From assembly GCA_934132895.1 (NCBI GenBank), contig CAKPAG010000006.1, positions 933 through 64,932 of the forward strand: a stretch of DNA of 64,000 nt, read 5' to 3'. The translations under genes were made by a program, and so were the position numbers. Positions 1 through 64,000 of this stretch are shown here, one piece after another (position 1 is the stretch's first letter; the number at the start of each line of letters is the position of its first letter). Origin of the DNA: an uncultured Clostridia bacterium (GTDB lineage: Bacteria; Bacillota; Clostridia; TANB77; CAG-465). The notes beneath the pieces are model-generated. The model searched no databases. It had not been told where the DNA came from and saw nothing but the letters and a program-made list of their open reading frames with translations.

Positions 1-133
1 ATTCTTTATTGGGGTCATCATAAACTCTATCGTTAATTTTATTTTGAACAAGTCTTGAACCAAAAAATTTCCCCATATAGTTATAGAAATTATCTGATTT
101 GTTATTCATTTTCAAAACCATATTTTTCCTCAT
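1..133 (-). CDS. hypothetical protein, N-terminal part only (gene runs off window start)
   Basis: In-frame ATGs at 133/121/109 on minus strand; AAGGAGAAG RBS 9 nt upstream of ATG at 131-133; reads MRKNMVLKMNNKSDNFYNYMGKFFGSRLVQNK... to position 1; begins 17 nt after stop of upstream gene (likely co-transcribed). Confidence 0.35.
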   Translation of the reverse strand, partial: MRKNMVLKMNNKSDNFYNYMGKFFGSRLVQNKINDRVYDDPNKE

Positions 134-151
134 CTTCAACTTCTCCTTTTT

Positions 152-1438
152 TTAATTTGCTTCAGTCATTTGCTTTTGTAAAAATTTATCATCAGTTACT
201 GTAGTAGAATTTAACAAATTATCCCATTTATGAATAAGTCTTTTTAATTCTTTTTCATCTGATTTAGTAGGTGCAAAAGATAATCTTTTTAAATAAAAGT
301 CATTTTTTTCTATTGCTCGTGCTATTCTACGCCAAGATATGGCTTTTTTTTGATTTTCAAGTTTTATCTCTGCTGTTTCTGGTATTTCATCTATTTGAGT
401 TCCATATTTATTTCTATACCAAATCATAAATTTTTTTATTTTTCTATAATAATGAATCATTAAATCTTTGTTATATATACCTATACTTTCAAGTAAAAAA
501 ATTGTATATTCTTGCCAACTCATAAATTTAGGCTTACACGTTCTAATATTTCCAAGTGCCGTTGTTTTACAATATATATTTCCAAAGTTTACACCATTTA
601 CTCTATTTAAAACTTTTGTCCACGTTTCATACTCCAAAGCTTTAAACTGGTTAAGTCCGTTTTTTTGGTCATCCCCATATGGTTGGCATAGTCTTTGTTG
701 ATATATACTTAGTCCATTTTTATACATTAATTCATATATTTCATTAAACATAAAATCAAATTTACTAACTGTTCCCCATATATCATCTGCAGAAAAATCA
801 TATATTGGATAAAAATTAAAAACATCTAAATATTTATCATGCATTTTTATTTTGGTAGTCCATTGATATCCTTTAAATGTTATTTTTTTATCTTGCACTG
901 CTATGGTATTAAAACGATTTAAACTTTCATCAGTTCTTATTCCAACACCACATGCCACTAATCCTCCGTATTTTTCTTGATACCATTTAGGAAACTGAAT
1001 CATAAATTCTTCAAATTCTTCACCAGGTACAAAAAAATCAAATGGACAGTTATTTATATTTATACTATCTTTTGGTAAATCTCTTACCCATAGGTCCTTT
1101 GATTCTTCTTCCCAACATATCCATTTAGGTTGGAGTACTGAGATTGCATTTCTTAGTGCTATAGGAAGAGCAATATGATAAAAATCTCTTACTTGTGGTA
1201 ATTTTTTTAATTCCTCAATATGTTCTACTGTTCTTTTATATTGTGCTTCCAAGTCAATGAATAATACATCAAATTTTTTATTCATCTCTTTTCCAACCAT
1301 ATTAGCAAGCTGTATCATAACAGAACTATCTTTTCCGCCACTCACACTAAAATATACATTATCAAAGTTTGCAAAGATAATTCTTAAACGTTCAATAGCT
1401 GCATCTAAAACATTTTTTTCTAAATACTTCTTTGACAT
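152..1438 (-). CDS. PAPS-reductase-like PP-loop ATP pyrophosphatase with DUF3440-like C-terminal region (IbrA-like)
   Basis: PP-loop motif SVSGGKDSSVMI near N-terminus; ~428 aa; start set at MSKKYLEK (ATG 1436-1438) because AGAGGAAG RBS lies 6 nt upstream, rather than the longer ORF-track start. Confidence 0.6.
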   Translation of the reverse strand: MSKKYLEKNVLDAAIERLRIIFANFDNVYFSVSGGKDSSVMIQLANMVGKEMNKKFDVLFIDLEAQYKRTVEHIEELKKLPQVRDFYHIALPIALRNAISVLQPKWICWEEESKDLWVRDLPKDSININNCPFDFFVPGEEFEEFMIQFPKWYQEKYGGLVACGVGIRTDESLNRFNTIAVQDKKITFKGYQWTTKIKMHDKYLDVFNFYPIYDFSADDIWGTVSKFDFMFNEIYELMYKNGLSIYQQRLCQPYGDDQKNGLNQFKALEYETWTKVLNRVNGVNFGNIYCKTTALGNIRTCKPKFMSWQEYTIFLLESIGIYNKDLMIHYYRKIKKFMIWYRNKYGTQIDEIPETAEIKLENQKKAISWRRIARAIEKNDFYLKRLSFAPTKSDEKELKRLIHKWDNLLNSTTVTDDKFLQKQMTEAN

Positions 1439-1565
1439 ATATAACTTCCTCTTTATATCTAAATTGGAAAATTTTACCAATTTAAAATTAATTATATCAT
1501 GTTTTTTTACAAAAATAAAGTTTTTTCGACATGCAATTTTATATTTTATTTTTATATGAGAAAAA

Positions 1566-1592
1566 AAGTGCTGTAAAAATTTCACAGCACTT
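1566..1592 (-). terminator. Rho-independent terminator after small 83-aa gene
   Basis: GTGCTGTGAAATTTTTACAGCAC hairpin (7-10 bp stem) followed on minus strand by TTTTTTTCTC, 13 nt after stop at 1605. Confidence 0.6.
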
Positions 1593-1604
1593 AAAATATA
1601 TAAT

Positions 1605-1856
1605 TTAAGCAATTGGCATATTGTACTCCATATTTTCAGTATAAAGCTTTGCAATATTTTTAAAAAATGTTATACCTGTTATTTCTGCAGTACGTACTCG
1701 AACATTTTGTCCATTAAGTTCAACATACCCCCTTGCTCGTATTTTTTCACCATCATCAATTAAGCTTTTGGCTTTTGTTACATCTTTAATTTCATCCATT
1801 CCGTTTTCAAAGAAGTCAAGTTTAAAATCTTTCTTTCTTCTCTTTACATTTTGCAT
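1605..1856 (-). CDS. small hypothetical protein (83 aa), standalone unit
   Basis: ATG at 1854-1856 preceded by AAGGAGG RBS (9-nt spacer); own promoter-like element upstream and own terminator downstream; MQNVKRRKKDFKLDFFENGMDEIKD... no recognisable family. Confidence 0.45.
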   Translation of the reverse strand: MQNVKRRKKDFKLDFFENGMDEIKDVTKAKSLIDDGEKIRARGYVELNGQNVRVRTAEITGITFFKNIAKLYTENMEYNMPIA

Positions 1857-1893
1857 AAATTTATGCCTCCTTAAAAAATAATATGTATTTATA

Positions 1894-1922
1894 ATTATAC
1901 TATTTATTACTATTAAAGTCAA
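1894..1922 (-). promoter_or_regulatory. putative sigma-A promoter of the 83-aa gene
   Basis: TATAAT (revcomp of 1894-1899) with 17-nt spacer to TGGACT -35-like hexamer; ~35 nt upstream of RBS. Confidence 0.35.
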
Positions 1923-1951
1923 TACTTTTTATGTAAATTCATTTTATTCAA

Positions 1952-3478
1952 TTACATTCCAGTAAATGGCAATTCTTCAGAATATACCACATTATCATTT
2001 CCGATTGTTAAATTTATAACTTCTCCCATTTTTGTAATTTCAGCTTTAAAAGTATTACTATTTAACACATAATATTTACTTGACTTAATCTCCTTAATAT
2101 AATATTTTCCATATTCTAAGTCCTTTGATGTAGCAACACCATTTTTATCTGTAGTTATAGTATCTACCAATTCGTTATTTTCATTATATATGTTAAAAAC
2201 TGTATCACATAATGGTGTATTTTTCTTTAAACCAGAGAGTTTATTATCTTCATTACTTAACTTTAATATTTTTATATTTCCTTTTATTTTATCATTAGAT
2301 ATAGAAATAGTATTTTCTTTTTCCATTTTAACTTTTATATTATATGCATTTTCTTCTTTTGAAATATAATAGCCTTTAGAAGCTTCTATTTCTTTTAGTT
2401 CTAATTCTTCTGATTTAAAAATTTTTAAATCTTTTGAAATATCTAAGTTTATCTCACCATTTTCATCTGTTACATATTCTCCTAAAAGTCTACCTGTTGA
2501 TTTCAAACTTATACTAAATTTGGTATTTGGAAGCCTAATAGCATTATCATCTTTATCTACTTTTATAATCTTTAAATACGTTGGAATATATTTTAATTCA
2601 TTATCCATTTTAATAATATTTGTTTTTAAAGGTCTTAAAGCAAGTGCTGTATTTTGCTTTGATGAGTCTAAAGATGCACCAAACATAACAGAATTTTCTT
2701 TTACTAATGTATCAAATTCTAGACTAAATTTTATATTTTCTAATACTTTATTTCTTTTTATTAATATTTTTACCTCTTTTTGATTTGTAATTTTATCTAT
2801 TTTGTTATTATTTAAATCTGTAATAATAGCCTCTAATGAATTTTTCCTTAAAACTATTTCTTTTACATTTTCGTTATACTCTAATTTTATTTTTTTGCTA
2901 TAATATTCCTCGTCTTTATCATCTATTTTAAATTCTTTTGATACCTCTACTATATTTACTGTATTTGGTAAAATCTCAGTGTTTATACCTTTTTCATATA
3001 TGTTTCTTATTGCATTTGCAACTTTTATTCCCTCCTGATTTAATGCCTCAATTTTTCCAAAATCTAAATTGCTAACATAACACCAAGCTGCAAACTGAGT
3101 TGCAAACTTTGCTTCATCTTCTGTACTTAAACCTAACTCACTTGGACTTTTATATGGATAGCCATTAAGTATTATGTTATTAAGCGTCTTATCTTGTAGC
3201 TTTTCATTTACATTTACATCATACTCTCCTTTTTCTGCGCCATCCATTCCAAGATTTATACAATATGCAGGATATCTAACCCCTTCATTATCTAAATAGT
3301 AATAGTCAAAAAAACGTTGCGAAATACCATTATATTTTATATATCTATTCTCATTTTTATTATATTTTATTCTATGCGTACCTAAATCAATATTTGTATT
3401 ATCATACGCTGCAAATATTTTGCTCATTGTAACTATTATTAATAACAAAAAAGCAATTATTTTATTTTTCTTTATCAT
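1952..3478 (-). CDS. secreted thioester-domain (TQXA) adhesin-like protein ending in LPFTGM
   Basis: N-terminal signal peptide MIKKNKIIAFLLLIIVTMSKIFA; Cys...Gln thioester signature (PAYCINLG ... FATQFAAW); C-terminus ...EELPFTGM then TAA with no hydrophobic tail; ATG overlaps sortase stop (TAATG) with AAGGGGGAA RBS. Confidence 0.6.
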   Translation of the reverse strand: MIKKNKIIAFLLLIIVTMSKIFAAYDNTNIDLGTHRIKYNKNENRYIKYNGISQRFFDYYYLDNEGVRYPAYCINLGMDGAEKGEYDVNVNEKLQDKTLNNIILNGYPYKSPSELGLSTEDEAKFATQFAAWCYVSNLDFGKIEALNQEGIKVANAIRNIYEKGINTEILPNTVNIVEVSKEFKIDDKDEEYYSKKIKLEYNENVKEIVLRKNSLEAIITDLNNNKIDKITNQKEVKILIKRNKVLENIKFSLEFDTLVKENSVMFGASLDSSKQNTALALRPLKTNIIKMDNELKYIPTYLKIIKVDKDDNAIRLPNTKFSISLKSTGRLLGEYVTDENGEINLDISKDLKIFKSEELELKEIEASKGYYISKEENAYNIKVKMEKENTISISNDKIKGNIKILKLSNEDNKLSGLKKNTPLCDTVFNIYNENNELVDTITTDKNGVATSKDLEYGKYYIKEIKSSKYYVLNSNTFKAEITKMGEVINLTIGNDNVVYSEELPFTGM

Positions 3479-4119
3479 TAATTTTCCCCCTTTATTTCTA
3501 CAGCTCTTAAGCATAATCTTTTGTTTTTATCATTATTTATAGTGCAAGTTATACAAGTAATAACGTTTTCATTAGTTTCTTCTAAAACTGAAAAATCATT
3601 ACTTGCTACTTCAAAAATTTCTTTAACTGCATATTTTCTTTGAGCCCCATTAAAACTATATATAATCTTATCTCCAGTCTTTAGGGTATGCAAATTTTTA
3701 AACAGATCTGAAGTATATACAGAATAATTATGTGCTGCCAAACAAACATTTCCATTAAAGTCTGCTGAAAATGTAAAATGTCCTACATTATTTTTTAATG
3801 TATCTTGGTCAACGCCTTCATGTATTTCTTCATTATACATATTAATGCTTGGAATTGTTATATACTTATTACTTTTATTATAATTATTTGAAGTAGAGTT
3901 ACTAACACTTTCCACATCATTTACATATGCTTCTTTATAGTTTAAATTTTTTTCTTTAGTATCTTCGATTTTACTTATCTTTAAGTCTTTTTCTTTTACA
4001 TTAGGATTTAATTTTAAGATTAAAAATATTGAAAGTAACAATATTAAATAGAAAATAATACCTAGAATTAATACTTTTGAATTTAATGTTATTTTTTTAA
4101 GATTTATACTTTTTCTCAT
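3478..4119 (-). CDS. sortase family transpeptidase
   Basis: N-terminal TM anchor, LAAHN and VITCITC (TLxTC-like catalytic Cys) motifs; translationally coupled to downstream LPxTG protein. Confidence 0.7.
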   Translation of the reverse strand: MRKSINLKKITLNSKVLILGIIFYLILLLSIFLILKLNPNVKEKDLKISKIEDTKEKNLNYKEAYVNDVESVSNSTSNNYNKSNKYITIPSINMYNEEIHEGVDQDTLKNNVGHFTFSADFNGNVCLAAHNYSVYTSDLFKNLHTLKTGDKIIYSFNGAQRKYAVKEIFEVASNDFSVLEETNENVITCITCTINNDKNKRLCLRAVEIKGEN

Positions 4120-4278
4120 ATTGATATGATTTTTAAATTTATATTTATATATTACATGATAAAAAAATATATATATTTAAATATTTGAATTAAAAACTTA
4201 TATGAATTAAAGTTTGAAACAATACACCTATATTATATATTTGCAGTATCTGAAAGTCAAGAAAAATCGGTCGTAAAA

Positions 4279-4317
4279 TTTCGACAAAAAAAGAGAAAAC
4301 AATTTACATATTTGTCT
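4279..4317 (-). terminator. Rho-independent terminator after DUF3006/MBL operon
   Basis: AGAGAAGACAAATATGTAAATTGTTTTCTCT hairpin followed by TTTTTTTGTCG on minus strand, ~20 nt after stop at 4336. Confidence 0.55.
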
Positions 4318-4335
4318 TCTCTTAATTTACTCTTA

Positions 4336-4563
4336 TCAAAGCCAAAGGTCCTTAGTTAAATCATCTATTTCCATTTTTCTTTTTTGGGTTTCATCTATGT
4401 CTAAAACATATTTTTTTCCATCAAATTCTAATACGTCCCCTTCTTTAACATCTTTAGGCAAATCCTTTTTTAATATGTTTACAAATTTAAGCTCTGAAGT
4501 TTCACATACTGCAAACTCCTCCTCAAATCTATCTATTATATACTGTACCTTATTATTTTCCAT
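4336..4563 (-). CDS. DUF3006-like small protein
   Basis: 75 aa; 11-nt overlap with upstream MBL gene (common MBL+DUF3006 pairing). Confidence 0.4.
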   Translation of the reverse strand: MENNKVQYIIDRFEEEFAVCETSELKFVNILKKDLPKDVKEGDVLEFDGKKYVLDIDETQKRKMEIDDLTKDLWL

Positions 4564-5512
4564 AATTATATGAGCCCTCCTTTACATTAAACGAGATATT
4601 TTCTCCATCAGTATTAATTACAACAGTTCCACTTTCATCAGTCCTATACACTGGTATATTGTTTTCTTTAAGCTTTTTCATTGTTTGTTTAGATGGATGT
4701 GAATAATCATTATTCTTACCACAAGATATAACAACAGCTTCTGGCGATACTCTATTTAAAAAAGTGTCTGAAGTAGAAGTTTTTGAGCCGTGATGTCCAA
4801 GTTTTAAAACATCTGCTTTAACATCATATCCTTTTGCTAAAATTTGATTTTCAGATAGTTCTTCTGCATCTCCCATAAACAAAAAAGACCTATTTTTATA
4901 TGTTAGTTTTATTACTATAGAATAATCATTTGCCTCTTTATACTCTGATGAGTTAGGTGCTAACACTTTAAAAGTAGCATCTCCAAACTCAAATTCTTCT
5001 CCTGAATTTGGTGCATATAATTTTTTATTCTTACTCTTAACAGCTTTAGCAAAGTTTTCAAATGTTTTAGTAGAAGATTTTTGTTTTGGAAACAGTATCT
5101 TGTCTATTTGAAAAGTTGAAATAACTTTATCCATTCCTCCAATATGGTCTTCATGTGCATGTGTACCAATAACATAATCAAATTTTTTTACTCCTTGCTC
5201 TTTTATATAATTTACAAGCATATCCTCAGTATCATTTTTTCCAGCATCTATTAACATTGCATGTTCACCAGTTGTTATTAAAATAGCATCTGCCTGACCA
5301 ACATCAATATATCTAATTACAAGTGCTGGTTCTACTGTACTTGATACTATAGATTTTTCATTTTCACTTTCGTTAAGTATACTCTCTTGAACATTCTCAT
5401 TATTTTCTTCTTTATTTGCAAATTCTGTAAAATAGCTTGTAAGTACACCAGCTACCACAACAACTAAGAAAAAAATAATTTTTAACAATTTTTCTTTGGA
5501 CTTTTTCTTCAT
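4553..5512 (-). CDS. secreted MBL-fold metallo-hydrolase (ComEC C-terminal-domain-like)
   Basis: signal/TM N-terminus; HAHEDHIGG metallo-beta-lactamase motif; GHHGSKTSTS. Confidence 0.65.
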   Translation of the reverse strand: MKKKSKEKLLKIIFFLVVVVAGVLTSYFTEFANKEENNENVQESILNESENEKSIVSSTVEPALVIRYIDVGQADAILITTGEHAMLIDAGKNDTEDMLVNYIKEQGVKKFDYVIGTHAHEDHIGGMDKVISTFQIDKILFPKQKSSTKTFENFAKAVKSKNKKLYAPNSGEEFEFGDATFKVLAPNSSEYKEANDYSIVIKLTYKNRSFLFMGDAEELSENQILAKGYDVKADVLKLGHHGSKTSTSDTFLNRVSPEAVVISCGKNNDYSHPSKQTMKKLKENNIPVYRTDESGTVVINTDGENISFNVKEGSYNYGK

Positions 5513-5539
5513 CTTCGCTGCCTCCTAATTATATATATG

Positions 5540-5568
5540 AGTATAATTTAGTAAATTTAATTTGTCAA
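5540..5568 (-). promoter_or_regulatory. sigma-A promoter for MBL/DUF3006 operon
   Basis: minus strand TTGACA (5563-5568) - 17 nt - TATACT (5540-5545), ~25 nt upstream of AGGAGG RBS. Confidence 0.55.
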
Positions 5569-5916
5569 GAAAATTTACCACTTATTTTTTGACGAAAAAA
5601 AAGATAGATTGACAGTAAATGATAAAACCCTTTTTGTAAAGGTGGGTATCTTGTTATAACTATTAGGATCCTCAAAACTTTTAGTAAGAGTATTCAACAC
5701 AAGCTACACTATTCCTGATTCCCGTATCATATCTTGTAGATTTTCATATAATCTGTCTTAATCTATCTATTTATATTTTAACATTAATTTTTTTGTATGT
5801 AAAGCAATTTTAGAAAAAACTTTATTAAAATTTATACAAGTATTACTTTAATTTAATTATACTTATTTATTACAAAAAAATATCAAGTTATCGCCCACTT
5901 TTATCTTAATATTTTC

Positions 5917-6474
5917 TTACTTTTTACAAGTTATACTAATCTTATTTCCGTTTACACCTATCTGATCAACTATAATTTGTTGAATTTGAGCTATTTGTTC
6001 GTCTTTTAAATCTTCTTCTGATTTTACTACAACATTTAAGTTATCATTACTTGTAGGAATAATAACTATATCTTTTATTCCCTTAGATTTTATTACATTT
6101 TCTACCATATTAATTAAATTTTTTTCTGTTATTAATTCATTTAACTTTTTTTGGTATTCATTTACTTGCTCTGCAGATGTATTCTGATTAGCAATTATAC
6201 TAGAATAATTTTCGCTAAGTTCCGAATACATATTATCTCTGTCATATTTAAAAACTGCAATGTCACTATCTTCCTTACTTTCTTTAATTTTAGCATCTTC
6301 TTCTGAATATATACTAACATTATCATATGTAAAACTATCTTTCCCATTTACATATACTGTTTGCCCAAGATTTTTTTCTCTTTCCGGATTATATTTATAA
6401 TTAATATATCCTGCAAGCGAAACCATAAGTCCAACTGATATCAATGCTAACGTACTTCTTTTTACTACTGTCAT
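5917..6474 (-). CDS. spoIIIAH: stage III sporulation protein AH
   Basis: last gene of spoIIIA-like operon; N-terminal TM anchor; position/size consistent. Confidence 0.55.
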   Translation of the reverse strand: MTVVKRSTLALISVGLMVSLAGYINYKYNPEREKNLGQTVYVNGKDSFTYDNVSIYSEEDAKIKESKEDSDIAVFKYDRDNMYSELSENYSSIIANQNTSAEQVNEYQKKLNELITEKNLINMVENVIKSKGIKDIVIIPTSNDNLNVVVKSEEDLKDEQIAQIQQIIVDQIGVNGNKISITCKK

Positions 6475-6479
6475 TTAAC

Positions 6480-7040
6480 TTACACCTCTTTTTCAAAAAC
6501 TTGTATTTTATATGCTGGTACATTTGTAAGGCTCGAAACTGCTGTAGCTATTTTTGACCTCATATCTACTGTTGATGCTCCTTTAGCCACTATTATTGCC
6601 CCCTCAATTTTAGGCATTTCAGTGCTTTCTATAATAGCTGTTTTTTTATTACCATCTTCATTATACGCCACTGTTTTTTCTGTTGTTTTACTTTCACCTT
6701 TTTGTTCTTCCTTTGTGTTATATATGGCACTTTGTTTTGTATCTTGTGAATAAGTTATAACAACAGACACATCACTTATACCAGAAATTTGGGATAAAAC
6801 ATTTGCAAGTTTGGTTTCCAAGTCACTTTTTTTACTTGAATTTTCATTCTCACTAGTATTATTTATATTCTCTTTATTACTTGTACTATTACTTACATTT
6901 TTACTTTCAGTAGTATTACTTTTAAAAATATACTTACTTGCAAGTAATATCACAACAAGTAGTATCACAAGTAAAACAATATTTTCTATTTTTCTATCTT
7001 TAGATTTAGCTATATTTTTTAAGGTTTCTAAATAATTCAT
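6480..7040 (-). CDS. spoIIIAG: stage III sporulation protein AG
   Basis: start set at MNYLETLK (AAGGGGGAAG RBS 5 nt upstream); TM anchor + Ser/Asn-rich linker; operon position. Confidence 0.55.
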   Translation of the reverse strand: MNYLETLKNIAKSKDRKIENIVLLVILLVVILLASKYIFKSNTTESKNVSNSTSNKENINNTSENENSSKKSDLETKLANVLSQISGISDVSVVITYSQDTKQSAIYNTKEEQKGESKTTEKTVAYNEDGNKKTAIIESTEMPKIEGAIIVAKGASTVDMRSKIATAVSSLTNVPAYKIQVFEKEV

Positions 7041-7068
7041 AAAAACTTCCCCCTTCTTACAAGATTTT

Positions 7069-7587
7069 TTATTCTTCAATTACTTCTATTTTCGAAAAGT
7101 CCAAATCATATTCTGAGTTTATATATTTAACCACCTGTGTAACATCATCTAAAGAAGATGTATTTTCATCAATTTTTGCAATACAAATTTTTAACTTATC
7201 AATGTTATATTGTTCTGTCAAAAACATATCTATTGTTTTGCAATTTATTCCTTTTTCTTCTAGTTTTGCCTTTATATCATTTTTCATATTTAGAGCAAAA
7301 GTTTCCCTTAAATTATCATCTCTTTTTTTATTATACATTTCTTCATCAACTGTAGAATTTTCATCCATATTTGACATACTTTCAATAGCTTCAGTTAAAG
7401 AAGCTTCAACGTCTTTATTCTTTAGTACATTTACTAAAGGTGAAACTATTGTTATTATAGTTATAACCCCAACAAGTGAGTATATGTACTTTTTTAAATT
7501 TGTTTTAGGAATAATAAGTTGTATAAATGTTACAAATATCCCCAAACAAAGCATCGCACTTACCCAATTTTTAAATATTTCTACCAT
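7069..7587 (-). CDS. spoIIIAF: stage III sporulation protein AF
   Basis: 172 aa, two N-terminal TM helices; operon position. Confidence 0.5.
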   Translation of the reverse strand: MVEIFKNWVSAMLCLGIFVTFIQLIIPKTNLKKYIYSLVGVITIITIVSPLVNVLKNKDVEASLTEAIESMSNMDENSTVDEEMYNKKRDDNLRETFALNMKNDIKAKLEEKGINCKTIDMFLTEQYNIDKLKICIAKIDENTSSLDDVTQVVKYINSEYDLDFSKIEVIEE

Positions 7588-7643
7588 AATTTATCTCTCC
7601 TTTTTCTTTTGTTTAGATTTTATTTTTACTCTATTTTATTTTT

Positions 7644-8834
7644 TTATTTAACCACACTTCCTACCAAGTTTAATATTATTCCTGTAGATATAACAAAAAG
7701 AATAGTGATTCCTATTAAGACTCCTAGCAAGTTTTTGTATACATTTGCAAAAGATGATATAAATTTTATGACATTTTCCTCTTTACAAATAGGTTCCATC
7801 AAAGCTGAAAGTATACTGTATATAGCTACTACTCCTATTATTTTTATAACTGGTACTATAGCTACTATTATAACGGATAAAATTCCAAGTGTTCCTCCTA
7901 CTTTACCTATTACCTGAGTAGCTCCTACTACACTTTCAAAACTATCAGAAAAAAACTTACCAACAACTGGTACAAAATTTGATACCGCACTTTGAGTGGT
8001 CTTTACTGCAAGTGTATCAACTGAAGCAGTTAAATTTGTTTCCAAAGCCAGAACTCCTAGAAAAAATGTTAAAAGTACTCCTACTATCCATATTGCACTA
8101 GAAGAAAAAAGCTTAGAAGTTTTACTAAAGCTTAAATTTTCAGATATTGCAGATATTACATTTATTGCAACTGATATACTAAAAAATGGCACTACTACAT
8201 AATTTACAATAAACCCTACTGCACTTGCTACAAATAATAACATTGGTTCAATTATACCAGTTGAAGTTATTGCTCCTGTAGATATTAATATTGCCATTAA
8301 AAATGGAGATATTATTTGCATTAAAGTAGTAAGAGTTCCTATTACATTTTTAAACATTGTAATTATATCCACAAAACTTGTTATAGCTATAACAGCTATA
8401 GCTGCAAAGCATGCCAGATGTGCAATTTTGGTTACATCAGATTTTTTTTCAAGTTCAATACTTGAAATTACAGCCATTAAAAGAGTTACTAAATATATTG
8501 ATATTCCGCCTTTAAAGCTTGTCATCATCTCTTTTAAAAAAAATGATAAAAGCTTACAAACTATATTTTTATAATCTATATTATTAGTTTTTATTAAAGA
8601 CGTAGCAATATCTTCAAATTCTATCCCATCTATTCCAAACTCCTTTACGCTATCATTTACTTTTTCTATGTATTCATCTATCCCAACATCTTTTTCTATA
8701 TTTGCTTTAACAGTTTCACCTACATTTTCACTTTCCATATTTTCTGCAAATATGCATGAATTAAAAAGTGTAGTTTGAAAACAGATTAACAAAAAAATGT
8801 ATATAATAATTTTTCTAATTTTTATTCTTACCAT
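7644..8834 (-). CDS. spoIIIAE: stage III sporulation protein AE
   Basis: 396 aa polytopic membrane protein with N-terminal signal; operon position and size typical of SpoIIIAE. Confidence 0.65.
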   Translation of the reverse strand: MVRIKIRKIIIYIFLLICFQTTLFNSCIFAENMESENVGETVKANIEKDVGIDEYIEKVNDSVKEFGIDGIEFEDIATSLIKTNNIDYKNIVCKLLSFFLKEMMTSFKGGISIYLVTLLMAVISSIELEKKSDVTKIAHLACFAAIAVIAITSFVDIITMFKNVIGTLTTLMQIISPFLMAILISTGAITSTGIIEPMLLFVASAVGFIVNYVVVPFFSISVAINVISAISENLSFSKTSKLFSSSAIWIVGVLLTFFLGVLALETNLTASVDTLAVKTTQSAVSNFVPVVGKFFSDSFESVVGATQVIGKVGGTLGILSVIIVAIVPVIKIIGVVAIYSILSALMEPICKEENVIKFISSFANVYKNLLGVLIGITILFVISTGIILNLVGSVVK

Positions 8835-8837
8835 TTC

Positions 8838-9230
8838 TTATACCAATCCTGTTAATACATTTACAAGTGTTGCAATAAGAGGAAGTGATAAAGATACTAT
8901 AATTACTTTGCCAGCCAGTTCAAGTTTAGTAGCTATAGCACTTTGTCCAGCATCTATGCAAATATTTTTTCCAAACTCAACTAAATATGCAATACCCGTT
9001 ATTTTTAAAATTATTACTAGAAATTCTTTATTTATTCCTGAACTTTCAATTAAAGCATTAAGCATATCTACAATCGGAGTTATTTTAGATATAGTAAATA
9101 AAAGTATACATACACCAGCTGCTATTGAAAGAACTAGTCCAATCTCTTTTTTCTCATTATTTAACATTACTATCAAAATAGTAGCAATAATAGCAAAGCC
9201 AAGAATCTTAAATACTTCCACCTTTATCAC
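8838..9230 (-). CDS. spoIIIAD: stage III sporulation protein AD
   Basis: 130 aa, 4 TM helices; operon position. Confidence 0.6.
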   Translation of the reverse strand: MIKVEVFKILGFAIIATILIVMLNNEKKEIGLVLSIAAGVCILLFTISKITPIVDMLNALIESSGINKEFLVIILKITGIAYLVEFGKNICIDAGQSAIATKLELAGKVIIVSLSLPLIATLVNVLTGLV

Positions 9231-9425
9231 CTACAATCCAAAAACGGTTCTTACAGTTTCAAAAAGATTGCTAATTTGGGTTATTACAAGCATTAATACT
9301 ATTATAAGGCCAGTAAGAGTCGTCATCATCGCTTGATCTTCTCTTCCAGCTTTAGTTAATACTTGATTTAATACAGCTACTAAAATTCCAATTCCTGCTA
9401 TTTTAAACAACAAATCTATATCCAT
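9231..9425 (-). CDS. spoIIIAC: stage III sporulation protein AC
   Basis: 64 aa, two TM helices; abuts spoIIIAD. Confidence 0.6.
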   Translation of the reverse strand: MDIDLLFKIAGIGILVAVLNQVLTKAGREDQAMMTTLTGLIIVLMLVITQISNLFETVRTVFGL

Positions 9426-9438
9426 AAAATTTGCCTCC

Positions 9439-9957
9439 TTAAATACAAATTATTACAATCATAATTCCAGCAATAGCTCCTACCGTTTTATATAACTTAG
9501 AATTTTTTAGTTTTATATCATTTGCCTCTTTAATTTGGTTTTCTATTATATTTATTCCATTTTCTATTATATTAATTTGGCCTTCTAAATCAGTCCTTCC
9601 AAGATTTTTAAGAGTTGAAATAAATACATTTTTATCATAGTCTGTTATCTCTTTTATATCTGATATATTTTTTACTATACTTTGATCTATTAAATATTCA
9701 TTTTCTAAATTTAGCATATCAACAACAATTATCCCCATTTTATCTTTCAAAGAAGTAATAAGTTTTTGCCTTGCAGATTCATATGCGTTTGGTAAAATAC
9801 TTAGCATGTATTTAATTTCATTTTCAACAAGTCCTAAAAAAGTCACCATGTCTCTTAATATATATTCTCTAGATTTTAAAGCCTTTGACTTATATATTCC
9901 TATATATGAACATCCTGCTATAATACCAATTGAAATAACAAATTTAAAAAATACCAT
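9439..9957 (-). CDS. spoIIIAB: stage III sporulation protein AB
   Basis: start set at MVFFKFVISIG (AAGGAGAAGG RBS); N-terminal TM then soluble domain; operon position. Confidence 0.55.
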   Translation of the reverse strand: MVFFKFVISIGIIAGCSYIGIYKSKALKSREYILRDMVTFLGLVENEIKYMLSILPNAYESARQKLITSLKDKMGIIVVDMLNLENEYLIDQSIVKNISDIKEITDYDKNVFISTLKNLGRTDLEGQINIIENGINIIENQIKEANDIKLKNSKLYKTVGAIAGIMIVIICI

Positions 9958-10070
9958 AACCTTCTCCTTTATTTTCATTATCATTTTAAACCAAAAAAGC
10001 AAAAATATTTGTAGAAAAATATTCTTCTCTTAAGTTTTTTTTGACTAGTTTTAGCAAAATTTAGGAAAGA

Positions 10071-10108
10071 AAAAGTAGTACTTAAATTAACAAATAAGTA
10101 CTACTTTT
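10071..10108. terminator. perfect 14-bp-stem hairpin with flanking U-runs between spoIIIAA and spoIIIAB (intra-operon attenuator/terminator candidate)
   Basis: AAAAGTAGTACTTA-aattaacaaa-TAAGTACTACTTTT; on minus strand followed by TTTCTTTCC; sits 8 nt after spoIIIAA stop. Confidence 0.5.
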
Positions 10109-10115
10109 TTCCTTT

Positions 10116-11042
10116 TTATATTGCTTTTTTTAGTATATTTTCACCTTTCAAATCACATATTTTTTCAATAGTTCCCACACCCTTTTTCCTTGATAAGATA
10201 ATAGCCACACTAAAAATTCCGTCATTTAACAGTTTCTTTATCTCTTCTTTTTTGTATACATCACTAATATCATTTCCATGCATTGTAAATACAAGATTTA
10301 CTCCACTAGAATTAGCATATTTAATTGCTTCAAAATCTTCTTTTCCTCCTATTTCATCTGTTGCAATAACATCAATTCCCATGCTTCTTACAAGCATCTG
10401 CATACCAATACTTTTAGGTACATTCGACATTATATCTGTTCTTAAACCCACATCTAGGTTAGGAATTCCTAAAGATACAGCAGCAATTTCTCCTCTTTCA
10501 TCTACTAGTCCCACATTTTTTCCTTTAAAATTTAAAATTTTTGCTCCACTACTTATTTGTCTTACTATATCTCTTAAAATAGTAGTTTTTCCACATCCAG
10601 GAGGCGATATTATAATGGTATTTTGTACATTTCCATTATTTACAATATATGGCATAACCTTATCTGCCACCCCAATTAATTGTCTTGCTACTCTTATATT
10701 CATGCTATTTATATTTTTTATATTCTTAATCTTAGCATTTTCTATTACTACTTCTCCACAAATTCCAATTCTATGCCCTCCATTTATAACGACAAAACCA
10801 TTATTTATTTCATTTTGAATTGCATAAATAGAATTTTTAGAAACTTTAACAAGAATATCTAACATATCTTTTAAGTTTACAATATAATCTACCTCTACTT
10901 CTACATCTGAAGTTACTAATAATATATTTCTGCCTACTCTTAGTCTTATCTCAGTTATATTTGTAGTTGAACCTATTTTTTTTATTTTTTCTAACATACT
11001 AATAGGTAATACTTTATATATTTCTTCTAACATTGCTTTCAC
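10116..11042 (-). CDS. spoIIIAA: stage III sporulation protein AA (AAA+ secretion-type ATPase)
   Basis: Walker A ISPPGCGKTTILRDI; 308 aa; first gene of spoIIIA operon. Confidence 0.8.
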   Translation of the reverse strand: MKAMLEEIYKVLPISMLEKIKKIGSTTNITEIRLRVGRNILLVTSDVEVEVDYIVNLKDMLDILVKVSKNSIYAIQNEINNGFVVINGGHRIGICGEVVIENAKIKNIKNINSMNIRVARQLIGVADKVMPYIVNNGNVQNTIIISPPGCGKTTILRDIVRQISSGAKILNFKGKNVGLVDERGEIAAVSLGIPNLDVGLRTDIMSNVPKSIGMQMLVRSMGIDVIATDEIGGKEDFEAIKYANSSGVNLVFTMHGNDISDVYKKEEIKKLLNDGIFSVAIILSRKKGVGTIEKICDLKGENILKKAI

Positions 11043-11130
11043 CTATTATATTTATATTATATATTAATAAAAATATTTGTCAGATTATATATTAAATACG
11101 AGATTGTTTTGACGAAAAAATAGAAAAAGT

Positions 11131-11157
11131 TAAAAGAGGTTATTTTAACCTTTTTAT
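11131..11157. terminator. hairpin terminator downstream of RloB-like gene
   Basis: AGAGGTTATTTTAACCTTT hairpin with T-runs on both strands. Confidence 0.4.
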
Positions 11158-11176
11158 ACTCTTCCTATTTATACAA

Positions 11177-11806
11177 TTATTCATTATTTCTTACTATTAA
11201 CTCTTCTACTATTTTATATACACTACTATGGGGATTACACTTTTCACTATCTAAAATTTTCCCTAATTTTAATTGATAAGATTCAAGTTTTTTAGCATTT
11301 TTTATTGCCTGATTAGTTAAATCTTTAATTATTAAATATGTATTATCTTTCTTTAAATAATTAGGTATGTATTTCTTTAACTCCTCCTGTAATTCACTAT
11401 TTGTAGCAAATGTTTTGGTAGTAAATCCAAAGTGCAATAGGAACCACACTTCAAAAGTAGGAGTTGAAGTAATTATCTCAATACCACTTTCTTTTGCTAA
11501 TTTTTTAGCCGCATCTATTTGATCATTTTTATTTTGACCAACATCCGTATCAAATACTGCATAAATCTTATCGTTTTCTTCCACTTCTATCTCACTATGA
11601 ATAAAATTAATCAGTTCTTGTACAATTCCTTTGGGATCAGTACTATTACCTCTCGAAAATTTAATAATACACTTTCTACTATTAAAGTTTCTAAAATATA
11701 TCTTTTCAGTTTTATTATTTCCTTCACACCCAATTATAACAAAAGGATTCCTTTTCCTTTTTTCAGTATTTCTTTTTCTTTGATTAAATTTTCTTACTCC
11801 TGCCAT
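11177..11806 (-). CDS. RloB-like (Toprim-like) protein, AbiLii-like partner
   Basis: N-terminal VIIGCEGNNKTEKIYF (RloB family CEG-x-TE motif), DTD acidic motif; overlaps upstream ATPase by 13 nt. Confidence 0.6.
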   Translation of the reverse strand: MAGVRKFNQRKRNTEKRKRNPFVIIGCEGNNKTEKIYFRNFNSRKCIIKFSRGNSTDPKGIVQELINFIHSEIEVEENDKIYAVFDTDVGQNKNDQIDAAKKLAKESGIEIITSTPTFEVWFLLHFGFTTKTFATNSELQEELKKYIPNYLKKDNTYLIIKDLTNQAIKNAKKLESYQLKLGKILDSEKCNPHSSVYKIVEELIVRNNE

Positions 11807-13077
11807 ATGTTATTTTCAACTGCTACAAAAGGGATCGCCCCATATCTTCCATTCAAATATCCTTTTTGAATGTTTTCTGTTTTTCTTACAGAAAAATCGT
11901 CCAATGGATATAATTCTGTAGCCCCTTTCTTTTGATCTTTTTCAGCAAACCATATTTGATCCCTTCTAAATAAGTCTAGTGACAACAAATTAGTGTCGTG
12001 TGTGTTAAATATTAACTGAGCATTTTTTTTGTTTATTTCTGAATTGTGAAAAAATTTAATTATCATTTCAACCAAATTAGGATGTAAACTTTTTTCTATT
12101 TCATCTATTGCTATAACCTTTCCATTTTCAAATGCATTTTTTAATAATGGTGCCATTGAAAAAAGTATTCGCGTACCTGATGATTCATTATTAAAATTTA
12201 ACTCAAACACTGTAGGTTTTCCATTTTTATCTATTACTTCATGAGCCATAGTTATACTTTTAATTATTTTTGCTTTAGGCATGATCATATTAGGAGAAAT
12301 ATTGATATTATTTAGTTGCATTAGTATATTATTTTCTATTTCTTTTTCTTCAATTTCAACATTATAATCTTTGATAACAATATCTGATTCTTCTAGCAAT
12401 CTTAGAGTAAATTTTTTTAAACTTTCATTTTCATCATTATCATATGCTTCCAAAGAAAAGGGCGTTAATTCCATTCCCCCAGAATATGTGTCTATCATTT
12501 TCGCAAACCATAGATATGGTTTTTTAGTTTTATCATAATTCCAAGTAGTAGCTGTAGCCAAAAACAATTTATTGTCTAAATTTTGATTTTTAATTGAGTT
12601 AAGTTTTCCCTCATCTGACTGTAAAAATTTATATTCACTACAATTAGTCCTTTCAAATATTCTTGTTGCTTTGGCAGATAAAAACTGATATAAATATTCC
12701 TCATATACCCTCTCTTTATCTGCTTTAAAGCCATATACATATTTTGTTGAATCAACATAAAAAATAAATTCAAATTCACATGGACTATTTTTTGATTCAT
12801 TATCAAAAGCAAAAGGTTCCATTTGAGATAATTTTTCTCCTGGCTGTCTACTATTAGATAATCTCACCATCATTACTGCGGCAGAAATAGCATTAATCAA
12901 GTTAGTTTTTCCAGATGCATTTGCTCCATATAAAGCTGTTGTTTTTAATACTCTTTCTTTAGATCCATTTAAAGTAACAACATTATTAATGTTCTCTTCT
13001 CCTAAGCCTGCCTCCATACTAAAATCTTGCTTCTCTTTAAATGACATGAAATTTTTTACACTAAACTGAATTAACAT
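11794..13077 (-). CDS. AAA_21/ABC-type ATPase (AbiLi-like)
   Basis: N-terminal FxxFKNF...ALYGANASGKTNLINAI Walker A; C-terminal VIAIDEIEKSLHP Walker B/D-loop; start set at MLIQFSVKNF (AGAGGTGA RBS). Confidence 0.65.
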   Translation of the reverse strand: MLIQFSVKNFMSFKEKQDFSMEAGLGEENINNVVTLNGSKERVLKTTALYGANASGKTNLINAISAAVMMVRLSNSRQPGEKLSQMEPFAFDNESKNSPCEFEFIFYVDSTKYVYGFKADKERVYEEYLYQFLSAKATRIFERTNCSEYKFLQSDEGKLNSIKNQNLDNKLFLATATTWNYDKTKKPYLWFAKMIDTYSGGMELTPFSLEAYDNDENESLKKFTLRLLEESDIVIKDYNVEIEEKEIENNILMQLNNINISPNMIMPKAKIIKSITMAHEVIDKNGKPTVFELNFNNESSGTRILFSMAPLLKNAFENGKVIAIDEIEKSLHPNLVEMIIKFFHNSEINKKNAQLIFNTHDTNLLSLDLFRRDQIWFAEKDQKKGATELYPLDDFSVRKTENIQKGYLNGRYGAIPFVAVENNIWQE

Positions 13078-13195
13078 AAAATCACCTCTTACTATATTAT
13101 ACACTTTTTCTAAAAAAATGCAACTGTATTTTATTAATATTTTAAGCTTTTATGCATTTTTTATTCATTTTTAGTAAAAATAATATGATAATAAA

Positions 13196-16100
13196 CTAAT
13201 TTTCAAATAATTTCATTATTTCTTCTTTAGACATATTGGAAATAAAAGTTTCACCTGGCTTTATTACATTTTCAGTCAATTTCATTTTAGCTTCCTGTAA
13301 TTTTTTTACCTTTTCTTCTATACTATGTTCTGTTATAAGAGAAAAAACTTGTACATTTTTTCTTTGCCCTATTCTATATGCTCTATCTGTTGCTTGATTT
13401 TGCACTGATAAATTCCACCATGGATCAAAATGAATTACTATATCAGCACCAATTAAATTAAGTCCTGTTCCTCCAGCCTTTAATGATACTAAAAATACAC
13501 ACATTTCTTCATCTTTGTTAAATCTATCTACCATTTCAACTCTAGTGTCAGCTTTGGTTTTTCCAGTTAATTCATAATATTTTATATTCCTTTTTTCTAA
13601 TTCTTTCTTCATTATTTCAAACATAGATACAAATTGAGAAAATACGAGTATTTTATGCTTAGAATTATATGCATCTTCTATAAGCTGAATACATTGATTT
13701 AATTTTGCACTTTCACCATCATAGTTTTCTAAAAATAGTGATGGATGGCAACATATCTGTCTAAGTCTAGTTATAACAGCTAATATCTTCATTTGGCTTT
13801 TTTCCATACCATTCTCATTTATTTCTTTTTCAAGTTCTCGTTTAGCTTCTTTTAAATATACTCTATATACTTTTTCCTGGCTTTCCTCCATAGCATTATA
13901 CATTACAGTTTCTGTCTTATCTGGTAATTCTTTTAATACTTCTTTTTTGGTTCTTCTAAGTATAAATGGTGCAACTACTTTACTTAAAACTTCTAATACT
14001 TTTTTATCTTCATCTTTTACAATTTTAGTTTCATATCTTTCTTTAAATTTACTATATGTAAATAAATAACCTGGCATACAAAAATCAAAAATTGACCAAA
14101 GCTCTGCAAGTGAATTTTCCATAGGCGTTCCAGTAAGAGCAAATTTGGTTTTTCCTTTTAAACATTTAAGTGCTTTAGCATTTTTAGTATTGTTATTTTT
14201 TATATATTGTGCTTCATCTGCTATTATATACCTAAAGTTAATATCTTTATATTCTTCTATATCTCTTTTTAATAAATCATATGAAGTTACAATTACGTCA
14301 TATTTTAAAGCATTTTCTATTTTAAATTTTCTTTTATTTGCACTTCCATTTACCACTAATACTTTTATATTTGGTGCAAATTTATTTATTTCTTTTTCCC
14401 AGTTTATATATAGTGAACTTGGGCAAATAACAATAGAAGTTGTGTCCTTTTCATCTTTTTTCTTATTTTCTCTTACATCTTCCAAAAGAGCTATTACTTG
14501 TAATGTTTTTCCAAGTCCCATATCATCTGCAAGTATTCCACCAAATCCACAGTTATCTAATGTTTTAAGCCAATTATATCCATTTTTTTGGTACTCTCTT
14601 AAGATTTTATCCATGCTTTTTGGTACTTTTATATCCATATCAAAAGCTTGATTCATATTTCTTATTATTTCTTTAAAACTGTTTTCTTTTACTGATGCTA
14701 TATCATCACTTTTATTAAGTACATCATTTAGGTACATAGCTCTATACTTAGGTACTTTTATTTTTTTCATAGCTATATCTTTATCACTTATTCCTAAGTT
14801 ATCAGCTATATCTACAAGTGTATCTATTCCAGAAAAATCAATATCTACGAAGCTTCCATCTTTTAATCTATAGTATTTTTTCTTTAACCTATAGCTTTTT
14901 ATAACATCAATTAATTCTTCTTCATCAAATCCCAAATCATAAGTTTCAATTTCTAATAAATCATTTTTTATTCTAACTCCTAAACTAACATTTTTAGGCC
15001 TTATGATATTTTTACTTTTAAATTTATCAGTTACTAAAACCTCATATTTTTCCATAAGAGTGTTTATACCATTTAGCATGAATTCATATATATCATTATT
15101 ATCATCTATATATAACTTTCCATTTTCATTATTTAACTTAAAATTATTCTGATTTAAAATATCTACCAATTTCTCTTCAGACATTTTATTTCTATTAATA
15201 TTTAATATATCTTCACTTTTTTGTTCTAAAAATGGATTAAACTCTTTATTTCCATATATAAATTTCACATCTGCCACAATATTATACTTTTCATCAACAT
15301 CAAGGTATATTTTAACCCCTAGCTTTTCTGCACTATACTTCTTTATAACATCATTTTCATAACTCATACCTAATTTTTTCTCTAAATTTGGTACCATATA
15401 TTCACAAAAATTAGTAGCTTGCTCTAATGGAATTTTTACTAAAATAGATTTGGCTTCAAAACTTACTTTTAAAAAAGGTAATACTGATTTTGAAAATTCT
15501 TCACTACATCTAAATAGTTTACCTTTATACAAAATATAATTATATAATTGTCCATAGTATATATAAAATTCATCATCAGTTTGTTTTATTATTTCAATGT
15601 TTCCATCATTTTCCTTTACCACAAAATCAATTACAGGGTCACAATTTACAAAAGTAATTTCATTTGAGAAATAATATCCTGAAATATTAATTTTTTGGTT
15701 TTCATACATTTCAAAAAATTCGTCTAAACATTTATATTTTAAATCTAAATTTTCTGCTAAATTTTTATTAAGAGAATTGTCAGCTCCTTTACAAAAGAAT
15801 TTATTATATTCATTTGCTTTAGTTATTAAAAACTCAGCTACTCTTTTATTTTCATCACAAATCTTAGATACATCATATATAAATTTTAAAGATTTTCCAT
15901 ATTTTATTTCTCTTTTTTTAAAACACAGATTTGCAAACTCATATATATCTTTTATCTTATACATTTTATCAATCCCTATTTTAAATTTGACTGATAAATT
16001 AGAATAATTAAAGCCATCTATTTCAAGTTCTGGTTCTACTTTTATCTTTCCATCTAAAGAAGTATCTTTGTAATTTATCTCTTCATAGTATCTTAAAAGT

Positions 16101-16585
16101 TCTGAAGCTTTTATTGCATCTAAATTTCTAAAAAAGATTTGCATAGAATTTTCTTCTCTATCTACGCTTTTAACTGTAGTATTATTATTTGCCAGCCTTA
16201 CTTTTTCATAGTAGTTTATTTTTAAGTTATCTTTTAAATTAGTACTATTTTTGAAATTAACATACTTTTGATAGTACACATATATATCGAAAAGTGCTGC
16301 TATAATATGTTTGCATGGTATTCTTTTATTAAAATATTCATTACAACCACAATTATATTTTAGAGAACTTGAATTTTTATTTTTTTCTCTACTTACACTA
16401 ACTAAAAAATTCTTGTTATCTTCTACTACATCTAATACTTCAAATTGTTTTTCAGATGTATAATCTACATGTGAAATACTCACTTTACTTTGTTCAAATA
16501 ATTTTTTGCCATGCTTTGTTACATCTTCTCCAGAAAGAAGAAGTATTTTATTTATTTCATTTGGAGAAATTAGCATCATTTTCAC
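13196..16585 (-). CDS. SNF2-family helicase with N-terminal SWIM zinc finger (YwqA-like)
   Basis: SWIM C-x-C...C-x-H (CGCNEYFNKRIPCKHIIAAL); SNF2 motifs ILADDMGLGKTLQVIAL, DEAQYIKN, helicase C ...GGTGLNLIGADIVIHFDPWWN. Confidence 0.75.
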   Translation of the reverse strand: MKMMLISPNEINKILLLSGEDVTKHGKKLFEQSKVSISHVDYTSEKQFEVLDVVEDNKNFLVSVSREKNKNSSSLKYNCGCNEYFNKRIPCKHIIAALFDIYVYYQKYVNFKNSTNLKDNLKINYYEKVRLANNNTTVKSVDREENSMQIFFRNLDAIKASELLRYYEEINYKDTSLDGKIKVEPELEIDGFNYSNLSVKFKIGIDKMYKIKDIYEFANLCFKKREIKYGKSLKFIYDVSKICDENKRVAEFLITKANEYNKFFCKGADNSLNKNLAENLDLKYKCLDEFFEMYENQKINISGYYFSNEITFVNCDPVIDFVVKENDGNIEIIKQTDDEFYIYYGQLYNYILYKGKLFRCSEEFSKSVLPFLKVSFEAKSILVKIPLEQATNFCEYMVPNLEKKLGMSYENDVIKKYSAEKLGVKIYLDVDEKYNIVADVKFIYGNKEFNPFLEQKSEDILNINRNKMSEEKLVDILNQNNFKLNNENGKLYIDDNNDIYEFMLNGINTLMEKYEVLVTDKFKSKNIIRPKNVSLGVRIKNDLLEIETYDLGFDEEELIDVIKSYRLKKKYYRLKDGSFVDIDFSGIDTLVDIADNLGISDKDIAMKKIKVPKYRAMYLNDVLNKSDDIASVKENSFKEIIRNMNQAFDMDIKVPKSMDKILREYQKNGYNWLKTLDNCGFGGILADDMGLGKTLQVIALLEDVRENKKKDEKDTTSIVICPSSLYINWEKEINKFAPNIKVLVVNGSANKRKFKIENALKYDVIVTSYDLLKRDIEEYKDINFRYIIADEAQYIKNNNTKNAKALKCLKGKTKFALTGTPMENSLAELWSIFDFCMPGYLFTYSKFKERYETKIVKDEDKKVLEVLSKVVAPFILRRTKKEVLKELPDKTETVMYNAMEESQEKVYRVYLKEAKRELEKEINENGMEKSQMKILAVITRLRQICCHPSLFLENYDGESAKLNQCIQLIEDAYNSKHKILVFSQFVSMFEIMKKELEKRNIKYYELTGKTKADTRVEMVDRFNKDEEMCVFLVSLKAGGTGLNLIGADIVIHFDPWWNLSVQNQATDRAYRIGQRKNVQVFSLITEHSIEEKVKKLQEAKMKLTENVIKPGETFISNMSKEEIMKLFEN

Positions 16586-16669
16586 CTTTTTCCTTTTTAT
16601 TTACTTTGTATACATAATATACCCATTCTTAATATTATATAATCTGAAATAATAGTTGTCAATCTTTTT

Positions 16670-17857
16670 TTAATTTATATCCATTAAATTTCCGAAATTT
16701 ATTATTCCTCTTCCATACATATCCTGAATATTATCTAATACATCTGTTGCAATTTTTAATTTATAGCTTTCTTCGTTTTTTACTTTTTCTACATATTCAA
16801 ATAGGTTTATCTGTTCTTCTTTTTCATTGAAATTAGAAACAGACACTGTTACAGCCCTTATTTTCTTGCCTTCTGTATAATTACTATGAAATAGATCTAA
16901 AATATTATTTAATATACTTTGATACAAATTTGTTTTTTCTATATGTTTACTTCGTTTTATACTCACAAATTTGTTATTTTTTATACTAATTCCTATACTT
17001 CCTGCCTTCAAATTATTATGCCTTAAAGAGCTTACTACGTCAAATGTTAATTTTTTTATTTCTTTTTCTATCTCCAAAGAATTATCTAAATCTTTTGGAA
17101 AAGTATGGCCTTTACTAATACTTTTAGGTTCATCCCAATTTCCCCATCTTCTTACCTCATCATTTTCTAGTCCATTTGCCATGTTATATAACGCTATACC
17201 AGACTTTCCTAATTTTTTCGTAAGTTTTTCTTTATCAAAATTTGCAAGCTGCCCTATAGTATATATTCCCATTTTATTTAATACTGGTAAAGTAGATTTT
17301 CCAACAAAAAGTAAACTTTGAACTGGCAAACTAAACACAATATTTTTAAAATTATTATATGGAATATGAGTTACTGCATCTGGCTTTTTTAAATCACTTC
17401 CAAGTTTTGCAAGGCTTTTATTAAAAGAAACACCTACAGATATAGTTAATCCTAATGTATTTTTCACTTCCTCTTTTATTTTATACGCAATCTCAACCGG
17501 AGAACCAAACAACCTCTTACTCTCAGTAATATCTAGGAATGATTCATCTATTCCAAATGGTTCTACTCTATCTGTATATTTTAAATATATATTATTAACA
17601 AGTTTTGAAAACTTTTTGTAATCTGAATAGTTTCCTTCTACTAAAACTAAATTTGGACATTTTTTCTTTGCAGAATATACAGTTTCCGGAGTATATACTC
17701 CATACTTTTTGGCAATCTCATTTTTGGCAAGTATTATTCCATGTCTAAGCTTAGGGTCACCACATACTGCCATTGGAACATTTCTTAAAGAGGGATTTTT
17801 AACCATTTCCACAGATGCAAAAAATGAATTCAAATCACAATGCAATATATCTCGCAT
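16670..17857 (-). CDS. Y-family DNA polymerase (DinB/UmuC-like)
   Basis: N-terminal ILHCDLNSFFASVEM catalytic motif; start set at MRDILHCD (GAGGTGG RBS 5 nt upstream). Confidence 0.7.
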   Translation of the reverse strand: MRDILHCDLNSFFASVEMVKNPSLRNVPMAVCGDPKLRHGIILAKNEIAKKYGVYTPETVYSAKKKCPNLVLVEGNYSDYKKFSKLVNNIYLKYTDRVEPFGIDESFLDITESKRLFGSPVEIAYKIKEEVKNTLGLTISVGVSFNKSLAKLGSDLKKPDAVTHIPYNNFKNIVFSLPVQSLLFVGKSTLPVLNKMGIYTIGQLANFDKEKLTKKLGKSGIALYNMANGLENDEVRRWGNWDEPKSISKGHTFPKDLDNSLEIEKEIKKLTFDVVSSLRHNNLKAGSIGISIKNNKFVSIKRSKHIEKTNLYQSILNNILDLFHSNYTEGKKIRAVTVSVSNFNEKEEQINLFEYVEKVKNEESYKLKIATDVLDNIQDMYGRGIINFGNLMDIN

Positions 17858-17956
17858 TTTAACCACCTCATCCATTATATCAAACATTTGTTCTAAAATC
17901 AAGTAGTAATACAAATTAAATAGAAAAAAATAGCTTAAACTTATTTAGTTAAAAGT

Positions 17957-18724
17957 CTAAGCTATTTTATAGTTAAATTTACTATTTTCTTTTTCTTGCA
18001 TTTCTTCATTTATTCTTTCCTTATTTACAACATAAGCAGGAATATACGAAATTAAAAATGCGAGCATTCCTACTAAAAATAATGGTATGATTGCCGGAAT
18101 ATCCTTTAAAAATGGATATAATTTTAAAGTATTTTCCGGAAGTGAAGTCATCATTATATAATTTGTTCCAAATATATTATTTCCAATATTTACAATTACA
18201 ACATAAATTACTCCTACTAAAAAAGCTGGAAGCATATCTTTAAATTCTACTTTGTAATCAAGTACGAAAAGTAAATATAGTGATGTTAAAAGCATTAAAT
18301 GATGACAAATGATAAACTGCCAAAATTCATACACATCATAAGTATGCCTTAAATCAGACCAAATTATAGCTGGAAGTGGACCTATAAATGTAAAGAAATA
18401 TATTATTTTATATAACTTTTTATTTCCACTAAATAATATATATATCATAAAAAAATTAGTCATAAAGCATAAATGTAATGGTAAATCTTCCATTATATTG
18501 AATGTATTAGTAGCGAACATGCCTACATAATATATAATCATATTAATACTAAGTATAGTTCCCATTACATATCTTACATTTTCTTTATATTTAAACTCTT
18601 TTAATTTTTTTCTTGCTAAAAATAAAATAAGTGATAAAAAAATGAGTAGTATTACCATAGTAAGATGTAATTTGTTAAACATATGGAAGCTAGTGTTTCC
18701 AATACCTGCAAAAAAGTTATACAT
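17957..18724 (-). CDS. integral membrane protein (YwaF/TIGR02206-like?)
   Basis: 255 aa, ~7 TM helices, LPLHLC motif. Confidence 0.35.
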   Translation of the reverse strand: MYNFFAGIGNTSFHMFNKLHLTMVILLIFLSLILFLARKKLKEFKYKENVRYVMGTILSINMIIYYVGMFATNTFNIMEDLPLHLCFMTNFFMIYILFSGNKKLYKIIYFFTFIGPLPAIIWSDLRHTYDVYEFWQFIICHHLMLLTSLYLLFVLDYKVEFKDMLPAFLVGVIYVVIVNIGNNIFGTNYIMMTSLPENTLKLYPFLKDIPAIIPLFLVGMLAFLISYIPAYVVNKERINEEMQEKENSKFNYKIA

Positions 18725-18851
18725 TTTCTCTCTTCCTTTCTCATATATTATATAACTTTTTTTGACATTTTTCTACTCATTTCTACACTTTTAAAAAAAT
18801 TTTTATGCATAAAGAGCAACAAGAATTACCTTATTGCCCTTTATATATGAT

Positions 18852-19166
18852 TTAAAGAAGGATTTTAGCAGCTCCATAAATAAAACTACTTATTTTATCA
18901 TTTGGTCTATCCATATATATTCTATTCTTCTTAGCCGTATTGTATATAATACTAATATCTTCAAAATGACTTCTTAATTCTTCATCACTTATTAATCCAA
19001 AAGGATTAAAGAATGCTCTAATATCCATTTTGTAATATTTATTATAATATATGTCTAATATATTACTTAAAGCTACATCAAATCTCTCTTTTTCCTTTCC
19101 CTCTTTTAAAACCTCTCTTACTCTCATAATACCATATGAACTTTCAAGTGCATACTGTTTTTCCAT
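18852..19166 (-). CDS. hypothetical protein
   Basis: 104 aa ORF with GGAGG RBS; no recognisable motif. Confidence 0.35.
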   Translation of the reverse strand: MEKQYALESSYGIMRVREVLKEGKEKERFDVALSNILDIYYNKYYKMDIRAFFNPFGLISDEELRSHFEDISIIYNTAKKNRIYMDRPNDKISSFIYGAAKILL

Positions 19167-19247
19167 TAGTAAAAACCTCCCAAATATTTTAAATTACATA
19201 ATTATTATACATCTAAATTAAAAAAAAGTCAATTTTTTCGACATCTT

Positions 19248-19277
19248 TTGCTATTTCTTGCATATATGTGATATAAT
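19248..19277 (+). promoter_or_regulatory. sigma-A promoter (extended -10) for mtnN
   Basis: TTGCTA - 18 nt - TGaTATAAT at 19272-19277; ~25 nt upstream of AGGAGG RBS. Confidence 0.5.
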
Positions 19278-19303
19278 TTATATACTTTTAAAGGAGGATT
19301 ACC

Positions 19304-20008
19304 ATGAAAAATAAAACAATATTAATACAAGGTGCTATGGATATTGAGATTGAAACTATTCTAAAAAATTTAGATGAGATGACTAAGATTAATATATCGG
19401 ATTTTGAATTTTATATAGGAAAAATAAATAATTATAAAATTATAGTTTCAAAAACCCTTATCGGAGAAATAAACTCAAGTATTGCAACAACAATTGGAAT
19501 TATGAAGTTTACACCTGACTTTGTTATAAATCAAGGCATTGCTGGTGCCCACAAAGAATATATTCATACTGGAGATATAATTATAGGAAAAGGCTGTCAA
19601 AACATTAATGCATATTCTATGCCAGATAAAAAATTAAATGAAGGGTCTAATCCTTTCGAATGGAAATTGAGTAAGCATTCCAAAGCTATTGAAACTAATA
19701 TAGAATTAGTTGAAAGATTTGAGAAATTTTTTACTAATAACTGTGATAATATAATATATACTGGCATGCTAGGAAGTGGTGATGTATTTAATAGGGAAAT
19801 TGATAGAATAAATTGGGTCTCAAATACATTTGATACGCTTTCAGAGGACATGGAAAGCATTGGAACATATGAAACCTGCCATAAATTCAACATTCCATGT
19901 ATTGGAATTAGAATAATATCAAATAACGAAATATTAAAAGAACAATTAGATGAAAATCAAGCAATAGTTTTACAAAATTTGATAGTATCAATATTAAAAA
20001 ATACTTAA
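19304..20008 (+). CDS. mtnN: 5'-methylthioadenosine/S-adenosylhomocysteine nucleosidase
   Basis: ILIQGAMDIEIE N-terminus, GIAGA, SEDMESIG motifs typical of MTA/SAH nucleosidase. Confidence 0.8.
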   Translation: MKNKTILIQGAMDIEIETILKNLDEMTKINISDFEFYIGKINNYKIIVSKTLIGEINSSIATTIGIMKFTPDFVINQGIAGAHKEYIHTGDIIIGKGCQNINAYSMPDKKLNEGSNPFEWKLSKHSKAIETNIELVERFEKFFTNNCDNIIYTGMLGSGDVFNREIDRINWVSNTFDTLSEDMESIGTYETCHKFNIPCIGIRIISNNEILKEQLDENQAIVLQNLIVSILKNT

Positions 20009-20040
20009 AACTTTCTAATTAAAATATTACTTTACATAAT

Positions 20041-20069
20041 TTGACTTAGATATGCACTTATGATATAAT
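20041..20069 (+). promoter_or_regulatory. sigma-A promoter (extended -10) for HA-repeat gene
   Basis: TTGACT - 17 nt - TGaTATAAT. Confidence 0.55.
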
Positions 20070-20135
20070 ATTAATGGATTACGTATGTAAATTATCTTTA
20101 ATAAGAAAAATTATTATTTATGGAGGAAATGAAAA

Positions 20136-21200
20136 ATGACAAACTCAAAAAAAGATTTAAATGCACAAAATTATCGGTCAAGAAATGAAATAAAGCATGA
20201 GAAAGTATTGCTTCTTGGAGAATTTTATAAAAAGTTTGGTAGAGAGCCTAAAATGATTGAGGAATATAATGGAATAAAGATTGGAGAATTTCTTAGTCGC
20301 ATTAGGCATAAAAAAACTTTAATCACAGATGAAGATAGAATTTACCTTGAAAATTTAAACATAAGATTAATACCTATTAAAAGAGAAGAAGCAATCCATC
20401 AAAAAGTTTTAATATTAGCTGAATTCTATAAAAAATTTGAAAGGTATCCAATGCAGGAAGAAGAATACAAAGGAGTTAAACTACACAAATTCTTTTATGC
20501 TATTAGGTACTTTAGTATTAACATTTCGGACTCGGATAGAGCGTTTCTAGAAAGTCTTGAAAAAAATTTGCCTACCGCAAAATATTATAATTCCACTCAT
20601 AAAAAAGTTTTGATTCTTGGTGAATTTTTACAAGAATTTGGAAGAATACCCAAATGTTATGAAGAATATAAAAATGTTAAAGTTGGAGTTTTGATGACCA
20701 ATATTAGACATGGAAGTGCCAAACTTTCGGAAAAAGACAGAAGGTACCTTGAGAGTTTCAACATAGAGCTATCTGCTAAAAAGTCTAAAAAACTTTCAAT
20801 GCAAAAAAGAGTTTTAGCACTTGGAGAGTTTTATCAAAAATTTGGAAGAAGTCCTAAATGCAAAGAAGAATACAATAATATAAAAATAGGAAGCTTTCTT
20901 ACTTCTATTAAAAGCGGACGAATTATTCTTAAAGATAAAGATAGAAAATATCTTGAAAATATTGGAGTAAAATTAGAGCCTCAAAATCCCCAAGAATTAG
21001 TAAGAGAAAAAATTTTAATTCTTGGTGAGTTTTATCAAAAATTTGGAAAAGTTCCTAAACTTGATGAAGAATATAAAAACATTAAAATTGGAAGTTTCTT
21101 CTACTGCATTAAAAAGGGGATTACCAAAATATGTGATGAGGACAGAATTTATCTTAAAAACTTAGGAATAGACTGTTCTACCAATATAACTACGAGTTAA
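20136..21200 (+). CDS. protein with five tandem ~70-aa helicase-associated (HA)-like repeats
   Basis: five repeats of KVLxLGEFYxKFGRxPKxxEEYxxIKIGxFLxxIR....DxDRxYLExLxI. Confidence 0.5.
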   Translation: MTNSKKDLNAQNYRSRNEIKHEKVLLLGEFYKKFGREPKMIEEYNGIKIGEFLSRIRHKKTLITDEDRIYLENLNIRLIPIKREEAIHQKVLILAEFYKKFERYPMQEEEYKGVKLHKFFYAIRYFSINISDSDRAFLESLEKNLPTAKYYNSTHKKVLILGEFLQEFGRIPKCYEEYKNVKVGVLMTNIRHGSAKLSEKDRRYLESFNIELSAKKSKKLSMQKRVLALGEFYQKFGRSPKCKEEYNNIKIGSFLTSIKSGRIILKDKDRKYLENIGVKLEPQNPQELVREKILILGEFYQKFGKVPKLDEEYKNIKIGSFFYCIKKGITKICDEDRIYLKNLGIDCSTNITTS

Positions 21201-21221
21201 AAAATTGAATAAAGCACAAAT

Positions 21222-21253
21222 AGAGCCAACACTTGTTGGCTCTATTTGGATTT
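21222..21253. terminator. bidirectional hairpin terminator
   Basis: AGAGCCAACA/TGTTGGCTCT 10-bp palindrome followed by ATTTGGATTTT on plus strand; T-rich on minus too. Confidence 0.5.
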
Positions 21254-21282
21254 TAATTGTTTAATATTACTCTATATTATCA

Positions 21283-21328
21283 TATTCCTCATCTGTTACA
21301 GCTTCACACCACTCATTCGAAGTGTTTT
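21283..21328. repeat. 46-bp direct repeat copy A (displaced duplicate of cupin gene 3' end)
   Basis: TATTCCTCATCTGTTACAGCTTCACACCACTCATT[C]GAAGTGTTTT; 45/46 identical to 22342-22387. Confidence 0.7.
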
Positions 21329-21338
21329 GATAATTATT

Positions 21339-22295
21339 TTAATTTAAAAAATTCATAACTAAATCGATTATAACTTCTTTTTCTTTTGGATTTGACTCAG
21401 CAATAAGCAATGTTAAAGCCGTCAATGTATTATTATCAATAACTTGTTTACTATCTTTATACAAAATATTATAATAACTCAAAAAGTAGATAAATAATGT
21501 TGCTGCTATTCTTTTATTTCCATCTATAAAGACATGATTTTTAACAATCATATATAAGAAATTAGAAGCTTTTTCCTCTATACTTCTATAAACTTTCATT
21601 ACCATCAAATGTTTGATAAATATTTCCTATTATTGATTCTAATCCTTTATTTCTTTCAATAGCAAAAATATCACTTTCTTCATTAAATCTTAACTGATTA
21701 ATTATTTTTAAGCAATCTTGATATTTAATTTGTTTCTTACTCTCACTCCCATTAGGTTTTGATAGTTTTTTATGATCATAATCATCTAAAAGTTCAAGAG
21801 CTTTGGAATAGTTTCCTATTACTTTTAAAATTTCTTTGGCATCATTATTTTCTAATTTTTCATCTATTCTATTAGCAATATCTATCAATTTCACTGTCTT
21901 TTCTAAATATTCCAATCTTTTTTGATTAATTGAATATCCTTTAATCATGTAATCTTTTAAAATTTTATTTGCTCATTTTCTAAAAATAACACCATTTTGT
22001 GATTTAACACGATAACCAACACTTATAATTACATCAAGATTATAATAATCTATTTTTCTAGTTTGAGTTTTATTTGCTAAAGCACCATGTGAAGTGGTGT
22101 GTGCAAATTTTGCACACACCTCATTTTCATCCAATTCTTTTTCTTTAAAAATGTTATTTATATGCCTTTTATTACTGTTCTATCTCTATCAAAAAGCATT
22201 GCTAACTGTTCTAAAGATAGCCACACAGTATCATCTTTCATATTAACTTCTAATTCTATGTTTTGATTTTCAAATAAAATTATTTCATTTTTCAT
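21339..22295 (-). pseudogene. RhuM-family / Fic-Doc virulence protein pseudogene (2 frameshifts + in-frame TGA)
   Basis: N-term MKNEIILFENQNIELEVNMKDDTVWLSLEQLAMLFDRDRTVIK (RhuM-like); conserved ...ELDENEVCAKFAHTTSHGALANKTQTRKIDYYNLDVIISVGYRVKSQNGVIFRK-TGA-ANKILKDY with TGA where Trp expected; C-term Doc motif NHVFIDGNKRIA; frame breaks at T4/A4 run (22167-22170) and at GAAAGTTTA (~21586-21608). Confidence 0.65.
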
Positions 22296-22324
22296 ATAAT
22301 CTCCCATTTTATTATTGTTTATCT

Positions 22325-23064
22325 CTAATTTAACTTACTGTATTCCTCATCTGTTACAGCTTCACACCACTCATTTGAAGTGTTTTCTCCAGGCACTTCT
22401 ATTGCAATATGACTAAACCATGAATCTTTAGTTGCTCCATGCCAATGTTTTACATTTGCTGGTATTACTACTACATCTCCTGGTTTTAGCCTTCTTATAG
22501 GTTGATTTTCCTCTTTATATAAGCCCTCACCATCAACACATATTAATATTTGACCGCCTCCACTTGAAGCGTGGTGAATATGCCAGTTATTCCTACATTT
22601 TGGCTCAAAAGTTACATTTGCAATAAACATATTATCAGTTTTTGCCAAAGGTTTTATATATGAATTTCCAACAAAATACTTAGCATATTCAGTATTTGGC
22701 TTACCAATTCCAAACATTCCACCATGTGTATTTTCTACTTTTTCATCATCAGCGTAGACTTCTTTTGCTAAATTAAATACTGCCCAAGCATTTGGCCAAC
22801 CAGCATAAAAAGCTGCATGAGTAATTATTTCTGCCATTTCTTCTTTAGTTATTCCATTATTTTTAGCATTTATCAAATGATATTTTAATGAATCATCTGT
22901 CATGCCTTTTCCCATAAATATACATATAGTAACTAAAGACCTATCTCTTAAAGATAATTTATCCTCTCTTGACCATACCTCACCAAATAATATGTCATCA
23001 TTTAGCTCTGCAAACTTAGGAGCAAAATCTCCTAAGTTATCTCTTCCTGCTGTTGTTTTTTCAT
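22325..23064 (-). pseudogene. carboxymuconolactone-decarboxylase (CMD/AhpD-like) + cupin fusion gene, -1 frameshift in A6 tract
   Basis: ATG at 23062-23064 with AGGAG RBS; MKKQQQEEIT* in frame 1 while RDNLGDFAPKFAELNDDILFGEVWSREDKLSLRDRSLVTI (CMD N-terminus) continues in the frame of ORF 22325-22915; adding one A to the A6 run (23056-23061) restores a ~245-aa CMD-cupin. Confidence 0.55.
22342..22387. repeat. 46-bp direct repeat copy B (inside 3' end of cupin gene)
   Basis: see copy A. Confidence 0.7.
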
Positions 23065-23092
23065 AATATCACACTCCTAATAATACTAATCT

Positions 23093-26000
23093 TTATTTTA
23101 ATTTCATAGAAATAACTTTTGATATTCCATACTCTTGCATTGTAACACCATATACAGATGAAGCCACTTCCATTGTTCCTTTTCTGTGTGTTATTACAAT
23201 AAACTGAGTATCTTTAGAATATTTTTTAATATAATCTGCAAATCTTGCAACATTTACATCATCCAATGCAGCCTCAATTTCATCAAGAATGCAAAATGGA
23301 GGTGTCTTTATTTTAAGTATTGCAAATAATAATGCTGTAGCTGTTAAAGCTCTTTCTCCACCAGAAAGTAACATCATGCTTTGAAGCTTTTTACCCGGAG
23401 GTTGAACTTCAATTTCTATTCCACTTTCAAGTATATTAGATTCATCTGATAAAGTAAGTTCTGCCTTACCTCCTCCAAATAACTCTTTAAATGTATGATT
23501 AAAGTTTTCTCTTATAGTTGCAAACTGTTTTGCAAATTGACTCTTCATTATACCAGTCATGTTATTTATAAGGTTCTCAAGTTTTGTTTTAGTCTCTTCT
23601 AAATCTGTTTTTTGTGCTATAATAAAATCATAACGCTCTTTAGTAGAAGTATACTCATCAATGCTTGTTACGTCTACATCTCCTAAATCTTTTATTTTCT
23701 TTCTAATTGAGTCAGCTTCTTTTTTAATATTCACATTTTCTATATCTATAACAGGCATAGTTTCAATAAATTTTTGTGCAGCAGAAATAGTAATCTCATA
23801 GTCTTCCCACATTTTATTTTTTAAATTTTCTGTTTCAAGGTCAAATTTTACTTTTTTGTTTTCAGTTTTTGCCTTTTCCTCTTTAATTTTTTCTATTTTC
23901 TTTACACTTTCTAATACTTTCACTTCTAATTCATCTTGTTTTTTAGAAATCTCGTCTTTTTCATCTTTTAGCTTAGAAGTAACATTTGTATATTCATCTT
24001 TAAAACTTAATTTATCAGCAATTTCTTTTTTAGTTTCTTCAATTTCTTTTATAGTATTCTCAATTGCACCTTTTAGTATAACAATCTCTTCATTTTTTCT
24101 TTTTATACTTTCTTCAAAATTAGATATATCAGATTGTAATTTTTCTTTCATTTCATCAATAGATGCGACACTTTCATCAAATGATGATAATGATATTTTA
24201 AGGTTTATTATATCTTCGTTTAAATCATCAAGCTCTTTTCCTTTTTCTTCATTTTCTAAAACATACACATCTATTTCGTGTTTATTTTCTTCAATAGATT
24301 TATCATATTCTTCTATTTTTTGATTTGAATTTTCTATATCTACTTTTAAACTTTGTATTTGTTCATTTAATTTTTCAATCTCAATATTTGAATTTTCTTT
24401 TGCATTTTCATATCTTGCAAGTTCTTTTTTCAAGCTTTCGCTTTTTTCTCTATATGTTGCATTTTCTATATTTAAAGAATCTATATTTTCTTTTATGCTT
24501 TCCAATCTAGTTGAAATTTCATTTAATACTGCACAATATTCTTTATAATTATTAATTACTTTATCTAAGTTATCTTCTTTTTCTTTTATACTTTCTTTAA
24601 TTCTTAATTTTTTCTCATTTCTACCAATAAGCCCAGCTGATTTTATTTTCTGTTTACCACCAGTAATACTACCTGTAGCTGCAATAAGCTCACCGTCTAA
24701 TGTAACAATTTTAACTGTATTCTTTTTATTTTCAGAAATCTTTACGGCATTTTCCACTTTGTCAACAATGATAGTATTAGCAAGTGCAAGCTCTACTGCA
24801 GCACTATATTTTTTATCAAATTTAACAAGATCAATAGCAGCTCCTATAACTCCGTTATATCTACTATATTTAGATTTAAAAGAATTATCTACTCTTCTTA
24901 AACTAGTTAGTGGTAAAAATGTTGCTCTACCAAATTCATTTTTCTTTAAATAATTTACAATTTGTGTAGCAGTGCTTTCATTATCTACTACTATGTTTTG
25001 TACATAACCTCCAAGTGCTATCTCAATTGCATACTCATATTTTTCATCAGTACTTACTATATTTGCAATTGTTCCAAATACATGTGAATTTAAAGAATTT
25101 TCCTTAGCAAATTCTAATGCATGTTTTACACTTCTAATATATCCTTCATTTTCTTTTTCTAAATTTTCAAGATAATTATACTTTGACTTTAATGTCATTA
25201 TTTCTTGATTTAATTCATTCTTTTTTGTATTAATATCATTTAATTTTTTTTGTTTTTCATCAAATATAACTTTTTTATCATCATAATCTTTTTTTAATGA
25301 ATTTAAATTTTTCTCTTTTTCATTTAAAGTAGCCGTTACTTCTTCGAAATCTAAAAGTACTTTATCTTTGCTAGATATACTCTTTTCTAAATATTTTTTC
25401 TTTTCCTCAATTTGTAACATATTAGATTCAATTTTAGCTTCCATACTACTAATATTTGATTTTAGCTCATATTTACTTTCTTGTGCTTCTTCTATTTCAT
25501 TTTTTATATTTTCTATACTACCTGCTTTACTATCCAAATGAGCTGTTAATTTTTCTAATGCTTCTCTTTTTTCATTTAATTCTGTTTCAAATTTTTTCTT
25601 AGACTCTTCCATATATTTTCTTTTTTCAAGTCTAGTTTGTATATCTTCATTCAAATTTGAAATTTTTTCGTTTTCTTCTTTTATTTCACTCTCAAGTCTT
25701 GTTATACTTTCACTACTAGTATCAATTTTAGAGTTCTTAAGCTCTATATTTAAATTAAGTTTATGTACATCGCTTTCAAGCTCATAATACTTGCTATTTG
25801 TTTCTTCTAGCTTAGATGTAATTTCAGCAATTCTTGCTTTTAAATCTAATTTATCTTTTTCAAATTCTGTAGTTACTTTCTCTTCTTTTTCAATATCACT
25901 CGCTAAAGTATCTATTATATCATCAATTTTTTCTAATTCTTTTTTGTTTTTTTCTATTCCATCAATAAATATATACATATCAAAAGTTTTAAGACTATCT

Positions 26001-26656
26001 CTTAAACTTAAATATTCTTTAGCTTTTTCAGCTCTTTTAGCCAGTGGTTCTATTGTAGTTTCAATTTCTGTTAATATATCATTTACCCTGTTTAAATTTA
26101 TATCAGTATTTGCCAACTTTTTAGTGGCTTCTTCTTTTCTTACTCTATATTTAACAATTCCTGAGGCTTCTTCAAATATATGTCTTCTTTCTTCTGATTT
26201 TGTTGAAAGTATTTCATCTATTTTACCTTGTGAAATTATGCTATATCCATCTTTTCCCACACCAGTATCCATAAATAGTTCTTGAATGTCTTTTAGTCTA
26301 CATTCGTTACCATTTATCAAATAGTTGCTTTCACCATTTCTATACACTCTTCTTGTTATAACTACCTCGTTATATTCTATTGGAAGAGTTGCATCAGAAT
26401 TATCCAAATACATTGATACTTCTGCAAAGCCCACTTTTTTCCTTGCCTGTGTTCCTGCAAATATAACGTCCTCCATTTTAGAACCACGAAGTGTTTTTAC
26501 ACTTTGTTCACCTAAAACCCATCTTAGTGCATCAGATATATTACTTTTTCCACTACCATTTGGTCCAACAATTGTTGTTACTCCATCTAAAAATGCTATT
26601 TCTGTTTTATCAGCAAAAGATTTAAAACCTTGTAATTCAATTTTTTTTAGTTGCAT
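23093..26656 (-). CDS. smc: chromosome segregation protein SMC
   Basis: start MQLKKIELQGFKSF (AGGGAGA RBS); Walker A GPNGSGKSN; long coiled coils; signature LSGGE and C-terminal ILDEIEAALD. Confidence 0.9.
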   Translation of the reverse strand: MQLKKIELQGFKSFADKTEIAFLDGVTTIVGPNGSGKSNISDALRWVLGEQSVKTLRGSKMEDVIFAGTQARKKVGFAEVSMYLDNSDATLPIEYNEVVITRRVYRNGESNYLINGNECRLKDIQELFMDTGVGKDGYSIISQGKIDEILSTKSEERRHIFEEASGIVKYRVRKEEATKKLANTDINLNRVNDILTEIETTIEPLAKRAEKAKEYLSLRDSLKTFDMYIFIDGIEKNKKELEKIDDIIDTLASDIEKEEKVTTEFEKDKLDLKARIAEITSKLEETNSKYYELESDVHKLNLNIELKNSKIDTSSESITRLESEIKEENEKISNLNEDIQTRLEKRKYMEESKKKFETELNEKREALEKLTAHLDSKAGSIENIKNEIEEAQESKYELKSNISSMEAKIESNMLQIEEKKKYLEKSISSKDKVLLDFEEVTATLNEKEKNLNSLKKDYDDKKVIFDEKQKKLNDINTKKNELNQEIMTLKSKYNYLENLEKENEGYIRSVKHALEFAKENSLNSHVFGTIANIVSTDEKYEYAIEIALGGYVQNIVVDNESTATQIVNYLKKNEFGRATFLPLTSLRRVDNSFKSKYSRYNGVIGAAIDLVKFDKKYSAAVELALANTIIVDKVENAVKISENKKNTVKIVTLDGELIAATGSITGGKQKIKSAGLIGRNEKKLRIKESIKEKEDNLDKVINNYKEYCAVLNEISTRLESIKENIDSLNIENATYREKSESLKKELARYENAKENSNIEIEKLNEQIQSLKVDIENSNQKIEEYDKSIEENKHEIDVYVLENEEKGKELDDLNEDIINLKISLSSFDESVASIDEMKEKLQSDISNFEESIKRKNEEIVILKGAIENTIKEIEETKKEIADKLSFKDEYTNVTSKLKDEKDEISKKQDELEVKVLESVKKIEKIKEEKAKTENKKVKFDLETENLKNKMWEDYEITISAAQKFIETMPVIDIENVNIKKEADSIRKKIKDLGDVDVTSIDEYTSTKERYDFIIAQKTDLEETKTKLENLINNMTGIMKSQFAKQFATIRENFNHTFKELFGGGKAELTLSDESNILESGIEIEVQPPGKKLQSMMLLSGGERALTATALLFAILKIKTPPFCILDEIEAALDDVNVARFADYIKKYSKDTQFIVITHRKGTMEVASSVYGVTMQEYGISKVISMKLK

Positions 26657-26812
26657 ATACAATCTCCCTTTTTCTACATATAGCAAAATTATATTACAAA
26701 AGTGTATATTTTTCAAGAAAAAAGAAAAAAATATCCCAAAGATATGTAAAGAAACTTATTACATATTCTCTAGGATTATTTAGATTTGTTTTAGATAAGC
26801 AAAATACCAAAA

Positions 26813-27100
26813 TTACATACTTTCCTTACACTTAATTATATCTTCTTTAAATTCTTCTACTACTAAATGAATATCTATATCATAATCTACTATAAAATAC
26901 AAATCATCTTTTGTAAATGAATATTTGCAGTTATATATAACTTGATTACAAATGTTTATAACTAGATTATATAATTTTTGTTCCAAAATTTGATTATTTT
27001 CTTCTTTAAAAATTTCTTTTGATATTCTTTTTATCTTCTTACTTACTTCCATGTAATAGTTGTAACTTTCTGGAAGCTGTTTAAATTTAACTCTTCTCAT
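26813..27100 (-). CDS. hypothetical protein
   Basis: 95 aa ORF between rpmA and smc. Confidence 0.3.
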   Translation of the reverse strand: MRRVKFKQLPESYNYYMEVSKKIKRISKEIFKEENNQILEQKLYNLVINICNQVIYNCKYSFTKDDLYFIVDYDIDIHLVVEEFKEDIIKCKESM

Positions 27101-27204
27101 ATACCATCACACTGACATTATACTACATATTAATACATAGAAAAAGTATTTCGACAAAAATGGACAAAAGATTTTAAGATTTGACAGCAATTTTTTTGCT
27201 AAAA

Positions 27205-27240
27205 AAAAGAATAGCTAAAAAACTATTCTTCTACAGGATA
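27205..27240 (-). terminator. Rho-independent terminator of rplU-rpmA operon
   Basis: GAAGAATAG-ttttttag-CTATTCTT hairpin overlapping rpmA stop, followed by TTTTTTTT on minus strand. Confidence 0.6.
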
Positions 27241-27483
27241 AACACTAACTTTTTTGTCAGTTTTTCCTTTTCTTTCAAATTTAACAACACCATCTATTAA
27301 AGAATAAAGTGTATAGTCCTTTCCAAGTCCTACATTAGTTCCTGGATGTATTTTAGTTCCTCTTTGTCTATATAAGATATTACCAGCTAAAACAAATTGT
27401 CCATCTGCTCTTTTAGCTCCAAGTCTTTTTGATTCACTATCTCTACCATTTCTAGTAGAACCCATACCCTTTTTATGTGCCAT
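27223..27483 (-). CDS. rpmA: 50S ribosomal protein L27
   Basis: [29 protein letters not shown]... ; AAAGGAG RBS. Confidence 0.9.
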
Positions 27484-27521
27484 TTATATCACTCCTTTTA
27501 ATTTCAATTTTTAAATAATTA

Positions 27522-27884
27522 TTAAGCTTCTGTTTTTTCTTCAGTAGCTTCTGCTTTTTTAGCTCTTGTTGTAGTTGTAATTTTTTCTATTTGAATTTTT
27601 GTATATGGTTGTCTATGACCTTGTGTTCTTCTATAGTTTTTCTTAGCTTTGTACTTGAACACAATTATTTTTTTAGCTTTACCATGACCTACAACTGTAG
27701 CTTTAACTTTTGCTCCTTTAACTGTATCAGTTCCAACAGTTACTTTTTTACCATCAGAGATGAAAAGTACTTTATCAAAAGTTACTTCTTTTCCTTCTTC
27801 TACGTTTTCAAGTCTATCTACGAAAACGATATCTCCTTCTTGTACTTTGTACTGTTTACCACTAATTTCAACGATTGCGTACAT
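27522..27884 (-). CDS. rplU: 50S ribosomal protein L21
   Basis: [18 protein letters not shown]... ; AGGAGG RBS; Lys/Ala-rich C-terminal tail. Confidence 0.85.
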
Positions 27885-27973
27885 TAAAATTCCTCCTTTT
27901 ATTCTAGCTTTCTCTCGCCATTAAGGTAGTATTATATAACTTTTTAACCTCTTCTGTGCGGAATACAAGATAT

Positions 27974-28002
27974 ATTTTAACATTTTTGTATCTACTTGTC
28001 AA
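27974..28002 (-). promoter_or_regulatory. sigma-A promoter of rplU-rpmA followed by ~85-nt leader
   Basis: TTGACA (27997-28002) - 17 nt - TAAAAT (27974-27979). Confidence 0.5.
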
Positions 28003-28053
28003 GGAATTTTGATTATTTTATGGAGAATTAGTCAAATTTTAAACATATATATT

Positions 28054-28082
28054 TGATATTTTTATGTAGCTATGATATACTA
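28054..28082 (+). promoter_or_regulatory. sigma-A promoter for Cys-rich small protein gene
   Basis: TTGATA - 17 nt - TGaTATACT. Confidence 0.4.
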
Positions 28083-28155
28083 AATATATATTATGATGAG
28101 AGTAGGCATTCTTCTAATATTCTTAGTAAAAATTTTCTAGGAGGAGAAATTAAAT

Positions 28156-28362
28156 ATGTTTAAACAAAAAGAGTTCTTTTTAACCAATAAAGAATACGAT
28201 ACCATAAAAAAGTGGGCCGAAAGTCACGAATGTTCATGTAGGAATAATAAATCGTGCTGTGGCGGGGAAATTTCAGTAACTTTCACTCCGACTACAATTG
28301 GAACAGCCACCTTTGCTCGTTGCATATGTGGAGCAGAAATTGACTTGGATACTCTTGTATAA
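28156..28362 (+). CDS. small Cys-rich protein (68 aa)
   Basis: strong AGGAGGAG RBS; CxC...CC...CxC pattern (HECSCRNNKSCCGGE...ARCICGAE); own promoter and terminator. Confidence 0.45.
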   Translation: MFKQKEFFLTNKEYDTIKKWAESHECSCRNNKSCCGGEISVTFTPTTIGTATFARCICGAEIDLDTLV

Positions 28363-28379
28363 AATTTAATAAAAAAAAA

Positions 28380-28420
28380 GGAATTGATAAAACCTACTCT
28401 ATCAATTCTTTTTTCTTATA
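28380..28420. terminator. bidirectional Rho-independent terminator
   Basis: A9-GGAATTGATA-aaacctactc-TATCAATTC-TTTTTTC. Confidence 0.6.
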
Positions 28421-28519
28421 TTTTTTTCTAGATTCCTAAGCGAATTTTGTCACTTATTCAATAAGATACTTTTTTATTTTTATTCATTAATGTAAGTAAC
28501 ATAACCTTTCACTCTCTTA

Positions 28520-29056
28520 TCATTTAGTTAAAAAGGTTTCGTATAGTTTTTCTTCTGCCTCTTTAAAAATAGTATCATTCAACTTATCCAATTCTTCTTT
28601 AGAAAATCTCTCTAAAACAAAATCTTTTAAATCTTGATTTGGATGTTTTAACCCACCAATACCTATACGTATTCTTGGAATATCTTGAGTTGAGAGTTGT
28701 TCAACAATATTTTTCATTCCATTGTGTGAGCCACCACTTCCCTTTTCTTTATATCTTATACTTCCAAAAGGAATATCAATATCATCAAATATTATCATTA
28801 TGTCTTTACTTTCAATTTTATACCATTTTTTAAGCTTAGAAACCGCTATACCACTTAAATTCATATAGGTAAGTGGTTTTACAAGAACTACTTTTTCACC
28901 TTTTATCATAGTTTCAAAAATGAAACTATCATGCTTTTTCTTGTCTACTTTTATATTATATTTCTCACTTAAAAAATCAATAAACATCCAACCTACATTA
29001 TGCCTTGTTTTATCATATTCTTTACCAGGATTACCAAGTCCTACAATTAATTTCAT
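28520..29056 (-). CDS. pth: peptidyl-tRNA hydrolase
   Basis: MKLIVGLGNPGKEYDKTRHNVG... ; start set at MKLIVGL. Confidence 0.85.
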   Translation of the reverse strand: MKLIVGLGNPGKEYDKTRHNVGWMFIDFLSEKYNIKVDKKKHDSFIFETMIKGEKVVLVKPLTYMNLSGIAVSKLKKWYKIESKDIMIIFDDIDIPFGSIRYKEKGSGGSHNGMKNIVEQLSTQDIPRIRIGIGGLKHPNQDLKDFVLERFSKEELDKLNDTIFKEAEEKLYETFLTK

Positions 29057-29181
29057 TTTTCTTTCCTCTTTTCTTAAAAACACTTGAACTTTTGTTAACT
29101 TTATAGTATTATTATATATGAATATTTAAAGTATGTCAAATGTATAATTTGCTTGTACTTTTACGAAAGTGGTGATATTAC

Positions 29182-31734
29182 TTGGATAAATTTTTTAAAG
29201 CTTTGCATATAAAAAAGCCGGATAAGCTTTTAACATATATTTTATATGGATTAACAGGATTTTTAGTCCTTATTTCCTTTGGAAGAATTTTAGGATTTTT
29301 AGTGGGAGATGCAACTATTGCAAATAATATTTCCCCCTACCTTTACACAATATTTATTATCATACCCGCACTTGCATATTGTTTCTATGTTAATTCTGGT
29401 ATACCAAAAAATGATAATATGAGAATTAACATGTATATCATAACTTGTTCAATGCTTGCAATAATACTTGGTGGTATGAGCTGTACTTGGATCAATAACG
29501 TTGCTTGGTGGATACTAAAAAAACTACCTAATTTCAATTTAGTTATGAAAACATATCCTGAGCTTTTCGCACCAGCAATAAAAACACTATGTTTAGCTGT
29601 ACCATTTGTATCAGTATTTAAAATAATTGATTACTTCTTACTTATTTTTAGAGATGAAGACTTACCTAAAGCTATTGCTGGTTTCTCTGGTCTTTCAGTA
29701 GTAAAAAAATCTAAAGAAGGTGGAGCATTTAGTTGTGAAACAATTATCTGTAAAGCTGAAGGTTCTTCAGTTCCAGTTGTAGTTCCAGAGAAAAAACGTT
29801 ATGAGGCAACACTTGTTCAAGGTGCTACTGGTACTGGTAAAACAGCTACTGTACTTTTACCAATGAGTGCATTAGATCTTGAGAGAAAACATTTCTTCAG
29901 AGAATATTCAAAAAGAATTGGTTACTCTATGTTAAAAAGAGGTATCGCATATATGAGTGGACCTTTTACAAATGAGTATGTTAACAGAAACTTTATACTA
30001 AATTACTTACATCCAAAACGTGGTATGGAAGAACAATTCATGGATGAAGTAAGACCAATAATGCAATATATAGATAATTCAACTGGTAAAATAACATATA
30101 GAAATCTTGGTATAACAATAGTAGAAAATGATGGAAACTTTATTTCACAATTTATTGGGGTAGCAAATAATTTTGATATAGATGTACTAACAATAGATCC
30201 TGCAGCTCCTGAAACAACATTAAGTATAAACCCATTTGCAATCCCTGATCCAGCTAAAGCAGCTTCAATTGTATCAGACGTTTTAAATGCAATGTATGAG
30301 AGTACTGGTGGAGGAAAAGCAGGAGATCCATTCTTTACACAAGTAACAATTGACGCATTCCAAAACTTATCAATACTTTTAAAAGAAATGTATCCTAGAC
30401 TTCATGATGGAGAAATTGCAAGTTTGGAAGACATGCTAGAATTGTTATATAACTTTGATGCTGTTGAAGAAATGACAGAAGAAATGAAAAAAGTTCCAGA
30501 ACTTGAACAAAAATACAAACTATTAATACGTTACTTTGAAAAGAATTTCTACAAACCATCACTAAATATAAATGGATATGAGATACCTGGTACACGTGGT
30601 AGTGGTAGAAAAGATACAGAAAAATTCTTGTATGGTGCAATAACTCAACTTAACAACTTAGTAAGACATCCAGGACTTAAAGCTGCACTTTGTGGAAAGA
30701 AAAATATAATTGATTTTGATAAAGCATTAGAAGAAGGAAAAGTAATCACTGCATGTTCTAGAAAAGGTGAACTTGGTATATTACAAGCCAAAGCTTTTGG
30801 TATGTTCTTTATACTTCAGTTCCAAGATGCTGTATTAAGAAGAAAAGGAAATGAAGAATCAAGAACACCTCACTTCTTATACATAGATGAATTCCCTGAA
30901 TATATCACAAAAGATATGGAAGTTATGTTTACACTATTTAGAAAATATAGATGTGGTGTTACTGTAGCAATACAAAACTTATCACAGCTTGAAAAAAGTG
31001 GCCATGCATACTATCGTCAAGTTGTACTTGCTAACACAAAAACTCAAATCGTTTTCGGAGATACTGTTAAAGAAGATAGTGAATATTGGGAAGCTGCATT
31101 CGGTAAAAAGAAAATTCCAGACACTACAACTTCATTTGATCTTTCTAATGGAGTAAATAAAGGATCTGGTAAAACTACATTAAAAATAGAGAAAAAAGCT
31201 AAAATTGAAGGTTGGAAGCTTGCCGAACTTGGATTTGGAAGCATATTCTACAAAACTAAGAATGCTTCTGGTAAATCAATATATGGTAAAGGAAAAACTG
31301 GTTTCTTAGATGCAAAATACAAAGAAAAGGCTCCATCACAAATGTTTAATTTTGAAAAATATATGATGAGTAAACCAGATGAACCAACAATTATAATGAA
31401 TGATTCTGATGAAAGTGATAACGCAGATAATTTATTTGGTGTAAATACTGATTCTAGAATAAAAGAAGAATTAAGAAAAGCTGCAACAGAAGCAGCAACT
31501 CTTGATACAACTGACATGAGATATACAAAAACTGAACCAACCACTTTATCAAATATATCAGATTCAAATTCAGATAGTTCACCAAATACAATGGCACACG
31601 ACCTTTCTGATATAGATGATTTTGAAATAATATTTGACGATAGTGAACCAACACTAGAGGATGCTTCAAAAGACGGTGGTGCAATAACAGAAAGTTATGA
31701 AACTCCAGCTATAAAAAGACATAATAAAAAGTAA
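29182..31734 (+). CDS. membrane-anchored TraG/TraD/VirD4-like (T4CP-like) P-loop ATPase with acidic disordered C-terminus
   Basis: 4 N-terminal TM helices; Walker A LVQGATGTGKTATVLLPM; Walker B HFLYIDEFPEY; AIQNLSQLEK (TraG-D_C-like QxxxQL); TTG start per ORF track; Asp/Ser-rich tail. Confidence 0.45.
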   Translation: MDKFFKALHIKKPDKLLTYILYGLTGFLVLISFGRILGFLVGDATIANNISPYLYTIFIIIPALAYCFYVNSGIPKNDNMRINMYIITCSMLAIILGGMSCTWINNVAWWILKKLPNFNLVMKTYPELFAPAIKTLCLAVPFVSVFKIIDYFLLIFRDEDLPKAIAGFSGLSVVKKSKEGGAFSCETIICKAEGSSVPVVVPEKKRYEATLVQGATGTGKTATVLLPMSALDLERKHFFREYSKRIGYSMLKRGIAYMSGPFTNEYVNRNFILNYLHPKRGMEEQFMDEVRPIMQYIDNSTGKITYRNLGITIVENDGNFISQFIGVANNFDIDVLTIDPAAPETTLSINPFAIPDPAKAASIVSDVLNAMYESTGGGKAGDPFFTQVTIDAFQNLSILLKEMYPRLHDGEIASLEDMLELLYNFDAVEEMTEEMKKVPELEQKYKLLIRYFEKNFYKPSLNINGYEIPGTRGSGRKDTEKFLYGAITQLNNLVRHPGLKAALCGKKNIIDFDKALEEGKVITACSRKGELGILQAKAFGMFFILQFQDAVLRRKGNEESRTPHFLYIDEFPEYITKDMEVMFTLFRKYRCGVTVAIQNLSQLEKSGHAYYRQVVLANTKTQIVFGDTVKEDSEYWEAAFGKKKIPDTTTSFDLSNGVNKGSGKTTLKIEKKAKIEGWKLAELGFGSIFYKTKNASGKSIYGKGKTGFLDAKYKEKAPSQMFNFEKYMMSKPDEPTIIMNDSDESDNADNLFGVNTDSRIKEELRKAATEAATLDTTDMRYTKTEPTTLSNISDSNSDSSPNTMAHDLSDIDDFEIIFDDSEPTLEDASKDGGAITESYETPAIKRHNKK

Positions 31735-31778
31735 GGAAAATTTCTCCTTACTTTTTATATTTTGGATTTATTGGTATT

Positions 31779-32399
31779 TTACTTCATCCAATCAGGAACA
31801 TCAAGTTCTCTTAAGAAATGACTTTTTCTATCTCTTTCTTCTTTGTTTTTTATAAGAACTAATAAATCTAAGCAACAATTATTAACTTCAAAGAAATCTT
31901 TAGATGCCAAGACCGATAAATCTTTTTCACTTAAACTTTCCATATATTCTTTTTGTTGTCTAGACATTGCCGACCAAACAACAAAAGCTTTTTTATTTAT
32001 ATGAGCAAAAGTTACAAAGTCTTCCTCTTGAGATACTATTGCATCTTTAAACGGTCTAAACTTTCCCATCTCGTACATAACACCATTCATATTTAAGTTA
32101 GCATCAATTGCCCAATTATATATAATAGGATATCCCTTTATTATATTAATCTGTAACTTATGAAAGTCATCATGCATATTTTTTAATTCCAGCTCCGTAC
32201 CATTTTGTAATATCAAGTAATTCTTTTTCTCATTAAATTCTTTGATATTATTAATAATAACTTTCATCCCATTTAACTCGCCTATTAAAACAGGTTCTAA
32301 ATTAGAATATCTTTTTATTATTGCATATGGAATTGGAAGTGACAAATCATATCCAAACCGTTCCCTTCCTACGAAATACCAATTTGTTATTTCATTCAT
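31779..32399 (-). CDS. hypothetical protein
   Basis: 206 aa ORF, no recognisable motif. Confidence 0.35.
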   Translation of the reverse strand: MNEITNWYFVGRERFGYDLSLPIPYAIIKRYSNLEPVLIGELNGMKVIINNIKEFNEKKNYLILQNGTELELKNMHDDFHKLQINIIKGYPIIYNWAIDANLNMNGVMYEMGKFRPFKDAIVSQEEDFVTFAHINKKAFVVWSAMSRQQKEYMESLSEKDLSVLASKDFFEVNNCCLDLLVLIKNKEERDRKSHFLRELDVPDWMK

Positions 32400-32539
32400 A
32401 TTAATATCCTCCCTCTAAATATTCATTTAGTTTTAAATTTTTCACATATTATAATTATACCACTTAGTTAATTTTATGTCAAGTGTTTTAAGTGCATACA
32501 CTTATTTATTAGAGTTAATTATATTTTAAATAACAATTT

Positions 32540-33040
32540 TTAAAAAATATAACTATTGTTGGATTCAATTTCACAAACTGTTTCTTCTATAGATAGATTA
32601 CTAGTATCAAGATAATATTTTCTATCAAATGGTTTGTTTTTAAAATTTCTTAATAATATTAAAGATCTTTCACCCATTTGGCAATCTAAAGGTCTTTCTA
32701 AATCTCTTTTAACAATTGTTTCCTCATCTGTAACAAGAATAACAAATTTTTTTGAATACTTTTTAAATTTTTCATTAAAAGTTTGAAAATTTTCTACGTT
32801 AAATATATAGTTGAATATAACATCATACTCATATGAAAGATATGTATCTATCATATTCTCGCATATTTTCCAAAATACTTGTAAATGATTTCCTTTCTCC
32901 CAGGCACTTTTATAGCCTGATATAACTTGATGATATATATCATCTCCTTCAATTAATACAGATTTTTTACTTTTTTTAGCTAATGTTTGTGAAATTGTAC
33001 TCTTTCCTACTCCAGCAGGTCCTGTAATTAAATATAACAT
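32540..33040 (-). CDS. P-loop kinase-like ATPase
   Basis: MLYLITGPAGVGKSTISQ Walker A at N-terminus, 166 aa. Confidence 0.55.
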   Translation of the reverse strand: MLYLITGPAGVGKSTISQTLAKKSKKSVLIEGDDIYHQVISGYKSAWEKGNHLQVFWKICENMIDTYLSYEYDVIFNYIFNVENFQTFNEKFKKYSKKFVILVTDEETIVKRDLERPLDCQMGERSLILLRNFKNKPFDRKYYLDTSNLSIEETVCEIESNNSYIF

Positions 33041-33110
33041 ATACTATCACCTCTTTAACTTTCACTTCTTTAACTTTTAAATACATTTTCAAATCTCCCT
33101 TAAGTTTCAC

Positions 33111-33590
33111 TTAAAAATTATTTATTATATACTTGTAACCTTCTATATTACCTTTTCTAAATTCATTATTTTTTATCAAGTTGTTTATTTCTTCTTTGCT
33201 TAACCATCTCACATAATCCACTTCAGATTTTTGAACCTTTATATCTTTAATATTTATATCTTTTCTTAAATAATAGACTTTTTGAAAATAATGTTCTACA
33301 ACATATGTATTAGCTTCAATAATTTTTTCTTTAGCAATATCTATTCCTAATTCTTCATTCACTTCACGAATAATTGTATCTAAAAAATCAGAGCCAAATA
33401 ATACATGACCTCCTGTAGTAGAAAACTCATGACCTCTAGAGCGTGATGTTTTTTGAATTAAAAATTCACCTCTTGCATTTTGTATAAATATAATTGCTAT
33501 TCCTTCTAAATTATTATTATTTTCTTTTCCTCTAATCCCTATTTCATTTAACAAATTACCTTTATCATCATACAAGTTTAAATATTCCAT
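33111..33590 (-). CDS. NUDIX hydrolase
   Basis: NUDIX box GGHVLFGSDFLDTIIREVNEELGI. Confidence 0.75.
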   Translation of the reverse strand: MEYLNLYDDKGNLLNEIGIRGKENNNNLEGIAIIFIQNARGEFLIQKTSRSRGHEFSTTGGHVLFGSDFLDTIIREVNEELGIDIAKEKIIEANTYVVEHYFQKVYYLRKDINIKDIKVQKSEVDYVRWLSKEEINNLIKNNEFRKGNIEGYKYIINNF

Positions 33591-33913
33591 AAAGCTTTAC
33601 CTCTTTTAGATTATAACGTTTAAATAACAATTGTATTTTAACATATGTATATTTAATATTCAATCTTTTTTATTTAAGAAAAAAGTTAGTACCCAAAACT
33701 TCAAATACTAACCTTTTCTTTATTTTTACTCACTATTATTTAATATTAAAGATTTGTTTTATTTTATTAAGAACTATTTTAAATACTGATTCTTTATATT
33801 CTACCATTGAAACAGGAGCTACTTGTTCATTATTTTCATTTTCAATCACTACATTCTTTTTCTGTATTTAAATTCTAATCTTAATAAACGAAAAAATAAC
33901 AGAATAGAACCAT

Positions 33914-34432
33914 CTATTCCATTATTTTTTCAAATCCTATAAATATTTTATCCTCTAATGACCAATTTCCCTCTTCAATTCTTTTAAATCCATTTTTCTC
34001 ATATAATTTAATAGCATTTATGTTATTTTCATAAACTGTTAATCTTATTACATCGTAATTATTTTTAATCGCATAATTATCAATAAATTTCATTGTTGCT
34101 TTAGCATACCCCATTCCTTGCTCACTAGGTAAAATTGCTAGTCTATTTAAATAGAAAAAACTTTTTCTTTCTTGATTCCATTTTATTTGGTGATAATCTG
34201 GATCATCATAATCAGATAAAACAAAACTACCTATTACTTTGTTATTATTTTCTATAACATACATTTCCTTATTTTTAATATCATTATCAAATTCACAAAA
34301 CGGATATATGTCGCCCCATAACATATCTATTTTTTTTACTTCTTTTAAATCTCTTATAACTTCTTTAAATAAAATATTTAAAGAACTAATATCACTTTTT
34401 CTTGCTAATCTAATATTCATATTATTATTCAT
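33914..34432 (-). CDS. GNAT family N-acetyltransferase
   Basis: LAILPSEQGMGYAKATM acetyl-CoA binding motif region; 172 aa. Confidence 0.6.
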   Translation of the reverse strand: MNNNMNIRLARKSDISSLNILFKEVIRDLKEVKKIDMLWGDIYPFCEFDNDIKNKEMYVIENNNKVIGSFVLSDYDDPDYHQIKWNQERKSFFYLNRLAILPSEQGMGYAKATMKFIDNYAIKNNYDVIRLTVYENNINAIKLYEKNGFKRIEEGNWSLEDKIFIGFEKIME

Positions 34433-34782
34433 CTCCTAATATACCCAAGCACAACTTTCAATATTTATGAAATCTTTTATTTTCAAGTTTTAAGTCTATT
34501 CTTCTAATTTTGATTGATATGTTTTTAATCTCTCGTTAGCCAATTCTCTGAAATTTATAACGACCTTCGATTTTATTTATAGTCTAAAGAAATAATCATA
34601 TCCAAATTGTAATATTTTTACCTTACTTTTGAACTGTTAAGAATTTCTTGACAGTTGAATTTTTTGCTAACTCTTCTTCATCAATTATATTTTTAATCTG
34701 CAAACTTATATTTTGTTTAGTAATATACTATAAATCAGCCATTTGTTGCTAAAATGCCTTACCATTTCTATATATTTTAAAA

Positions 34783-34818
34783 GGTGTCAACTATTGTTTC
34801 TTAGCGACACCCTTACTT
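34783..34818 (-). terminator. secA terminator hairpin
   Basis: GGGTGTC...GACACC stem followed by TTTT on minus strand, just after secA stop. Confidence 0.4.
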
Positions 34819-34822
34819 TATC

Positions 34823-37591
34823 TTATTTTATACTACTTTCCGCAGCATTGTTTATATTTCTTTCCGGCTTCCGGCATGGGCACTTTTCATTTCTGCCTAC
34901 TTTTTTCTCTGCTTTAACAGGTTCTCTTTTTGAATCTTCTTGAGATTCGTTAGTACTTATATTTCTAACATTTACTGTATTTTCCTTTATAACATTCTCA
35001 CTATATGATTCTTGTTTTTTAGGTCTTATTGAAAATACTGCTTTAGTAGACTCTTCTTGAATAGTATCAACTAATCCTTCAAACATATCAAAGCTTTCTA
35101 TTTTGTAAGCTTCTACTGGATTAGTTTGACCATATGCTCTAAGTCCTATACCATCTTTTAATTGAGATATTGCATCTATGTGATCCATCCATTTTTCATT
35201 TACTACATTTAATATTAAGTGTCTTTCAATATTGTTTAGTATTTCTTCAATACCATTTTTCTTAGCTTCTTCATGTTTTTGTAAATATATTTCTTCTACT
35301 TTTTCTTCTAAAAGTGAAATAATCTCTTCTACTTCTTTTCCTGAAGCTTCATCTATTGAAATTAAATTTTCTGTAGCAAATAAATTAGCTAGAACTGCAT
35401 TTAAAGAATCAAAATCTACATCATCAATATTATCTACATTTGCAAAATATTTTGGTACAACCTTTGCTATTTTACCATTTGCAAGTTTTAATACAATCTC
35501 TGATATATTTTCTGCATTTAATACATCTCTTCTTTGAGAGTAAATTATCTCTCTTTGTGTATTCATTACATCATCGTACTCTAGTACATTTTTTCTTATA
35601 GAATAGTTTCTACCTTCTACTTTTGCTTGTGCTCCCTCAATAACACTAGTAAGCATACCTTGTTCAATTGGTGTATCCTCTGGAAGTCCAAGTCTTGATA
35701 TTACAGCTGTCATTCTGTCTGATCCAAAAAGTTTCATAAGATCATCTTCAAGTGAAATATAGAAACGAGTTTCACCAATATCACCTTGACGTCCAGAACG
35801 TCCTCTTAGCTGATTATCTATACGACGTGATTCATGTCTTTCACTACCAATTATTTTAAGTCCACCAGCTTCTATTACCTTTTCTCTATTTTCTTCTATT
35901 TCTGGTTTTAATCTTTTTTCTATCTCTACTATTTCTTTTTTAGCTTTCTTAACTTCTTCATCATTATATGTTATAGGGGTAATAGCCATTTCGATTACTT
36001 CTGAAGAATATCCTTTTTTAGCTAACTCTTCTTTTACTAAGTATTCAAGATTTCCCCCAAGCATTATATCGGTACCACGACCTGCCATGTTAGTAGCAAT
36101 TGTTACAGCTTTATACTTTCCAGCTTGAGCTATAATTTCTGCTTCTTTTTCATGGAATTTAGCATTTAATACTTGATGAGGTATCTTATCTCTTTTTAGT
36201 AATTTACTTATTATTTCTGATTTATCTATTGAAACTGTACCTACAAGAACTGGTTGACCTTTTTCGTATGATGCTTTTACGTCATTTACAATTGCTTCAT
36301 ATTTAGCTTTTTGTGTTTGATAAACCACATCATTTAAATCCACTCTTCTTACTGGTTTATTTGTTGGAATTTCAACTACATCAAGTTTATATATTCCCTT
36401 AAATTCTTCTTCTTCTGTTTTAGCTGTACCAGTCATTCCTGATAATTTGTTATATAATCTAAAGTAGTTTTGGAATGTAATTGTAGCAAGAGTTTGACTT
36501 TCAGAAGCTATTTTTACATTTTCTTTTGCTTCTATTGCTTGGTGTAATCCATCGCTATATCTTCTACCTTGCATTAAACGTCCAGTAAACTCATCAACTA
36601 TTATAACTTGTTCATCTTTTACAATATAATCTTTATCTTTTTTCATTAAGCCATATGCTCTTATTGCTTGGTTTATATGATGAGAAATAGTCAAATTATC
36701 TACATCAGAAAGTGAACTTATTCCAAAATATTTTTCTGCTTTTTTAGTTCCTGTTTCTGTAAGGGCAGCAGTATGAGCTTTTAAATCTACAATATAATCA
36801 TAGTTATCATCAGCTTCATCAAATTCTTTATCGTTATTTTCAACAATAATTCTAGGTGTTAATCCACGTGCAAAACTATTAGCTTTTTCATATAAATCAT
36901 TTTTCTTATCTACCATACCAGAAATAATAAGTGGAGTACGAGCCTCATCAATTAATATTGAGTCAATCTCATCCACAATAGCATAGTTTAGTTCTCTTTG
37001 TACCATTGTGTCTTTACTCATTGCCATATTATCTCTTAAGTAATCAAAACCAAATTCGTTATTTGTTCCATATGTTATATCACAAGCATATGCTTTTCTT
37101 TTTTCTTCAGGCATCATTTGAGATACTACAAGACCTACACTTAAGCCCAAAAATTTATATAGTTTTCCCATCCAAACGCTATCACGTTTTGCTAGATAAT
37201 CATTTACTGTTACTACATGCACACCTTTACCTGTTAATGCATTTAAATATACTGGTAAAGTGGCAACTAAAGTTTTACCTTCACCTGTTTTCATTTCAGC
37301 AATTCTTCCTTGATGAAGTATAATTCCACCGATAAGCTGAACTCTAAAATGTCTCATATTAAGTACTCTACTTGAAGCTTCTGCAACTACTGCATATGCT
37401 TCAGGTAAAATGTCTTCTAAAGTTTCTCCTTTAGCAAGTCTTTCTTTAAACTCTTGAGTTTTATTTCTTAATTCTTCATCAGATAAATCTTTTAAAGTTT
37501 TTTCGATTTCTTCTATTTTATCAACAGTTGGTATTATTTTTTTTATTTCTCTTTTACTGTATGAACCAAATATTTTCTCTATTAATTTCAT
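34823..37591 (-). CDS. secA: preprotein translocase subunit SecA
   Basis: MKLIEKIFGSYSKREIKK..., DEAD-like motifs MKTGEGKTLVATLP, DEIDSILIDEARTPLIISG, C-terminal Cys cluster. Confidence 0.95.
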   Translation of the reverse strand: MKLIEKIFGSYSKREIKKIIPTVDKIEEIEKTLKDLSDEELRNKTQEFKERLAKGETLEDILPEAYAVVAEASSRVLNMRHFRVQLIGGIILHQGRIAEMKTGEGKTLVATLPVYLNALTGKGVHVVTVNDYLAKRDSVWMGKLYKFLGLSVGLVVSQMMPEEKRKAYACDITYGTNNEFGFDYLRDNMAMSKDTMVQRELNYAIVDEIDSILIDEARTPLIISGMVDKKNDLYEKANSFARGLTPRIIVENNDKEFDEADDNYDYIVDLKAHTAALTETGTKKAEKYFGISSLSDVDNLTISHHINQAIRAYGLMKKDKDYIVKDEQVIIVDEFTGRLMQGRRYSDGLHQAIEAKENVKIASESQTLATITFQNYFRLYNKLSGMTGTAKTEEEEFKGIYKLDVVEIPTNKPVRRVDLNDVVYQTQKAKYEAIVNDVKASYEKGQPVLVGTVSIDKSEIISKLLKRDKIPHQVLNAKFHEKEAEIIAQAGKYKAVTIATNMAGRGTDIMLGGNLEYLVKEELAKKGYSSEVIEMAITPITYNDEEVKKAKKEIVEIEKRLKPEIEENREKVIEAGGLKIIGSERHESRRIDNQLRGRSGRQGDIGETRFYISLEDDLMKLFGSDRMTAVISRLGLPEDTPIEQGMLTSVIEGAQAKVEGRNYSIRKNVLEYDDVMNTQREIIYSQRRDVLNAENISEIVLKLANGKIAKVVPKYFANVDNIDDVDFDSLNAVLANLFATENLISIDEASGKEVEEIISLLEEKVEEIYLQKHEEAKKNGIEEILNNIERHLILNVVNEKWMDHIDAISQLKDGIGLRAYGQTNPVEAYKIESFDMFEGLVDTIQEESTKAVFSIRPKKQESYSENVIKENTVNVRNISTNESQEDSKREPVKAEKKVGRNEKCPCRKPERNINNAAESSIK

Positions 37592-37717
37592 TTATTTCCT
37601 CTCCTTATATTGCTACATAACCACTATTACTATGTAATTATTAAATCAAAGGTATTATATCACAGCTTAAGCCTAATTTAAAGATTTAACATCATTTTTT
37701 CACATTAATTTTATGAT

Positions 37718-38479
37718 TTAAAGTATTTTTTGAACTCTACCTACACTTCCATCTGTAAGTCTTACCTTTATTCCTCTATGATGTAGTGCACTATTTGTTA
37801 AAATATCTTTTACTATACCTTCAGTTAATATACCTGTTTTCTGGTCTTTTTTCAATACTATTGCCACCTTTATACCTGGCTTTATATTTGTTTTATATGT
37901 ATTTTTATTATCTTTTTTTGAGATAGTTTTACTTTTATTGTTATTTTCTTTTAAAAGTGCATTTAAATATTTATACACTATTCTTTTTAACATATTTATA
38001 TTTTCTTTTATGCCATGAAGGCTAAGCGAAAATTCTCTTAATATTTTGTTATATTCATCTTCTGTTATTTCCTTTTTTTCAAGTGCTTCTTTTAAATCAT
38101 TTTTTCCATACTCATAAACATTATACTTGCTATCTAAGGCAATACTTAAAAATCCTTCTTCATAAAAAGGCATTTTTCTTTCATCTAAAAAATTATTTAA
38201 TGTAATATCACATTTTATAGCAATCATACTATCATTTTCATTATAATACACTTTTAAGCTATAATTTTTCCCTATAGGTAAAAGTTCTACGTATGAAAAA
38301 TTTTTATCAAGTAGTTTTATACTCTCTCCATTTATATCTAAAAAATATGGGATTTCAATATCTTTTACTTTCATAGCAAATATGTAGTAATCTACATCTT
38401 GATAGACTACTTTTGCCATCTTAGCTAAAGATGTATTTAAATTTTCACTATTTCTTTTATCAAGTGGTGATATTTTCAT
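37718..38479 (-). CDS. DUF402-like domain fused to YwbE-like C-terminal domain
   Basis: C-terminal GIVKDILTNSALHHRGIKVRLTDGSVGRVQKI resembles YwbE family. Confidence 0.4.
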   Translation of the reverse strand: MKISPLDKRNSENLNTSLAKMAKVVYQDVDYYIFAMKVKDIEIPYFLDINGESIKLLDKNFSYVELLPIGKNYSLKVYYNENDSMIAIKCDITLNNFLDERKMPFYEEGFLSIALDSKYNVYEYGKNDLKEALEKKEITEDEYNKILREFSLSLHGIKENINMLKRIVYKYLNALLKENNNKSKTISKKDNKNTYKTNIKPGIKVAIVLKKDQKTGILTEGIVKDILTNSALHHRGIKVRLTDGSVGRVQKIL

Positions 38480-38552
38480 ACTTTTTGTTCCCCCTATAGT
38501 ACAAAAAACTATTGAAAGCTTTTATACCTCCAATAGTTTATTATATATTTAA

Positions 38553-39074
38553 TTATTTTTCAAGTGAATAACCACATTTTGTGCAGAATTTTGAACCAGG
38601 TGCACATATTAATCCGCATTGAGGACATACTTTAGCACTTGGCTTTTCTTCTTTAGGTTCTTTTTCCTCTTTAGGCTCTTCTTTTATTTTAACTGGTTTT
38701 TGTTTTGTTCCACAGTTTGCACAAAAAGCTGATTCAAGCTCTATTGTTTCTCCACAGTTTGCACAAGTTCTAAGTCCTTTATTGTATAATATTTTTTTAT
38801 TCATCTCGTCAATCTCTTTTATAGCTTTGTCAATCTTTTTACACTCTTTTGTAAAAACCTTTCCTACTTCTTCACCTGCTTTGTATGAATCATAAATAGA
38901 TTTTCCCATTTCCTCATATGTTTTTACTATATCTGATTCTTTGTCTGCAATAGCAAGTTTTAGTTTAGTATCAGCAATAAATTTTCCTGATTTATCTGCA
39001 ACTGTATTATATGTATCTGTTGCTGTTTTACCAACTATTTTAGATATTTCTGTTACTTTTTTCTTAAATTCCAT
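38553..39074 (-). CDS. double zinc-ribbon protein
   Basis: CANCG...CANCG and CPQCG...CTKCG pairs; Lys/Glu/Pro linker. Confidence 0.45.
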   Translation of the reverse strand: MEFKKKVTEISKIVGKTATDTYNTVADKSGKFIADTKLKLAIADKESDIVKTYEEMGKSIYDSYKAGEEVGKVFTKECKKIDKAIKEIDEMNKKILYNKGLRTCANCGETIELESAFCANCGTKQKPVKIKEEPKEEKEPKEEKPSAKVCPQCGLICAPGSKFCTKCGYSLEK

Positions 39075-39191
39075 TTTAAACTACCTCCATTTATATTTAT
39101 AATATATCACAAAAAATAACTATATTCAATATATATGTTTTTTTATTTTATTTTTATATAATTTTTCACACTTTTTTCATATTTTATATGA

Positions 39192-40898
39192 TTATATTCC
39201 TAAATACTCTTCTAAACAAAGCCCACTGTTAAATACTTTAGTCGCCACATCTGTCCCCAAATACCTTACATGCCAAGGTTCATATTTGTATCCAGTTATA
39301 GCTTGTTTTCCTTTTGGGTATCGAATTATAAAGCCAAACTTATGACAATTTTGTGCAAGCCATATTCCCTCTTTAGTATTCCCAAAATTATCATTTATCG
39401 AATTAAGGTCAAAAGCAAGTCCTATCTGATGCTCTGAATGTCCTGGCCTTGCTGAAAAAGTATCTGCTGAAGCCTGACCATACACACTTACATACCTACT
39501 ATACAGTCCACTTTGAGTAGTATATGACCTAAATCCAGATACTATCCAAAGCGATACGCCTTCATTTGCAGCGGCAGCTTTCATCTGATTAAATGCTGCA
39601 AGCGCTGTTTGATTTACCCCCGGATTATATGTAGAAGGTACACTATATTTTTTGTTTACAACAAGAATTCCTTGTATATATGTTAAACCATTTGAATTAT
39701 TTGCTTGAGGTGCCTGAGTGATTTTTGGTGCCACATATATAACGGGTTTAGGCTTTACTTCAACATTTATAACAGACTCAACAATAGGTTCTTCTTTAGT
39801 TTTTACTTTTATTTCACATTTTCCCACTTTATTTGTTGTAATTTTACCATTTTGATCTACTTTAGCAATATTTTCATTACTGCTCGTCCACTCTACTTCT
39901 TTATTTACTGCATTATCCGGCACTACTTTAGCATTAATACTAGCCTCTTTACCAATTTCAATTGAAATAGAATTTTTATCTACTTCAATTTTTGAAGCCA
40001 CTTCCAATATTTTAACTAATACTTCTTTTACTATACTTTCATCTTGAACTGATATTTCTACTTTGTATTCTCCTTCTTTTTTTGCTACGAAATTTAAATC
40101 AGTACTAATCTCTAATGCTTCATTATCATATTTAGTAATTATATTAGTATTTGTAGCATTTTCAGGTATAAGCTTATATTCAATTTTTTCACTTTGTGTC
40201 CTTTTTATTTCTGTTTGTGATTTACTTAAAGTTATATCTTGCAAAGGAACATAACACACAAAAAATTTGTTACTATTTTCCTCTGGTTTTAAATTTTTGT
40301 CATAAACTTCAAATGTAACATTGCCATTTTCTATGTTTTCAGCCTTTTTTACTATATTTACATTTTCATTAGTATTTATTATTTTATATATGTCCACATT
40401 TTTATTCTTAAATACATTTCTATCTATATTTATTTTAAACTTGCTAATAGATTCTTTAGCTTTAAACTCACTAAAGTCTATGTTGAGTACATCTAGCCCT
40501 TTGAATTTTTCAAGCTCTGATTTTTTTACATCAGTATTAATATTAAATTCTATATATTTAGGTAAAGCGTTATAATCTAAAGTTATTGCATAATTATTAT
40601 AGTTAATTATTAAATTCTTTTTGTTTTCTTTTATATATTCCTTATTTTTGTTACTCATTACTAATATATAAAATTTATATGTAATTTCAATATTTTTCTC
40701 ATCATTACTTTCTACTAATTTTTTACCAAGTTTATAATTAAAATTAAAGTATATAGCAAAAATCACTATAGCTATAATAACTAAAATTAAAAGAAATGAT
40801 AGCATCGTATACAAAAATATCTTTTTCATATTTTTTTTACTTTTCACTTCTTTGGTATTTTTTTCTTCCTCAACTTCATTTTGTTTTTTCTTTTTCAT
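39192..40898 (-). CDS. membrane-anchored D-Ala-D-Ala carboxypeptidase (VanY/M15B) with Big_2 Ig-like domain
   Basis: N-terminal TM; Big_2-like segment; C-terminal SGFRSYTTQ...HSEHQIGLAFDL...YEPWHVRYLG (VanY motifs). Confidence 0.7.
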   Translation of the reverse strand: MKKKKQNEVEEEKNTKEVKSKKNMKKIFLYTMLSFLLILVIIAIVIFAIYFNFNYKLGKKLVESNDEKNIEITYKFYILVMSNKNKEYIKENKKNLIINYNNYAITLDYNALPKYIEFNINTDVKKSELEKFKGLDVLNIDFSEFKAKESISKFKINIDRNVFKNKNVDIYKIINTNENVNIVKKAENIENGNVTFEVYDKNLKPEENSNKFFVCYVPLQDITLSKSQTEIKRTQSEKIEYKLIPENATNTNIITKYDNEALEISTDLNFVAKKEGEYKVEISVQDESIVKEVLVKILEVASKIEVDKNSISIEIGKEASINAKVVPDNAVNKEVEWTSSNENIAKVDQNGKITTNKVGKCEIKVKTKEEPIVESVINVEVKPKPVIYVAPKITQAPQANNSNGLTYIQGILVVNKKYSVPSTYNPGVNQTALAAFNQMKAAAANEGVSLWIVSGFRSYTTQSGLYSRYVSVYGQASADTFSARPGHSEHQIGLAFDLNSINDNFGNTKEGIWLAQNCHKFGFIIRYPKGKQAITGYKYEPWHVRYLGTDVATKVFNSGLCLEEYLGI

Positions 40899-40915
40899 AC
40901 TTTTTCCTTCTTCAC

Positions 40916-41630
40916 CTAATACACTTTTGAATTATATATCCTCATACTAATTAAGTTATTTACTGTTTCTTTTCGCCTTACTAAATAGTCAACTTTAAAT
41001 TCATTAGTTATACTTTCAAACTTTCTTTTATATTTTAAGGTTGCAAAGTACGTTTTTGAATCTATCTCATTTAAATTTAGAAGCTCTACCTCATCATATC
41101 CGAGTGTTATACATAGTAAGGGGAACAAGAGCCACCATATCTGTTTGTGTATCATAAAATTTATAATTATATAAAATTATATCACACTCTCCAAAAATTT
41201 CAAATACTATTTTTTCTATTAATGATTTATCAACAAATCCCAATGAGTTTATAGCTGTATCATCCTCCATATATATATAATTTTTATCTACATTTTTTAT
41301 TTCGCTCTGGTATTTACCTAAATTTTGAATAATATATGCATTTGCTATATCAAGTTTTTGTTCAATTGAAAAACTTACTTCACCTTTTTCTATATCATCA
41401 TATATGGAAAGAACAGAAAAAATTGTTGTGTCTATATTTTTTAAAAAGCAGAATATATCATTTGAAATATCAGATGATGTAAGTACTTGAGTATGTTCCA
41501 CTTCTACATCATTCTTAAGACTAGTTTTAAAACGTATTTTAAATTTTAACTCAAAAACTATAATATATAAAATTATTGCAATCAAAATTATAGCTAATTT
41601 GAATATAATAAATCTTGGACTTTTCTTCAT
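40916..41630 (-). CDS. hypothetical membrane-anchored protein, probably one gene split by +1 frameshift at G4 run
   Basis: ORFs 41094-41630 and 40916-41155 overlap by 62 nt; removing one C from CCCC (plus GGGG 41122-41125) fuses them into ~245 aa. Confidence 0.3.
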
Positions 41631-41788
41631 AAAACTTTTTCCTCAAAAATATTATATTTACTAAATTAAACATATATAACAAAAAAGGAATAAAGCTAAT
41701 ATTAAATTATTATGCTCTATTCCATTAGAATTAAGTTATATTTAAATATCTTTTATATATACTAATACCTACATTTCTAGCTGCTTTA

Positions 41789-42830
41789 TTAATCTTCATC
41801 ACTATCAGCTACCTCGATATCTTTTATATGTAATGCAATATCTTCGGCTTTAGGTAATTGTTTTTGCAAATATTCTGGAATATCTTCTAATAGTTTGTAT
41901 TCACTAACTCCTATTGGATTATTTACATTTCTCAAAGCATACTCTGCTGTCAATTTATCTTTTCCTTTGCATAATAGAATACCAATTGTAGGATTATCTC
42001 CTTTTTTTCTTAATATATCATCAACAGCAGACAAGTAAAAATTAATTTGCCCTGCATCTGTTGGCTTAAATTTTCTGGCTTTTAATTCAACTACAATATA
42101 ACATCTTAATTCTAGATGATAAAATAATAGATCTATAAAATAATCCGTATCGCTAACCGTGATTTTATATTGATTTCCCACAAAGGCAAATCCATTTCCA
42201 AGTTCAATAAGTACATCTTTTATTTTATTTATCATAGCATTTTCAATTTTTATTTCATTTGAATATTTTTTTAATGAAATAAAATCAAACAAATATGGAT
42301 CTTTCATTGTTTGCATTGCTAAATCGCTCTGCACATTTGGAAGAGTGGCAGAAAAATTAGTTGTTTTTTCTGCTATAGCTTGTCTTTCATATAACTTACT
42401 TGCAATTTGCATTTCTAGTACATTTACAGACCATCCATTTTTTATAGTTTGACTAATATACCATTTTCTAATCTCAACATCTTTTATTTTTTCCATTAGC
42501 AATACATTATGTGTCCAAGGAATTTGTGCAGTTATTGACTGCACAAATTCAAAATCCTGATATTCTTCTGCAAATCTTCTCATATTTTTTAAATTTCTAA
42601 CCGAAAATCCGCCTTATTTCAGGAAATTCTAATTTTAAATCTATTGATAAATTATCTACAAATTTATTTCCCCACTGACTGTTTTTTAAAATAATCTTAC
42701 CTATGTTCCAATATAAGAAAATAAGTTCTTTATTAACAGCCTGCATTGCTCGATATTGAGATTTTAAAATTTCTTGTTTAATATTAAGCCAATTTAGTTT
42801 TATTTTATTTTTTCTATTGTAATTTTTCCA
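41789..42830 (-). pseudogene. YhcG-like (DUF1016) PDDEXK nuclease-fold gene with frameshift(s), 5' end overlapping clpC 3' end
   Basis: ORF 41789-42583 starts at MRRFAEEY; upstream in another frame KLNWLNIKQEILKSQYRAMQAVNKELIFLYWNIGKIILKNSQWGNKFVDNLSIDLKLEFPEIR then +1 frame GFSVRNLKNMRRFAEEY; one-nt insertion near 42607-42615 (AGGCGGATT); no in-frame start for N-terminal segment (MEKLQ* in third frame). Confidence 0.5.
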
Positions 42831-45235
42831 TCTTTTAAAGAAATTTGAACATTATCTTTTTCTTTTATTTTTTTATCTAAAATGGCCTCTGCAAATTTAT
42901 CTTCAATATTGCTTTGAATAGCACGTCTTAAAGGTCTTGCTCCATAAGTTTCATCATATCCTACTTTAGCTATATATTTTATAACGTCGTCAGATATTGT
43001 AATCTTCATATTTTTCTTTTCAACACGTTTTTTAAACTTATCAAGCATAAGTGAAGTTATCTTTTCTATAGATCCAGTATCTAACTTTTTAAATACTATT
43101 ATCTCATCTAATCTATTTAAAAATTCAGGTCTAAACATTTTCTTAAGTTCAGACATAACTTCCTCTTTTGTCTTTTCATAATCTTCTTCTGCCTTTTGTT
43201 TGTTTACAAAACCTAATTGTTTTCTTTCTACAATGTTTCTTGCTCCTGTGTTAGAAGTCATAATTATAACTGTATTTTTAAAGCTTACTACTCTACCATT
43301 TGAATCAGTAAGTCTACCATCTTCTAGTATTTGTAACAACATGTTAAATACATCGGGATGTGCTTTTTCTATTTCATCAAATAGTATTATGCTATATGGT
43401 TTACGTCTTACTTGTTCTGTAAGTTGACCACCATCATCATAACCTACATATCCAGGTGGTGAACCAATAAGTTTTGATACACTATGAGGTTCCATATACT
43501 CAGACATATCCAATCTTATCATTGCATTTTCATCACCAAATAAATTTTCTGCTAAGGCTTTTGTAAGTTCTGTTTTACCTACACCCGTTGGACCAAGTAA
43601 CATAAATGAACCTATTGGTCTTTTCTCATCTTGAAGTCCCACTCTTGCTCTTTTTATAGCACGAGCTAAAGCTTCAACAGCTTCATCTTGACCAATAACT
43701 CTTTTCTTTAAAGTTTCATCTAGTTTTCTTAGCTTTTCACTTTCAGTTTCTGTAAGTTTTGAAACAGGTATTTTTGTCCAGTTTGAAACGACATCGCAAA
43801 TATCTTCTTTAGAAATAGAAGCTTCTTTTTTCTTTTCTTTTTTCTCCCACTCAGATTTTTTATTTGCAATTTCTTCTTTTAATTTCTTTTCTTCATCTCT
43901 TACTTTCGCAGCTTTTTCAAAGTCTTGAGAAATTATAGCTTCTTCCTTTTCTTTTGAAAGAATATCTTTCTTTTTCTCAAGTTCTTTTATTCCTTTTGGC
44001 ATAGTTACAGTTTTTAGTTTTACCTTAGAACAAGCTTCATCAATTAAATCGATTGCTTTATCTGGTAAATATCTATCGTTTATATATCTTATAGACATAG
44101 CAACTGCTTCTTTAATAGCTTCATCAGTTATTTTTACCTTATGATGAGCCTCATATTTATCTTTTAAACCTTTTAATATCTTTACAGTATCTTCTGCATT
44201 TGGTTCATCAATTAATACACTTTGAAATCTTCTTTCTAGTGCACTATCTTTTTCTATATTTTTTCTATATTCATTTAAAGTAGTTGCACCTATTATTTGT
44301 ACTTCTCCCCTTGATAAAAGAGGTTTTAAAATGTTTGCTGCATCCATTGCACCTTCTGCAGCTCCTGCACCAATTATAGTGTGCATTTCATCTATAAACA
44401 GAATTACATTTCCGCATTTTTTTATTTCTTGAAGTGATTTTTTAAGTCTTTCTTCAAAATCACCTCTATATTTTGCTCCGGCTACCATAGATGACATATC
44501 AAGTGAAACCACTCTTTTTGACTTTAATATTTCAGGTACTTTTCCATCTACAATCATTTGGGCTAGACCTTCGACTACTGCAGTTTTCCCTACACCTGGT
44601 TCACCTATTAATACTGGATTATTCTTTGTTCTTCTGCTTAGTATTTCTATAATTCTTTGTATTTCACTACTTCTGCCAATAACAGGATCAACTTTTCCTT
44701 CACTTGCTAAAGCTGTTAAATCTTTTCCATATTGATTAAGTGTAGGGGTATTATTTGCTCCCATATTTTTTTCATTTGATTCATCATTATATAACGAAAA
44801 TGGTGAATCTTCACTTAAAAGTTTTAAGATTTCGGCAAATATTCTTTGTGGATCAATATTTGCATCAATTAAAATTCTTACTGCCACACTATCTATCTCT
44901 CTCATAAGTGATAGTAATATGTGTTCAGTTCCTACGTAGTTTTGCCCCATTCTTTTAGACTCTCTGCTACTATTTTCTATTATTCTTTTAGCTCTTGGAG
45001 TAAGTTCAGGTTCACTATCTAGTGTATTCATAATTCCATCTATTTTTAGTATTTCACCTTCAACATACTCTTTAGTTAAGCCTTGGCTTGTAAGTATTTT
45101 ACAAGCTAACCCTTCCCCTTCGGCAACTAAGCCATAGAGAATATGCTCTGTTCCTATAAAAGAATAATTATTTTCTATTGCAAATTCTCTTGCAATTTCT
45201 AATACTCTACTTGCTCTTCCTGTAAATTCATACAT
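42800..45235 (-). CDS. clpC: ATP-dependent Clp protease ATP-binding subunit ClpC
   Basis: two Clp-N repeats, two AAA modules (GEPGVGKTAVVEG; GPTGVGKTELTKAL), UVR-like coiled coil. Confidence 0.95.
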   Translation of the reverse strand: MYEFTGRASRVLEIAREFAIENNYSFIGTEHILYGLVAEGEGLACKILTSQGLTKEYVEGEILKIDGIMNTLDSEPELTPRAKRIIENSSRESKRMGQNYVGTEHILLSLMREIDSVAVRILIDANIDPQRIFAEILKLLSEDSPFSLYNDESNEKNMGANNTPTLNQYGKDLTALASEGKVDPVIGRSSEIQRIIEILSRRTKNNPVLIGEPGVGKTAVVEGLAQMIVDGKVPEILKSKRVVSLDMSSMVAGAKYRGDFEERLKKSLQEIKKCGNVILFIDEMHTIIGAGAAEGAMDAANILKPLLSRGEVQIIGATTLNEYRKNIEKDSALERRFQSVLIDEPNAEDTVKILKGLKDKYEAHHKVKITDEAIKEAVAMSIRYINDRYLPDKAIDLIDEACSKVKLKTVTMPKGIKELEKKKDILSKEKEEAIISQDFEKAAKVRDEEKKLKEEIANKKSEWEKKEKKKEASISKEDICDVVSNWTKIPVSKLTETESEKLRKLDETLKKRVIGQDEAVEALARAIKRARVGLQDEKRPIGSFMLLGPTGVGKTELTKALAENLFGDENAMIRLDMSEYMEPHSVSKLIGSPPGYVGYDDGGQLTEQVRRKPYSIILFDEIEKAHPDVFNMLLQILEDGRLTDSNGRVVSFKNTVIIMTSNTGARNIVERKQLGFVNKQKAEEDYEKTKEEVMSELKKMFRPEFLNRLDEIIVFKKLDTGSIEKITSLMLDKFKKRVEKKNMKITISDDVIKYIAKVGYDETYGARPLRRAIQSNIEDKFAEAILDKKIKEKDNVQISLKDGKITIEKIK

Positions 45236-45236
45236 A

Positions 45237-46232
45237 TTAATTCAACTCCTCTCTTATATATTTAGCTCTTTTTACTAATTCTTCTTGTCTTGACAAGTCT
45301 TGTTTTTCATTTAATTTTAGTGTATTTGATAATATATTTATCATTATTTCTTGGATTTTTTGGAGTGAAACATCTTTAATCATATCTATACTCACTCCAA
45401 GCCTTACTTTTGATAAAAGCTTTACAGCTTCATCTTGTGATATTACTCTTGAATTTTTAAGTATTCCATACGCTCTAAATATCTCATCTTCAAATTGAAT
45501 ATTCCCATTTTTTAATACTTCTCTTGCTTTTCTTTCTTGTTCAACAATTGATGTAATTATAGCTTTAATTCCAGATATGATATTTTCATCACTCATTCCA
45601 AGTGTTTTTTGGTTTGATATCTGATACATATATCCATCACCACTTGTATTTTCTCCATATAGCCCTCTAACTGATACACCTATACTTGCAGCTTGATCTA
45701 GTAACTTATTTAAAAGACCTACCCTTGCTAATGCTGGAAGATGTAAAAGAACTGACACTCTCATACCACTTCCAACGTTTGTTGGACAAGATGTTATATA
45801 TCCATATTTTTCATTTTTAATATATTCTACTTTTTCTCCTAAACTATCTGTAAAACAAGTTAAATCTTCATAACACTTATCTATATTAAAACCGGCAGAA
45901 AACGCTTGTATCCTTAAATGATCCTCTTCATTTACCATAGCAACTACTGAACTATCTTCATTTGTGATAATAGCTCCTAGTTCATCTCCTACAAATTCTT
46001 TAGATATTATATGTTTTTCCATAAGACTTAATTTTGTTACATCATCAATATCCTGCATTTTAAGTAACTTGTACTTTTTCTTATCTATACTTTTTTCAAG
46101 AATATCTATAATTTCTTTTCTTTCTTTATCACTCATTATAACAGGAAATCTATAACCTTTTATATTTCTTGCAAATCTTATTCTTGAAGAAATAACAACA
46201 TCTGAATCTTTTGATACTTCATTATACCACAT
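45237..46232 (-). CDS. mcsB: protein arginine kinase McsB
   Basis: SSRIRFARNIKGYRFP and phosphagen-kinase-like CPTNVGSGMR motif. Confidence 0.85.
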   Translation of the reverse strand: MWYNEVSKDSDVVISSRIRFARNIKGYRFPVIMSDKERKEIIDILEKSIDKKKYKLLKMQDIDDVTKLSLMEKHIISKEFVGDELGAIITNEDSSVVAMVNEEDHLRIQAFSAGFNIDKCYEDLTCFTDSLGEKVEYIKNEKYGYITSCPTNVGSGMRVSVLLHLPALARVGLLNKLLDQAASIGVSVRGLYGENTSGDGYMYQISNQKTLGMSDENIISGIKAIITSIVEQERKAREVLKNGNIQFEDEIFRAYGILKNSRVISQDEAVKLLSKVRLGVSIDMIKDVSLQKIQEIMINILSNTLKLNEKQDLSRQEELVKRAKYIREELN

Positions 46233-46255
46233 TTAAATTCCCCCTCTTTTTATCT

Positions 46256-46780
46256 TTAATCTTTATTTTGATTTTTTTCTAATTCTTTTATTTTATCTCT
46301 AATTATAGCTGCTTCTTCGTATTTTTCATCTTTCACTAGTTCCTTTATTTTTTCTTTCAAGTCATCAATATTTTCTTCTTTTGATTCTTTGATATAACTT
46401 TTTTTGCTATCAACATTTACTTTATTCTTTTTATTTAACTTAATATGTCTATTCTTTCCGTGAAATTTTAAAAACAATTCATCTAAAGTATCTTCAAATG
46501 TGTTATAGCATTCTTCACATCCAAACATACCAGTTTTAGAATAATCATCTAAAGTATATCCACACTTTGGACATACTAAAGTTTCAGGTAATTTTGTATC
46601 TTTAAAAAATTCAGGAATTGAAACAAACATAGGAGAAAATATACTTGAAAAATCTCCTACACCCATTTTATTTGCACAATTCTCACAAAGATAATACTCG
46701 TGTTTTTTTCCATTTATACTCTCTGAATATCTTACTGTAGCTTCTCTTTTTCCACAACTTTGACATTTCATAATAATCAC
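46256..46780 (-). CDS. mcsA: McsA (UVR-domain zinc-finger activator of McsB)
   Basis: CxxC zinc fingers (CQSCGKREA, CENCANK, CPKCGYT, CEECYNTF) plus UVR motif EKYEEAAIIRDKIKELE. Confidence 0.8.
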   Translation of the reverse strand: MIIMKCQSCGKREATVRYSESINGKKHEYYLCENCANKMGVGDFSSIFSPMFVSIPEFFKDTKLPETLVCPKCGYTLDDYSKTGMFGCEECYNTFEDTLDELFLKFHGKNRHIKLNKKNKVNVDSKKSYIKESKEENIDDLKEKIKELVKDEKYEEAAIIRDKIKELEKNQNKD

Positions 46781-46790
46781 TCCTTTTTAC

Positions 46791-47240
46791 TTAATTTAAT
46801 ATATTTATAATGAGATTTTTAAAAATATCAGCTCTTACGTCATTACGTATTAATTTATCAACTTTTTCCAAACTCTTATCTGACACTGCCACTTTTATCA
46901 TTTTAGCTTTGTCTTCATCTAATATATTATAACTTACAAAATCTTTAAGGTAAACATCTACGACACTTTGTGACAATTTGTTACCAATCTTGTCAATTAA
47001 AGTTGCAAGTTCACTTTCGTCAGACATATCTTTTTTTATTATTTTAATATATCCTCCGCCCCCTCTTCTACTTTCAACATAAAAGCCCATTTCTGGAACA
47101 AATCTTGTGGATATAACATAATTGATTTGAGATGGTACACAATTAAACATACGACTTAAATCACTTCTTCTTAACTCTAATTCATTTGTGTCTTTTATAC
47201 AATCTCTAATATATTCTTCTATTAAATCTGATAATTTCAT
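46791..47240 (-). CDS. ctsR: transcriptional repressor CtsR
   Basis: MKLSDLIEEYIRDCI..RRSDLSRMFNCVPSQINYVISTRF (HTH) ...; first gene of ctsR-mcsA-mcsB-clpC. Confidence 0.85.
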   Translation of the reverse strand: MKLSDLIEEYIRDCIKDTNELELRRSDLSRMFNCVPSQINYVISTRFVPEMGFYVESRRGGGGYIKIIKKDMSDESELATLIDKIGNKLSQSVVDVYLKDFVSYNILDEDKAKMIKVAVSDKSLEKVDKLIRNDVRADIFKNLIINILN

Positions 47241-47260
47241 CTTAATCGCCTCTTTTTTAA

Positions 47261-47278
47261 CTTTGACTTTCTTTGACT
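47261..47278 (-). promoter_or_regulatory. CtsR operator (tandem heptad AGTCAAA-GAA-AGTCAAA)
   Basis: minus strand AGTCAAAGAAAGTCAAAG matches (A/G)GTCAAA-NAN-(A/G)GTCAAA; immediately downstream of -10. Confidence 0.75.
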
Positions 47279-47307
47279 ATTATACAACTTTTTTTATCCT
47301 TTGTCAA
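47279..47307 (-). promoter_or_regulatory. sigma-A promoter of ctsR operon
   Basis: TTGACA (47302-47307) - 17 nt - TATAAT (47279-47284), perfect consensus. Confidence 0.75.
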
Positions 47308-47413
47308 TAGCTCTAAAAAAAATATATATATTTGAATAACAAAAGTATAATAAAATGAACTCTATTATTATGCCAAACGGTTTAATAATTTGAGTTCATT
47401 TCATATTTTTAAA

Positions 47414-48943
47414 TTATTTTTCTTTACTATATATAGCCTCTATCTTACTTGGATTTATACTAGTACCAATTGATATATTATTAATTCCATTTATAGTTGA
47501 TATTTCTGGTAGATTTAGTATTTTTTCTTCAGTCTTAGATTCTAATGTAGTACAAACTTTTACAGGTTTATTTTCATTTTTTAAATCAGATAAATATTTT
47601 TTGAATCCAGATACACTTACATCATAATTTAAATTTGTTAAATAAGTTTTGTTAATCTTTAATTGATAAAATTTAGTATTTGAAATATTACAACCTTCAA
47701 CATCTTGTGTAAATATTGAAGCCCTACCAGGATATTTTTCTACTAATATATTAGATAATAATCTACCATTTGAAAGTAGGTCACTATCTGATAAAAAGAA
47801 TCTTTGATTAACTACATTAGTTCCACTTCCACCTAATTCCCATCTTTCTGTGCCATCAAATACTCTTCCTTTTATATTTCTTACAATTTTTTTATTCTTA
47901 AAGTCTATATAATCTACTGCATCTCCAACTTTTCTTAAAGGTTCATTTAAAAATATGTTTGTTGTAGTGCCTTCTACGTATGGCTCATAATCTGTAGCAG
48001 CAGTTCCCAATTCTATTTGAATATTTTTTATTATTGAATCTGCTCCACCTTGTGCAGAAGTTTGCTTATACAAATAGACACCACTATCTAACATCTCCTG
48101 TGTAGCTATATACTTTGTTTTATTGGTAATATAAGTATTGTAACTCGAACTTGTATTATTTAAATAAATCTGACTATAACCATTTGTTTCCATAGAAAAT
48201 ACAAATTCATCTCCTACTTTTAAATTTGGAGCCAACTGCGATAACTTTTTACCTGTAAATGATGGATAACTTTTTACTGTTATGCTTCCGTCTCCATTAT
48301 CTAAAATACGAGTTCCGGTTATGCACTCTTTTATATCAAATAAATTTTTTCCAGTCACTGTTACAGGTATTTTATATTTTCCATAATTAGAGTCATTTGT
48401 GTCTGTTACTAATTCTCCTACACTTTGTATTTCTACTGGATTATCTGGTGTAGGTGTACCATTTTGTATACTATTACCATATATCCTTAAGTTTTCTAAT
48501 TTTCCAACAGTAGCATTATCTATCTGAATATTTTTACTATCACTTGATACGGCTTTATCATAGTTTGTATTTTCTCCTGTTAATGTCTCATTAGCCCAAT
48601 TATACTCTTGCATATTTGATTCATCTGTATATTCTAAACTTCCACCATTTATAGCTATTTTTTCTATATATTTATCTTTTATACCTGGTAAAATATTTTT
48701 TATATCTTCACCTGACTTATTCAAATCACTTACATTATATGTTCCTTGACTATCTGCATATTGTTTTTGAATGTATAAATCTAATTCTTCCTTTAGCGTT
48801 ATTATATCATTTTGAAATGTTGCTTTTTTAGCATTTTCAATTGGATTGTTATTTGCAATAGAAAGTATTACTGCTACTGCCAATATTATAATTACTATTA
48901 TTGTTATTACTAGTACTATAAGTGATATACCTCTTTTTTTCAT
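47414..48943 (-). CDS. mosaic pilin-like N-terminus surface protein, paralog 1 (509 aa)
   Basis: MKKRG/ISLIVLVITIIVIIILAVAVIL class-III-signal-like segment (no Glu+5); ~200-aa N-terminal region ~95% identical to paralog 2; distinct central module; conserved C-terminus IPEISTINGINNISIGTSINPSKIEAIY. Confidence 0.6.
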   Translation of the reverse strand: MKKRGISLIVLVITIIVIIILAVAVILSIANNNPIENAKKATFQNDIITLKEELDLYIQKQYADSQGTYNVSDLNKSGEDIKNILPGIKDKYIEKIAINGGSLEYTDESNMQEYNWANETLTGENTNYDKAVSSDSKNIQIDNATVGKLENLRIYGNSIQNGTPTPDNPVEIQSVGELVTDTNDSNYGKYKIPVTVTGKNLFDIKECITGTRILDNGDGSITVKSYPSFTGKKLSQLAPNLKVGDEFVFSMETNGYSQIYLNNTSSSYNTYITNKTKYIATQEMLDSGVYLYKQTSAQGGADSIIKNIQIELGTAATDYEPYVEGTTTNIFLNEPLRKVGDAVDYIDFKNKKIVRNIKGRVFDGTERWELGGSGTNVVNQRFFLSDSDLLSNGRLLSNILVEKYPGRASIFTQDVEGCNISNTKFYQLKINKTYLTNLNYDVSVSGFKKYLSDLKNENKPVKVCTTLESKTEEKILNLPEISTINGINNISIGTSINPSKIEAIYSKEK

Positions 48944-49087
48944 AAATCATTCTCCTCTTTTTATTATTTGCTTTTTAGCAATAATTATTATACAATAAAA
49001 TTCAACATCTTGCAATAAGTTTACAATAAATTTACCATAATTTTTAATACAAAAAGATGGCTATATTAGCCATCTCTCCTATTAATT
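48944..49087. repeat. repeated intergenic unit (terminator + promoter + palindromic 5'UTR), copy 1
   Basis: near-identical to 50654-50797; contains AGATGGCTA-ata-TAGCCATCT terminator hairpin (minus), TTGCAA-17-TATAAT promoter, TTATTTGC-TTTTT-AGCAATAA palindrome, AAGAGGAGAA RBS. Confidence 0.7.
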
Positions 49088-50653
49088 TTATTTTCCATAT
49101 ACAACTTCCATTTTGCTTGGATTTACACTAGTCCCTATTGATATATTATTGGTTCCATTTATAATTGATATTTCTGGTATTTCTATTGTTTCTTCAGTTG
49201 GTGTATTTAGTACATAAAATAATTTTGGATTATTGTTTAAAAGCCATCCTCTAAATGCTACTTTATCGGCTGCAGCAACGATTTCGCTATTAATTCCAAT
49301 GAATATTCTTTGCAGTTCTGGTTTTAAAGTAATATGATTACTACCACTAAGATGATTAGTATTCATTTCAAAATGAGTACAAATTAAATCTGAATTATTT
49401 GTTTTTGAGTAAGTAAAATTATAATATATTGAATATCCATTAACTGACAACATTGAAGCATACTCATGAAAACTATTTCTTATATCAGATAAGTTTTCAA
49501 CCCCTACATTTCTTACTACTTTTTTATTTTTAAAATCTATATAATCTACTGCATCCCCAACTTTTCTTAAAGGCTCATTGAAATAAATATTGGTTGTTTG
49601 CCCTTTATATGGTTCGTAATCTGTTTCTTTGTTTCCTTCTTCAATTTGAAATGTATTAATATCTATATAATTTTTAAAGCAATAATTATGGCTTATTGTT
49701 CCTATTTCTTTTATAGTTTTATTAGCTTTAGATGTATATGATATATGTTTCCATTCAGTTTCATAATTTGGATTTGAAACTACAATATCGTCTCTAGAAC
49801 TGTCAGTATACCAAATATAAAGTAAACCTGATGTTTTATTCGGAGCTGAAGATGAGTTCATTGTCTGTTTATAATCAAAAGAAAAAGTATATTGGGTATT
49901 TTCCTTAAAATAAATATCTGAATATTTCATCTCAAAGTTATCAATAAAAGAGATACAATCTCTATCATCCAACTTTATTTCAGTATATCCAGAATCATTT
50001 GCAGTTCCAGCTGATTTCTTTAGTCCGCTATATACTTGTTTGGCTGTTCCAATATTTTTGCCAGTTACTGTTACAGGTATTTTATATTTTCCATAATTAG
50101 AGTCATTTGCGTCTGTTACTAATTCTCCTACACTTTGTATTTCTACTGGATTATCTGGCGTAGGTGTACCATTTTGTATACTATTTCCATATATTTTTAA
50201 ATTTCCCAGTTTCCCAGCAGTAGCATTATTTATCTGCATATTTTTACTATCACTTGATACGGCTTTATCATAGTTTGATTTTTCTCCTGTTAATGTCTCA
50301 CTAGCCCAATTATACTCTTGCATATTTGATTCATCTGTATATTCTAAACTTCCACCATTTATAGCTATTTTTCCTATATATTTATCTTTTATATCTGGTA
50401 AAATATCTTTTATATCTTCACCTAACTTATTCAAATCACTTGCTTTATATGTTCCCTGACTATCTACATATTGTTTTTGAATGTATAAATCTAATTCTTC
50501 CTTTAGCGTTGCTATATCATTTTGAAAAGCCGCCTTTTTAGCATTTTCTATTGGATTATTATTTGCAATAGATAGTATTACTGCTACTGCCAATATTATA
50601 ATTACTATTATTGTTATTACTAGTACTATAAGTGATATACCTCTTTTTTTCAT
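49088..50653 (-). CDS. mosaic pilin-like N-terminus surface protein, paralog 2 (521 aa)
   Basis: same N-terminal 200 aa as paralog 1; central module ...FKENTQYTFSFDYKQ...QIEEGNKETDYEPY shared with paralog 3; C-terminus IEIPEISIINGTNNISIGTSVNPSKMEVVYGK. Confidence 0.6.
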   Translation of the reverse strand: MKKRGISLIVLVITIIVIIILAVAVILSIANNNPIENAKKAAFQNDIATLKEELDLYIQKQYVDSQGTYKASDLNKLGEDIKDILPDIKDKYIGKIAINGGSLEYTDESNMQEYNWASETLTGEKSNYDKAVSSDSKNMQINNATAGKLGNLKIYGNSIQNGTPTPDNPVEIQSVGELVTDANDSNYGKYKIPVTVTGKNIGTAKQVYSGLKKSAGTANDSGYTEIKLDDRDCISFIDNFEMKYSDIYFKENTQYTFSFDYKQTMNSSSAPNKTSGLLYIWYTDSSRDDIVVSNPNYETEWKHISYTSKANKTIKEIGTISHNYCFKNYIDINTFQIEEGNKETDYEPYKGQTTNIYFNEPLRKVGDAVDYIDFKNKKVVRNVGVENLSDIRNSFHEYASMLSVNGYSIYYNFTYSKTNNSDLICTHFEMNTNHLSGSNHITLKPELQRIFIGINSEIVAAADKVAFRGWLLNNNPKLFYVLNTPTEETIEIPEISIINGTNNISIGTSVNPSKMEVVYGK

Positions 50654-50797
50654 AAATCATTCTCCTCTTTTTATTATTTGCTTTTTAGCAATAATTATTA
50701 TACAATAAATTTCGACACGTTGCAATAAGTTTACAATAAATTTACCATAATTTTTAATACAAAAAGATGGCTAAATTAGCCATCTCTTCCATTACTT
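50654..50797. repeat. repeated intergenic unit, copy 2
   Basis: see copy 1. Confidence 0.7.
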
Positions 50798-52771
50798 TTA
50801 TTTTCCATATATAACTTCCATTTTACTTGGATTTACACTAGTGCCAATTGATATATTATTGGTTCCATTTATAGTTGATATTTCTGGTATATTTATGCTT
50901 TCTTGTTTTTTATTTATTAATACATAGTCTACTACTATATTATGAGACTTTACCCAAGCTTTAAAATCATTTGCACTATCTGCAGTTAATCTATTTTTAG
51001 CAATACTTACATAAATATAATTCTTTTCTAAAGAATAAATTGCTTCATTACTAGCATTAATCGTACTCGAAACATTAGAAGAAAAAGTATTTGATATAGC
51101 AGATCCAAACTGTATACCACTTAGTGAACAAGCATAAGTATGATAATTATCACCATTTTTATAATTCCACCAATTTTCATTTCCTTTTAATGTAGTTTCA
51201 CCTATACTTCTTACGACTTTTTTATTTTTTAAATCTATATAATCTGCATATTCTCCTATTTTTCTTAAAGGTTCATCTAAATATATATATATAGTTTTTT
51301 CTTTATATGGTTCATACCCTGTTTCTTTGTTTCCCTCTTCAATCTGAAATGTATTGATATCTATATAATTCATAAAGTGATAATTATAACTTATTGTTCC
51401 TATTGACTTTATAGTTTTATTAGCTTTAGACGTATAAGAAATATGCTTCCATTTCACATCCTCATTTGAGTTTGAAACTTTAATGCTTTCATTTGAATCA
51501 TCAGTATAATAAATACAAAGTAAAACTGCATTTTTGTTGTTTGCTTCGGATGAGTTTACTAATTGTTTATAGTCAAAGGAGAACGTATATTGAGTATTTT
51601 CTTTAAAGTTAATACCTGTATATTGGGTACCTCTATTATCTATAAAGCCAACACACTCTCTACCATCAAGTGTTGTTTCTGTATACCTTGATTCTGTTGC
51701 CAATCCACTATAAACTTGTTTAGCTGTTCCTAAATTTTTACCTACTGCTGTTAATGTTATAGGTATTGCATATTTCCCATATGCTACGTATTCTGTTGCA
51801 ATGTTTCCCTCTTCTAATTGAATGGAATTTTCATCAAAATAACATCCTTGGCTATATGAATATGTTGTTTCAATATGGCTAATTGTTTTACCTAAATTAG
51901 ATTTCAAGGTATACGAGTTCCATGTGGAATCATTTTTAACATAAATCGTACTTCCTGTACCATCTGTATAAACAAATTTAAAACCTGTAGAAACACCTGT
52001 CCCTACTATTCCTTTTGCTCTAAAACTAAGAATATACTGAGTTTGGGGTTTAAATTGTCCAGACATATATGGTTTTCCATTACTGCCACCCCTTGGACTA
52101 TAATATATACAGCTAGTACCATCAACTTCTGTCTTTTCTACATATTTGGTTGAAAAACTTCTTAAAAATTCATACCATTTATTTACATCAAATTTATTTT
52201 TTATATCTCCAACACTTTCTATCTCTACTGGATTATCTGTACTAGGCGTTCCATTTTGTACACTATTTCCATATATTTTTAGATTTTCTAGTTTATCTTC
52301 AAATTCAGTATCAATTTGTGCAGTACCATTATCAGATTCTGCTTTATCATAATCTGCTGTTATTCCATCAAAAACTTCCACAGCCCACGAGTATTCTTTC
52401 ATATTTGAATAGTCATAATAATTTAATCTGCCACCTATTATTTTTATTTTATTTAAATACTTATCATTTATACTAGGTAAAACTAACTTAATATTTTGAT
52501 CTGTTTGTTCGATTCCATCCTCAACTAAAATATTTTCATCTGCATACAATTCTTCTACTTCATATACTCCTTGATTTTCCGCCATTTTTCTATGTATGTA
52601 TGTATTTAAGTCTTCTTTTAAAGCAGACATATCAGTTTCAAAAGCAACCTTTTTAGCATTTTCTATTGGATTATTATTTGTAAGTGTTAATATTATTGCT
52701 GCAGAAAGTACTATTGTTACTGCTATTGTTATCACAAGTACTATAAGTGATATTCCTTTTTTTTCTCTCAT
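50798..52771 (-). CDS. mosaic pilin-like N-terminus surface protein, paralog 3 (657 aa, two central modules)
   Basis: MREKKG/ISLIVLVITIAV...; more divergent N-region but conserved LENLKIYGNSVQNGTPSTDNPVEIESVG block; two beta-rich modules; C-terminus INIPEISTINGTNNISIGTSVNPSKMEVIYGK. Confidence 0.6.
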   Translation of the reverse strand: MREKKGISLIVLVITIAVTIVLSAAIILTLTNNNPIENAKKVAFETDMSALKEDLNTYIHRKMAENQGVYEVEELYADENILVEDGIEQTDQNIKLVLPSINDKYLNKIKIIGGRLNYYDYSNMKEYSWAVEVFDGITADYDKAESDNGTAQIDTEFEDKLENLKIYGNSVQNGTPSTDNPVEIESVGDIKNKFDVNKWYEFLRSFSTKYVEKTEVDGTSCIYYSPRGGSNGKPYMSGQFKPQTQYILSFRAKGIVGTGVSTGFKFVYTDGTGSTIYVKNDSTWNSYTLKSNLGKTISHIETTYSYSQGCYFDENSIQLEEGNIATEYVAYGKYAIPITLTAVGKNLGTAKQVYSGLATESRYTETTLDGRECVGFIDNRGTQYTGINFKENTQYTFSFDYKQLVNSSEANNKNAVLLCIYYTDDSNESIKVSNSNEDVKWKHISYTSKANKTIKSIGTISYNYHFMNYIDINTFQIEEGNKETGYEPYKEKTIYIYLDEPLRKIGEYADYIDLKNKKVVRSIGETTLKGNENWWNYKNGDNYHTYACSLSGIQFGSAISNTFSSNVSSTINASNEAIYSLEKNYIYVSIAKNRLTADSANDFKAWVKSHNIVVDYVLINKKQESINIPEISTINGTNNISIGTSVNPSKMEVIYGK

Positions 52772-53001
52772 ATTCTTCCCTCTCTATATTCCTATATATT
52801 TTAATAACACTATTATATAATAAATCTTTTATTATATCAATAAATTTAGAATAATATTTTCAAACAATCTTTTACTAGAAAAATAATGTCAAAATTTATA
52901 CATTATTAGCGATTTAATTGAATATATTATACTAATGTTATATATTCCTTACTACAGGGATTTTTAACCAATATATTAATATATAAAGGGGATGAAAAAA
53001 T

Positions 53002-53400
53002 TTGAAAGGAGTAAATATTAATCTAATACCTAAGTACATTTTAAAAGAATTAGCCGTCTTAGAAGAAGTATCTATGTTTATCTTACCAAATGGATACATT
53101 ATAAACGGAAAATATTTAAATGACTGGGAAAGTACATTAAAAGATAAATTATATAAAATATATGAAAGACATGGAGTATATGTAAACATTGAAATAACTA
53201 CTTTTAGTTTAGCTAGTAAAAAAATAGAGCAAAAAAATTTAGTTATAGATGTTAAGCACCTTACCAAACTTTTAATGAGCTACTTAGTAAAAAATATATC
53301 TGTCTCTATTATAATTAATAATTATCATAACAGATATGGTTATTTGATAATTCCTGGTGAACAATTCAAAAGAGATAAGGTGAATATTTATAATATGTAA
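53002..53400 (+). CDS. small hypothetical protein (132 aa), paralog of next gene
   Basis: shares LIPxxxLKxxxxxxxFxLPNGYxxxxxxxxxWEStLKDkLxxIYExxG...TxxxL pattern with 53522-53890. Confidence 0.4.
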   Translation: MKGVNINLIPKYILKELAVLEEVSMFILPNGYIINGKYLNDWESTLKDKLYKIYERHGVYVNIEITTFSLASKKIEQKNLVIDVKHLTKLLMSYLVKNISVSIIINNYHNRYGYLIIPGEQFKRDKVNIYNM

Positions 53401-53521
53401 TATAATATAATAAAAACTAGAGTAAAAGTTGACATATTATGCAAAATGTGTTATATTATGTATACTAGTGAATTTATATATTATATATAAATAAATATAA
53501 TTTTTTAAAGGAGGGCTAACT

Positions 53522-53890
53522 ATGCCAAACTATTTAATTCCTGAAGAACTTTCAAAAATTTCAACTAATATGAAGTTTTTGCACACTTCTTCAAATGATC
53601 CCAAAGTTATCTTTTTAGCGCCCAGCAGTGAAAAATTCTTCCTGAACTTTCCTAAAGCTTGGGAAACACCACTAAAAGATAATTTAAGCTCTATATACGA
53701 AGATGGAGCTAACAGATATTCTTTTACTATTTCAACTTATGACGGAGAAAAAATATCTTCCTATTCCTTAAACATGTTAGGTCTAGAGTTTAAAGATTAC
53801 TTAGCAGGAATTTTAAAATTCTCTAAAACTATCTCTTTATCTGTAGCATGTGGAACCAAAGCTGCAAATTATATAATTTGCAAAGCTTAG
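53522..53890 (+). CDS. small hypothetical protein (122 aa), paralog of previous gene
   Basis: AAAGGAGGG RBS; weak but consistent similarity to 53002-53400. Confidence 0.4.
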   Translation: MPNYLIPEELSKISTNMKFLHTSSNDPKVIFLAPSSEKFFLNFPKAWETPLKDNLSSIYEDGANRYSFTISTYDGEKISSYSLNMLGLEFKDYLAGILKFSKTISLSVACGTKAANYIICKA

Positions 53891-53932
53891 AAAAACAACC
53901 GCTAGTTTTTAATTTTAACTAGCGGTTATCTT

Positions 53933-55318
53933 TTAGCTCTCACTATTCATAAAATCTTTAAGTCTTTTACTTCTACTTGGATGCCTTAATTTTCTTAACG
54001 CCTTTGCTTCAATTTGTCTAATTCTCTCACGAGTAACCATAAATTCTTTTCCAACTTCTTCTAATGTTCTCATTCTTCCATCTTGAAGTCCAAATCTCAA
54101 TTTCAAAACTTTTGCTTCTCTTGGAGTTAATGTTTGCATTACTTCTTCTATGTGTTCTCTTAAAAGTACATCTGCAGCTTGTTCAGATGGTGATGGTGCA
54201 TCGTCATCCGGTATAAAGTTTCCAAGATTACTTTCATCTTCTTCACCAACAGGAGTTTCTAAAGATATTGGCTCTTGTGCAACTTTTAGAACTTCCCTTA
54301 CTTTTTCAACTGGCATTTCAAGTTCTGCTGCAATTTCTTCTGGAGTTGGTTCTCTACCTAGAGTTTGAAGTAAATGTCTTGATGTTCTTATTAATTTATT
54401 AATTGTTTCAACCATATGAACTGGTATTCTAATTGTTCTTGCTTGGTCTGCAATAGCTCTTGTAATTGCTTGTCTTATCCACCATGTAGCATATGTACTA
54501 AATTTATATCCCTTAGACTGGTCAAATTTATCTACAGCTTTAATAAGTCCTAAATTACCTTCTTGAATAAGATCAAGAAAATGCATTCCACGGCCAATAT
54601 ATTTTTTAGCTATACTTACAACAAGTCTTAAGTTCGATTCTATAAGTTGTTTTTTAGCTTCTGCGTCACCATTTACCATTCTTTCAGCAAGTTCATTTTC
54701 TTGTTCATATGTTAAAAGAGGAATTTTTCCTATTTCTTTTAAAAACATCTTAACAGGGTCGTCAACATTTATTGTGTCAACAAAGTCCATATTTTTAACA
54801 TCATTTTCAAGTAAAATATCTTTTTCTATTTCTGTTATATCTTCAAGATTAGGTTCTATATCAAGTTCTGCCATGCTTGCCACATCTTCGTTTGGTAATT
54901 TATCAACATCTACGTCTTCATTATCTAAATCACCATTTTCTACTTCTTGAGGAAATTTAGCAAGTAAATCCACATTTTGTTTTTTATTTTTTTCTTTTTC
55001 TTCATCAAGTATTATATTCAAATTTACCTTAGCTAGTTCATCATATATTTTAGAAGTTTGTTCTGGTGTAAAATTTTCATCATCAATAAACTTTACCATT
55101 TCTTTATATGTAACACTATTTTTTTCTAAAGCTTTTTTAACGAATTCTTTTACCTTTTCTTTTTGCTCTTTTGTAAATTTACTTTTTGCTTCTGTACTTT
55201 TTACAACTTTTTTTGTTACTTTAATGTCCTTTTCTTGAACATCTTTTTTAGCTTTTTTTTCTTTTTTATCCTCACTAGCTTTAACTACTTCTTTTTTATC
55301 CTTTTTTTCCTTTTCCAT
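53933..55318 (-). CDS. rpoD: RNA polymerase sigma-70 factor RpoD/SigA
   Basis: Lys/Glu-rich N-terminus; region 2 motifs ...[29 protein letters not shown]; region 4 [32 protein letters not shown]. Confidence 0.95.
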
Positions 55319-55354
55319 TTAAAATCTCCTTTAATATTTACAATTTTAAAATTA

Positions 55355-57166
55355 TTATTTTTTTAATTTAGATATCTCTAAAATAATTTGGTTAAGTTCA
55401 AGTTGCAAAATTTCTCGTTCATCTTTTGAAATATCTTGATCTAATCTTTTAAAGATTTCATCTCTTCTTAAATATAGTTTTTCCTTTTGCTTTACTTTTA
55501 ATACATCACTTAACAGTTTTTCTTTATCTGCTCCAGAAATATCCAAATACATTATATCTGTAATTTCTTTCATAAGCTCATTATCTTTTACTTTAGTTAA
55601 AATATCTACTTTATTTATATCATACTCTTTAGATAAGTTCAACAAAAACTCATATACCTTTTTTACATTTTCATCATGAATATCATCAATTGTTATTTGT
55701 TCTATAATATCTTTTTGAATTTTTTTATCTTTACTAAGTAGCAAGGCCATAATATATTGCTCTTGTCTTTTTTTTATATCAGTTACCATTTGCATTTTTC
55801 TATTTATGCTTTGTACATCTATTACTACTTGATTTCCTTCTACTTTTTTTATTCTTTTTTCAACTTCCTGTAAAATAGGTCCTGTTCCCATATTATATTT
55901 TTTAGCAATCTTATCTATATACACTTCTCTTTCAATTGTATTGTCAATTCTTGCTAAAATATTAGCAGCTTGAGTTAAGAAATTTATTTTTGAATCTATA
56001 TCATTTTCATTTAAGTCTTTTTCTAATTTTGAAATCTTAAATTCTACAAGTGAAATACTATTATCTATACAATTTTTAAATCTTTCTTTTCCATATTTAT
56101 TTATATATTCATCCGGATCTTTTACATCTTGTCTGTCTAGTATTAAAACTTTTACTTTAAGTCCTTTAGAAACTAATATATCTAGCCCTCTTAAAGTTGC
56201 CGCTTGTCCAGCACCATCTTGATCATACCCTATAATTACATTATCTGTATATTTTTTTATAAGGCGAGCTTGATTTTCTGTAAGAGCTGTACCTAATGAT
56301 GCAACTGCATTTGTAAATCCAGATTTTTGAAGAGCTATTGCATCCATATAACCTTCAACGATTATAATATTATCTAGTTTTTCTCTTTTGGCAAAATTTA
56401 AAGCATACAAATTTTTTCCTTTAAAATATATATCGTTTTCAGGTGAATTTACATACTTTGGTAAAGAATTATCTAAAACTCTTCCTCCAAATGCAATTAT
56501 TCTATCTCTTACATCAAATATAGGGAACATCAATCTGTTAAAGAATCTATCATATATTTTTCCACGTTCATTTTTTAATATTATTCCTGTTTTAAATATT
56601 TCTTCATCCTTAAATCCTAAACTTTTCAAATGTTCATAAAGTGGTACTCTTCCTGTTGCATAGCCTATACCAAATTTCTTTAAAGTATTTATATCAAATT
56701 GTCTTTTTTTAACATAATCTTTTACTCTACTTGATTTAGAGTTTAATTCTTCTACTAAATTATTATGATAATATATACCTACTTCTTTATTTATTTTAAA
56801 CAGTGTTTCTTTTAAGTCTTTTCTATTTTCGTTAATTTTATTTGCACCTTTATATGATGATTTTACCTCATATCTTTCAAGGTCAATATGTGCTCTTTCT
56901 GCTAAATATTCTACACTATCCCAAAAGTCAAGGTTTTCAATTTTCATAATAAATGATATAACATTTCCACCCTCACTACATCCAAAGCATTTGAATATTT
57001 GCTTATCCATAGACACACAAAAAGAAGGTGTCTTTTCTCTATGAAAAGGGCAAAGTCCCATGAAGTTTCTGCCACTTTTTCTAAGAGCAACATATTCAGA
57101 TATAACATCTACGATATCATTTTGTGATATTACTTCTTCGATTAAATCTTCTGAATAATATGCCAA
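55355..57166 (-). CDS. dnaG: DNA primase DnaG
   Basis: zinc finger CPFHREKTPSFCVSMDKQIFKCFGC; Toprim EGYMDAIAL...DQDGAGQ. Confidence 0.95.
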   Translation of the reverse strand: MAYYSEDLIEEVISQNDIVDVISEYVALRKSGRNFMGLCPFHREKTPSFCVSMDKQIFKCFGCSEGGNVISFIMKIENLDFWDSVEYLAERAHIDLERYEVKSSYKGANKINENRKDLKETLFKINKEVGIYYHNNLVEELNSKSSRVKDYVKKRQFDINTLKKFGIGYATGRVPLYEHLKSLGFKDEEIFKTGIILKNERGKIYDRFFNRLMFPIFDVRDRIIAFGGRVLDNSLPKYVNSPENDIYFKGKNLYALNFAKREKLDNIIIVEGYMDAIALQKSGFTNAVASLGTALTENQARLIKKYTDNVIIGYDQDGAGQAATLRGLDILVSKGLKVKVLILDRQDVKDPDEYINKYGKERFKNCIDNSISLVEFKISKLEKDLNENDIDSKINFLTQAANILARIDNTIEREVYIDKIAKKYNMGTGPILQEVEKRIKKVEGNQVVIDVQSINRKMQMVTDIKKRQEQYIMALLLSKDKKIQKDIIEQITIDDIHDENVKKVYEFLLNLSKEYDINKVDILTKVKDNELMKEITDIMYLDISGADKEKLLSDVLKVKQKEKLYLRRDEIFKRLDQDISKDEREILQLELNQIILEISKLKK

Positions 57167-57233
57167 TTTAAATCCACCTTCCTTATATTTATTTTTATAT
57201 TTTACATTTTAATATAGTAATTCTTACTTAAAC

Positions 57234-58496
57234 TTATGCAACTAACATTTTTATTCTTTCTTCTCTATTTAAATATATATTTGAAGTATTAACAATAGCT
57301 ACTAAAATACTAAGCACAGTAAATACTGGTGAAAAATAATATATATTTAAATCAAATACTGAAACCATAACAAAAAGTACCATTAAAATTAATTTCATAA
57401 GTGTTGATTTAGTATCATATCTTCTATGCAAGAAAAATGCTAACGCTTCCATAAATAGTATGTATACATACACACATAAATAAAATCTTGGAGCTGATAA
57501 TAAATATACATTTGCTTTATTTATTAAACTTCTTGCAATATTTTTGATATTAAAATCTTTAGAGAATACTTCTGAAATTTTTACATCTTCAATTTGAGAT
57601 ATAACGAAATTCAAATGTACATTATTTGAAAGTTTATCAAGTATTATTCTTCCCATAAAATTAATTATTAATATCAAAACAATAGAAAGTAAAATTACTA
57701 CTATTAGTTTGTTTATATTTATTCTTTCAATTTTATATAAGCTTTCACGTTTACTTTGAGTAAGTGAAGCCATAAATTTTTTAGGAAAATTAATATGTGT
57801 ATTATCTAAATTATATGTTATAAATATTGTAAGTAAAATTATAACTATCCAAGCAACTACACTTATTCCAAGTAGTGTAGTAATACCTGCAAGTACTCCA
57901 AAAACTACAGTTTCAATTATATACTTATTTGTTTTTACTCCTTTTTGTTTTAATTCATCTATTAAAATTTGAAGTATAAGTATTGAACTTAAGAAAAACA
58001 TATTGAAAATCATAGCTGACACATATATTTCAGTATTTGCATTAACGTTTGGAAACATTGTATAAATAAACATTCCAAATACAGATAATATGTCACTCTT
58101 TGATACATTGAATATTATTTTTTTAATAATAAAAGCAGTTATAATTGAAACAGATATATGAAAAATCATTTTACTATCTGAAAAACTTGGCATTGCACTT
58201 TTAATTGAAAACAGACTAGTGCCAAGTAATACTAAAATTATATAAATATATCTATATATAAAAGACAATTTTCTTTTTACGTGCTTTTTATATAACTTAT
58301 CTTTTATATACATATATATAAAAGTAAATAAAATGACCGCAAAAACAAATCCAACCTTTAAAAGGAGAGATGTTGAAGTAGTACCAACATCTCTACCTCC
58401 ATTAAACAAGTTAGATATATTTAAGAAACTTAAAAATATAATAAATATTACAAATATTACTACAATTATACTACGTGAAATTCTACTTATATTCAT
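57234..58496 (-). CDS. polytopic integral membrane protein
   Basis: 420 aa, >=10 predicted TM helices, no catalytic motif recognised. Confidence 0.4.
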   Translation of the reverse strand: MNISRISRSIIVVIFVIFIIFLSFLNISNLFNGGRDVGTTSTSLLLKVGFVFAVILFTFIYMYIKDKLYKKHVKRKLSFIYRYIYIILVLLGTSLFSIKSAMPSFSDSKMIFHISVSIITAFIIKKIIFNVSKSDILSVFGMFIYTMFPNVNANTEIYVSAMIFNMFFLSSILILQILIDELKQKGVKTNKYIIETVVFGVLAGITTLLGISVVAWIVIILLTIFITYNLDNTHINFPKKFMASLTQSKRESLYKIERININKLIVVILLSIVLILIINFMGRIILDKLSNNVHLNFVISQIEDVKISEVFSKDFNIKNIARSLINKANVYLLSAPRFYLCVYVYILFMEALAFFLHRRYDTKSTLMKLILMVLFVMVSVFDLNIYYFSPVFTVLSILVAIVNTSNIYLNREERIKMLVA

Positions 58497-58539
58497 ATTT
58501 TTCCCTACTTTTTATATGCTTGCTACATATATCAACCAA

Positions 58540-59274
58540 TTATTTACTATATAACTCATTAACTAAAGCTAATGCATCATGTGTTCCAACATCATAACAT
58601 TCACCTTCAAATGCATATGCATATGTTGGCATTTTTTTATACATATATGCTACTAGATTTCCTGGTGCATCACATGAATTACCTTCTTCAAGATATTTTT
58701 TTATTTCAGGTAACACTTCTCTAGGATAAATATATTCAGCATAAACAGCATATTTACTTTTTGGTTCAGCAGGCTTTTCTTCAAAGTCTGTTATTCTCAT
58801 ATCTTCATCAAGTTTAGCAACGCCAACTCTTTTTAAAAGATTGATATCGCTTTCTTCTCTTACACAAACAGATGGTGCATTTTTTGTTTTATAAAAATTA
58901 AAGAAGTCTATTAATTTAAAATCAAATAAATTATCTGTTGCAAGTACTAAAATATCATCATCTATTTTAGCATTTTCAATTGTAAATTCAATATCACCAA
59001 TAGCTCCTAATCTATCATCATTATTTGTAGTTCCATCATTAAACACTGTTATATGTTTAACATTTCCCTTTTCTTTTGCCCATTTTTCAAAATGTGGTGT
59101 ATATTTTGCATTAGTAACTAAATATATTTCATCTATTTCATCTATCTCATTTACTTTATCTAAAGTATAGTCAAGAATAGCTCTTCCTCCAACTTCAAGT
59201 AAAGCTTTTGGAAAATTTTCAGTGAGTGGAAATAATCTAGTTGCATATCCAGCACATAATAAAATACATTTCAT
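58540..59274 (-). CDS. sugar-phosphate nucleotidyltransferase (NTP_transferase family)
   Basis: MKCILLCAGYATRLFPLTENFPKALLEVGG N-terminal NTP-transferase signature. Confidence 0.7.
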   Translation of the reverse strand: MKCILLCAGYATRLFPLTENFPKALLEVGGRAILDYTLDKVNEIDEIDEIYLVTNAKYTPHFEKWAKEKGNVKHITVFNDGTTNNDDRLGAIGDIEFTIENAKIDDDILVLATDNLFDFKLIDFFNFYKTKNAPSVCVREESDINLLKRVGVAKLDEDMRITDFEEKPAEPKSKYAVYAEYIYPREVLPEIKKYLEEGNSCDAPGNLVAYMYKKMPTYAYAFEGECYDVGTHDALALVNELYSK

Positions 59275-59420
59275 ATAATTCTCTCCTTTTTAAAAATATA
59301 ATATCTACTAATATATAATATATAGATATGTAGACATTATAACACATAAAGCTACAAATTTCAATACCTATTTTTGGTATAGGAATCTGTAATTTATAGT
59401 TAAATATATAATTAGAAAAA

Positions 59421-59455
59421 CCCGTTACGTTATATATCAGTAGCGGGCTTTTACA
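59421..59455 (-). terminator. Rho-independent terminator
   Basis: GCCCGCTACTGATATATAACGTAACGGG hairpin followed by TTTTTCT on minus strand, after stop at 59474. Confidence 0.5.
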
Positions 59456-59473
59456 CTTTATTATTTAGCAATA

Positions 59474-60409
59474 TTAAATTGCTTCTAAATCATTTAATTT
59501 TTCTTCAAATTCAGAAATTCTTTTTTCTGTTTCATATTGCTCAATTCTATTTAGAGCATATAGATATTTTCTTTCTTGTGAAAGTAATGATTGATACTCT
59601 TCGTTCCAATCTTCATGGCTTCTAAGAGAAGCATGTACATCATTTAATTTTTCTTCAAGTACAAGTTTTATTGGATCCATAATGTCTTTGTTTTTATCAA
59701 ATTTTATACCATTGTCAACCATATGAGTTATAACTTCTGCAAAAAGTCTTTCGCCTTGAGTATTTACACCTTGATCAGCATTATCATATAATATATCTAC
59801 AACTTTATTAACTTTTTCCATACCCATTTTTTCAAATAGAGTATCTACCCTTGAGTCAATAAATTGACCATTCTCTCCAAATACTTCTTGTCCTTTTATA
59901 AACAAGTCTACATTGTTTTGTACTATTCTAGCTTGTTCTATTGGTAATTCTTCAGTAGCGAATTTTAACGCATGTCTGTCATAGTATTTTCTAAAAGCAC
60001 TATTACACATTTCTTGCTCTTCAGTATATGGTTTAAAAAATTGTGCATAATCTCTTAATATTTCATGTTGAGTTTTATCTCCACTAACATTTTGTCTTAA
60101 ATCTTCAATATTTTCTCCAAAATATGCTACCACTTTATTATCAATTGCATCTGGTTCATATTTGAAAACAGGTTGATTTAATCCTTCATCAGCTTGCATT
60201 TGCATTTGTGGATCTAAATTTAAAGTTGCTTGCTCTTGAGAATCTAAATTAACCTCTTGTTGTTCTTGATTTGCTTCTTCAAGCATTAAATAATCTTTCT
60301 TTAATCCAAATATTTTCATAAATCCATTTTTTACTGAATTTATATCTTCTAAAAACAATTTCCATTCATTTTTCCAAAATTCAAACATATAAACACCTCT
60401 TTTGTACAA
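59474..60409 (-). CDS. hypothetical protein with N-terminal FWxxEWxLFxxD motif
   Basis: 311 aa; FEFWKNEWKLFLEDI motif shared with 60620-60895 gene; AAAGAGGTG RBS. Confidence 0.45.
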   Translation of the reverse strand: MYKRGVYMFEFWKNEWKLFLEDINSVKNGFMKIFGLKKDYLMLEEANQEQQEVNLDSQEQATLNLDPQMQMQADEGLNQPVFKYEPDAIDNKVVAYFGENIEDLRQNVSGDKTQHEILRDYAQFFKPYTEEQEMCNSAFRKYYDRHALKFATEELPIEQARIVQNNVDLFIKGQEVFGENGQFIDSRVDTLFEKMGMEKVNKVVDILYDNADQGVNTQGERLFAEVITHMVDNGIKFDKNKDIMDPIKLVLEEKLNDVHASLRSHEDWNEEYQSLLSQERKYLYALNRIEQYETEKRISEFEEKLNDLEAI

Positions 60410-60619
60410 ATAATAACTCTATTATTTTAACAATATTATACAAAAAGCCAAAATAAAATACAATAGCATTTTTATTATATTTTTATTACATTTTTATTAC
60501 AATATATGCTTTTATAGTTCTTTTTCTTTTAATATAGTCCCAATTTCAATTTGTATTTTACATAATTTTAATATATGGTAAAAAAAAGAAACATAAAATT
60601 TATGTCTCTTTTTTTATTT

Positions 60620-60895
60620 CTATTTAAAAGTTACTGGTTGAGTTAAAAATTCTTTAGCGTTATTTAAATCTTGTTTAAATAATGCCCATTCTCTTTGCCA
60701 GAATCCCATACTTTCATTACTATCTGCTTTTTGTTCTATTTCATCAGCAGTAGGTCTTAACATTTGCGCATTTTTACTTTGCCATGGAACAGTAATTTCT
60801 ATTGGTTGTAAACAAAATTCGCCAAGTTCTTGCATATCTTTTAAAAACAAGTCCCATTCGTTTGCCCAAAATCCTTTTTTCTCCATAATATTCAC
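60620..60895 (-). CDS. small protein with two FWxxEWxLFxxD motifs
   Basis: GFWANEWDLFLKDM and GFWQREWALFKQDL repeats; AAAGAGGTG RBS. Confidence 0.45.
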   Translation of the reverse strand: MNIMEKKGFWANEWDLFLKDMQELGEFCLQPIEITVPWQSKNAQMLRPTADEIEQKADSNESMGFWQREWALFKQDLNNAKEFLTQPVTFK

Positions 60896-61065
60896 CTCTT
60901 TTGTTAAAATTACCTTTCTTACGAGTTAATTATATATAATAATTAGTATAAAATCAACTACAAAAAAATAACATTTGTATTACATTTTAGTTACATTGAT
61001 GTACAAATGCTATTTTGTAGTGTTTTACACTATATATATTTTTTTATTTTCTTTTTATTTTTTAT

Positions 61066-61377
61066 TTATTTAATCTTTTCTTCTATAAACTCTATTAAGT
61101 CTTTTTTTGAAATACAACCTATTTGTTTATCTATAAACTTACCATCTTGGTATATATACAAACTAGGTACTGTATCAACACCTAAGCTATTAACTATTTT
61201 TTTGTTTTCATCTACATCTATTTTTAATATGTTATATCCAGCTCTACTATTTGATAACTCTTCTAAAGTTTGGTCAAGTATTAAACAAGGTCCACACCAA
61301 GAAGCATAAAAATTAACTATATTAATTCCGCTACTTATCTCTTTTTCAAATTCTTGTTCCTTTATATGTTTTAACAT
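61066..61377 (-). CDS. trxA: thioredoxin
   Basis: WCGPC active site; 103 aa. Confidence 0.85.
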   Translation of the reverse strand: MLKHIKEQEFEKEISSGINIVNFYASWCGPCLILDQTLEELSNSRAGYNILKIDVDENKKIVNSLGVDTVPSLYIYQDGKFIDKQIGCISKKDLIEFIEEKIK

Positions 61378-61410
61378 GCCTTTTTCACGTTCTCCTTCTA
61401 TACAATTAAA

Positions 61411-61830
61411 TTAATTCTTTTTTTCACCATATTCTATTAATTCTCTATATGGAAACGTTGCTAAGGCACCGTATTCCCATATGTATATATTGTTATATCC
61501 TAAAGAATTTAGTATTTGTATAGCGTTTTTACTACGTGAACCGCTGGCACAATATACCATTATATCTTTTCCTGTATCAAGCTCTGATATTCTTTTGCTT
61601 ATCTCATCAACTGGAATATTTATAGCATTCTTTATATGCATAAAATCATACTCTGGCTTTGTTCTAACATCTATTAAATAAACATTATTTGTTTCTATCA
61701 TATTTTTAGCTTGTTCAAAATTTACAAGATTATATGTACATCTATATGCATTTCTATTTCCTCTAAAAAACATATTATTTCTATTATTCATATTGTTTCC
61801 AAACAACATTTTTCTTATATTATCAAACAT
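61411..61830 (-). CDS. rhodanese-like sulfurtransferase domain protein
   Basis: DVRTKPEYDFMHIKNAINIP ... VYCASGSRS active-site Cys loop; Asn-rich N-terminal extension. Confidence 0.7.
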   Translation of the reverse strand: MFDNIRKMLFGNNMNNRNNMFFRGNRNAYRCTYNLVNFEQAKNMIETNNVYLIDVRTKPEYDFMHIKNAINIPVDEISKRISELDTGKDIMVYCASGSRSKNAIQILNSLGYNNIYIWEYGALATFPYRELIEYGEKKN

Positions 61831-61880
61831 AGGTTATACCTTCTTTCTATATAGTATAACCTATGCTTTAAATTTTTAAA

Positions 61881-64000
61881 TTATGCTTTTTTCTTAAAGA
61901 AAATTTCAGCAAGTAATAGTTTAATAGCCTCAAATAAAGCTATTGTAAATATACTTATTATTATAATAATACCATGAACTCTCGCTGGAATTACTGGCAC
62001 TGACAAAAGTGAAGCAAGAGCAGGAGTAAGTACTATAATTGTTTGTAAAAGTATTGTTCCAACGACACAAAATACCATTGGCATATTTGAAAGAAGTCCA
62101 ATTTTAAATATAGATTTCTTATCTGATCTACATATAAATGAGAAAAGTATTTCTATTGTTGATAATGTTATAAATGTAGCGCCCATTGCTATTTCATGAT
62201 TATAATTTCTGCTTACAATAAAATATAAAGCGAAAATAACTATAGCTTTTATGATACCAGGAATTACAATTCTAGCTATCAAGAAAGGAGTAAATAAGCT
62301 TTCACTTGCCTTTCTTGGTTTTTGTCTCATAATATTTTTTTCTTCTTTTTCAAAACCTAGGGCTATTGCAGGTATTGTATCAGTTACTAAATTTATCCAT
62401 AATATTTGAATAGGTAAGAGAATTGTAAAATTAAATAATGTCGAGAAAAATACAATTAATATTTCTGCTAAATTAGATGCAAGTAAATACGCTATTACGT
62501 TTTGAATATTATTGTATATTCTTCTTCCCTCTTTAATCGCCACTACAATTGTTGCAAAATTATCATCTGCAAGCACCATACTAGAAACACTTTTTGAAAC
62601 CTCAGTTCCAGTTATTCCCATTCCTATACCTATATCTGCTCCTTTTAATGCTGGTGCATCATTTACGCCATCACCAGTCATTGCAACAGTTTTTCCATTT
62701 TTCTTCCAAGCTTTAACTATCCTTATTTTATTTTCAGGTGATACCCTAGCATATACTCTTATCTTATTTACTCTTTTTGCCAATTCCTCATCGGACATTT
62801 TATCTATCTGTGCACCAGTTACAGCTTCCATATCTTCTTTTAATATTCCAAGTTCCTTAGCTATAGATTTTGCTGTATCAATATTATCTCCTGTAATCAT
62901 AACTGGTATCATTCCAGCATTAAAACATCTTTCTACTGCCCTTTTAGCTTCTTTTCTAGGTGGGTCTATCATTGCAACAAGCCCTGCAAATATTAAATTT
63001 TTCTCTTCTTTTTCTATTCCATACTTTTTATCCTGAATTTTATATGCAAAAGCAAGTACTCTTAATGCTTGTTTAGCCATATCAAGGTTACTTTTTAGTA
63101 TTTCTTCTTTTTTAATTTCTGTTAAGTTTTCAACTTTTCCATTAATTAATATTCTATCGCAATTTTTAAGTATTGACTCAACAGCTCCTTTAGTAGAGTA
63201 AAAATAGCTATTTTCGAACTCATTAACTGTTGTCATCATTTTTCTTGTTGAATCAAAAGGTAATTCATCTACCCTTTTATATGTTATATCAAAAGCTTCT
63301 TTATCAAGTTCTAACTTGTTTAAAAAATCGATAAGCGCTGTTTCAGTAGGATCACCTATTGTAACAATAGCACCATTTGCTTCACCAAATTTTGTATCAT
63401 TACAAAACATCATTATATTAGAAAGTATAGCAAAGTCTTCTTTATCTATTTGACATTTCTGTTCAAATTCCTTTTTATTTTGAATATCTGATACGTCATA
63501 TACTTCATTATCTAAATATATTTTTCTTAGTGTCATCTTGTTTTGTGTAAGTGTACCTGTTTTATCTGAACAAATAACCTCAGTTGCGCCTAAGGCTTCT
63601 ACAGATGAAAGTTTCCTTACAATAGCATTTTCTTTTGCCATTTTTTGTACACCTATTGCAAGAGTTATTGTTATAACTGCTGAAAGCCCCTCTGGTATTG
63701 CTGCTACTGCTAATGATATTGCTAGCATAAACACATCTAATATAGGATTACCTTGTAAAAAACCTACTACAAACATTACAATAGTAATAATTACTACTAT
63801 TATGCTTAGTACTTTACTAAGTTCATTTATTTTCTTTTGTAATGGAGTAATTTCAATTTTTTGTGTTGATATAGCTTCAGCTATTTTTCCAAGTTCTGTA
63901 TTCATACCTGTAGCAACAACTAAAGCTTCAGCTCTTCCATATACCACATTACTTCCAGAATATAGCATATTTATTCTGTCACCTAAAGCCACTTCTTTAT
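61881..64000 (-). CDS. P-type ATPase (Ca2+-type, P2A-like), C-terminal ~700 aa; N-terminus beyond window
   Basis: DKTGTLT phosphorylation motif, TGDN, GDGVNDAPAL hinge; reading frame open to window edge. Confidence 0.85.
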   Translation of the reverse strand, partial: KEVALGDRINMLYSGSNVVYGRAEALVVATGMNTELGKIAEAISTQKIEITPLQKKINELSKVLSIIVVIITIVMFVVGFLQGNPILDVFMLAISLAVAAIPEGLSAVITITLAIGVQKMAKENAIVRKLSSVEALGATEVICSDKTGTLTQNKMTLRKIYLDNEVYDVSDIQNKKEFEQKCQIDKEDFAILSNIMMFCNDTKFGEANGAIVTIGDPTETALIDFLNKLELDKEAFDITYKRVDELPFDSTRKMMTTVNEFENSYFYSTKGAVESILKNCDRILINGKVENLTEIKKEEILKSNLDMAKQALRVLAFAYKIQDKKYGIEKEEKNLIFAGLVAMIDPPRKEAKRAVERCFNAGMIPVMITGDNIDTAKSIAKELGILKEDMEAVTGAQIDKMSDEELAKRVNKIRVYARVSPENKIRIVKAWKKNGKTVAMTGDGVNDAPALKGADIGIGMGITGTEVSKSVSSMVLADDNFATIVVAIKEGRRIYNNIQNVIAYLLASNLAEILIVFFSTLFNFTILLPIQILWINLVTDTIPAIALGFEKEEKNIMRQKPRKASESLFTPFLIARIVIPGIIKAIVIFALYFIVSRNYNHEIAMGATFITLSTIEILFSFICRSDKKSIFKIGLLSNMPMVFCVVGTILLQTIIVLTPALASLLSVPVIPARVHGIIIIISIFTIALFEAIKLLLAEIFFKKKA

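Follow-up and report, generated by a model that had tools for sequence, protein, structure and literature searches.

The window analysed here, 64,000 nt of contig CAKPAG010000006.1 from an uncultured Clostridia bacterium, carries two overlapping genes between an SNF2 helicase gene and the spoIIIA operon, and the question they raise is whether they serve phage defence, their own maintenance, restriction-modification or the functions of their neighbours. A preliminary description had taken them for an AAA_21 ATPase and RloB pair of the AbiLi/AbiLii type, related in logic to OLD and PARIS systems, and both of the open reading frames it listed are present on the minus strand (Table 1). The longest ATPase reading frame (11794..13104) opens with GTG and encodes 436 amino acids; translation of abiLi almost certainly begins at ATG 13077, since a ribosome binding site lies just upstream of it, public gene calls give 427 amino acids and the homologues all begin ML.QF.

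Table 1. Features of the abiLi/abiLii locus, in window coordinates.
Feature	Position	Strand	Remarks
abiLi-like gene	13077-11794	-	427-aa ABC-type ATPase (AAA_21/AAA_15)
abiLii-like gene	11806-11177	-	209-aa RloB-family protein
abiLi/abiLii overlap, 13 nt	11794-11806	-	abiLii ATG 11806-11804; abiLi TAA 11796-11794
Whole variable cassette, ~2.07 kb	11130..13194	-	window aligned against empty alleles L028 and L030
Candidate promoter/RBS region	13082..13123	-	by eye from the sequence
RBS AAGAGGTGA	13090-13082	-	4 nt ahead of ATG 13077
Terminator-like A/U-rich hairpin and U-run	11115..11170	-	7 nt past the abiLii stop

The profile searches that the preliminary description had suggested (PADLOC; Pfam PF13304 and PF13707) all gave matches. 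The larger protein matches AAA_21 (PF13304; E = 4.1e-33, 116.2 bits against a cutoff of 27) and AAA_15 (2.7e-10), and the smaller one matches RloB (PF13707; 1.6e-37, 130.1 bits against a gathering cutoff of 31.5) over model positions 2-195 of 195, confirming it as a member of that family. The PADLOC AbiLi model (PDLC02335) was matched by residues 7-430 of the 436-aa reading frame (6.2e-98, 325.8 bits), and the AbiLii model (PDLC02337) by the smaller protein at 1.1e-23; the latter model is also matched by 53 of 53 diverse RloB relatives. With Pfam scores far above their cutoffs and both PADLOC AbiL models matched, a chance origin of the pair is excluded, and the assignment to the AbiLi/AbiLii type holds. 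The genes are adjacent and co-oriented, the ATPase preceding RloB, and this order is kept in homologous loci. The motifs quoted earlier were likewise all found, namely Walker A, the Walker B/D-loop IAIDEIEKSLHP, the RloB motif VIIGCEGNNKTEKIYF and FDTD.

Judged by its residues, AbiLi is an ABC-type ATPase with all motifs intact. In addition to the profile match it has a Walker A (G51ANASGKT58), a signature-like S299-S-G-T302, D325 and E326 within the Walker B/D-loop and an H-loop histidine (H360), and the Walker A, SSGT, Walker B DE and H-loop positions do not vary among 59 homologues, nor in an alignment reaching down to 30% identity. The AF2 model (pLDDT 73.8) has an ABC/SMC-head fold, with retron PtuA, Rad50, SMC heads and Septu PtuA as its best PDB matches in Foldseek (E 2e-10 to 1e-8). 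An entropy profile places a variable insert at about residues 241-295. The C-terminal tail (371-416; RRDQIWF...KGYLNGRYGAIP) is highly conserved, and residues ~394-427 (...RKTENIQKGYLNGRYGAIP) are near-invariant and have no structure in the model.

AbiLii is predicted to consist of a basic, Arg-rich N-terminal tail (residues 1-21, including R12 and R17), an alpha/beta core and a helical C-terminal half (AF2 pLDDT 86, pTM 0.81). The RloB motif contains E28 and E34, and FDTD contains D86 and D88; E28, E34, D79, D86 and E119 never vary among RloB relatives of 30-49% identity, and at least 90% of these keep D88. In the model E28 and E34 follow strand 1 (22-27), D86xD88 ends strand 3 (80-86) and E119 follows strand 4 (110-115), placing the conserved acidic residues where strands 1, 3 and 4 reach their C-terminal ends. 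A Glu after strand 1 and a DxD closing strand 3 correspond to the Toprim residue pattern, and in alignment and model the acidic residues of AbiLii occupy Toprim metal-ligand positions; the protein is presumed to be a Toprim-like metal-dependent nuclease effector. Profile comparison (hhalign) of RloB alignments with full-length P2 Old, the P2 Old C-terminal domain and the DnaG of the window gave nothing significant, and a greedy alignment set EG..TE over VEGKTE and FDTD over ADCD. The sole strong fold match was a phage RloB-like protein (TM 0.69), and a sequence search found no RloB-family member among solved structures; the family comprises about 10,000 clusters at 50% identity. Some diverse RloB relatives cross-match PADLOC mad4, GajA and HEC-01B; mad4 and HEC-01B are the partners of mad3 and HEC-01A, the ATPases which AbiLi itself cross-matches.

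Among known systems, AbiL of Lactococcus lactis plasmid pND861 (Deng, Liu & Dunn 1999) has the same overlapping, co-oriented arrangement of an AAA_21/AAA_15 ATPase followed by a ~200-aa RloB protein. The likeness is drawn through the PADLOC models; the lactococcal system is plasmid-borne in a lactic acid bacterium, whereas the window copy lies in the chromosome of an uncultured gut Clostridia species. PARIS (AriA ABC ATPase and AriB Toprim tRNase) shares the split between a sensor ATPase and a small nuclease effector and the toxin-antitoxin (TA)-like logic; AbiLi matches the PADLOC AriA models (1.1e-34 and 1.3e-12), and AbiL is grouped with PARIS in one supergroup of ABC-ATPase and TOPRIM systems (PMC11464382). 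The effector differs, being RloB (PF13707) rather than DUF4435/AriB: neither PADLOC nor Pfam returned an AriB/DUF4435 match in the 209-aa protein, and AbiLii superposes poorly on AriB (PMC13064643). OLD-family proteins (P2 Old, Gabija GajA), MADS mad3/mad4 and HEC-01A/B also combine an ABC ATPase with a Toprim-type nuclease, and AbiLi can be aligned with the ATPase of P2 Old in the region of the signature and Walker B motifs (E 5e-5). In Old and GajA, including class 1-2 OLD proteins, the two domains are fused in one polypeptide, whereas the window pair is encoded by separate genes, and Gabija requires the UvrD-like GajB, whereas the window cassette contains no helicase. The PtuA ATPases of Septu and retron PtuA-PtuB systems are the closest solved structures to the AbiLi model, and the PtuA models were matched weakly by AbiLi (1e-7 to 1e-9); the effector there is the HNH nuclease PtuB, whereas the partner in the window is RloB. 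The NetFlax pair TOPRIM_OLD(D44, RloB-like):AAA(D29) of Clostridium algidicarnis (Ernits et al. 2023) is again an RloB-node toxin with an AAA ATPase, likened here by family; its published validation consists of E. coli toxicity-neutralisation assays.

The pair adjoins, and is co-oriented with, genes for an SNF2 helicase, DinB (a Y-family polymerase) and SpoIIIAA. This setting, together with an ATPase fold like that of Rad50 and SMC heads, is what would be expected if the pair had a housekeeping role in DNA repair or sporulation alongside the helicase, the polymerase or the spoIIIA operon. However, it was found at 0 of 15 related-species loci retrieved, in 8 of which SNF2 lies directly upstream of spoIIIAA, and it is missing from conspecific strains with identical SpoIIIAB. 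Conspecific metagenome contigs comprise ~15 filled and ~7 empty alleles (about a third empty; L028 and L030 are among the latter). Homology between the window and the empty alleles ends one base past the SNF2 stop codon (13198-13196) and restarts at CTTTTTCTATTTTTTCGTCAAAA, and the ~95 bp from there to the spoIIIAA ATG (11033) are common to filled and empty alleles; where filled alleles carry the cassette, empty ones have an unrelated ~200-bp spacer with a hairpin. The absence from related species and the empty conspecific alleles mark the pair as accessory, and universal conservation, which the preliminary description had named as fatal to its proposal, does not apply. These presence/absence data largely refute a housekeeping function, which is now scarcely credible; the occurrence of the pair in unrelated contexts, plasmids and phages also speaks against it.

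The preliminary description had also suggested that the pair, lying next to the SNF2 helicase and Y-family polymerase genes, might mark a small defence islet, an idea that was rejected. SNF2 adjoins spoIIIAA in the pair-less related species noted above and belongs to the syntenic backbone, all conspecific contigs that extend as far as DinB and SNF2 have these genes, with or without the pair, and the PADLOC DpdE and ZorD matches of SNF2 cover the generic helicase core only. At this locus only the two-gene cassette varies.

The borders of the cassette enclose abiLi and abiLii only. It contains no integrase, transposase or recombinase, and searches of its flanks for direct or inverted terminal repeats and target-site duplications gave AT-rich chance matches only. 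Homologous pairs of 67-76% identity lie upstream of rimP-nusA, next to an integrase/Mob/Bro/Fic region, and, in another case, adjoin a giant RT gene, and RloB-ATPase pairs were found in 69 plasmid and 4 phage records; the plasmid matches listed include no Lactococcus, and all of these plasmid matches are below 60% identity. The pair thus moves as a unit among unrelated genomic contexts, plasmids and phages. The RloB family takes its name from genes embedded in type I restriction-modification loci (PMC10440598), and one plasmid ATPase homologue (H52) is annotated RloA, so the pair might be a RloA/RloB-type accessory acting with hsd genes, as in Campylobacter type I loci. Yet no hsdR, hsdM, hsdS or methyltransferase gene flanks it, its neighbours being SNF2, DinB and spoIIIAA, and homologous pairs elsewhere are also free of restriction-modification neighbours; with the cassette confined to the two genes, such a role is highly improbable.

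On very small mobilizable plasmids the pair is abundant and almost the sole cargo, as would suit a selfish addiction module in which the RloB toxin is set free once the ATPase is lost, and the host gains no meaningful protection against phage. RloB-type proteins can indeed be toxic and their AAA partners can neutralise them (PMC10440598, PMC3985639): in C. algidicarnis the AAA ATPase neutralises its RloB-node toxin partner (PMC10440598), and F. nucleatum AbiLii is toxic in E. coli (PMC3985639). F. nucleatum AbiLi supplied in trans failed to neutralise AbiLii, and lactococcal AbiLii is non-toxic in E. coli (PMC3985639), so that the antitoxin role of the ATPase either is not universal or needs co-expression in cis. 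Between alleles, abiLi shows 9 synonymous and 2 non-synonymous changes, a point in favour of a defence module, and abiLii 11 and 8, indicating relaxed constraint on the latter. The only inactivating lesion seen is a premature stop in the putative toxin gene (Q166*; one allele, six contigs) with the ATPase intact, the direction that addiction tolerates. Relaxed AbiLii constraint and the persistence of the Q166* allele suggest that some of the population may be able to do without the system, or that it may be decaying there. Against addiction, a chromosomal cassette with no mobility gene would gain little from it, TA behaviour is compatible with defence, as in PARIS, and experiments have shown lactococcal AbiL to be an Abi system, its mechanism still untested according to a 2026 review (PMC13064643), which cites Deng 1999 for the phage resistance conferred by this prototype. 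Addiction without defence is therefore considered unlikely, and the pair is probably an AbiL-type (RloA/RloB-like) anti-phage module of two genes, complete in itself and with TA-like logic, in a strain-variable chromosomal cassette.

The abiLi and abiLii genes probably form one transcription unit with a candidate promoter and RBS of their own. A putative -35 element (TTGcat, 13123-13118) and TATAAT (13101-13096) are separated by a 16-nt spacer, and the promoter/RBS stretch is cassette-specific DNA, missing from the empty alleles. Since the genome has 26% GC, the promoter match alone is weak evidence, and a consensus promoter scan was uninformative at this composition (31 promoter-like sites against 17.6 expected); the candidate was unlisted by that scan because its -35 hexamer agrees at only 3 of 6 positions. 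Because abiLii has no good Shine-Dalgarno sequence and its start overlaps the end of abiLi, translational coupling is likely. Overlaps of 4-13 nt are seen in homologous pairs (4 nt in L038, 13 nt in L042), including plasmid pairs from C. beijerinckii (L044, 13 nt) and Klebsiella (L045, 8 nt). The terminator-like hairpin beyond abiLii has a predicted stability of -20.1 kcal/mol (z = -4.4; 0 of 200 shuffles equally stable), and its 3′ arm falls in the flank common to filled and empty alleles; a simple terminator scan found none, since it requires at least three G-C pairs. An Rfam scan of 10-14 kb returned nothing real.

For the window pair we infer defence, toxicity and nuclease activity, and the mechanism behind them, by analogy with PARIS (AriA/AriB), other ABC-ATPase and Toprim systems and the published RloB-type toxicity data. 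In the uninfected cell, AbiLi oligomers would keep AbiLii inactive. A phage-derived cue sensed by AbiLi would, together with its ATPase cycle, release or activate AbiLii, which would then cut nucleic acid (tRNA/RNA or DNA) and abort the infection. Candidates for the contact between the two proteins are the AbiLi C-terminal tail, conserved though unstructured, and the basic tail at the N-terminus of AbiLii. AriB has reportedly been found in recent work to target tRNA/RNA, and P2 Old is said in a 2026 preprint to be a tRNA/RNA-targeting Toprim nuclease. A tentative extension, somewhat doubtful at present, is that the RloB effector is a tRNA/RNA-targeting Toprim nuclease rather than a DNase, latched to the ATPase by two unusual elements, AbiLi residues ~394-427 and the R12/R17 tail of RloB.

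AbiL was recognised as conferring phage resistance as early as 1999, and the locus, though clearly a new member of its family, is an ordinary one, which leaves knowledge of that family unchanged and will not surprise specialists. What the locus adds is an AbiL cassette with clean boundaries in the chromosome of an uncultured Clostridia lineage from the human gut. Its filled, empty and effector-truncated alleles are present in public metagenomes and provide material for studying how such systems turn over and what they cost. If the tRNA/RNA-nuclease latch were true, AbiL would represent a mechanistically distinct sensor-effector architecture within the ABC and Toprim supergroup, and the filled, empty and Q166* alleles found in nature would give a ready population-level handle on its cost and benefit.

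The pair adds a new, chromosomal representative to the known AbiL (RloA/RloB-like) family and is carried on a well delimited, strain-variable cassette of unremarkable architecture. The AAA_21 + RloB pairing of AbiLi/AbiLii type proposed in the preliminary description was borne out by profile searches with Pfam (AbiLi: AAA_21, 4.1e-33, and also AAA_15; AbiLii: RloB, 1.6e-37, full-length) and PADLOC (AbiLi, 6.2e-98; AbiLii, 1.1e-23). PADLOC matches of AbiLi to AriA, mad3, HEC-01A, PtuA and GajA were much weaker and of a generic ATPase kind, and no specific model exists in NCBIfam. Sequence searches against solved structures gave no match for RloB and, for AbiLi, only weak matches to retron/Septu PtuA chains.

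Both ORFs are genuine, and all previously quoted motifs were found in the sequence. The upstream ORF had been listed as 11794..13104, starting from a GTG; reading of the sequence located an ATG at 13077 with AAGAGGTGA 4 nt before it. Since the identical protein in public gene calls is the 427-aa form and every AbiLi homologue in the alignments starts with ML.QFSVKNF, this ATG was taken as the abiLi start. The abiLii start precedes the abiLi stop by 13 nt and has no convincing Shine-Dalgarno sequence ahead of it, features that point to translational coupling to abiLi; the two overlapping genes are probably co-expressed. RNA folding predicted a long A/U hairpin with a U-run 3′ of the abiLii stop codon (-20.1 kcal/mol, z = -4.4).

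Coordinates of features in the window
Feature	Position	Strand	Remarks
abiLi	13077-11794	-	427 aa; ATG start
abiLii	11806-11177	-	209 aa
Candidate promoter, TTGcat, 16 nt, TATAAT	13123-13096	-	within cassette-specific DNA; weak evidence, AT-rich genome
RhuM-family + Fic/DOC gene	21342-22226	-	frameshifted pseudogene split by indels
TraG/TraD-like gene	29182-31734	+	850 aa; weak coupling-protein domains (E ~1e-8 to 5e-9); opposite to surrounding genes
Three consecutive large ORFs	47414-52771	-	509, 521 and 657 aa; no Pfam match at E <= 1e-5

AbiLi is an intact ABC ATPase. Its Walker A (G51ANASGKT58), signature-like SSGT (299-302), Walker B D325-E326 and H360 show no variation among 59 homologues, nor among relatives on plasmids with as little as 30% identity. 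In Foldseek, the AF2 model of the protein (pLDDT 73.8) hit ABC heads, namely those of retron Eco7/Ec78 PtuA, Rad50, SMC/cohesin and Septu PtuA, at E values from 2e-10 to 1e-8. Among 120 homologues, entropy peaks at residues 31-40, 201-215 and especially 241-295, the last of which is plausibly a specificity or sensing insert, and the C-terminal stretch 371-416 is almost invariant. From residue 394 the pLDDT of the model falls below 50. The tail itself (residues ~394-427, window 11794-11898, DFSVRKTENIQKGYLNGRYGAIP) is among the best-conserved parts of the protein, and this extends to a homologue at 30% identity on a Klebsiella plasmid. Near-invariance combined with low pLDDT is a pattern typical of partner-binding tails, and the AbiLi tail is possibly such an element.

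The AbiLii model is of high confidence (pLDDT 86, pTM 0.81): an alpha/beta core, whose strands span residues 22-27, 47-50, 80-86 and 110-115, leads into a helical half. In relatives of 30-49% identity E28, E34, Y37, D79, D86, P116, E119, W121, H125, Y150 and A167 are invariant and D88 is kept in at least 90%. The acidic residues among these make up a conserved constellation in this RloB protein. The glutamate after strand 1 and the DxD ending strand 3, as placed by alignment and model, form the Toprim pattern. Foldseek returned nothing from the PDB and, from BFVD, only an RloB-like phage protein; hhalign of RloB alignments with P2 Old and with DnaG gave no significant match. Indirect support for a Toprim relationship comes from some diverse RloB relatives that cross-match PADLOC mad4, GajA and HEC-01B.

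The pair is not a housekeeping component. A SpoIIIAA query, with one genome per species, retrieved 15 related-species loci (32-65% identity), none with a relative of AbiLi or AbiLii, and empty alleles also occur within the species. The SNF2 helicase gene lies immediately upstream of spoIIIAA in eight of the 15, with a gap of 140 bp to 3.2 kb, and this intergenic slot is a recurrent insertion point. Other cargo seen there comprised a Phd/YefM antitoxin-family ORF (L015:7046-7330), split fragments of the transposon protein TnpV (L013:3309-3747) and a 776-aa Cna_B surface protein (L014:5133-7463). Among conspecific contigs encoding identical SpoIIIAB, ~15 carry the pair, whereas in L028, L030 and about four similar places SNF2 is followed directly by spoIIIAA. 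Homology between filled and empty alleles stops one base past the SNF2 stop codon and restarts ~95 bp upstream of spoIIIAA; the window thus has ~2.07 kb where empty alleles have an unrelated spacer of ~200 bp that contains a hairpin of its own. Neither flanking repeats nor a recombinase were found, consistent with allele exchange through homologous recombination in the conserved flanking DNA. Taken together, these comparisons show that the AbiL pair is inherited as a unit and is dispensable.

Elsewhere, ATPase homologues at 76% and 67% identity each have an RloB gene directly after them, in quite different genomic settings. One such pair lies upstream of rimP-nusA-infB, adjoining an integrase/Mob/Bro-N/Fic region, and the 67%-identical pair (L042) lies directly downstream of a 1776-aa RVT_1-domain gene (L042:262-5592). 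Fic genes also occur near the L042 pair and its reverse-transcriptase-domain gene, which may represent a defence-rich neighbourhood in another organism. The RloB family falls into about 9,950 clusters when grouped at 50% identity (E <= 1e-3), and relatives occur in four phage records and 69 plasmid records, commonly with an ATP-binding protein annotated alongside; in the one plasmid annotation inspected, a 5.25-kb Klebsiella plasmid, the pair is the sole cargo besides mobilisation genes and one small ORF.

The suggestion that the pair marks a defence islet with the SNF2 helicase and the Y-family polymerase (DinB) was not supported, because the SNF2 gene is syntenic with spoIIIAA across species, the PADLOC DpdE/ZorD matches of its product (SNF2_assoc, SNF2 and Helicase_C domains, weak SWIM) cover the helicase core only, and every conspecific contig that extends to DinB carries it. 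The window itself belongs to the chromosomal backbone (spoIIIA operon, SMC, SecA, ClpC/McsB, DnaG), and the region holds several independent small variable slots: the AbiL cassette, an AAA_14/DUF4143 gene and the RhuM-Fic gene. The second, encoding a 424-aa ATPase, is present in some conspecific contigs (L003:17255-18529, also L004 and L032-L035), in opposite orientation between spoIIIAH and a metallo-beta-lactamase-fold gene; tblastn found no match to it in the window, where the corresponding gap is 5512-5917. The RhuM-Fic slot is strain-variable and ~8 kb from the cassette; the window pseudogene shares ~99% identity with an intact 295-aa gene of conspecific L001 (854-1741), and the gene is absent from conspecific L003. 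The TraG/TraD-like gene may, from its domains, be a conjugative-element remnant. Strains also vary upstream of DinB, where empty-site contig L028 (1-853) encodes a KilA-N domain protein in place of the TMEM164-family membrane protein of the window. In conspecific L005 and L006 (~6800-9175) only a 235-aa C-terminal SNF2 fragment was called upstream of the AbiL pair, which may reflect a disrupted gene or a gapped assembly.

Identity to the window is 99.8% or more for most filled alleles. Another allele (L032, L033) differs by ~2%, with nine synonymous and two non-synonymous changes in abiLi and 11 and eight, respectively, in abiLii. On L033 (5151-5648, protein P0401) the ATPase is intact and RloB carries Q166* (CAG to TAG), which removes the invariant A167 and near-invariant P192. 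Since six contigs record the 165-aa product, Q166* is a circulating allele with a truncated effector rather than an assembly error, and it fits either tolerated toxin loss or decay.

In a PARIS-like scheme, AbiLi oligomers would hold back AbiLii, which on sensing of a phage cue would be released from restraint and would cut nucleic acid, aborting the infection. Published work in support of this scheme includes the Abi phenotype of the lactococcal AbiL prototype (PMC13064643), the finding that F. nucleatum AbiLii is toxic to E. coli (PMC3985639), a C. algidicarnis toxin of the RloB node that its AAA ATPase neutralises (PMC10440598), and the demonstrated tRNase activity of AriB, with a preprint reporting the same for P2 Old; a caveat is that F. 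nucleatum AbiLi in trans did not neutralise AbiLii (PMC3985639). The main interest of the locus is the AbiL mechanism, still unsolved, together with its natural allele series.

Follow-up and report, generated by a model that had tools for sequence, protein, structure and literature searches.

A one-gene RhuM-Doc unit between two copies of a 46-bp CMD-cupin gene end: a probable case of recombinase-free insertion with long target duplication

Introduction

The movement of defense genes without a nearby integrase or transposase is understood only in part, and several described systems offer points of comparison. ICE, IME, and CIME elements integrate at the 3' end of protein-coding genes, such as ICESt1/ICESt3 and the CIMEs in fda of Streptococcus thermophilus, and chromosomal integrons are stores of defense genes. 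The minimal mobile elements of Neisseria, reportedly described by Saunders and Snyder in 2002, place alternative cassettes between the same conserved genes without dedicated mobility functions, as seen here, although unlike the present unit they need no flanking duplication. A further route, “insertion with long target duplication”, was described for restriction-modification genes (Nobusato et al., 2000; Furuta, Abe, and Kobayashi, 2010; PMC2853133) and has received little follow-up since. This class comprises duplications of >30 bp around inserts of <20 kb without mobility genes and includes two Haemophilus influenzae cases with 46-bp repeats overlapping gene 3' ends (PMC2853133).

The locus described here lies in a stretch of 64,000 nt (the window, analyzed at its full length) and resembles the long-target-duplication units in being a small defense-gene unit with no mobility gene and a long, variable target duplication, of which the target is single-copy in a near-identical genome. 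Set against the criteria of Furuta et al. (2010), the duplication of 46 nt exceeds 30 bp and aligns to a single copy in an insert-free relative, the insert (1,058 nt, one gene) is below 20 kb and carries no other mobile-element gene, and the cargo lacks homologues of restriction and modification genes. The unit therefore acts like the long-target-duplication class without being a restriction-modification unit, its cargo being a RhuM-N/Doc gene. It also differs from the published cases in its single-gene cargo and its host, an uncultured low-GC gut Bacilli lineage, in a junction within homologous cupin sequence through which the C-terminal tail is exchanged, and in the repeated use of the same target gene across species, giving arrays. 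For a defense candidate of another kind, encoded by a single gene, the locus is a clear natural case. Within one species the allele may be intact, decayed, deprived of its start, or precisely excised, and a dozen other species show recurrences, such that the mechanism is testable.

Results

Structure of the locus

An inserted unit of 1,058 bp containing one gene was identified at the 3' end of a CMD-cupin gene, between two copies of a 46-bp direct repeat. The minus strand is the coding strand of all genes concerned (cupin and RhuM-Doc). The features are as follows:

20136–21200, plus strand: convergent 354-aa gene with five repeats of ~67 aa, the second accessory segment of the locus
21217–21248, bidirectional: intrinsic terminator with a 14-bp stem, downstream of the copy A tail
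21267–21282, minus strand: native cupin tail and stop codon, TGATAATATAGAGTAA (DNIE-stop), the tail of empty-site alleles
21283–21328, minus strand: copy A of the 46-bp repeat, a displaced cupin 3' end that, with the adjoining native tail, reads ...NTSNEWCEAVTDEEYDNIE-stop
21329–21338, minus strand: right-hand part of the insert, 10 nt (AATAATTATC) from the RhuM-Doc stop codon to copy A
21339–22295, minus strand: remnant of a RhuM-N/Doc-type Fic gene that matches the intact 318-aa allele P0121
22296–22340, minus strand: left-hand part of the insert, made up of the substitute cupin tail CAGTAAGTTAAATTAG (SKLN-stop) and a 29-nt spacer
22341–22386, minus strand: copy B of the repeat, which closes the cupin coding sequence on its 3' side (NTSNEWCEAVTDEEY)
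22325–23065, minus strand: CMD-cupin gene, a pseudogene in the window (Pfam CMD 9.5e-19, Cupin_2 4.9e-9)

The 46-mer, TATTCCTCATCTGTTACAGCTTCACACCACTCATT(C/T)GAAGTGTTTT, occurs exactly twice in the whole 64-kb window rather than at many unrelated places, and the two copies are identical at 45/46 positions. An earlier inspection of the letters alone (hereafter the sequence-only reading) had reported these repeats, taking copy B as the true cupin 3' end and copy A as a displaced duplicate followed by the presumably original terminator. This arrangement held, with the coordinates of copy B corrected downward by one nucleotide. Copy B belongs to the end of the CMD-cupin open reading frame, ...NEWCEAVTDEEYSKLN-stop (stop codon 22325–22327), and the last 62 nt of the gene comprise copy B and a foreign-type tail, SKLN-stop. 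A tail of this type also precedes RhuM-Doc in other genomes, while DNIE-stop is the native tail. In the closest RhuM-Doc relatives from other species, the cupin ends in ...EEY(S/N/D)KL(N)-stop, followed by a spacer of ~25–50 nt and an ATG; in the window, the 29-nt spacer carries the ribosome-binding site of the RhuM-Doc gene. With a slash marking the point of joining, the occupied left junction reads ...GAGGAATA/CAGTAAG and the occupied right junction TTATC/AAAACACTTCG, compared to GAGGAATA/TGATAAT at the empty site. The terminator (RNA fold -24.1 kcal/mol, z = -6.7) serves both the convergent 354-aa gene and the transcription unit of cupin and RhuM. No compositional anomaly was detected in the insert, which at 23–25% GC falls inside the local range.

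The cupin gene itself has a 1-nt deletion at ~23055 (CAAACA to CAACA) that throws the ATG out of frame, intact homologues beginning with MKKQTAGRD. Relative to contig L001, this deletion is common to the window, L006–L008, and L022–L024, and a further in-frame 3-nt difference from L001 lies at ~22751.

The RhuM-Doc gene and its decay

The reconstructed window protein is a fusion of RhuM (PF13310, N-terminal domain; 3.9e-23, 82.5 bits, cut-off 33.7), in which the match is limited to the N-terminal ~70 positions of the model, and Fic/Doc (PF02661; 8e-10, 39.9 bits, cut-off 24), with both domains above the Pfam gathering thresholds. The Fic/Doc domain bears the sequence HVFIDGNKR, which conforms to the Doc-type Fic toxin motif HxFx(D/N)(A/G)NKR as generally defined. 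The score for TIGR01550 DOC_P1 was 30.5 bits, under its cut-off of 38.65, and PHROG 577 “Doc-like toxin” matched at 5e-16. Doc-type toxins are accompanied by an upstream gene for their cognate Phd-type antitoxin and act as kinases on EF-Tu; no small antitoxin open reading frame was found between the cupin and RhuM-Doc genes, where the spacer is just 29 nt. The RhuM-Doc protein had no sequence match in the PDB, and no phage-borne relative turned up when viral contigs were scanned with the intact protein.

The PADLOC candidate family PDC-S23, itself a prediction, matched the intact P0121 over its full length (residues 1–318, 3.8e-124). A RhuM-domain gene of another candidate family, PDC-S05, was reported to lower the plating of phages T7, T5, and T4 (bioRxiv 10.1101/2024.09.26.614923). 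The same two-domain architecture, N-terminal RhuM and C-terminal Fic, was studied as a host-cell effector in BifA of Streptococcus equi subsp. zooepidemicus (PMC6529018), from which the present gene differs by its Doc-type motif and its state as a pseudogene in the window. The cargo is a candidate single-gene anti-phage or abortive toxin, putatively with a Bro-N/KilA-N-like RhuM DNA-binding head and a Doc-type, kinase-like Fic domain.

Compared to the intact L001/P0121 allele, the window copy carries a 1-nt deletion within an A-run at ~22171, a TGG to TGA change at 21975–21973, and a 1-nt insertion at ~21596, matching the two frameshifts and the TGA at a tryptophan codon of the sequence-only reading. 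In the alignment with L001, which spans ~12 kb, the cupin gene holds the only other coding indels, and the 3.6-kb SMC gene has none; the RhuM lesions are therefore not a general sequencing-error pattern, and this origin of the frameshifts was rejected. A genetic code 4 origin of the TGA was likewise rejected, as the remnant's other tryptophan codon is TGG, the intact allele has TGG at the same site, and translation table 11 gives a normal reading of the neighboring genes. In practical terms the finding has little consequence, the RhuM-Doc copy in the window being a dead gene.

Alleles within the species

Comparison with metagenome contigs of the same species revealed an intact allele as well as the empty site that had been forecast from the sequence. 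The intact gene (318 aa, P0121) lies on the 98%-identical contig L001 in the same 1,058-bp unit with the same boundaries. A start-deleted allele (L006 type), in which a 72-nt deletion removed the gene start, is common in the species. In five independent contigs (L022–L026) exactly 1,058 nt are absent and the cupin, ending in ...EEYDNIE-stop, runs directly into the palindromic terminator (...GAGGAATA/TGATAATATAGAGTAA). The occupied allele occurs in samples such as ERZ27287099 and ERZ28613827, and the empty allele in ERZ4561110 and ERZ27287094. The cupin gene is at least 99.5% identical among occupied and empty contigs, and upstream of copy B the identity is 99.5–99.7% with no foreign stretch. 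Copy B is identical at 46/46 positions to the single copy of the empty alleles and copy A at 45/46; position 11 of the repeat is G in copy A of 8/8 occupied alleles and A in copy B and in 5/5 empty alleles.

These contigs support an insertion/deletion polymorphism in which the 46-bp repeat delimits a segment at the cupin 3' end. The empty allele is nested within the occupied group and may consequently have arisen later, by precise excision, instead of representing the ancestral state. RhuM-Doc is being lost from the species in three ways: mutation (the window), start deletion (L006 type), and excision (L022 type).

The interval from SMC/cupin to the PNP gene occurs in three haplotypes. Divergence of the L002-type haplotype is 1.4% in SMC and 12% in the PNP-TMEM164 block, and both accessory genes are missing from it. 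The 354-aa gene is absent from this haplotype (L002/L027/L109) and present in both occupied and empty RhuM alleles, and it was rejected on the latter ground as a part of the RhuM-Doc element.

RhuM-Doc loci in other genomes

The RhuM-Doc loci were clustered as 80 species-level loci together with L001, L011, L016, and L018; CMD/cupin lies directly upstream on the same strand in 26 of these 84. Direct repeats flank RhuM-Doc loci of other gut Bacilli at variable lengths of 20–143 nt, and most duplicate the cupin 3' end, with long examples in L038 (94 nt), L039 (44), L040 (143), L059 (130), L080 (143), L094 (122), and L093 (27). Flanking repeats of 20 nt or more accompany 10/67 RhuM-Doc genes versus 2/229 control open reading frames (Fisher p = 9e-6). 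The duplicated cupin segment varies by species in length (27–143 nt) and register, has at least four left boundaries, and includes non-overlapping fragments (aa 227–242 in the window versus aa ~193–220 in L039); no common core was found among the duplicated fragments across species. Targets other than cupin were duplicated in at least three loci: another gene's 3' end plus terminator in L084 (61 nt) and a terminator in L070 and L092 (28 and 20 nt). The targets across loci (cupin, a 119-aa gene plus terminator, and a lipoprotein-gene terminator) have no motif in common.

Arrays of the order cupin, cassette, cupin fragment, cassette were identified in several genomes, in which every downstream cupin fragment retains a tail and a stop codon. 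Cassettes of seven species end 0–43 nt past the stop codon, which looks more orderly than random illegitimate joining predicts.

Recombinases were searched only by phmmer with the two L059 integrases and by clustering of neighboring open reading frames, in incompletely assembled genomes. By these tests, no recombinase was found within +/-6 kb of the homologous gene in 78 of the 80 species-level loci, the exceptions being L059 and a weak match in L031. The same homology and cluster tests detected none among window open reading frames of at least 120 aa, and no integrase cluster recurred among the neighbor frames. In L059, two tyrosine recombinases are encoded 600 nt past the array, ahead of genes for polysaccharide synthesis, and were not found at the other loci; this exception is probably unrelated to the cassette.

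Discussion

Proposed mechanism

The preferred reading, with a probability of roughly 0.6, is that the unit is a recombinase-free, single-gene cassette that entered the cupin 3' end by insertion with long target duplication. We infer a homology-anchored or circular mechanism, the direction of the individual events, and the defense function. The donor would have been a genome with RhuM-Doc directly behind cupin, such that the incoming DNA would have carried a cupin 3' end. Homologous pairing within the conserved last cupin codons would have ended at ...GAGGAATA (junction 1), and junction 2 would have formed 46 nt farther upstream. Most simply, this would happen by a single Campbell-type crossover of a circularized fragment with the predicted circle junction ...AATAATTATC/AAAACACTTCGAATGAG...GAGGAATA/CAGTAAGTTAAATTAG, and an alternative would be a template switch back behind the departure point. 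The outcome would be a cassette flanked by 46 nt of cupin, an open reading frame restored with the donor tail, and a native tail and terminator displaced downstream. Recombination between the two 46-mers would subsequently remove the cassette precisely, giving the empty alleles in near-identical strains. The pattern at position 11 of the repeat would be expected from a crossover to its right, or the G could be a mere later mutation of copy A.

The donor, which should match the cupin 3' end at 45/46 positions, is postulated and was not found, since the nearest RhuM-Doc outside the species (P0125/L108) has just 88% protein identity. This nearest gene sits in a MerR-flavodoxin-CMD-cupin operon without a downstream cupin fragment. 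In a search of JGI metagenomes for the donor haplotype, the 25-mer of tail plus spacer gave 0 hits, and a 27-mer core gave a single contig, L109, of the RhuM-less haplotype. The locus also suggests that the end of a conserved, housekeeping-like gene can act as portable homology for the spread of cassettes across species.

A wider scheme can be offered tentatively, in which a recombinase-free, integron-like store of single-gene defense cassettes uses the conserved 3' end of this CMD/cupin stress-operon gene as its landing pad in a clade of uncultured, low-GC gut Bacilli. The cassettes would be circles carrying part of a cupin 3' end that are inserted by homologous recombination and push older ones downstream, which would produce the arrays described above, with the 46-bp repeat of the window as a minimal one-cassette example. 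Those assigned to the store are RhuM-Doc (PDC-S23), RhuM (PDC-S05), Bro-N (PDC-S13), and a DUF6273 gene, and the cassettes at related loci match the PADLOC single-gene defense candidates PDC-S23, S05, and S13. As with integron defense stores, they are promoter-less, tightly bounded single genes stacked in one orientation behind a fixed site and encode candidate phage-defense proteins. Unlike integrons, the locus has no IntI with attI and no attC-type imperfect palindrome, no integrase having been found, and the separators are decaying cupin 3'-end copies; by eye, the 46-mer and the longer fragments consist of cupin coding sequence and show no hairpin symmetry.

Alternative explanations

The sequence-only reading saw a decayed element that had entered an att-like site and lost its integrase. 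In this explanation the 46-mer is an att site at the cupin 3' end, used by a tyrosine or serine recombinase that either was lost along with a larger island or acts in trans on a cis-mobilizable, CIME- or IMEX-like cassette. Direct repeats at a target 3' end with a restored open reading frame are indeed present and are the classic att footprint, and the precise empty and occupied alleles, the tight cassette bounds, and the tandem stacking split by cupin fragments, which resembles island accretion, all fit, as could the L059 recombinases close to the array. The locus shares 3'-end direct repeats, an open reading frame restored by element sequence, tandem accretion, and recombinase-less derivatives with ICE, IME, and CIME elements. 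However, the unit is a single gene in every allele, including the intact one of L001, so that a larger island is not seen to have decayed. The claimed loss of an integrase likewise finds no counterpart among the ~80 species, where the homology and cluster tests gave no linked recombinase inside or adjoining the unit apart from the probably unrelated L059 pair, which fronts polysaccharide-synthesis genes, and the weak L031 match. Nor is there a fixed att core: the duplicated segment shifts in length (up to 143 nt), register, left boundary, and even target (L084, L070/L092), with fragments that do not overlap and targets without a common motif. A site-specific element is unlikely, although a recombinase encoded elsewhere in these incompletely assembled genomes could act in trans.

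Slightly less likely still is a recombination joint, in which the resident cupin exchanged its 5' portion for a donor block, cupin(SKLN)-RhuM-Doc, and copy A belongs to a leftover of 62 nt. Such a joint would amount to homology-facilitated illegitimate recombination or to allelic block replacement between two haplotypes. The locus is a mosaic, as illustrated by the uneven divergence of the L002 type and its lack of both accessory genes, each downstream fragment has a separate tail and stop codon, as expected of a remnant of a resident gene, and the arrays in rabbit-gut genomes read as successive replacements. In contrast, the near identity of occupied and empty alleles upstream of copy B requires that any left crossover fell within the last ~35 nt, and the duplication of terminators at non-cupin sites is left unexplained. 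The outcomes of such a joint and of insertion with long target duplication are hard to tell apart, the two differing only in the need for a circular intermediate.

Chance similarity or an assembly artefact, for which the AT-richness of the genome (23–32% GC) and the frequency of short repeats might be cited, is refuted by the independent contigs, as the occupied structure was present in seven independent assemblies from different samples and assemblers and the empty site in five others, and 100 shuffles gave 0 matches compared to the observed 45/46 identity.

Gene Layout and the 46-bp Repeat

The cupin and RhuM genes of the region are carried on the minus strand, with the SMC gene first in gene order and the PNP/UDP-phosphorylase gene last:

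26716-23093, minus: SMC gene
23065-22325, minus: CMD-cupin gene
22295-21339, minus: RhuM/Fic remnant
21283-21328, minus: displaced cupin 3' end (repeat copy A), between the remnant and the terminator
21217-21248: bidirectional terminator, a hairpin with a 14-bp stem, beyond the displaced cupin end
20136-21200, plus: convergent gene for a 354-aa repeat protein
19304-20008: PNP/UDP-phosphorylase gene

The 46-mer has two sites only in the 64 kb, copy A and copy B (22341-22386), which are 45/46 identical, with 0 matches in 100 shuffles. The repeat pair described in the sequence-only reading therefore exists, copy B having been placed one nucleotide off. The cupin ORF terminates in copy B (...EEYSKLN-stop), and copy A reads ...EEYDNIE-stop followed by the hairpin.

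Three reading-frame pieces between the repeats, when joined, encode a protein whose N-terminal domain is RhuM (3.9e-23) and whose Fic/Doc domain (8e-10) bears the HVFIDGNKR motif; it also matches NCBIfam DOC_P1 and the PHROG "Doc-like toxin." A protein search identified an intact 318-aa homologue (P0121, 97% identity) on the same-species contig L001, where gene order, both repeat copies, and unit size equal those of the window. Against this allele the window shows a 1-nt deletion (~22171), a TGG to TGA change (21975-21973), and a 1-nt insertion (~21596), confirming the two frameshifts and the TGA at a Trp codon by which the gene had been called a pseudogene. As the cupin gene alone holds further coding indels versus L001 over ~12 kb (one nucleotide missing at 23055 and a 3-nt difference that keeps the frame at ~22751), the RhuM lesions represent true decay and not a general error pattern. 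A perfect palindrome with an 11-bp stem (GGTGTGTGCAAATTTTGCACACACC) lies within the RhuM coding region at 22096-22120 (codons ...VCAKFAHT...), with a terminator-like score on the antisense strand.

Alleles Within the Species

Most frequent among the RhuM-Doc alleles of the species is P0122 (12 contigs; L006-L010), in which a 72-nt deletion bounded by two AGAT microhomologies (window ~22249-22321) took out the ribosome-binding site together with the ATG and ~20 codons. What is left is a 295-aa ORF opening at a GTG, ahead of which no ribosome-binding site is obvious. Contigs L022-L026, retrieved via the 354-aa neighbor, carry the empty site that had been predicted, with the cupin end ...GAGGAATA TGATAATATAGAGTAA immediately followed by the terminator and then the 354-aa gene, and exactly 1,058 nt absent. 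At repeat position 11, copy A has G and copy B has A in 8/8 occupied sequences, and the empty sequences (5/5) combine A with the copy-A tail.

A third haplotype (L002-L005, L027, and L109) has neither RhuM nor the 354-aa gene, and ends the cupin differently (EECNKI-stop or NKI-stop) before another terminator. As the L002/L027/L109 haplotype lacks the 354-aa gene, this gene is a second accessory insertion, sharing its intergenic site with RhuM. Its product consists of five ~67-aa (201-nt) repeats and has one close cluster only among 5.8 billion proteins, with distant relatives (≤50% identity) carrying Pfam PF03457 (helicase-associated domain). The L002 cupin tail (GGGGAATATGAGGAATGTAAT...; L002 6650-6690 vs. 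L027 5615-5645) resembles a 9-nt tandem duplication of GAGGAATAT, and the last cupin codons may therefore be slippage-prone besides insertion-prone.

Most strains of the species carry an inactivated CMD-cupin gene, and at least three kinds of lesion are responsible. Codon 5 has lost 1 nt (window 23055) in the window, L006-8, and L022-24, and L008 and L022-24 additionally contain a stop from a C to T change; L002-5 have gained 7 nt near window 22983; and L109 lacks ~235 nt internally. The gene is intact in L001 and L027 only.

RhuM-Doc Loci in Other Genomes

Relatives of RhuM-Doc with 69-87% identity were identified in 285 species-representative genomes, nearly all uncultured gut Bacilli (labeled Firmicutes, Clostridium, or Mycoplasma sp. 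CAG, "Tenericutes" UMGS, and rabbit and Hadza MAGs). Among 84 clustered loci (80 species-level loci plus L001, L011, L016, and L018), 26 have the CMD/cupin gene or its 3'-end fragment immediately upstream on the same strand. Thirteen of the 15 closest relatives share the arrangement ...EEY(S/N/D)KL(N)-stop, a spacer of ~25-50 nt, and ATG, while a decayed cupin fragment alone precedes RhuM-Doc in L028-30 and L033, with the full cupin not nearby. A second cupin 3' fragment occurs just past the RhuM-Doc stop in L038 (94 nt, 94% identity), L039 (44 nt, 93%), L040 (143 nt, 92%), L059 (130 nt, 90%), L080 (143 nt, 82%), L094 (122 nt, 89%), and L093 (27 nt, 96%). These duplicated fragments have no common core, as their left boundaries vary by lineage and some pairs do not overlap. 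Elsewhere the flanking duplication derives from other sequence, such as 61 nt from the end of a 119-aa gene and its terminator (L084), or 28 and 20 nt of terminator around RhuM-Doc plus a NUDIX gene (L070 and L092). Flanking repeats of ≥20 nt were more frequent for RhuM-Doc genes (10/67) than for control ORFs (2/229; p = 9e-6), and the two controls with repeats include one cassette situated between cupin copies.

The cupin lies within a small redox or electrophile-stress type operon in L108 (2084-5367), L038, and L080 (both 4100-5900), comprising a MerR regulator, flavodoxin-like genes, CMD/AhpD-like, NUDIX, and cupin genes; CMD and cupin are separate genes, and RhuM-Doc sits inside the operon or at its end.

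Cassette arrays were found in four rabbit-gut species: cupin, RhuM, fragment, RhuM-Doc (L049); a similar array whose contig opens in a cupin fragment (L053); cupin, Bro-N, fragment, RhuM-Doc (L047); and cupin, DUF6273, fragment, RhuM, RhuM-Doc, Bro-N (L046). In the rabbit-gut Bacilli MAGs L046, L047, L049, L053, L054, and L059, single-gene cassettes behind the cupin are separated by 105-192-nt copies of its 3' end and hold full-length RhuM (PDC-S05), RhuM-Doc (PDC-S23), Bro-N (PDC-S13), or a DUF6273 gene, some of them broken. If confirmed, the wider occurrence of such arrays at the cupin 3' end in many gut Bacilli would carry more novelty than the single case in the window. In L059, two tandem tyrosine recombinase genes (2343-4467; Pfam Phage_integrase, 7e-26 and 7e-19) follow the array at a distance of 600 nt and stand just ahead of sugar-transferase/epimerase-like (polysaccharide) genes; the recombinase pair was seen in this locus only (1/80).

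Origin of the Insertion

The RhuM-Doc unit belongs to the known but little-studied class of insertions with long target duplication: its repeat exceeds 30 bp, the insert is below 20 kb, mobility genes are absent, and the repeats align to a single target copy. Published cases include two 46-bp examples with repeats overlapping gene 3' ends (PMC2853133); the sole departure is that the RhuM-Doc cargo is not a restriction-modification system. The native-looking DNIE-stop behind copy A and the donor-like SKLN-stop behind copy B argue that the original event was insertion into a cupin ending in DNIE-stop. A genuine cupin tail at the left end of the insert places one of the two junctions within cupin homology. 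The 46-nt duplication would arise most simply by a single crossover of a circular molecule (cupin 3' piece, tail, and RhuM-Doc), or alternatively by a template switch, and recombination between the 46-nt repeats would reverse it. Such a homology-anchored insertion, reversible through the repeats, is the favored reading (probability about 0.6).

A site-specific recombinase acting in trans is the less likely alternative. Neighbor-ORF clustering and homology to the L059 integrases revealed no recurrent recombinase near RhuM-Doc among the 80 species-level loci, with one weak match in L031 besides the L059 pair. The insertion into the cupin 3' end proposed from the sequence alone was upheld; its attribution to a decayed, integrase-bearing, site-specific element is wrong or at least unsupported, the unit being a single gene with no recurrent recombinase. 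A scan of viral contigs with the intact protein found no RhuM-Doc relatives.

The junction might instead be a joint left by haplotype replacement, and the locus is clearly a mosaic. The PNP/104-aa/TMEM164 block (window 17960-20000) is 12% diverged between L002 and the window vs. 1.4% for SMC, which indicates an imported allelic block in the L002-type haplotype with its breakpoint at the cupin tail. SMC and IMS flanking that block differ by 1.4-2.2% between L002/L003 and the window. The cupin is 99.5-99.7% identical between occupied and empty alleles up to the tail, without a foreign stretch, and a replacement joint is accordingly rated quite improbable. Chance or artifact was ruled out by 12 independent assemblies.

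Over the 3,501 nt of SMC, the occupied L008 differs at 9-10 positions from the empty L022/L023, at 31-36 from the occupied window and L006, and at ~100 from the occupied L001, and the cupin 1-nt deletion is common to the empty alleles, the window, and L006-8 but not L001. These distances and the shared deletion nest the empty state among occupied alleles. The simplest accounts of the empty state are a secondary loss of the unit, precise and via the 46-mers, or movement of either state by flanking recombination.

Cargo and Candidate Defense Function

The PADLOC phage-defense candidate PDC-S23 aligns with the whole of the intact allele (3.8e-124), and the full-length RhuM and Bro-N cassettes match PDC-S05 and PDC-S13, respectively. 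A RhuM-domain PDC-S05 gene is reported to lower plating of phages T7, T5, and T4 (preprint, bioRxiv 10.1101/2024.09.26.614923), and together with the PADLOC matches this makes a defense role for the RhuM-Doc family a reasonable inference. BifA, a streptococcal protein of RhuM-Fic type, has been investigated as a virulence factor (PMC6529018). Contig L001 has an extra ~985-nt single-gene insertion (L001 10376-11381) between the TMEM164-family and IMS/DinB-type polymerase genes, with the empty site at window ~17918; it encodes a 284-aa KilA-N protein matching PADLOC PDC-S22 (2.9e-122) and lies between direct repeats of 11-12 nt (TAATTTGTATT), a sequence of which the window has a single copy.

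Follow-up and report, generated by a model that had tools for sequence, protein, structure and literature searches.

The window analyzed here (the whole 64-kb stretch of DNA, from an uncultured human-gut Clostridia bacterium) contains three intact ORFs, g1, g2, and g3, that lie in tandem on the minus strand between rpoD and ctsR. The array is flanked by housekeeping genes, dnaG-rpoD on one side and ctsR-clpC on the other, and no phage genes were found within the 64 kb. A PADLOC run on g1-g3 gave no match to a known defense system. The three genes have conserved ends and near-identical intergenic cassettes and differ in their middles. The features are listed below in the order in which the genes would be read, with approximate domain boundaries.

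52812-52840, minus strand: promoter-like site upstream of g3 (TTGATA-17-TATAAT), unlike the repeated cassette
50798-52771, minus strand: g3, ORF of 657 aa; pilin module aa 1-145, YGNS hinge 146-195, CBM-like module A 196-345, CBM-like module B 346-495, EPLRK linker 496-525, C-terminal domain with conserved tail 526-657
52337-52771, minus strand: g3 pilin module (approximate), from the AF2 model and alignment with operon pilins; the leader MREKKG runs into ISLIVLVITI, with a long helix over aa 9-65 and a small alpha/beta head behind it
51287-52186, minus strand: the two CBM-like beta-sandwich modules of g3 (approximate), A at 51737-52186 and B at 51287-51736
50654-50797, minus strand: g3-g2 intergenic cassette; terminator hairpin at ~50755-50794 (z -4.57), promoter-like TTGCAA-17-TATAAT at 50697-50725, strong RBS
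49088-50653, minus strand: g2, ORF of 521 aa; pilin module aa 1-133, hinge 134-198, one CBM-like module 199-353, linker 354-385, C-terminal domain 386-521
48944-49087, minus strand: g2-g1 intergenic cassette, near-identical to the g3-g2 cassette; hairpin at ~49044-49085 (z -5.04), promoter-like site at 48987-49015
47414-48943, minus strand: g1, ORF of 509 aa; pilin module aa 1-133, hinge 134-198, divergent CBM-like module 199-326, linker 327-359, C-terminal domain 360-509
47350-47404, minus strand: hairpin after the g1 stop codon (z -6.97 on folding), unlike the other two hairpins in sequence

This layout agrees with an initial annotation of the sequence, which had described three same-strand genes of exactly these lengths within 47414-52771 that share their ends and parts of their middles. 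In BLAST comparisons, the first 600 nt of g1 and g2 are 94.2% identical, and the beta-rich module and linker common to g2 and g3 are 73.5% identical over ~600 nt. The common C-terminal tail is present in all three genes, and the DNA repeat that runs across it is 79-85% identical.

The same annotation had placed each gene on its own repeated promoter/terminator cassette, which holds for the two spacers (g3-g2 and g2-g1) and fails for the promoter region of g3 and the terminator of g1, both of which are different. Direct folding gives a stable hairpin with a U-run in both repeated cassettes (z -4.6 and -5.0), and the hairpin that follows g1 is probably the terminator of the g1-g3 array, ahead of the ctsR promoter. 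A generic terminator scan of the region returned zero sites; strong hairpins nonetheless result from direct folding. Promoter-like sites numbered 50 in the region against 46 expected, which is no excess over chance given how AT-rich the DNA is.

A pilin module without Glu5 and its link to type IV pilus operons

The N-terminal ~135-150 aa of g1-g3 make up a complete pilin module, which is more than the hydrophobic helix at their start. Each protein begins with a short basic leader and a Gly, followed by a hydrophobic stretch of ~20 residues (MKKRG followed by ISLIVLVITIIVIIILAVAVIL, and MREKKG followed by ISLIVLVITIAVTIVLSAAIIL). Residues 1-150 of g2 and g3 align end to end, at 29-36% identity, with proteins of 139-167 aa that are the small pilins of type IV pilus (T4P) operons in the same and related species, which bears out the pilin-like anchor that had been proposed from the N-terminus. 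The residues G-1, ISLIVLVITI, NNP, D48, and a Trp are invariant in this alignment. In the AF2 model of g3 (pLDDT 88.8, pTM 0.79), a helix, kinked at Pro34, covers residues 9-65 and leads into a small alpha/beta head to ~residue 135, giving the long alpha-1 helix and globular head of a type IV pilin. The pLDDT of the pilin module is mostly 81-94, with a single dip at residues 71-90.

Position +5, where type IV pilins have Glu or Asp, is Val in g1-g3, as had been noted at the outset. Among the 126 top profile hits this residue is V in 113, T in nine, I in three, M in one, and E in none, and the operon-encoded small pilins of the lineage also lack Glu5. The absence of Glu5 had been explained by the precedent of GspK, and tip pseudopilins of the GspK/PilK type do function as tip subunits without it (PMC10191384). 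This is not the best explanation here. Because the small operon pilins lack Glu5 as well, its absence is a trait of the lineage and is not evidence for a tip subunit. Similarity of g1-g3 to GspK was also missing from the Pfam and NCBIfam searches, and the AF2 model has beta-sandwich modules and no counterpart of the inserted alpha-domain of GspK.

No significant match to g1-g3 was returned by Pfam or NCBIfam, including PF07963 / IPR012902 / TIGR02532, and only sub-threshold matches to Pilin_N (E 0.037) and GspG (E ~0.02) were seen. PDB sequence searches were likewise without a match, in agreement with the earlier statement that no characterized family could be recognized, and our literature searches found no description of Glu5-less Clostridia pilins. 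By profile search, the class defined by G/ISLIVLV comprises ~2,000 clusters at 50% identity from uncultured human and animal gut Firmicutes, and most of these clusters bear grafted bodies. This large class of pilins is invisible to current annotation. The ISLIVLV motif is tightly conserved among 126 cluster representatives, and in the alignments examined a Gly precedes the hydrophobic stretch without exception throughout the class.

Small homologues of the module occupy the pilin position of T4P operons in three species. These operons contain genes for PilM/N-like proteins, PilB (MshEN+T2SSE), PilT (1e-84), and PilC (2.5e-49). In L014, a strain 97% identical to window positions 1-5269, the T4P operon begins ~1.2 kb past the point that corresponds to the left edge of the window, and synteny suggests that the operon is present in this genome too, outside the window. 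The g1-g3 array is outside the pil operon, ~50 kb away. The only PilD-like gene in the clade's operon encodes an A24 N-domain protein without the catalytic Asp motifs that are found in the PilD proteins of L027 and L074. Since this gene lacks the catalytic core, it is not a recognizable processing enzyme for the pilins, and how Glu5-less pilins are processed and assembled when the operon has no recognizable catalytic prepilin peptidase is a puzzle for the T4P field.

Bodies homologous to phage tail fibers

The pilin module is followed by a conserved hinge (IYGNSxQNGTPxPDNPVEI), CBM-like modules, a conserved linker (EPLRKxGDxxDYIDxKNKKVVR), and a C-terminal domain that is variable apart from its conserved tail. 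The body modules fold as CBM-like beta-sandwiches in the predicted structure (pLDDT 88.8), and no sequence match to CBM Pfam families was found for g1-g3. The extra divergent module copy that had been described in g3 is invisible to BLAST and was recovered by profile-profile comparison (probability 100%) and in the predicted fold. The middle of g1 had been called unrelated to the others. Its core has no BLAST similarity to that of g2, but the hhalign result (probability 97.8%, E 1e-12, 84 columns) suggests that the two modules probably belong to one family, from which the g1 copy has diverged.

The entire post-pilin body of g1-g3 is homologous to phage tail-fiber and receptor-binding proteins (RBPs), with similarity to PHROG 6782 in both sequence and fold. 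Residues 146-632 of g3 matched a PHROG tail fiber (1.7e-10), residues 201-354 of g2 matched PHROG 3791 (1e-5), a tblastn search found a phage tail fiber (2e-14), and matches in BFVD reached 6e-21. The phage structural context and phage-type N-terminus that go with such proteins are missing from g1-g3, which have housekeeping flanks and a pilin N-terminus. None of the 24 copies of the body on viral contigs has a pilin module or a transmembrane start, copies on chromosomes begin with a pilin or signal segment, and one homologue without a transmembrane segment is located in a phage structural region. The phage versions have a ~40-60-aa N-terminal segment, presumably a tail adaptor, at the place of the pilin module in g1-g3. 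Other gut Firmicutes have the body behind canonical prepilin N-termini (KGFTLIELLAVI, PF07963), and in L027 a gene combining the body with a prepilin signal directly follows pilC and a full-length pilD. The body is also found on a non-pilin signal, a SipW/TasA-like signal peptide, so pilus display is not obligatory for it.

The modular pilin concept has been published (Raynaud et al., 2021, PMC8179133), and g1-g3 fit it in joining a pilin module to an extra module that is also present outside T4P biology. The modular pilins of Streptococcus sanguinis combine a pilin with vWA in PilB and with a ConA-like lectin in PilC (PMC8179133; Shahin et al., 2023, PMC9934059). Like these proteins, g1-g3 have an N-terminal pilin module onto which an adhesive or lectin-type module of wider occurrence than T4P biology has been grafted, and are predicted to be displayed at the tip or in low abundance. 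Unlike them, g1-g3 have a class III signal without the IPR012902/PF07963 motif and Glu5, their grafted body is a multi-domain homologue of phage RBPs, and they form a tandem array, separate from the pil operon, whose copy number differs from strain to strain and whose genes recombine. The peptidase S74 domain is associated with phage tail fibers. Pilin fusions to the S74 family (IPR012902-IPR030392) are already listed in the published survey (PMC8179133), and pilin fusions to phage RBPs did not turn up in our literature searches.

Phage RBPs and tail fibers (PHROG 6782 and 3791; the tail fiber of Thomasclavelia phage TR-TP1; the Tuc2009 BppA tripod, PDB 5e7t) share with g1-g3 a homologous hinge, CBM-like beta-sandwiches, linker, and C-terminal domain, as well as mosaic exchange at conserved junctions. 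The differences are the ~135-150-aa pilin module that replaces the phage N-terminal segment and the chromosomal housekeeping context, in which each gene has its own promoter-like site and terminator. CofB and TcpB have Glu5 and are encoded by single-copy operon genes, whereas g1-g3 lack Glu5, are multi-copy, and lie outside the operon. The architecture is similar, with a pilin module followed by beta-rich domains that include a beta-sandwich. Both CofB and TcpB are type IVb minor pilins located at the tip, where they bind a ligand or effector (PMC8179133, PMC10191384).

Strain variation and interpretation of the array

The rpoD-ctsR locus holds two, three, four, or five gene copies in four strains whose flanks are 97-99% identical. 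When the modules were typed (g3 as N1-M1-C1, g2 as N2-M2-C2, and g1 as N2-M3-C3), combinations such as M2 with C2, C3, or C1 were found across strains. Sliding-window identity profiles showed that the genes of these strains are chimeras of one another that break at the hinge and at the linker, which are the two conserved junctions. The cassette diversification hypothesized in the initial annotation is thus seen both in copy number and in gene structure. Tandem arrays of the Glu5-less class recur in other lineages (L011/L017, L044, and L077). A DGR-type or other local mechanism of diversification was set aside on an examination that covered repeats. In Neisseria, recombination among the linked homologous cassettes of pilE/pilS generates pilin diversity. 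The g1-g3 genes are also linked homologous pilin cassettes that recombine, unlike pilE/pilS in that all copies are full-length with their own promoters and that reassortment is seen between strains.

We consider it probable that g1-g3 belong to a Glu5-less class of type IV pilins that had escaped annotation, and that they are modular and act as recombining glycan-binding adhesins. In our model, the pilin module would insert into the membrane, the leader would be cleaved, and the T4P machine encoded ~50 kb away would take up the inserted protein. The pilus would then display the glycan-binding modules, through which the cell would adhere to carbohydrate ligands; given the bulk of the body, these proteins would most likely be tip subunits or subunits of low abundance. 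Modules would be reassorted and copy number altered by homologous recombination, both at the two conserved junctions and between the pilin modules and spacers that are nearly identical, to give strain-specific adhesin repertoires. If correct, this would document that receptor-binding proteins of phages and pilus subunits of bacteria exchange modules, and would provide a concrete, testable model of how gut commensals come to differ in adhesion specificity from strain to strain.

Against the pilin reading stand the absence of Glu5, which is a hallmark of assembling pilins, and the lack of matches to pilin HMMs (PF07963, TIGR). Both would be expected if g1-g3 were signal-anchored surface proteins that never polymerize, with a helix that stays uncleaved and serves only as a type II membrane anchor, and with phage-like glycan-binding modules displayed independently of a pilus. 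The lack of a catalytic prepilin peptidase in the linked operon, the distance of g1-g3 from that operon, and the occurrence of the same body behind a SipW/TasA-like signal peptide are also consistent with this account. We nevertheless regard it as rather unlikely, since homology to the pilin-sized operon proteins reaches past the helix into the head domain, a plain anchor would need neither the invariant Gly nor the conserved ISLIVLV, and relatives with bona fide prepilin signals bear the same body.

It is improbable that g1-g3 are instead substrates or pseudopilins of a T2SS-like secretion by the T4P machine, to be released or shed rather than to act as pilus adhesins. T4P-dependent secretion has been proposed for Clostridium perfringens in a preprint (bioRxiv 10.1101/2024.11.04.621531), and bulky bodies may not fit inside a filament, but the sequences have no sign of release and the architecture fits the modular pilins already described (PMC8179133). 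Very improbable is a prophage or tailocin remnant or cargo, in which g1-g3 would be tail-fiber genes for a phage-tail-like particle. The body homology and a mosaic recombination pattern typical of phage RBP genes point in this direction; the window without phage genes and its dnaG-rpoD and ctsR-clpC flanks, the position of the locus, which is conserved across strains, the pilin module, present in 0 of 24 viral copies, and the PADLOC result point away from it. An assembly artifact, by which the shared ends would be a collapsed or mis-joined repeat, has a negligible chance of being correct, because, while repeats 94% identical over 600 nt could confuse short-read assemblers, the identical three-gene layout is present in four independent gut metagenome contigs from different samples and studies, the paralogues differ consistently at ~6% of positions, and all ORFs are intact.

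Beyond the adhesin reading of g1-g3, we tentatively raise the possibility that gut Clostridia own a distinct, unrecognized branch of type IV filaments, in which every pilin, from the putative major pilin of the operon to the bulky modular ones, would be of the G/ISLIVLV type without Glu5, the catalytic half of PilD would be replaced in the operon by a pilin-like segment, and the filaments would carry receptor-binding modules traded directly with the tail fibers of phages. The bacteria would thereby have a phage-style repertoire, open to recombination, with which to recognize glycans of the cell wall or of the host, and could use it in adhesion, co-aggregation, or the targeting of other bacteria.

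Gene array between rpoD and ctsR

The window is a chromosome segment of ~26% GC from a spore-forming Clostridium-like organism, and its gene content includes the spoIIIA operon, SMC, SecA, ctsR-mcsA-mcsB-clpC, and dnaG-rpoD. Between rpoD and ctsR stand three minus-strand ORFs, at coordinates that agree exactly with the initial annotation:

47414-48943, minus strand: g1, ORF of 509 aa
49088-50653, minus strand: g2, ORF of 521 aa
50798-52771, minus strand: g3, ORF of 657 aa

The genes g1 and g2 are 94.2% identical across their first 600 nt, g2 and g3 share a central module of ~600 nt (73.5% identity), and a 3' tail is common to all three. The spacer between g3 and g2 is almost the same in sequence as that between g2 and g1, each with a TTGCAA-17-TATAAT site and a stable hairpin plus U-run (folding z of -4.6 and -5.0). 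A repeated promoter/terminator cassette for every gene, as first proposed, thus holds for these two spacers and fails at the ends of the array, where the promoter region of g3 and the terminator of g1 are unlike the cassette.

The stretch from rpoD to the array contains two small divergent ORFs, both on the plus strand and so opposite to g1-g3 (53002-53400, 132 aa; 53522-53890, 122 aa). They are kept in all strains examined and look paralogous to one another (motif WE(S/T)xLKDxL..IYE); PADLOC gave no match, and no Pfam match was recorded.

Phage-type body

Residues 146-632 of g3 match PHROG 6782, annotated as tail fibre (1.7e-10), g2 matches PHROG 3791, and tblastn matched a Thomasclavelia phage tail fibre (2e-14). 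In the g3 model (pLDDT 88.8, pTM 0.79), a pair of beta-sandwich modules is accompanied by a linker and a C-terminal domain; its Foldseek matches in BFVD include proteins of the phage tail, RBP, BppU, and Dit types, the best at 6e-21. Profile-profile comparison related the two g3 modules to each other (100% probability), bearing out the second, divergent copy noted earlier. The g1 module, initially called unrelated, probably belongs to this family as well, as a divergent member (97.8%). The C-terminal domains of all three proteins are homologous (99.9%), while modules and C-domains, serving as control, were unrelated.

A full-length search found 373 unannotated relatives in five N-terminal classes: canonical prepilin (KGFTLIELLAVI, PF07963), Glu5-less (no Glu at +5 of the mature pilin), PilX-like, SipW/TasA-like signal peptide, and none. 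At locus L027, a canonical-prepilin member directly follows pilC and a full-length pilD. A TM-less member is located in a phage structural region, and the hydrophobic start is missing in 24 of 24 copies on IMG/VR viral contigs. Matches in named genomes were all to uncultured gut MAGs (Clostridia, Bacilli, "Tenericutes"), some with a dozen loci; MAG CAKOLD01 has at least 12. In uncultured Bacilli/"Tenericutes" MAGs (L024, L026, L034, L036, L049, L056, L072, L074, L090), the same tail-fibre-like body follows an N-terminus ending ...GLTYAYY, which resembles a SipW/TasA-type signal peptide; genes of this type flank pilC and pilD in L074.

Pilin module and type IV pilus operon

Searches of Pfam, NCBIfam, and PDB sequences gave no significant match to g1-g3. 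A search with g2 residues 1-151 returned 438 proteins, most of them 100-260 aa long with the common start (K/R)G/ISLIVLVITIIV...NNNPIENAKKA. Residues 1-150 of g2 and g3 align over their whole length with small pilins of type IV pilus (T4P) operons, with G-1, ISLIVLVITI, NNP, D48, and a head-domain Trp invariant. In the AF2 model, residues 9-65 form a helix that precedes a small alpha/beta head. Alignment and model together identify the N-terminus of g1-g3 as a full pilin module.

A profile of this module matched 1,999 cluster representatives (E<=1e-10), at the N-terminus in the best 150. Among 126 new top matches the +5 residue was V, T, I, or M, never E. The absence of Glu5 is thus a lineage trait, not the mark of a tip subunit, and the GspK-like precedent invoked initially is not the best rationale for it. 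At least 300 aa long, 81 of these 126 therefore carry other grafted bodies. Other gut Clostridia have the Glu5-less module joined to dockerin (PF00404) or LRR_5 (PF13306) domains (P0161-P0174, P0123, P0144, P0145), which suggests that it serves generally as a chassis for display.

One of the 438 relatives, P0206 (139 aa), belongs to a T4P operon; its contig, 105.9 kb long, also carries the array in a version with two copies. The order is PilM/N-like, four small membrane proteins, P0206, an A24_N protein, two minor-pilin-like proteins, PilB (MshEN+T2SSE), PilT (1e-84), and PilC (2.5e-49). Because this locus matches window 1-5269 at 97%, synteny would put the start of the operon about 1.2 kb outside the left end of the window and some 50 kb away from the array. 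This operon is also present in two other species, where small pilins of the P0206 type number one to three in tandem. The pilD-position gene carries an A24 N-terminal Zn-finger domain (5e-29) at three loci:

L014:10777-11586
L097:10637-11440
L099:11583-12386

Its C-terminal half is a pilin-like segment of its own, with Glu5 (KKKG/VFVAELVVAMI), an arrangement conserved across the three species. The main difficulty for a pilin reading is that this PilD-like gene retains the A24 N-domain without the catalytic Asp motifs, "SD" and "GGGD(I/V)KL", found in PilD of L027 and L074.

A sortase gene and a TED/SpaA-type sortase-pilin gene (1952-4119, minus strand; Pfam labels from 97%-identical L014) sit between spoIIIA and the T4P operon. 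The pair looks like an insertion, since the operon directly follows spoIIIA in related species (L097, L099). There, the gene directly after pilC (L097:16424-17899, L099:17371-18846) encodes a polytopic membrane protein of 491 aa whose C-terminal domain is soluble; judged by eye, this protein might modify pilins, as a glycosyltransferase or oligosaccharyltransferase-like enzyme.

Probable modular pilins and module shuffling

The best-supported reading takes g1-g3 to be modular type IV pilins, already known from PilB and PilC of S. sanguinis (PMC8179133; PMC10191384). As in those proteins, extra modules are carried on a pilin module; here, in contrast, they are of phage-RBP type and the pilin module is without Glu5. 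Such putative glycan-binding modules would have been grafted onto the pilin module, and recombination among tandem paralogues would vary specificity. We infer the cleavage, assembly, ligand, and role of g1-g3. A plain membrane anchor, to be set beside the whole-length alignment with small pilins, is less well supported, as is a secretion substrate. A phage or tailocin remnant would recall the tail-fibre matches, and this reading is also less well supported. An assembly artefact, likewise less well supported, is ruled out because four independent human-gut metagenome contigs show the same three-gene layout.

For modular pilins varied by recombination, strains with flanks 97-99% identical to the window are informative: their rpoD-ctsR loci hold two, three, four, or five copies. 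We split the proteins at the hinge and linker and clustered the N-terminal (N), middle (M), and C-terminal (C) pieces at 85% identity. M2 was paired with C2, C3, or C1, M1 with C1 or C5, M3 with C3 or C6, and C2 with N2-M2 or N1-M4, which shows that the modules have been reassorted. Sliding-window identity confirmed chimeras that switch sharply at both conserved junctions; gene 4 of L007 is g2-like to about residue 360 and continues with the g3 C-terminus at 95-98%. The shuffling first proposed from the sequence is thereby substantiated. In two strains a stop codon breaks an N3-M6-C4 copy after about 87 codons (L006:6481-8109, L007:8173-9855), so that genes of the array can evidently degenerate into pseudogenes. 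Tandem arrays of the Glu5-less class also occur in other lineages.

Elsewhere in the window, a DUF1016/YhcG-type gene (41789-42583, minus strand, 264 aa) downstream of clpC is a strain-variable insertion, since it is found in the window, L001, L006, and L007 and is missing from L005. An overlapping gene pair (11177-13104, minus strand; 436 and 209 aa) resembles, by eye on N-terminal sequences, an AAA-type ATPase with a RloB-like partner, a likeness that would point to a paired role in abortive infection or defence.
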